From the NCBI GenBank assembly GCA_000004985.1, contig GG739028.1: DNA of 10,176 nt, one strand, 5' to 3'. The translations under genes and the position numbers were made by a program. Every line of letters begins with the position of its first letter. The first letter of the stretch is position 1. This document shows positions 1-10,176 of this stretch, one piece after another. The notes under the pieces were generated by a model. It made no database searches and was not told the origin of the DNA. It saw only the letters and a program-made list of their open reading frames with translations. Source of the DNA: Naegleria gruberi. Lineage: Eukaryota.

Positions 1-589
1 TAGGAGTGGATGACACACAGCACTATCATAGTATTTGTTATAGGTATTGTTGTTAATGATGATGGAATCGTTGGAAAGAGTTTCGAATATGTTGTAGGAA
101 AGAGATGTAATGACATCATGTGGTTGGTGGTGAAAGGACATTTGATGACGTTTTTCGCTGTTGCTATTTCAAATGCGAGCTCACACGCCAAGGTTCAAGT
201 CGTTACGAAACTAAACTAATCTCTCAGATAAACAATGAGAGTGTTGTGAGTTGTTTTCTTTTTGTTTAGTTTTGCACCACGACATGCAACAATGAACCTG
301 AATGTTTTGGCGGCTACTTTCCAATCATGAAATTGCAAAAGCCACAAAGATGCACAATGTTTGAAGTTGCGACACAGAGTTGACTGATAACATATTGCCA
401 TCACAGCCTAGTGGTGAACCATGTCTAAATAAGGTGGATTTTGGTTGCATTTTGATTAAAGTATTTTAGAAATTATTAGAAAGAAGTGAACCTTGATGGA
501 GGAACTGAGTACAATTTATATTTGCTCTTGTAAACGTTTAGGATTCCGACTTTAGTTTACATTAGAAAAGTATGTGATTAGAAAATAAA

Positions 590-713
590 GCCGATCACAA
601 TTTTCTTTCATCTTTCGCGTTTTATTTCTCCATTAAGGAAGTAACTAGAACTTCATAATTGGTAAAATTCCCAACTCCTCCAATTGTTTCAAATACGATG
701 CTTGGAAACGAGT
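590..713 (-). repeat. Dispersed copy, ~85% identical, of the last ~22 codons plus ~65 bp of 3'UTR of the RGS-domain gene; partner copy at 7293-7437 in the same orientation
   Basis: Direct alignment of 595-713 with 7298-7437. Both share tcacaattttctttcatctttcg...ttaaggaagt(a/g)actaga(a/c)cttcat(a/g)attggtaaaa(t/c)tcccaa...gtttc(a/t)(a/c)atacgatgcttggaaacgagt. The minus-strand translation of copy 1 gives TRFQASYLKQLEELGILPIMKF*; the real gene gives TRFQASYEKQLEKELGVLPIMKV*. Confidence 0.7.
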
Positions 714-716
714 GTT
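645..716 (-). pseudogene. Truncated 3'-terminal fragment of an RGS-domain gene paralog (24 codons including stop, preceded by an in-frame TGA); gene relic
   Basis: Minus-strand reading gives ...DRI*NTRFQASYLKQLEELGILPIMKF*. It is homologous to the C-terminus of the ORF 7366-7956. Homology ends abruptly at 713/714, where a 15-bp direct repeat (685-699 and 713-727, tgtttcaaatacgat) marks the breakpoint. Confidence 0.55.
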
Positions 717-786
717 TCAAATACGATCACTTTTTCAATCTCATCGTTAATGAACACAAGAATAGAAAACTTCCCAAAGTGATTTT

Positions 787-795
787 AAAAAAAAA
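787..795 (+). promoter_or_regulatory. A9 tract in the putative 5'UTR/core promoter, 18 nt upstream of the ATG at 813 (context attttaaaaaaaaacaa)
   Basis: Seen directly. The same attttaaaaaaaaa(aa)caa motif occurs upstream of the ATG at 3169, and a similar A9+cacc precedes the minus-strand ATG at 9168. Confidence 0.3.
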
Positions 796-812
796 CAAAG
801 AAACCTTATAAT

Positions 813-1268
813 ATGATTAATCTAGAGTGTGAAGTTGCACCTCTCTTGAGAAAGTTCATGTATCTTGCCAATATTATGGTGGCAGGATATGTGGCTTGTT
901 TCGCTCTATTCTTTCCTCAACAGGCACAATCTGAACTCTTCTATGGGAATTCACTTACTGATGATGGAAGTACCATAGCAGTAATGATTGTTGGATGTCA
1001 TTGGATGGCCATTGTCATCATTTCAATGTTGGGATTGTTCTTTCCATTACAATGTTCCATCGTTTTCGTTCATCAATTGATTTATAAGAGTTTGTACTTG
1101 TTGTTGGTTGCCTTGCCTGCCATGTGGATGAAGAGAGAGGTGCCACAACCCATGACCACACTCTTTGCTATTTGGGTGTTGTTGTTGCCTTTGGTCATTC
1201 CATGGCATTACTTGTTTCACAGTGAAGATAATATTTCAGCAAAACCTGTTTCAACAAAACAAGAATAA
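813..1268 (+). CDS. Small (151 aa) four-pass transmembrane protein of unknown family
   Basis: ATG in an A-rich context. Four hydrophobic segments (LANIMVAGYVACFALFF; STIAVMIVGCHWMAIVIISMLGLFF; LYLLLVALPAMWM; LFAIWVLLLPLVIPWHYLF). TAA stop at 1266-1268 overlapped by AATAAA at 1267-1272. Codon-like composition. Confidence 0.6.
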   Translation: MINLECEVAPLLRKFMYLANIMVAGYVACFALFFPQQAQSELFYGNSLTDDGSTIAVMIVGCHWMAIVIISMLGLFFPLQCSIVFVHQLIYKSLYLLLVALPAMWMKREVPQPMTTLFAIWVLLLPLVIPWHYLFHSEDNISAKPVSTKQE

Positions 1269-1272
1269 TAAA
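1267..1272 (+). promoter_or_regulatory. AATAAA polyadenylation-signal-like hexamer directly after the stop of the 813-1268 gene
   Basis: Sequence taataaacaaacaaactg. Confidence 0.3.
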
Positions 1273-1462
1273 CAAACAAACTGTAAAGTTCTTATGATTT
1301 CCATCGTAATCTCCTTTCTCTTCATTGAATAAGTTCCATCTATTCTTCTTGGATCAGTATGGAAACTTTTCCAAAGTAATAGAATGAGATTAAGAAACTT
1401 AAGCAATTCTTTGAGTTTTGTGAGTGCAGCAAAAACCCATTCCTTAGTCTTAAAACCAAAAA

Positions 1463-2348
1463 ATGCGCAAGCTTACCCACACTGTATTAAAATCACATTC
1501 TTCTGCAGTGATTAATGCTCGCAAAGTGGTGCCCTCTATCATCAAATCATCATCAATAATTCTTACAGATAATAGTTTGAATGTTTCATGGCATCAATGG
1601 AAATGTTTTCATACAACAAGTCCTTGGCAAAATCAATCCTTCACACGGGACGGTTCTTCGGTTCTTGGGGGAAAGCCACCAACAGAGACACCAGACAATA
1701 AATCCATCATCACCCTAGCATTGAAAGACTTTGACACCTGGTCGGTTGCACAAGTATCTGCTGTGTTGATGTTGAGCAAACAGGAAGGGGGTATCGGTTT
1801 GTCCGAGGAGAAGATCAAACCACTCTATGATTCTGCTTTTGATGGACTGGCTCTGAGCTATATTTCAACAATAGATTAGAAGGAAAGAGTGAAATCAGTT
1901 GTATCGAACATACCATCAAGACAATGACAAACAGTAAGGACTTTGCTTCAGTGCCGAAAACTACTTGCACAACTGTTGTTGAATGGGTTGCCACCAAGTT
2001 GACACCTAAACCATATCGGTTGTGGAACACTCAAGAGTTAGATGATTTTCTTAGCAAACCAAAAGCCGAAGGAGGTGCTGGATTGAGTGATGAGTCCGTG
2101 GTCTACCTCCATCGTGCCAAAATCGACAACCTAACACTTGCCCGAATTGTTACTGTCATTAAGGAAGAAAGAATGAAAGGCCTTACAGAAGAAGAATGTA
2201 TTGAGCTTGCCACAAAGATAATGACAAGCGATAAGGACTTTGCTTTAGTACCAGAATCTACTTGTAAAGCTGTCACTGAGTGGGTTGCTACCAAGTTGGC
2301 TCGAAAGGCTGATGAGAGAGGTACTTTCATTAACATACCCTCCGATTG
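1463..2348 (+). CDS. Protein with a basic, acid-free N-terminal presequence (possibly mitochondrial) and at least two SAM-like modules plus repeated KDF(A)xVPxxTCxxVxEWVATKL blocks. The frame shifts -1 near 1862-1880 and the gene is truncated by the N gap at 2349
   Basis: ATG at 1463 (aaaaaATGcgc). SAM-like motifs W-S-V-A-Q-V-S-A-V-L...FDGLAL and WNTQELDDFL...AKIDNLTL. Frame-2 ORF 1463-1879 and frame-1 ORF (open from 1843) are homologous on both sides of the junction (GKSEISCIEHTIKTMTNSKDFA vs GLTEEECIELATKIMTSDKDFA), so they form one gene with a 1-nt frame discontinuity. Confidence 0.55.
1915..2310 (+). repeat. Intragenic tandem duplication: ~95-bp blocks at ~1915-2010 and ~2212-2307 (period 297 bp, ~75% identity) encoding the repeated protein module
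   Basis: aaggactttgcttcagtgccgaaaactacttgcacaactgttgttgaatgggttgccaccaagttg aligns with aaggactttgctttagtaccagaatctacttgtaaagctgtcactgagtgggttgctaccaagttg. Confidence 0.65.
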
Positions 2349-2398
2349 NNNNNNNNNNNNNNNNNNNNNNNNNNNNNNNNNNNNNNNNNNNNNNNNNN
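2349..2398. other. Assembly gap (50 N, conventional unknown-size placeholder) interrupting the SAM-repeat gene
   Basis: Run of n. Confidence 0.98.
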
Positions 2399-3155
2399 TC
2401 ATTAGGAGCATTGTTCACTGTTGTTTGTGGTTTTTCTGCTCACATTACGTCCCAACAAGTGGTTTCATTGGAAGAACTGGTCTTGCCTTTGTTATGGTCC
2501 GCACTGTTAAACATCAATTGCCTTCTGTATAGAGGGGTTCTGATGGGTTGTTGTGAAATTCACTGAAAGTGATGTCAAATTTGTTTCCACTGTGATTCCA
2601 GAATTTGCCAGAGTTGGGATTTCTGCAAATCAAGGAGGAATAAGGTAACATATGATCGTGGTGTACTTGTTTTGCCAAGAGCTGTGAAATTCTCTTGACG
2701 TGACCAAAAAAACCCCTAATCAATCCCAGATGTCCAATTGTTGAGTTGATCTTTAGGATGACTTGAACAGTACAAAATGTTTCGTTTGGTTGGTTTGTCT
2801 GTCACTTTACGAAATTGCATTCATATCTTGCTCATGATGCTCCTCGTTGCCTCACTTGTTGAAGAGAAATTTATTTATCGAATCACACAGGACGCCAACT
2901 GCTTGTGTGCAAAGCAGATTGTTTTGGTAACGATGCTCGAATCTGATTGCAATCTTCATAGGAATGAGAGGATGAGTGTGAAGAAATTGCCAAATCATCA
3001 GCCAATGCATTTATTAAGCATACGACGAACTCAACTGAGATGCTGTTCTCTCACAGTTGGGCAAATGAATTAGTAACGATACTGCATGGCAAATAACAAC
3101 TCATTAATGGGAGTGGTGAGGTGGTGTTCAACAAAAACAAAGAGCAGCATATTTT

Positions 3156-3166
3156 AAAAAAAAAAA
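3156..3166 (+). promoter_or_regulatory. A11 tract immediately (2 nt) upstream of the ATG at 3169
   Basis: attttaaaaaaaaaaacaATGact; the same motif as at 787-795. Confidence 0.3.
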
Positions 3167-3168
3167 CA

Positions 3169-4359
3169 ATGACTCTCTCTACTATTGAGAGTTTATTTTC
3201 TGTGACAGGTAATGGACAAACAAACACACTTGTTTCTCCATCTGCAAGAATCAGCAGATACAAAACAATCAAAGACTTTGTTAACATCACCAAGAAACAT
3301 GGCAATAACAAAGAATTCACTCTAAAAGAATCTCCAATGCAGAAATATTGTTCCAAAGTGGGAGATACATTTTTGTGTCAACAAAGAAATAGCAAAGGTA
3401 ATTCAACAAGTGTGTGTGTTGATGTTGGTGTTGCCAATTTTTCTTCCATGATGTTTAGTGAATCTTTTTTAATGGTCCAACCAAAAAAACAAACAAACAA
3501 TGACACATCCTTGGTGGATTTATTGTCATTGTTCAACATGTTGACACATACATTGCGAGATGAGACAGTTTATGAATTGTTGTTGCAGCTTTTTTCAAAT
3601 GATATTGACTTATTCGAAACCTTTTGTAAAGATTTACAAAAGAGAAACGAAAAAGTATCTTCATTATTCATTGCTTTTTCTGTAAATGTGGTTTCATTTA
3701 ATTCTTACATCCTTTTGCAAAAAGATAGAATGCGAATTTCAGATAGTCTTTACCATGAGATTCGAATTAGATTCTTTCTTGAAAAATATTTACCTCCCTT
3801 AGATGACTTAAAAGACACAAGAAAAGAAAAAAACATAGAAGTGCTTGGCTTTTATGATGTAAATATTAGATCTGTCAGTTATGTAGCCAGTGTTCAGCAT
3901 GAAAAAGAGCAGATATATGAGGACATTGATGAGCCAGAGGATGCCTGTGAAGATACTTGTCAAAATATTTGTCAAGATAGCTGTCAGAATATTTCTTCAA
4001 ATCCTACACAAGACAACCAATCGTCCAACAGTGTTGGTGTTGCAATGAGTATGTCGAGTAATGTGTTGAATGAATCACCTGTGACGGTAAAAGGAAATAA
4101 GAAACAAACGACAGTCGTGTTTGTTAAAAATATTACAAAATTGGTAAAGAGTATTTTGAAATTGGAATTAATCGAAACCATCAATAGACAAACAAAAGGA
4201 AAAGTTATTTCTGAGAACGATATGGCTTTTTTGGAAAAAGCAACAAAAGAGGCCATTATGAGTTATGGAATGGATCAAAAGGGTCTTAATGGTTTGACAG
4301 TTTTGGGTGTATCTATGCGAGGTTCTAGAGTTTTTATGCTCAATGTCCCTTTTCAATAA
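3169..4359 (+). CDS. Hypothetical protein (397 aa from the first ATG) with an acidic/Cys-periodic segment (EDIDEPEDACEDTCQNICQDSCQNIS). Possibly the N-terminal half of the downstream TET/JBP gene, separated from it by a 1-nt frame discontinuity at ~4340-4365
   Basis: Long ORF (ORF track 3121-4359 starts at a GTG; first ATG is 3169, behind the A11 tract). The next ORF opens in another frame at 4329, before this one ends at 4359, with no intergenic space. No recognisable domain by eye. Confidence 0.5.
   Translation: MTLSTIESLFSVTGNGQTNTLVSPSARISRYKTIKDFVNITKKHGNNKEFTLKESPMQKYCSKVGDTFLCQQRNSKGNSTSVCVDVGVANFSSMMFSESFLMVQPKKQTNNDTSLVDLLSLFNMLTHTLRDETVYELLLQLFSNDIDLFETFCKDLQKRNEKVSSLFIAFSVNVVSFNSYILLQKDRMRISDSLYHEIRIRFFLEKYLPPLDDLKDTRKEKNIEVLGFYDVNIRSVSYVASVQHEKEQIYEDIDEPEDACEDTCQNICQDSCQNISSNPTQDNQSSNSVGVAMSMSSNVLNESPVTVKGNKKQTTVVFVKNITKLVKSILKLELIETINRQTKGKVISENDMAFLEKATKEAIMSYGMDQKGLNGLTVLGVSMRGSRVFMLNVPFQ
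3958..3993 (+). repeat. Imperfect 12-bp x3 tandem repeat (tgtcaaaatatt / tgtcaagatagc / tgtcagaatatt) encoding a C-x3-C-x3-C-x3 periodic cysteine motif
   Basis: Seen directly; Cys codons at 3945, 3958, 3970, 3982. Confidence 0.6.
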
Positions 4360-4364
4360 TTCCA

Positions 4365-5166
4365 TTGGCCCTATGGAATGGTAAGGAAAAAGATATTTTA
4401 TTTATATCAAACATTATAAGGGCAGAGCTTGATGAATTGCGTAAACAGGTAGTGGTTATTGAATACAATGGAAAAAATTACAAGTATGAATTAAAAAACA
4501 AACTTGTTACTGATTTGTCTGCGTTTAAATATTTAAATGGATGGAGCAGAATTAATTGTCCATTTTGTGATTGTCCAAACGCACATAGTTCAATTAAACA
4601 GGGATGCACTGTTGTGGAAAGGTCTGGTAACACAGAAATTTCAAATTGTTTAGGATTTGATCATACTGATTTTATAATTTGTTATTTACATTTACTCGAA
4701 AGAATCATTCAACATCTATTAAGGCTTAGTTTAGGTACAGCAGAAGAAAATTTCGATTCTATGGTAAAAGAAATTCAAATGGTTTCAACATTAAGAAACT
4801 TGATGTTTGAACCAGATGAAAATGGAGATTACAATTTATATCTCACTGGTGACCAATGTGAAGCTCTATTGCAAGGACGTGCTAAATTTTTTAAAAATTG
4901 TCCAAAACATATTCAAGAATTATGGAACGAAGGCAATCACATTCTTGATATATTCAAAAAAGGGCTGAGCAATGGCGATTATCAAGATTTCCAATTATCT
5001 CTTGATCGTTTCTTCCAGAAATTTAAAAAGTATTCAACAATAGGAAGCTGGTATGTTCACATAATTATGTATCATGGGGTTGCTTTGTTAAAAACGTATG
5101 GAGGCTTGTCAAAATGGAGTGCAGAAGGTTTTGAACATTTTCATAGACTTCTTGAATATATTTTGG
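4365..5166 (+). CDS. N-terminal/middle region of a TET/JBP-family dioxygenase protein (pre-gap part). Contains a Cys cluster NCPFCDCPNAH...C...C and a His-rich segment; function of this region unknown
   Basis: Continuous ORF (frame open from 4329; no ATG at its start, first codon in the track is TTG). Same frame as the post-gap catalytic domain, though the gap length is an estimate. Confidence 0.5.
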
Positions 5167-6044
5167 NNNNNNNNNNNNNNNNNNNNNNNNNNNNNNNNNN
5201 NNNNNNNNNNNNNNNNNNNNNNNNNNNNNNNNNNNNNNNNNNNNNNNNNNNNNNNNNNNNNNNNNNNNNNNNNNNNNNNNNNNNNNNNNNNNNNNNNNNN
5301 NNNNNNNNNNNNNNNNNNNNNNNNNNNNNNNNNNNNNNNNNNNNNNNNNNNNNNNNNNNNNNNNNNNNNNNNNNNNNNNNNNNNNNNNNNNNNNNNNNNN
5401 NNNNNNNNNNNNNNNNNNNNNNNNNNNNNNNNNNNNNNNNNNNNNNNNNNNNNNNNNNNNNNNNNNNNNNNNNNNNNNNNNNNNNNNNNNNNNNNNNNNN
5501 NNNNNNNNNNNNNNNNNNNNNNNNNNNNNNNNNNNNNNNNNNNNNNNNNNNNNNNNNNNNNNNNNNNNNNNNNNNNNNNNNNNNNNNNNNNNNNNNNNNN
5601 NNNNNNNNNNNNNNNNNNNNNNNNNNNNNNNNNNNNNNNNNNNNNNNNNNNNNNNNNNNNNNNNNNNNNNNNNNNNNNNNNNNNNNNNNNNNNNNNNNNN
5701 NNNNNNNNNNNNNNNNNNNNNNNNNNNNNNNNNNNNNNNNNNNNNNNNNNNNNNNNNNNNNNNNNNNNNNNNNNNNNNNNNNNNNNNNNNNNNNNNNNNN
5801 NNNNNNNNNNNNNNNNNNNNNNNNNNNNNNNNNNNNNNNNNNNNNNNNNNNNNNNNNNNNNNNNNNNNNNNNNNNNNNNNNNNNNNNNNNNNNNNNNNNN
5901 NNNNNNNNNNNNNNNNNNNNNNNNNNNNNNNNNNNNNNNNNNNNNNNNNNNNNNNNNNNNNNNNNNNNNNNNNNNNNNNNNNNNNNNNNNNNNNNNNNNN
6001 NNNNNNNNNNNNNNNNNNNNNNNNNNNNNNNNNNNNNNNNNNNN
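5167..6044. other. Assembly gap (878 N) inside the TET/JBP-like gene
   Basis: Run of n. Confidence 0.98.
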
Positions 6045-6455
6045 ATTCTTGAATCACGATTTGTTCCAATTAGTGCTACCAATTTCATGATCCCAGGAAA
6101 CAAGCATAGAATTTTAAAACCACACAAGGACAATCAGGATGTGGGATTGTGCATTATCTTTTATTTTGGAAATTACAATGCTCCATTGGAATTTGTAAAC
6201 AAGGGAAGCGTATTTAATACTGAGAGAGGAGATGTTCTTTTAATGCGAGGCTCTCATTTTCGGCATGTAGTTAAGCCTGTGGATAATGGTTTGTTGGAAC
6301 ATGTACATGACCCAATGAGAATTAGTGTTGTATTATTTGCACACAAAAGTTTGAAAATGAATCCATCTTATTTTCTAAACGCTGGTTCGGCCTTGAAGGC
6401 CCATGATGAAGACTTTCCTGAGAAAGCCAAGAAAAGAAAGAAAAAGAGAAAATAA
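6045..6455 (+). CDS. C-terminal catalytic double-stranded beta-helix domain of a TET/JBP-family 2-oxoglutarate/Fe(II) dioxygenase (NgTet-like), ending in a basic KKRKKKRK tail
   Basis: Motifs HRILKPHKDNQD (HxD iron ligands; H at 6123-6125, D at 6129-6131), GDVLLMRGSHFRHVVKPV (distal His at 6264-6266), and RISVVLFAHKSL (2OG-binding Arg at 6318-6320 followed by HK). From memory these nearly match Naegleria NgTet1 (HRIRKPHKDNLD...KHVV...WRIGLVYFAHK) and human TET2 (RLSLVFYQHKNL). TAA stop at 6453-6455 overlaps AATAAA. Confidence 0.8.
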   Translation: MLESRFVPISATNFMIPGNKHRILKPHKDNQDVGLCIIFYFGNYNAPLEFVNKGSVFNTERGDVLLMRGSHFRHVVKPVDNGLLEHVHDPMRISVVLFAHKSLKMNPSYFLNAGSALKAHDEDFPEKAKKRKKKRK

Positions 6456-6506
6456 AATTATTTTGTTTACTGTAGTTGTTTTTAACATGATTACAAAATT
6501 ATATAT

Positions 6507-7091
6507 TTGGAACCGGAAACCAGTTTTGACAACAAGAATATATTTGATAAAATAGTCGCTACACTAGTTTTTAATAGCTTACCTGGTAGTGTATTTATTC
6601 CAGAATCTGAAACTTTCCCAAGCTTTGATTATGCTATTATTATGTACAAAGAGAAATCATTAGAAATCTTTCTGAAACAAAGCACCATTTCTACTGTTGA
6701 ATCTCATTATTGTCATAGTAATGGCAAAACAGATGTGGATAATTTACTGGAACGTCTTTATGTTTTAAATAGAGAAGGAAAGGCAATGAAAAGGAAACAA
6801 AACGTTCCAGAACAATATCATTTCTCATTACTTGAATTGATACTTCATGGAATTGTTGGAAGTGAAGAAACCAAAGTTGAATTGTTACAAGCCAGAAAGG
6901 ATGATCCAAAGTTGATCAAAGATGGAAAACTTGAAAACTCAGTAACATATGGTGACGTAGAATTCACTTGGCATTACATTTACGAATCAGGTGTGGAAGA
7001 ACAATCTGTAAAGAATGTTAAGGAGAATGGTATACTTTTTAGAAATAGACAAGAAATTGAAGACCAAATGAAGATTTATTTTGAAAAATAA
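6507..7091 (+). CDS. Hypothetical protein (frame open from 6486; first in-frame ATG only at 6643, so the start is uncertain)
   Basis: Protein-like translation across the whole ORF (EPETSFDNKNIFDKIVATLVFNSLPGSVF...KIYFEK*). An upstream ATG at 6487 is in a different frame, so this may be another 1-nt frame problem. No domain recognised. Confidence 0.45.
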   Translation: MEPETSFDNKNIFDKIVATLVFNSLPGSVFIPESETFPSFDYAIIMYKEKSLEIFLKQSTISTVESHYCHSNGKTDVDNLLERLYVLNREGKAMKRKQNVPEQYHFSLLELILHGIVGSEETKVELLQARKDDPKLIKDGKLENSVTYGDVEFTWHYIYESGVEEQSVKNVKENGILFRNRQEIEDQMKIYFEK

Positions 7092-7365
7092 CATGATCAT
7101 CATTTTCAAACATTGTCAGAACATTTAGAATCACATTGGTGCAAAAAATTATAAGTTCATTAAATACATTTGTATCAGATAATGATTGACAACCACAGGC
7201 ACTTTTCGGTTAATGGAAAACATTAATGGATCAAATCCACTATCTTTCCCAAACATATTTGTTCTTGTTACTTCAGTTGTGAAGAGGCCAATGACGCTCA
7301 CAATTTTCTTTCATCTTTCGAATTTTAAGTGTTTCTCAATTATTTCAATAATATTAAGGAAGTGA

Positions 7366-7965
7366 CTAGACCTTCATGATTGGTAAAACTCCCAATTCCT
7401 TCTCCAACTGTTTCTCATACGATGCTTGGAAACGAGTATAATTATCCAACATGTTGTGTTCACAAGCTGTTTGAATTCTATCAAACATTTCAGATGTAAT
7501 TGCAAATATTGTTCGTTTCTTTGGTGAATCAGTTCCTGAAGGTGAGCCACTGGAACCTCTGATTGCACTTTCTCTCAAAGCTTCAAATGTTTTCATTATT
7601 TCTGGAATTCCAAAATCCTTTCTTGAAATATTCAATTCAAGAGGAGCTCCAAGTCGAATATATGTATTACAAATATTGTAAAATAATTCTCTTCTTTGTT
7701 TTTCTGATTTGATTGCTTTGAATTTTTCAATGGCGTTCCACATCATGACATCTTCACATGCAAAACACTTTTCTGAGAATTTCAGAAAGAGATCATTCCA
7801 CTTTTCATTCAGTAAAATCTTTCGAATATTACTTTCGGAATTCATTGTTTCAGATAGTTGAATGGAATTTGATTTTTGAGTTGTTTCAGAATTGTCTGTT
7901 TTTGTCAGTTCTGATTTGAATCTTTGCAGAATGAAAACAGGATATGTAAATGACACGAATGTATC
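7366..7965 (-). CDS. RGS (regulator of G-protein signalling) domain exon / C-terminal region of the membrane-RGS gene; RGS box approx 7396-7833
   Basis: Minus-strand translation has hallmark RGS-box motifs: LFLKFSEKCFACEDVMMWNAIEKFK...ELFYNICNTYIRLGAPLELNI...FDRIQTACEHNMLDNYTRFQAS. The frame is open 40 codons upstream of the first Met (to 7965) and equals the frame of the upstream 7TM ORF, suggesting a fusion. The 5' junction is unresolved. Confidence 0.8.
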   Translation of the reverse strand, partial: DTFVSFTYPVFILQRFKSELTKTDNSETTQKSNSIQLSETMNSESNIRKILLNEKWNDLFLKFSEKCFACEDVMMWNAIEKFKAIKSEKQRRELFYNICNTYIRLGAPLELNISRKDFGIPEIMKTFEALRESAIRGSSGSPSGTDSPKKRTIFAITSEMFDRIQTACEHNMLDNYTRFQASYEKQLEKELGVLPIMKV

Positions 7966-8100
7966 TCACATGCATCCAATTAAAATTGTAATTGTCCATG
8001 GGAAATAATAATCAACACTTTACAATAATTGTAAAAAATTACAAATATTCAAAAAACATACTATGAATTAATGATTGAGAATTGTGAAGCAACTCCATAC
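7922..8100 (-). other. Candidate intron (GTATGG...AAAG, 179 nt) joining the TM6 region to the RGS exon; very uncertain. An alternative is two separate genes, with the RGS protein starting at the ATG at 7845
   Basis: The only phase-compatible GT/AG pair found by hand that avoids stops (gives ...VLVIIL-L-FKSELTK...). The donor is non-consensus, the AAG acceptor is rare, and the better GTATGT at 8056-8061 gives an in-frame stop with every available AG. Confidence 0.2.
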
Positions 8101-9168
8101 AATATAATAACCAGCACCCAAAATACACTAATCACAACAACTTCAATCTTGACATTCCAAACATCTCTCTTTGTAAACAATGCAACAATGGAAACAATTA
8201 AGGAAATGAAAATATAAAAAGCTGCATATGAAATAAATACATATTGATCTGAAATAGTCCACAATTGCAATAATGTAATAAATCATAATGTGCAACGCCA
8301 CAATTAATCCATAGACCACAAAGATGAATTTAGTTCCTACAATGAATCTAAAGAGTGTAAATAATCTCTTTTCAAATATTTCCCATTTGGTTTTGTTTCT
8401 GAAAAGAATTTCCATATCCAATTGTTCATCTTGTAAAATTCCTGTAGAGCTGTCTTGTGTGGTTGATAATGAAAATGAGGACAAACTCTTTTGTTTTTCA
8501 ATATTGTCAGAGAGTCCACTTGATGATGATGTGTTTTCTCCAGTATTAGATTTAGCTGTTGATGAGCTAGTTGGATTTAGTTCAGTTTCGGTTGTTTCAG
8601 TAATTTGTTTAGGATTATCTGATGATATCGAATGACGCAGTTCATATTGTCTATTACCAATCCTCACTTTCAATTCATATAATTTTGTCAATATCAACAA
8701 TCTAATACATCTCAATATGACAGTATTCGAAAGTGCAGGCACAGCCAAATAATAGATTAGTGAAAATATGAAACATGGATAAATCTTTCGTCCAATTAAC
8801 ACTCTAGTCATTAATACGAAAGTATAGGTCCATCCAATAATTGCTCCCATGACCATCAATGCTGGATTCCTGGCAACCTGCAAATAATTCACCACTTGTT
8901 TGTGTTCCTTTTGGAGAATATGCAACTTTCTCAATTTATAAACTAAACCTCCAACCGAAACTAATAACAAGCTTGTGTGAAGGAACAACACAATAGCTGA
9001 AATAACAATGGCCGAAGTGGTGTCATCACACAATCCCTTCTCACTCTTGTTTCCTTGTGAAAGGAGGAGTGGATGACAGATCGTTGAATCATTTGTACTG
9101 GGATTCGAATAGTTAGAGACCAACAACGCATCAAATATTGCCGTAGGAAAGATCACTTTGGCAGACAT
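8064..9168 (-). CDS. Multi-pass (about 6-7 TM) membrane region of a GPCR-like/RGS-fusion protein with a long Ser/Thr-rich hydrophilic loop; contains a 1-nt frame discontinuity at ~8245-8285
   Basis: ATG at 9168-9166 behind aaaaaaaaacacc. Hydrophobic helices: SAIVISAIVLFLHTSLLLVSVGGLV; ALMVMGAIIGWTYTFVLMTRVLIG; IYPCFIFSLIYYLAVPALSNTVIL; KFIFVVYGLIVALHIMIYYIIAIV. Then, in the +1 frame (ORF 8061-8282), YVFISYAAFYIFISLIVSIVALF and VVVISVFWVLVIILYGVA. The main frame after 8245 translates to C/F/Y-rich junk and stops at 8143. Confidence 0.6.
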
Positions 9169-9174
9169 ATGGTG

Positions 9175-9183
9175 TTTTTTTTT
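9175..9183 (-). promoter_or_regulatory. A9 tract (T9 on + strand) 6 nt upstream of the minus-strand ATG at 9168
   Basis: Minus strand reads caacaaaaaaaaacaccATGtct. Confidence 0.3.
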
Positions 9184-9422
9184 GTTGTTAGAAAGGTGAA
9201 AGTACCGTATTTCTAAAATTGTGTAGTGGATTCCCTTTTGGGTGCCATTTTACATTGTGTTCGCGATATAGAACCAACACGAAATATGAAACGACGATTT
9301 TATTTTGTGGACTATCAATTACCACCTACTTGAGAAGGCAAATATTTCAATCTTGGTGAAATCAAAAGGACGACCACCTTGCAAAGTACAGGTTCCTTTC
9401 TTGGAAATTTCTGCAAATGATT

Positions 9423-10176
9423 TTACATAAATAAAGTAGTTTGAATCAGTTTTTGGAGTTGCTTTTTGTTTTTCAAGTGATTGTTAATTATTTCAGCTCG
9501 CTCAGAGTCTTTTCCAATTGGGTTTTCAAAATAAACAGATTGTTTCTCAGATTCACTCCAAATAATGGCAAGAAAGCCATAACGTGTTGATTGCTCATTC
9601 ACTTCCTTCTTAAATTCCTCAATAGATGTTTTTGGGTTGATGGTAAGAATCAATTGATTTTGATATCTGAAACGTGTTTGCAATTCAAAATGATATAGTT
9701 GATTTGAGTCTAATAAGGCACATTTCATATTGTTAATTGATATTTTGATTTCAAGAGGTTTTGTTTTTGAAAACTTGTTGCCTTTGAAATAGTTCAAACT
9801 TGGGAAAATGGCACCTGACAAGTCACATTGGTTGAAACTGTTCTCCCAATCATCACTGAAACAATATCCAAACATATTACAGGATTCAAATTCACAATTT
9901 TCAAATTTAGCACCTGATTGCTTCCAAAATTCACAGTCTTTGAATAAGGTATTTACAAATACTTTTCCTTTCAAAGATTCTTGATCGAATGATTTCTTTT
10001 CAAATTTTAAAATTGGGGTACAGTTTCTGAACGTTGCATTTTCGGGATTGGAATTAGTGAAATCTATATTTTGAAAATCGCAATTTTCGAAACATGTATA
10101 TTTTAAATTGCATGAGGTAAGATTTGCTGCAGAAAAGTTTCTACAAGATCTGAATTGTGCACTCTCAAGATAGAAT
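9423..10176 (-). CDS. Pentapeptide-repeat protein, 5'-partial (N-terminus lies beyond the window end), with a ~130-aa non-repeat C-terminal region
   Basis: Minus frame is open from 10175 to the TAA at 9425-9423. Hand translation gives consecutive 5-residue units with a central F/L: CRNFS AANLT SCNLK YTCFE NCDFQ NIDFT ... FENCEFESCNMFGYCF. The ORF track's M at 9974 is a TTG, not the real start. Confidence 0.7.
   Translation of the reverse strand, partial: FYLESAQFRSCRNFSAANLTSCNLKYTCFENCDFQNIDFTNSNPENATFRNCTPILKFEKKSFDQESLKGKVFVNTLFKDCEFWKQSGAKFENCEFESCNMFGYCFSDDWENSFNQCDLSGAIFPSLNYFKGNKFSKTKPLEIKISINNMKCALLDSNQLYHFELQTRFRYQNQLILTINPKTSIEEFKKEVNEQSTRYGFLAIIWSESEKQSVYFENPIGKDSERAEIINNHLKNKKQLQKLIQTTLFM

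Follow-up and report, generated by a model that had tools for sequence, protein, structure and literature searches.

How does the 3′ end of an RGS gene come to lie by itself in the genome of Naegleria gruberi, with no RGS gene attached to it? The question is raised by a small scaffold of the N. gruberi NEG-M draft genome, which was analyzed over its whole length of 10,176 bp (the window) and in which the last codons and the 3′UTR of an RGS gene are found twice in the same orientation. The initial annotation had offered three readings of this repeat: a segmental duplication of the RGS locus followed by replacement, the insertion of a TET-containing block into an RGS 3′ region with a long target duplication, or the reuse of the fragment as a terminator/UTR module.

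Extent, coding content and junction of the orphan copy

Comparison of the window with itself, as the initial annotation had suggested, recovered the repeat with sharp limits on both sides. The orphan, copy A, at 587/590–713 matches the end of the resident RGS gene, copy B, at 7290/7293–7437 in direct orientation (BLASTN E ~1e-25). Self-BLASTN aligned 592–713 with 7295–7437 (E 2.7e-27) and, in a more sensitive search, 587–713 with 7290–7437 (E 2.3e-25), and a repeat scan returned three collinear direct pieces, 587–624/7290–7327 (87%), 632–679/7353–7400 (90%) and 675–713/7399–7437 (90%). The gapped local alignment comprises 111 matches, 11 mismatches and 21 gap columns, the gaps being one 3-nt in-frame indel and one 18-nt indel in the UTR. 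Identity is 91% without gaps and 78% with gaps, which makes the ~85% given earlier a fair figure, and the direct repeat itself is confirmed. Self-BLASTN of the window detected no DNA-level homology beyond 587–713 on either flank, and the sole further internal repeat is 1900–2001/2197–2298.

Within the UTR part, the 23-nt core (595–617) is perfectly conserved against an A/B divergence of 9%, although a perfect run of 23 nt is not unusual for a 122-nt alignment at 91% identity. Metagenome scans with the RGS alignment and with this 23-nt core gave no matches. The core starts with CACAAT, which was considered as a Transib-like heptamer and dismissed as coincidental, given the direct orientation of the two copies and the lack of an inverted partner. 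Near copy B, an imperfect inverted repeat (7262–7275 versus 7358–7371, ~11/14) brackets the RGS 3′UTR between a convergent 194-codon ORF and the RGS gene and is probably due to chance.

On the minus strand, copy A reads TRFQASYLKQLEELGILPIMKF and the resident gene ends with TRFQASYEKQLEKELGVLPIMKV; the TAG of copy A is aligned with the stop codon of the RGS gene, so that the stop is kept in both. When RGS paralogs were searched against the window by tblastn, the only match outside the resident gene was at 651–713. The last 22 residues of the four N. gruberi RGS paralogs match this segment with 86% identity for P0001 and P0002 (E 5e-7), 82% for P0003 and 68% for P0004. Copies A and B share 19 of 22 residues and are thus about as far apart as true paralogs in the same segment. 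Over the 66 coding positions, three substitutions affect third and four affect first or second codon positions, a small sample of seven that carries no signal of purifying selection. Two codons before the homology there is an in-frame TGA, the RGS domain (Pfam PF00615) is absent upstream of 713 on the minus strand, and neither RGS nor transmembrane-domain sequence was detected there at the protein level. Copy A is therefore a stump and not a gene. It was also considered as the last exon of a spliced gene, which is ruled out by the lack of an acceptor before the homology and of RGS exons upstream. Tblastn and alignment thus bear out the original description of an orphan RGS end of ~22 codons, stop codon and 3′UTR, with nothing homologous upstream of codon −22 and a preceding in-frame TGA.

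The duplicated 15-bp breakpoint noted earlier at 713–727 could likewise be verified: TGTTTCAAATACGAT is present in exact form (15/15) at 685–699 and at 713–727, and none of 200 shuffled sequences gave three matches for it. Its counterpart in copy B (7409–7423) differs at two positions, indicating that the extra copy was templated from copy A's own sequence. The inserted bases are thus an exact copy of a nearby flank. Snap-back or primer-realignment synthesis during end joining leaves such nearby-templated copies, and the 15-nt duplication has the look of a templated insertion made during this kind of repair. It resembles the templated insertions of alternative (polymerase-theta-mediated) end joining in being an exact direct copy of sequence 28 nt away, placed precisely at the breakpoint, and departs from them in that flanking microhomology is not assignable here, the pre-break sequence being gone. 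A simple replication-slippage duplication followed by a deletion would look the same.

Features of the 10,176-bp window (A, orphan copy; B, copy at the end of the resident RGS gene)
Feature	Position	Strand	Remarks
Third TM+RGS family member, N-terminus (MSFHHQPHDV...DSAVCHPLL)	1–141	−	Unannotated; cut off by the left scaffold end
Copy A, RGS 3′UTR-homologous part	590–644	−	23-nt core 595–617 identical to 7298–7320
Copy A, coding stump (TRFQASYLKQLEELGILPIMKF)	645–713	−	22 codons + TAG; no RGS sequence upstream
Exact direct copy of 685–699, 15 nt	713–727		Lies where RGS homology stops; breakpoint scar, read as a putative templated insertion
P0010 homolog, 5′ part (aa 1–292 of 768)	1463–2346	+	86–99% identity to P0010 (NAEGRDRAFT_49972); cut by the 50-N gap
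Assembly gap, 50 N	2349–2398		Between contig 1 (carries copy A) and contig 2
Predicted RAG1/Transib-like DDE transposase gene	3169–5166	+	Frameshifted near 4332–4365 relative to 99% twin P0008; 3′ end lost in gap
Assembly gap, 878 N	5167–6044		Between contig 2 and contig 3 (carries copy B)
TET/JBP dioxygenase gene, C-terminal 136 codons	6045–6455	+	N-terminal part in gap
Copy B, 3′UTR of resident RGS gene	7293–7365	−	18 nt longer than UTR part of copy A
Copy B, last 23 codons + TAG of resident RGS gene	7366–7437	−	
RGS-domain exon, resident gene	7366–8017	−	Pfam RGS E 1.5e-9; annotated part NAEGRDRAFT_54747 (P0002)
Canonical GT...AG intron, 44 nt (GTATGT...AAAG)	8018–8061	−	Joins transmembrane ORFs 8062–9168 to the RGS exon

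The scaffold, the RGS family and its neighbor

The window is a complete scaffold made of three contigs that were joined by scaffolding. Since copies A and B lie in different contigs with N gaps between them, their spacing of 6.6 kb is an estimate that depends on the scaffolding. The genes on each contig have their best twins on a separate scaffold (396 kb, 7.6 kb and 56 kb), and relative to these twins the window copies carry two defects, a frameshift in the transposase gene and a nonsense codon in the RGS gene. The automatic gene model P0009 (NAEGRDRAFT_76558, 741 aa, 1924–7088) is a chimera that spans both assembly gaps, in which a fragment of the P0010-like gene is combined with pieces of the transposase gene and with the 194-codon ORF, which is unrelated, and from which the TET gene is left out. 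With two gaps, a chimeric model, a frameshifted and a nonsense-interrupted gene, the scaffold is a patchwork, which calls for caution with any reading as an insertion flanked by repeats.

The resident RGS gene had been described as the real gene. It is indeed the RGS gene, to be read on the minus strand, and its ORF at 7366–7956 matches N. gruberi proteins, but the gene itself is interrupted: an in-frame TGA at 7966–7968 (ATG TGA GAT ACA; M, stop, D, T) replaces the tryptophan codon TGG of its 98%-identical twin P0001 (MWDT; NAEGRDRAFT_54553, on a 56,452-bp scaffold). Either a nonsense mutation (TGG>TGA) or an error in sequencing may be responsible, and the TGA explains why the annotated RGS model begins at a downstream Met. 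The reading frame spliced across the intron continues as ...INSYVDYYFPW, matching RVDYYFPW in P0006, and since splicing joins the transmembrane-rich ORFs to the RGS exon, the gene probably encodes a multi-pass membrane protein with the RGS domain as its C-terminus. Judging from the sequence, the Naegleria RGS proteins of this TM+RGS family are probably multi-pass membrane proteins with a C-terminal RGS domain, and the RGS models of ~200 aa in the databases apparently lack N-terminal sequence. At the left scaffold end, the third family member was recognized by 12 of 30 identical residues (E 9e-6), including DSAVCHPLL versus DSTICHPLL.

Copy A lies ~450 bp upstream of the start codon of this third member (start at ~141). 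The minus-strand features, taken from the left end, are thus the start of member 3, a ~450-bp spacer, stump A and, at a distance of another 6.6 kb, the B gene. This order corresponds to a head-to-tail array with A as the 3′ end of a member that has lost its body. For comparison, the next minus-strand ORF (9423–9974) ends ~255 bp upstream of the start of the B gene. The next ORF to the right of copy A (813–1268) is on the plus strand.

It is followed by the 5′ part of a homolog of P0010 (UniProt D2VJ56), whose remaining 476 codons are nowhere in the window; P0009 and P0010 were also among the matches listed for a concatenated 1,284-aa query of seven window ORFs. Identity to P0010 is uneven, 86% over aa 1–129 and 98.7% over aa 134–292, which suggests a recent gene-conversion tract or a mosaic. 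The internal repeat of the window mentioned above lies in this gene (102 nt, 77%), and the C-terminal part of P0010 contains a P-loop-like GPHGISKS motif. P0010 is encoded on the same 396,166-bp scaffold as the RGS paralog P0004 (NAEGRDRAFT_49971, D2VJ53), and the consecutive JGI identifiers, together with UniProt accessions that are three apart, make the two appear to be neighbors. Their GenBank protein identifiers differ by 82, which would fit opposite-strand neighbors in a strand-sorted submission of a scaffold with ~160 genes. Thus, an RGS gene appears to stand beside a P0010-type gene at two loci. Such a pairing is expected if A marks a former RGS gene and is otherwise an unexplained coincidence; by a rough estimate, one of ~5 family members would by chance fall within three genes of a given gene in ~0.2% of cases.

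A predicted transposase beside a TET/JBP gene

The initial annotation had further stated that the direct repeats bracket a 6.6-kb block (714–7292). The direct repeats stand, but the block is not one coherent unit, given the two gaps it crosses, the twins scattered over three scaffolds and the lack of terminal repeats. Its left part is the P0010-like fragment, its middle (3169–5166) is 99% identical to P0008 (834 aa), which is encoded on a 7,596-bp scaffold, and its right part contains the C-terminal 136 codons of the TET/JBP gene and the 194-codon ORF. The block genes are 98–99% identical to their twins, compared with the 9% divergence between A and B.

The TET fragment matches NgTet1 (5cg8/4lt5) with an E-value of 1.9e-15 over residues 213–325, with the HKD motif aligned, and hence has homology to the double-stranded beta-helix core with its HxD...H iron site; its match to Pfam Tet_JBP is weak (E 0.0025, below cutoff). 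For P0008 and its relatives, of which an exhaustive HMMER search found 28, Pfam gave no matches except for a Ulp1 protease domain on one distant member. This member, P0022 (1,290 aa, from a Logan contig), carries the Ulp1/SUMO-protease domain at its C-terminus (PF02902, E 1.8e-7), an accessory domain also known from other eukaryotic DNA transposases. Among the relatives, only those from Willaertia magna and N. gruberi (P0037) have an organism name, the rest being metagenome or assembly contigs. Near-identical copies are limited to two among 5.8 billion proteins.

The family alignment conserves two aspartates, CPxC, CxLH and an invariant Y-x-H-x4-H...E, the motifs expected of a CMCT-clade transposase family, in the 3169–5166 gene as well. 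Y629, H631, H636 and E656 are invariant, and the aspartates of MDG and [ST]DL are conserved in the full-length members, with the exception of P0016, which has a gap at the second aspartate. Searched against PDB sequences, the family profile had RAG1 as 11 of its 13 best-scoring matches, including the top ten (best E 0.0045), and aligned Y-x-H-x4-H...E with 'YFHKTLAH...SEGNES' of RAG1, the zinc-histidine/E962 region of that protein. The AlphaFold (AF2) model of P0008 has a core at residues 310–680 with a pLDDT of ~80–95, and all 45 Foldseek matches of this predicted model in the PDB with E<=1e-3 are either RAG1 (best 9.3e-13, TM 0.52–0.58 on target) or HzTransib from Helicoverpa (1.5e-7). Profile and predicted fold thus identify P0008 and the 3169–5166 gene as a putative RAG1/Transib-like transposase. 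A KDZ affiliation had been considered and was replaced by RAG1/Transib on the same evidence.

The combination of the two gene types is not confined to the window. On a Naegleria-like metagenome contig (L001, 5641–10925), a transposase homolog of 23% identity adjoins a Tet-like gene (NgTet1 match with E 2.7e-12); at a third locus of the family (L002), the neighbor is an LRR gene and not a TET gene. As for the marks of a mobile element, namely CAC...GTG inverted termini, 2–5-bp target-site duplications (TSDs) and multiple copies, the window yielded no termini and L001 no convincing ones. A window scan for CA...TG termini with TIR complementarity and 2–9-bp duplications returned only chance-level pairs (<=18/24, low-complexity).

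TET/JBP-carrying DNA transposons were reportedly described in fungi by Iyer et al. in 2014. For Naegleria, we found no description of a TET–transposase link in the open literature, although an earlier one may exist, for example in Iyer 2009, 2013 or 2014. The fungal TET-carrying transposons belong to the CMCT clade, with C(2)C/H(3-4)H motifs as in the Naegleria family (Kojima 2025, PMC12730594). Compared with the fungal elements (KDZ, Plavaka, ESTA, EnSpm; PMC12730594), the transposase of the block is similar in resembling RAG1, as reported for fungal ESTA. Unlike there, the host is a heterolobosean amoeba, termini are lacking, copy number is very low and the orientation of the TET gene differs between the two loci.

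Origin of the orphan copy

On balance, we lean towards the view that copy A, at 590–713 on the minus strand, no longer has a function and is what remains of the 3′ end of a decayed TM+RGS array member, a relic and not the footprint of an insertion. Of the three initial readings, we thus favor the first in its general form, a segmental duplication of the locus with later replacement, supported among other things by the array position and the apparent RGS–P0010 synteny. A family member most similar to the B/P0001 lineage would have been duplicated locally, and a double-strand break or deletion would then have removed everything upstream of codon −22. Error-prone end joining would have rejoined the end to the sequence now at 728, copying 15 nt from 28 nt away (685–699 to 713–727) in a polymerase-theta-type templated insertion, after which the stump may have drifted neutrally to ~9% substitutions and two indels. 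The direct-repeat geometry follows from A and B both being 3′ ends of family members in the same orientation. Observed in the window are the homology with its sharp limits, the retained frame and stop codon, the 15-nt copy, the third family member and the mixed nature of the intervening DNA; we infer the order of events, the repair pathway and the P0004/P0010 adjacency.

Copy A resembles relic pseudogenes left by tandem or segmental duplication and subsequent deletion, being a short dead piece of a family with the orientation of nearby intact members, a divergence at the level of paralogs and a sharp deletion junction. It differs from them in that only 22 codons and the UTR survive, that the duplication unit cannot be traced past the transcript end and that even the intact neighbor, B, has a premature stop codon in this scaffold. 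The main weakness of the relic model is the 3′ side, where the homology also ends sharply (587–590/7290–7293), close to the expected end of the transcript, so that a second, unrelated boundary is needed at the distal end of the UTR. Moreover, the identity of copy A to B/P0001 (86%) exceeds that to P0004 (68%), the apparent neighbor of P0010, and copy A is therefore not simply the twin of the P0004 gene.

A single event would explain both sharp ends if the 3′ end of an RGS transcript or gene, 125–145 nt long, had been captured as filler during double-strand break repair at a site that never had an RGS gene; such a patch could have been templated by RNA or be a 5′-truncated retrocopy. From the stop codon to the distal end of the homology there are 55 nt in A and 73 nt in B, which places this end near the presumed poly(A) site and, in A, ~25 nt past AATAAA. 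The 15-nt templated copy fits a repair junction. Like 5′-truncated processed pseudogenes, copy A is confined to the transcript's 3′ end and stops close to where a poly(A) site is expected, but it has neither a poly(A) tail nor a flanking target duplication: GGCTTTATTTTC follows the end of the UTR, and on the minus strand the UTR homology is succeeded by GGCTTTATTTTCTAATC, without an A-run. A captured 3′ end would also leave the position in the array upstream of a family member and the apparent RGS–P0010 synteny as coincidences, and we judge it distinctly unlikely. The linkage of A and B could, on the other hand, be a product of the assembly, with copy A real and the contigs being misjoined, divergent or low-coverage haplotigs of three loci. 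The two gaps that separate the copies, the best twins on a different scaffold for each contig, the P0010-like gene that stops at the first gap with the rest of its codons missing from the window, the frameshifted and nonsense-bearing window copies and the chimeric model P0009 all speak for such a misjoin. Still, scaffolding relies on mate pairs, the three larger scaffolds may just terminate at the locus, and copy A is inside one contig and hence unaffected, so that we regard an artifact as unlikely. As to the module proposed initially, in which terminal codons and UTR would be kept as a terminator, polyadenylation or regulatory element of a neighboring gene, the perfect UTR core and the retained stop codon and reading frame are compatible with it. 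The core is ordinary at this identity, however, no minus-strand gene upstream of A could use the element, the ORF at 813–1268 being on the other strand, and there is no RNA structure (z-scores +1.0 and +2.1), Rfam match or tRNA. With neither a fold or match in the UTR nor a gene placed to use it, we give this proposal almost no credence.

The insertion reading, by which transposase/TET DNA entered an RGS 3′ region with a target duplication of ~125 bp, or an element captured a fragment of a host gene, draws on the direct repeats that flank the block and on the transposase-like gene within it, with its predicted fold like RAG1 (E 9e-13) and HzTransib (E 1.5e-7), beside the TET gene. In addition, fungal TET genes ride related CMCT-clade transposons (PMC12730594), and the second, Naegleria-like locus pairs both gene types. 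However, plausible ends show no TIRs or 2–5-bp TSDs, and the repeats are 125–145 bp long, in place of short repeats of 2–10 bp flanking TIRs. CMCT/Transib elements generate duplications of 2–5 bp, not ~125 bp, abutting 5′-CA...TG-3′ inverted termini (PMC12730594). Direct repeats around a clade transposase-like gene and a TET/JBP gene are what copy A and B have in common with the TSDs of this clade (EnSpm/CACTA, Mirage, Chapaev, Transib), which are, however, identical when new and located at inverted termini (PMC12730594), whereas A and B are 9% diverged and have no termini. The left third of the block is apparently syntenic with the neighbor of an RGS paralog elsewhere, the block spans two gaps, its genes are far closer to their twins than A is to B, and the transposase has only two near-identical database copies, the window copy being frameshifted. 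For lack of termini, and in view of the gaps, the scattered twins, the divergence mismatch and the P0010 synteny, we find no support for the long target duplication of the initial annotation and consider the insertion reading very improbable. Even smaller is the probability we assign to A and B being an activity footprint of a TET/JBP-carrying RAG1/Transib-like transposon, through an aberrant insertion or repair duplication of ~125 bp or the capture of a host fragment. If true, it would be the first RAG1/Transib-lineage TET-plus transposon seen acting outside fungi.

Read as a relic, the stump is one more unannotated remnant in a draft protist genome and of little import by itself, but it documents local birth-and-death turnover in the TM+RGS family together with one repair junction. 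The part worth pursuing is the pairing of transposase and TET gene, which recurs at a second, highly diverged locus. If this pair is mobile now or was so once, the transposon–TET partnership seen in fungi would also apply to a remote lineage of eukaryotes, and NgTet, structurally the best-studied family of small TET enzymes, would gain a transposon context.

Follow-up and report, generated by a model that had tools for sequence, protein, structure and literature searches.

The window analysed here is a whole scaffold of Naegleria gruberi, 10,176 bp in length. It carries two genes on the same strand, a RAG1-like transposase gene followed by a separate NgTet1-like TET gene. This copy is damaged, as the transposase gene has a frameshift, the TET gene has a second one at the edge of an assembly gap, and the left end is unassembled; another scaffold holds an intact copy of the transposase. 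The features are as follows.

2399–3168, plus strand: non-coding, ahead of the transposase ATG; probably the 5′ subterminal region of the element
3169–5166, plus strand: transposase gene, codons 1–666 of 834, the remaining 168 falling in the gap; 1 nt is deleted near 4336
3946–3990, plus strand: periodic-Cys run CEDTCQNICQDSCQN, residues 260–274, a linker and not a domain
4273–4275, plus strand: Asp369, the first of two catalytic Asp residues (at the RAG1 D600 position), on β-1 of the RNase H fold; every full-length relative has D here
4332–4340, plus strand: 1-nt deletion splitting the transposase frame, from comparison with the intact paralogue
4512–4514, plus strand: Asp449, second catalytic Asp (RAG1 D708), in a conserved 'DL' after the fourth core strand
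4557–4568, plus strand: C464-P-F-C467, C(2)C zinc motif (RAG1 C727/C730); CP.C conserved in the family, 'ICTLCD' in RAG1
4680–4691, plus strand: C505-Y-L-H508, C.LH..ER motif with the third conserved His of CMCT transposases; C505 nearly invariant
5058–5075, plus strand: H631-x4-H636, H(4)H zinc motif (RAG1 H937/H942); invariant in alignment A3, 'YFHKTLAH' in RAG1
5133–5135, plus strand: Glu656, catalytic Glu (RAG1 E962); invariant in A3, 'SEGNES' in RAG1, codon verified
5167–6044, no strand: assembly gap of 878 N, both edges bridged by contig L001
6045–6455, plus strand: TET/JBP dioxygenase gene, codons 173–309 and stop (XP_002668594.1 and the 309-aa ORF P0024)
6123–6131, plus strand: His200-Lys-Asp202, HxD iron ligands (NgTet1 H229/D231), by alignment with NgTet1
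6264–6266, plus strand: His247, distal iron ligand (NgTet1 H279), by the same alignment
6318–6344, plus strand: R265-ISVVLFAH273, 2OG-binding Arg (NgTet1 R289) and F271/H273 (F295/H297), by the same alignment
6456–6591, plus strand: 3′ subterminal region and right terminus, ...CTTACCTGGTAGTG (reverse complement CACTACCAGG...), from the divergence of the window and L001

The ORFs at 3169–4359 and 4365–5166 constitute one gene, corresponding to RefSeq XP_002668557.1 (P0002, 834 aa), which is modelled separately from the TET and reads straight across the junction. The original prediction that the ORF at 3169–4359 and the one beginning at 4365 belong together, interrupted by a 1-nt frame break, was therefore correct. 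The break lies at about 4336, where the window reads 'tttttatgctc' and the GSRVFNAQCPF of P0002 needs 'tttttAatgctc'. At this site the window encodes GSRVFMLNVPFQ and a stop in frame 1 and ...YAQCPFSIIPLALW in frame 3, compared with GSRVFNAQCPFSIIPLALW in the intact paralogue.

The 834-aa protein is a DDE transposase of the RAG1/Transib/CACTA type, with the architecture of the CMCT clade, to which EnSpm/CACTA, Mirage, Chapaev, Transib and RAG1 belong. It has an RNase-H-fold core with conserved D, D and E (Asp369, Asp449 and Glu656), and a large insertion between Asp449 and Glu656 is held by the zinc site of the C(2)C and H(4)H motifs. When 1.84 billion proteins were scanned with HMMER, 22 matches were obtained at E ≤ 0.001, two of which were models of the element itself and the rest relatives, the nearest being 21–37% identical to the transposase. 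The motifs common to the relatives are D ... DL ... CP.C ... C.LH..ER ... SWY.HI..H ... S.(E/Q)G.E..H. In the PDB, the family profile matched amphioxus RAG1L and about 15 different RAG1 sequences, with E values from 5.8e-5 to 0.017, and the alignment with RAG1 falls on the H937/H942/E962 segment, the stretch aligned at H(4)H being 914–979 in full-length numbering (entry 9jpu_A). A weak collinear stretch pairs D449 with D708 and C464/C467 with C727/C730, HMMER aligning Asp449 with the D of RAG1 'GTGYDEKL'. In the AlphaFold model of the core (pLDDT 83.5, pTM 0.81), Asp369, whose codon was verified, is located at the end of strand E22-31, and this position, rather than an alignment, suggests its equivalence to RAG1 D600. 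What had been taken for a Cys/His-rich N-terminal domain that could not be named is accordingly, by profile and fold, this transposase.

Two Cys and three His are conserved in CMCT transposases (Kojima 2025, PMC12730594, Figure 4 legend). The Cys/His strings picked out earlier are present in the sequence but do not form an unknown domain; 'NCPFC' is the C(2)C motif, 'WYVHIIMYH' the H(4)H motif and 'SAEGFEHFH' the segment of the catalytic Glu. The periodic-Cys run, also singled out as a motif, falls within residues 242–307, where pLDDT of the full-length model is below 50, and no counterpart was found in the alignment of relatives, indicating an unconserved linker that is predicted to be disordered. 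No Pfam family, the RAG1 and Transib models included, matched the 666-aa window protein at E up to 10, and no Pfam transposase family was significant on this protein or any of the 20 relatives. Sub-threshold matches among the relatives were Transposase_23 (1.3e-3) and Transposase_21 (7.9e-3), in one relative each, and also DUF1280 (5.9e-4).

Positions 6045–6452 encode the C-terminal half of a TET/JBP dioxygenase, which matched NgTet1 (5cg8/4lt5) by phmmer with an E value of 1.9e-15 over chain positions 213–325 of 4lt5_A. For the full 309-aa ORF, from a 99% copy, the value was 2.7e-26, and BLASTP of the 309-aa TET against NgTet1 gave 30% identity over 261 aa (E 2e-33). From PISATNF onward, the window TET and P0001 are 100% identical. 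Alignment with NgTet1 confirmed the predicted TET/JBP signature, with H229/D231/H279/R289 as well as D234, F295 and H297 conserved, and the codon of the 2OG-binding Arg of R-I-S-V-V-L-F-A-H-K is at 6318–6320. The roles given to R289, F295 and H297 are those reported in the NgTet1 structure paper. The two proteins come from the same organism, are of similar length (309 and 321 aa; NgTet1 is XP_002667965.1, PDB 4LT5, 5CG8) and align from residue 73 to the C-terminus; the element TET is nevertheless a paralogue, which differs in having His at the position of the substrate contact N147, 8 extra residues inserted ahead of the Arg strand and a tail rich in Lys and Arg (KKRKKKRK). The Pfam Tet_JBP (PF12851) cut-off of 34.9 bits was not reached by the window part (17.4) or the full ORF (15.5), the match being confined to the last 76 profile positions, and the assignment is based on the direct NgTet1 match instead of this score. 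Judged from its sequence, the second gene is predicted to encode a stand-alone NgTet1-like Fe(II)/2-oxoglutarate dioxygenase of 309 aa.

Collinearity between the window and L001, an independent copy, extends to 6591 (...GGTAGTG); beyond it the two are unrelated, except for a gapped 4-nt TATT match by which BLAST extended the alignment. The first 6 nt of this right end, CACTAC, are the same as in both terminal repeats of the relative L004 and the end of L005 (...GTGTAGTG), and are thus invariant in 4/4 termini. L004 is complete, with 19-nt terminal inverted repeats, CACTACAGGGTACACCAGC and GCTGGGGTACCCTGTAGTG, and a 4,701-bp element enclosing the transposase. On the left side, a 50-N gap at 2349–2398 lies 770 nt upstream of the transposase ATG, and the distance between terminal repeat and ATG in L004 is 977 nt. 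No convincing ORF was found on either strand of 2399–3168, CACTAC is absent from the plus strand across the entire window, and neither a left terminus nor a target-site duplication was found within the window. For a duplication of 2–5 bp, the L004 flanks CAG and TCG differ, and the window shows the right flank only (TAT...). The TET gene is 136 nt inside the right terminus and is therefore cargo of the element.

Three small N. gruberi scaffolds (7.6, 10.2 and 12.2 kb) carry identical or near-identical protein models; they could represent two copies or haplotypes of a single locus. In an independent assembly, a copy with 99% identity is followed by other sequence on its right side, as judged from only about 35 nt at the contig end (L001). 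No TET gene was present on any of the six contigs of relatives that were examined; other small ORFs occur there instead, so that the transposase-TET linkage is seen in this element alone.

We consider it likely that the region from about 2399 (or further left) to 6591 is one copy of a cut-and-paste DNA transposon with CACTA ends, consisting of the transposase and a cargo TET that is not fused to it. The similarity of the copies stops exactly at a CACTAC-type terminus common to relatives with full terminal repeats, and this argues against the rather improbable alternative that the two are fixed host genes, namely a domesticated RAG1-like transposase beside a host TET, segmentally duplicated or redundantly assembled and no longer mobile. 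Domesticated CMCT transposases do exist, RAG1 among them, the three scaffolds could be redundant haplotigs, and the missing left end and target duplication would also fit such genes; however, the copies are 99–100% identical yet one is frameshifted, which is typical of young transposon copies, and they lie on very small scaffolds gapped at or near the element, like repeats in Sanger assemblies.

KDZ-linked TET genes of basidiomycetes were reportedly described by Iyer et al. in 2014. It is very improbable that the gene upstream of the Naegleria TET encodes a KDZ (Kyakuja/Dileera/Zisupton) transposase as in those elements, although KDZ elements are the classical TET-linked transposons and the relative P0014 bears a C-terminal Ulp1/C48 peptidase, also seen in Zisupton. 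Kyakuja likewise has CA..TG termini (PMC12730594), but no Pfam KDZ or CxC-domain model matched the window protein at E up to 10 or the 20 relatives at E up to 1 (Pfam models only), RAG1, RAGL and Transib are specifically indicated by the sequence profile as well as by the fold, and C(2)C and H(4)H between the second D and E are the published signature of the CMCT clade (PMC12730594). The mobile module proposed by fungal analogy is indeed a mobile-element transposase, but of the RAG1/Transib/CACTA type and not the KDZ type.

The arrangement of the two genes across the gap was read from L001, which is 99.2% identical to the window over 4916–5166 and 99.5% over 6045–6595. Instead of 878 Ns, the hidden stretch in L001 has 1,045 nt of real bases, comprising transposase codons 667–834 (the last 168), TAA TAA, an A-rich spacer of 21 nt and TET codons 1–172, so that 168 transposase and 172 TET codons plus stops and spacer replace the roughly 290 codons expected earlier. 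The spacer contains two further in-frame stops before the stand-alone 309-aa TET ORF starts at its own ATG; together with TAA TAA, these lie within 24 nt before the TET ATG and interrupt the reading frame leading from the transposase into the TET. The ORF of at least 696 aa at 4365–6455 is an artefact of the ORF caller running on through the 878 Ns, the length of the N-run carrying no information on reading frame, and it is broken by the stops in L001. The T-run at 6064–6065, at the gap edge, is TT in the window and TTT in L001, and because the window is one T short, its frame 3 gives SRFVPISATNF where the annotated TET protein has DLFPISATNF.

These data leave next to no room for a single protein of >1,100 aa in which an N-terminal Cys/His-rich targeting region is fused to a C-terminal TET, as originally predicted: both ORFs share a frame in L001, just 8 codons apart, and the mechanical ORF caller links them across the N-run, but the four in-frame stops between them (TAA TAA ATT TAA TTT TAA) contradict a transposase-TET fusion, the 834-aa protein ending at TAA TAA 21 nt before the TET ATG, which stands behind an A-rich leader resembling that of the transposase, while RefSeq and an independent gene call give separate 834-aa and 309-aa proteins, the latter about as long as the stand-alone NgTet1.

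We compared the transposon with known systems. Fungal CMCT transposons carrying TET genes are TET+ EnSpm, ESTA and Plavaka (Kojima 2025, PMC12730594). As in Naegleria, they combine a DDE transposase, marked by the motifs C(2)C and H(3-4)H, with a separate stand-alone TET/JBP gene, and are proposed to escape 5mC-based silencing. They are bounded by terminal repeats with 5′-CA...TG-3′ termini, to which the right end of the Naegleria copy and both ends of its relative L004 correspond; ESTA was also recognised through HHpred-level similarity to RAG1. In contrast, the Naegleria host is a heterolobosean amoeboflagellate (Discoba), its TET is of the NgTet1 type and begins only 21 nt past the transposase stop, the transposase has no Pfam or named-family match in addition to its low identity to the nearest relatives, and the relatives examined carry other small ORFs and no TET. 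Compared with RAG1, amphioxus ProtoRAG RAG1L and Transib (PDB 4wwx, 6dbi, 6b40, 6pqn), the sequence identity is about 13%, the first 170 residues are either unrelated or low in confidence, a RAG2-like partner gene is not seen, and the terminus reads CACTAC instead of CACAGTG or an end of the Transib type.

If it works as RAG1 and Transib do, the transposase would bind the CACTAC... termini and nick there, the element would be released via hairpins on the flanking DNA, and it would reinsert with a short target duplication. The family may still be mobile at present, with transposase and TET expressed together. In N. gruberi, 5mC is concentrated on repeats, DNA transposons included, and 5hmC was not detected in the DNA (PMC12344493). 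The TET would most likely oxidise 5-methylcytosine (or thymine), and may thereby counteract the 5mC laid on repeats, an anti-silencing role like that proposed for the fungal TET-carrying transposons.

Three RefSeq entries should be corrected: XP_002668525.1 is chimeric, XP_002668594.1 is truncated to 207 aa although the ORF has 309 aa, and XP_002668557.1 should be named as a transposase. The RAG1/Transib/CACTA clade gains a deep-branching lineage invisible to Pfam, which bears on how the V(D)J recombinase fold arose. TET genes on DNA transposons have been described so far only in fungi, and the Naegleria element is a new member outside them; a discoban TET so near the end of a RAG1-like transposon with CACTA termini would make TET capture by transposons a strategy that recurs across eukaryotic supergroups. 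The reading of the NgTet family would change as well, to mobile-element cargo that may counteract 5mC on N. gruberi repeats. We suggest tentatively, as a possibility with the odds still against it, that all or most of the eight NgTet paralogues are cargo of an active RAG1-like CACTA transposon family, including NgTet1, a workhorse of crystallography and biotechnology, whose own gene is on a 1,110-bp orphan scaffold. If so, CMCT transposons would have captured TET independently in Discoba and fungi, the Naegleria TETs would be transposon-encoded anti-silencing factors and not host epigenetic regulators, and this would help to explain why genomic 5hmC is undetected in N. gruberi despite an enzyme active in vitro.

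The window is a complete small N. gruberi scaffold: its 10,176 bases equal the length given for the contig that carries the RefSeq protein XP_002668525.1 (P0003). Its GC content is 34%, and it is interrupted by two runs of N:

2349-2398, 50 N
5167-6044, 878 N

The original prediction placed a TET/JBP dioxygenase at the C-terminus of one large protein, based on an ORF of at least 696 aa at 4365-6455. This ORF is the product of a mechanical ORF finder that translated the 878 Ns as X, and because the length of an N-run carries no reading-frame information, its continuity across the gap is unsupported. Closing the gap, which had been proposed as a check, was achieved in silico with L001, a contig of 1,882 bp from an ENA assembly that encodes the 309-aa protein P0024. 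Positions 1-251 and 1297-1848 of L001 matched window positions 4916-5166 and 6045-6595 with 99.2% and 99.5% identity, respectively; since both gap edges are matched, L001 bridges the gap, whose true content is 1,045 nt. In L001, the upstream frame closes with ...AYNKFYTL TAA TAA, followed by ATT TAA TTT TAA AAA AAA and then by ATG GGC AAA..., and this ATG opens a 309-codon TET ORF with the same stop as in the window (6453-6455). The two ORFs share a common frame with four stops in between, the second has its own ATG, and no fusion protein is encoded. An ORF running on across the gap is thus rejected by the L001 sequence, and the upstream gene and TET are almost certainly two separate genes.

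The other proposed junction, between the ORFs at 3169-4359 and 4365 onward, proved to lie within one gene. Searching the translation of 4353-5165 with HMMER against all of 1.84 billion representative proteins retrieved XP_002668557.1 (P0002, 834 aa, located on a 7,596-bp scaffold), which was 100% identical over residues 396-666. P0002 reads the ORFs 3169-4359 and 4365-5166 as one (...GSRVFNAQCPFSIIPLALW...), and the window is identical to it across all 666 visible codons save one absent base near 4336. The heptamer CCCTTTT at 4347-4353, located at the junction of frame 1 and frame 3, is a perfect X XXY YYZ slippery site for -1 frameshifting. Programmed frameshifting was nevertheless rejected because comparison with the intact paralogue places a simple 1-nt indel some 15 nt upstream, and the heptamer is coincidental. 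Splicing of the two ORFs across an intron, as modeled in P0003, was rejected for the same reason and because P0003 also omits conserved residues. P0003 is a chimeric gene model, which combines an unrelated upstream ORF (1924-2346), transposase pieces and ORF 6507-7091 while skipping the TET gene. A diverged internal repeat of 102 nt (1900-2001 versus 2197-2298, 77%) is present in the plus-strand ORFs 1463-1879 and 1924-2346, which had no match in Pfam.

The 834-aa protein is very probably a RAG1/CMCT-type transposase (CMCT: the clade of EnSpm/CACTA, Mirage, Chapaev, Transib and RAG1). Pfam found no domain in 3169-5166, KDZ (Kyakuja/Dileera/Zisupton) included, which speaks against the KDZ-type module raised by analogy, and the transposase family falls outside curated models. 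Used singly as a PDB query, the protein gave noise only, and a family profile was required. Two of the 22 HMMER matches (P0002 and P0003) are models of the same element. The remaining 20 (P0004-P0023), at 24-45% identity, are related proteins found in metagenomes, in Logan assemblies and in two genome assemblies from NCBI. Their alignment showed a fixed series of motifs.

Motifs conserved among the relatives (P0002 numbering)
Motif 1: conserved Asp, GMD369QKG
Motif 2: P.A.W.G.E
Motif 3: second Asp, VTD449L
Motif 4: C464-P-F-C467
Motif 5: C505-x-L-H508-x-x-E-R
Motif 6: Y-x-H631-x4-H636
Motif 7: S-x-E-G-F-E656-x-x-H

Y629, H631, H636 and E656 were invariant. When the core alignment (A3) was compared as a profile with all PDB sequences, RAG1 was the sole family with any significance: some fifteen different RAG1 sequences matched with E values from 5.8e-5 (6xnx) to 0.017, as did amphioxus RAG1L (6b40; E 8e-4). 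In the aligned RAG1 segment (914-979 in the full-length numbering of 9jpu_A), H631/H636 pair with H937/H942 and E656 with E962, and a weaker collinear stretch pairs D449 with D708 and C464/C467 with C727/C730. The core, modeled by AlphaFold2 from an 18-sequence alignment without templates (pLDDT 83.5, pTM 0.81), was compared with known transposases.

Comparison of the core model with known structures (score)
RAG1: 19.7 (303/361 residues aligned)
Amphioxus RAGL: 19.5
HzTransib: 11.7
P element transposase: 10.6
Hermes: 5.7

The alignment and the fold together indicate that the Cys/His clusters, previously described as uncharacterised, are zinc-binding residues and the region around the catalytic Glu in a RAG1-like transposase. 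The periodic-Cys motif CEDTCQNICQDSCQN (3946-3990) is indeed present, but rather than a domain it is a linker, in a segment of pLDDT <50 and without counterpart among the relatives. One distant member, P0014 on a Logan contig, carries a C-terminal Ulp1/C48 peptidase fused to the transposase (residues 1155-1250, Pfam E 1.8e-7).

Identification of the downstream gene as an NgTet-like TET/JBP dioxygenase was confirmed, since the translation of 6045-6452 had NgTet1 (4LT5/5CG8) as its sole PDB match (E 1.9e-15). The Pfam Tet_JBP score was 17 bits, below the cut-off of 35, so that TET membership rests on this direct match. In the proposed alignment with NgTet1, the iron-coordinating residues and the Arg that binds 2OG match H229/D231/H279/R289 position by position:

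6123-6131, plus strand, H-K-D with iron ligands, aligned with NgTet1 H229/D231
6264-6266, plus strand, iron-ligand His, aligned with NgTet1 H279
6318-6320, plus strand, 2OG-binding Arg, aligned with NgTet1 R289

From PISATNF to the stop, the window TET is 100% identical to N. gruberi XP_002668594.1 (P0001, 207 aa), encoded on another scaffold of 12,219 bp, and the 309-aa version from the ENA assembly (P0024) is a member of the 90% cluster of P0001. At the ragged gap edge, the T-run at 6064-6065 is TT in the window versus TTT in L001, and this absent T accounts for the frame mismatch between the window and P0001. The 309-aa protein can be aligned from residue 73 to its end with NgTet1, a stand-alone enzyme of 321 aa. 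The position of NgTet1 N147, which we take to contact the substrate base, is occupied by His, and a specificity different from that of NgTet1 is possible from this substitution.

The window and L001 are collinear through 6591 (...CTTACCTGGTAGTG), beyond which they are unrelated save a gapped 4-nt TATT match from BLAST extension. The reverse complement of this end reads CACTACCAGG..., and TET stops 136 nt short of the end, on its inner side. On L004, the contig of the related transposase P0009, a 4,701-bp element with four ORFs, all on one strand, is bounded by terminal inverted repeats of 19 nt (45-63 and 4727-4745; CACTACAGGGTACACCAGC / GCTGGGGTACCCTGTAGTG, 95% complementary), and L005 ends in ...GTGTAGTG, 117 nt past its transposase stop. 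CACTAC is kept in 4/4 termini compared, so 6591 is a genuine CACTA-type terminus. The 194-aa ORF 6507-7091(+), without significant Pfam match, spans this terminus, and only its portion past 6591 can be a host flanking gene.

The left terminus is probably located in or beyond the 50-N gap, to judge from L004: the gap is 770 nt upstream of the transposase ATG, versus 977 nt for the L004 repeat. CACTAC is absent from the plus strand throughout the window, a search of the window with the right-end 15-mer (<=3 mismatches) returned no match, no target duplication was readable, and 2399-3168 and 6456-6600 had no shared k-mers or subterminal repeats. An 11-mer common to the window and the L001 flank was judged a chance match. 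Of all the CACTA sites in the window, a single one lies upstream (position 21), and it was rejected as a left end, as weak protein-level resemblance suggests that it falls within the start of a host-gene paralogue. The direct repeat of 122-143 nt (592-713 versus 7295-7437, 77% identity with indels, blastn E 4e-29) was also rejected as element boundaries, being the 3′-end fragment of a paralogous RGS gene away from the CACTAC terminus.

The following ORFs were noted outside the element:

7366-7956, minus strand, RGS-domain ORF (Pfam RGS, E 1.5e-9), whose final codons and 3′ UTR form repeat copy 7295-7437
8143-9168, minus strand, 341-aa ORF directly upstream of the RGS ORF, hydrophobic and membrane-like by eye
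9423-9974, minus strand, 183-aa ORF with weak pentapeptide-repeat / beta-helix matches (E 0.016-0.8), running on into repetitive 9980-10176

The first two possibly make up a single intron-containing gene for a membrane-receptor-RGS protein. On the minus strand, window positions 1-132 encode a weakly similar N-terminus (...CHPLL), suggesting a tandem family. Repeat copy 592-713 is an orphan fragment, apparently the remnant of a paralogous gene.

None of the six contigs of relatives examined (L002-L007) had a TET gene beside the transposase. Three of them carry an ORF of 163-229 aa immediately upstream on the same strand (L002:200-889, L003:350-841, L004:308-958); these ORFs have weak mutual similarity (BLASTP E 5e-7 to 6e-9) and no Pfam match, and may encode an accessory protein of the transposon family. 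No counterpart was found in the window.

A young repeat would fit the observations: three tiny scaffolds carry near-identical copies, gaps fall at the element or close to it, and one copy is frameshifted and another intact. The three scaffolds may instead be redundant haplotigs rather than separate element copies, and scans of metagenome and viral sequences yielded no further copies. The NgTet1 gene (P0025, XP_002667965.1) is on a 1,110-bp scaffold that barely exceeds it, as expected of repeats and other sequence left unplaced by assemblers; this is compatible with, and not proof of, a repeat context for other NgTet paralogues. We consider it likely that TET is cargo of an element bounded by terminal repeats, copies of which would be delimited by 5′-CACTACCAGG ... 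CCTGGTAGTG-3′ plus a 2-5 bp target duplication.

By analogy with RAG1 and Transib, the transposase would bind the CACTAC ends and nick them, the element would be released via hairpins on the flanking DNA, and the 3′-OH ends would then be integrated by the transposase. TET would oxidise 5mC like other members of its family; NgTet1 acts on T too. In N. gruberi, DNMT1-type 5mC is enriched on repeats, DNA transposons among them, and no 5hmC was detected (PMC12344493). An element-borne TET would strip 5mC locally or transiently, and removal of 5mC by a carried TET is the rationale proposed for fungal TET-carrying transposons (PMC12730594). The case for such an anti-silencing function, which is argued from this analogy, is evenly balanced. 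No report linking TET and transposons in Naegleria was found in the accessible literature, although an earlier mention may exist. Among known systems, the nearest are the CMCT transposons of fungi that carry TET (EnSpm, ESTA and Plavaka) and KDZ-linked TETs. We read the present element as a CACTA/CMCT transposon that probably carries TET as cargo, from a eukaryotic supergroup new to such elements.
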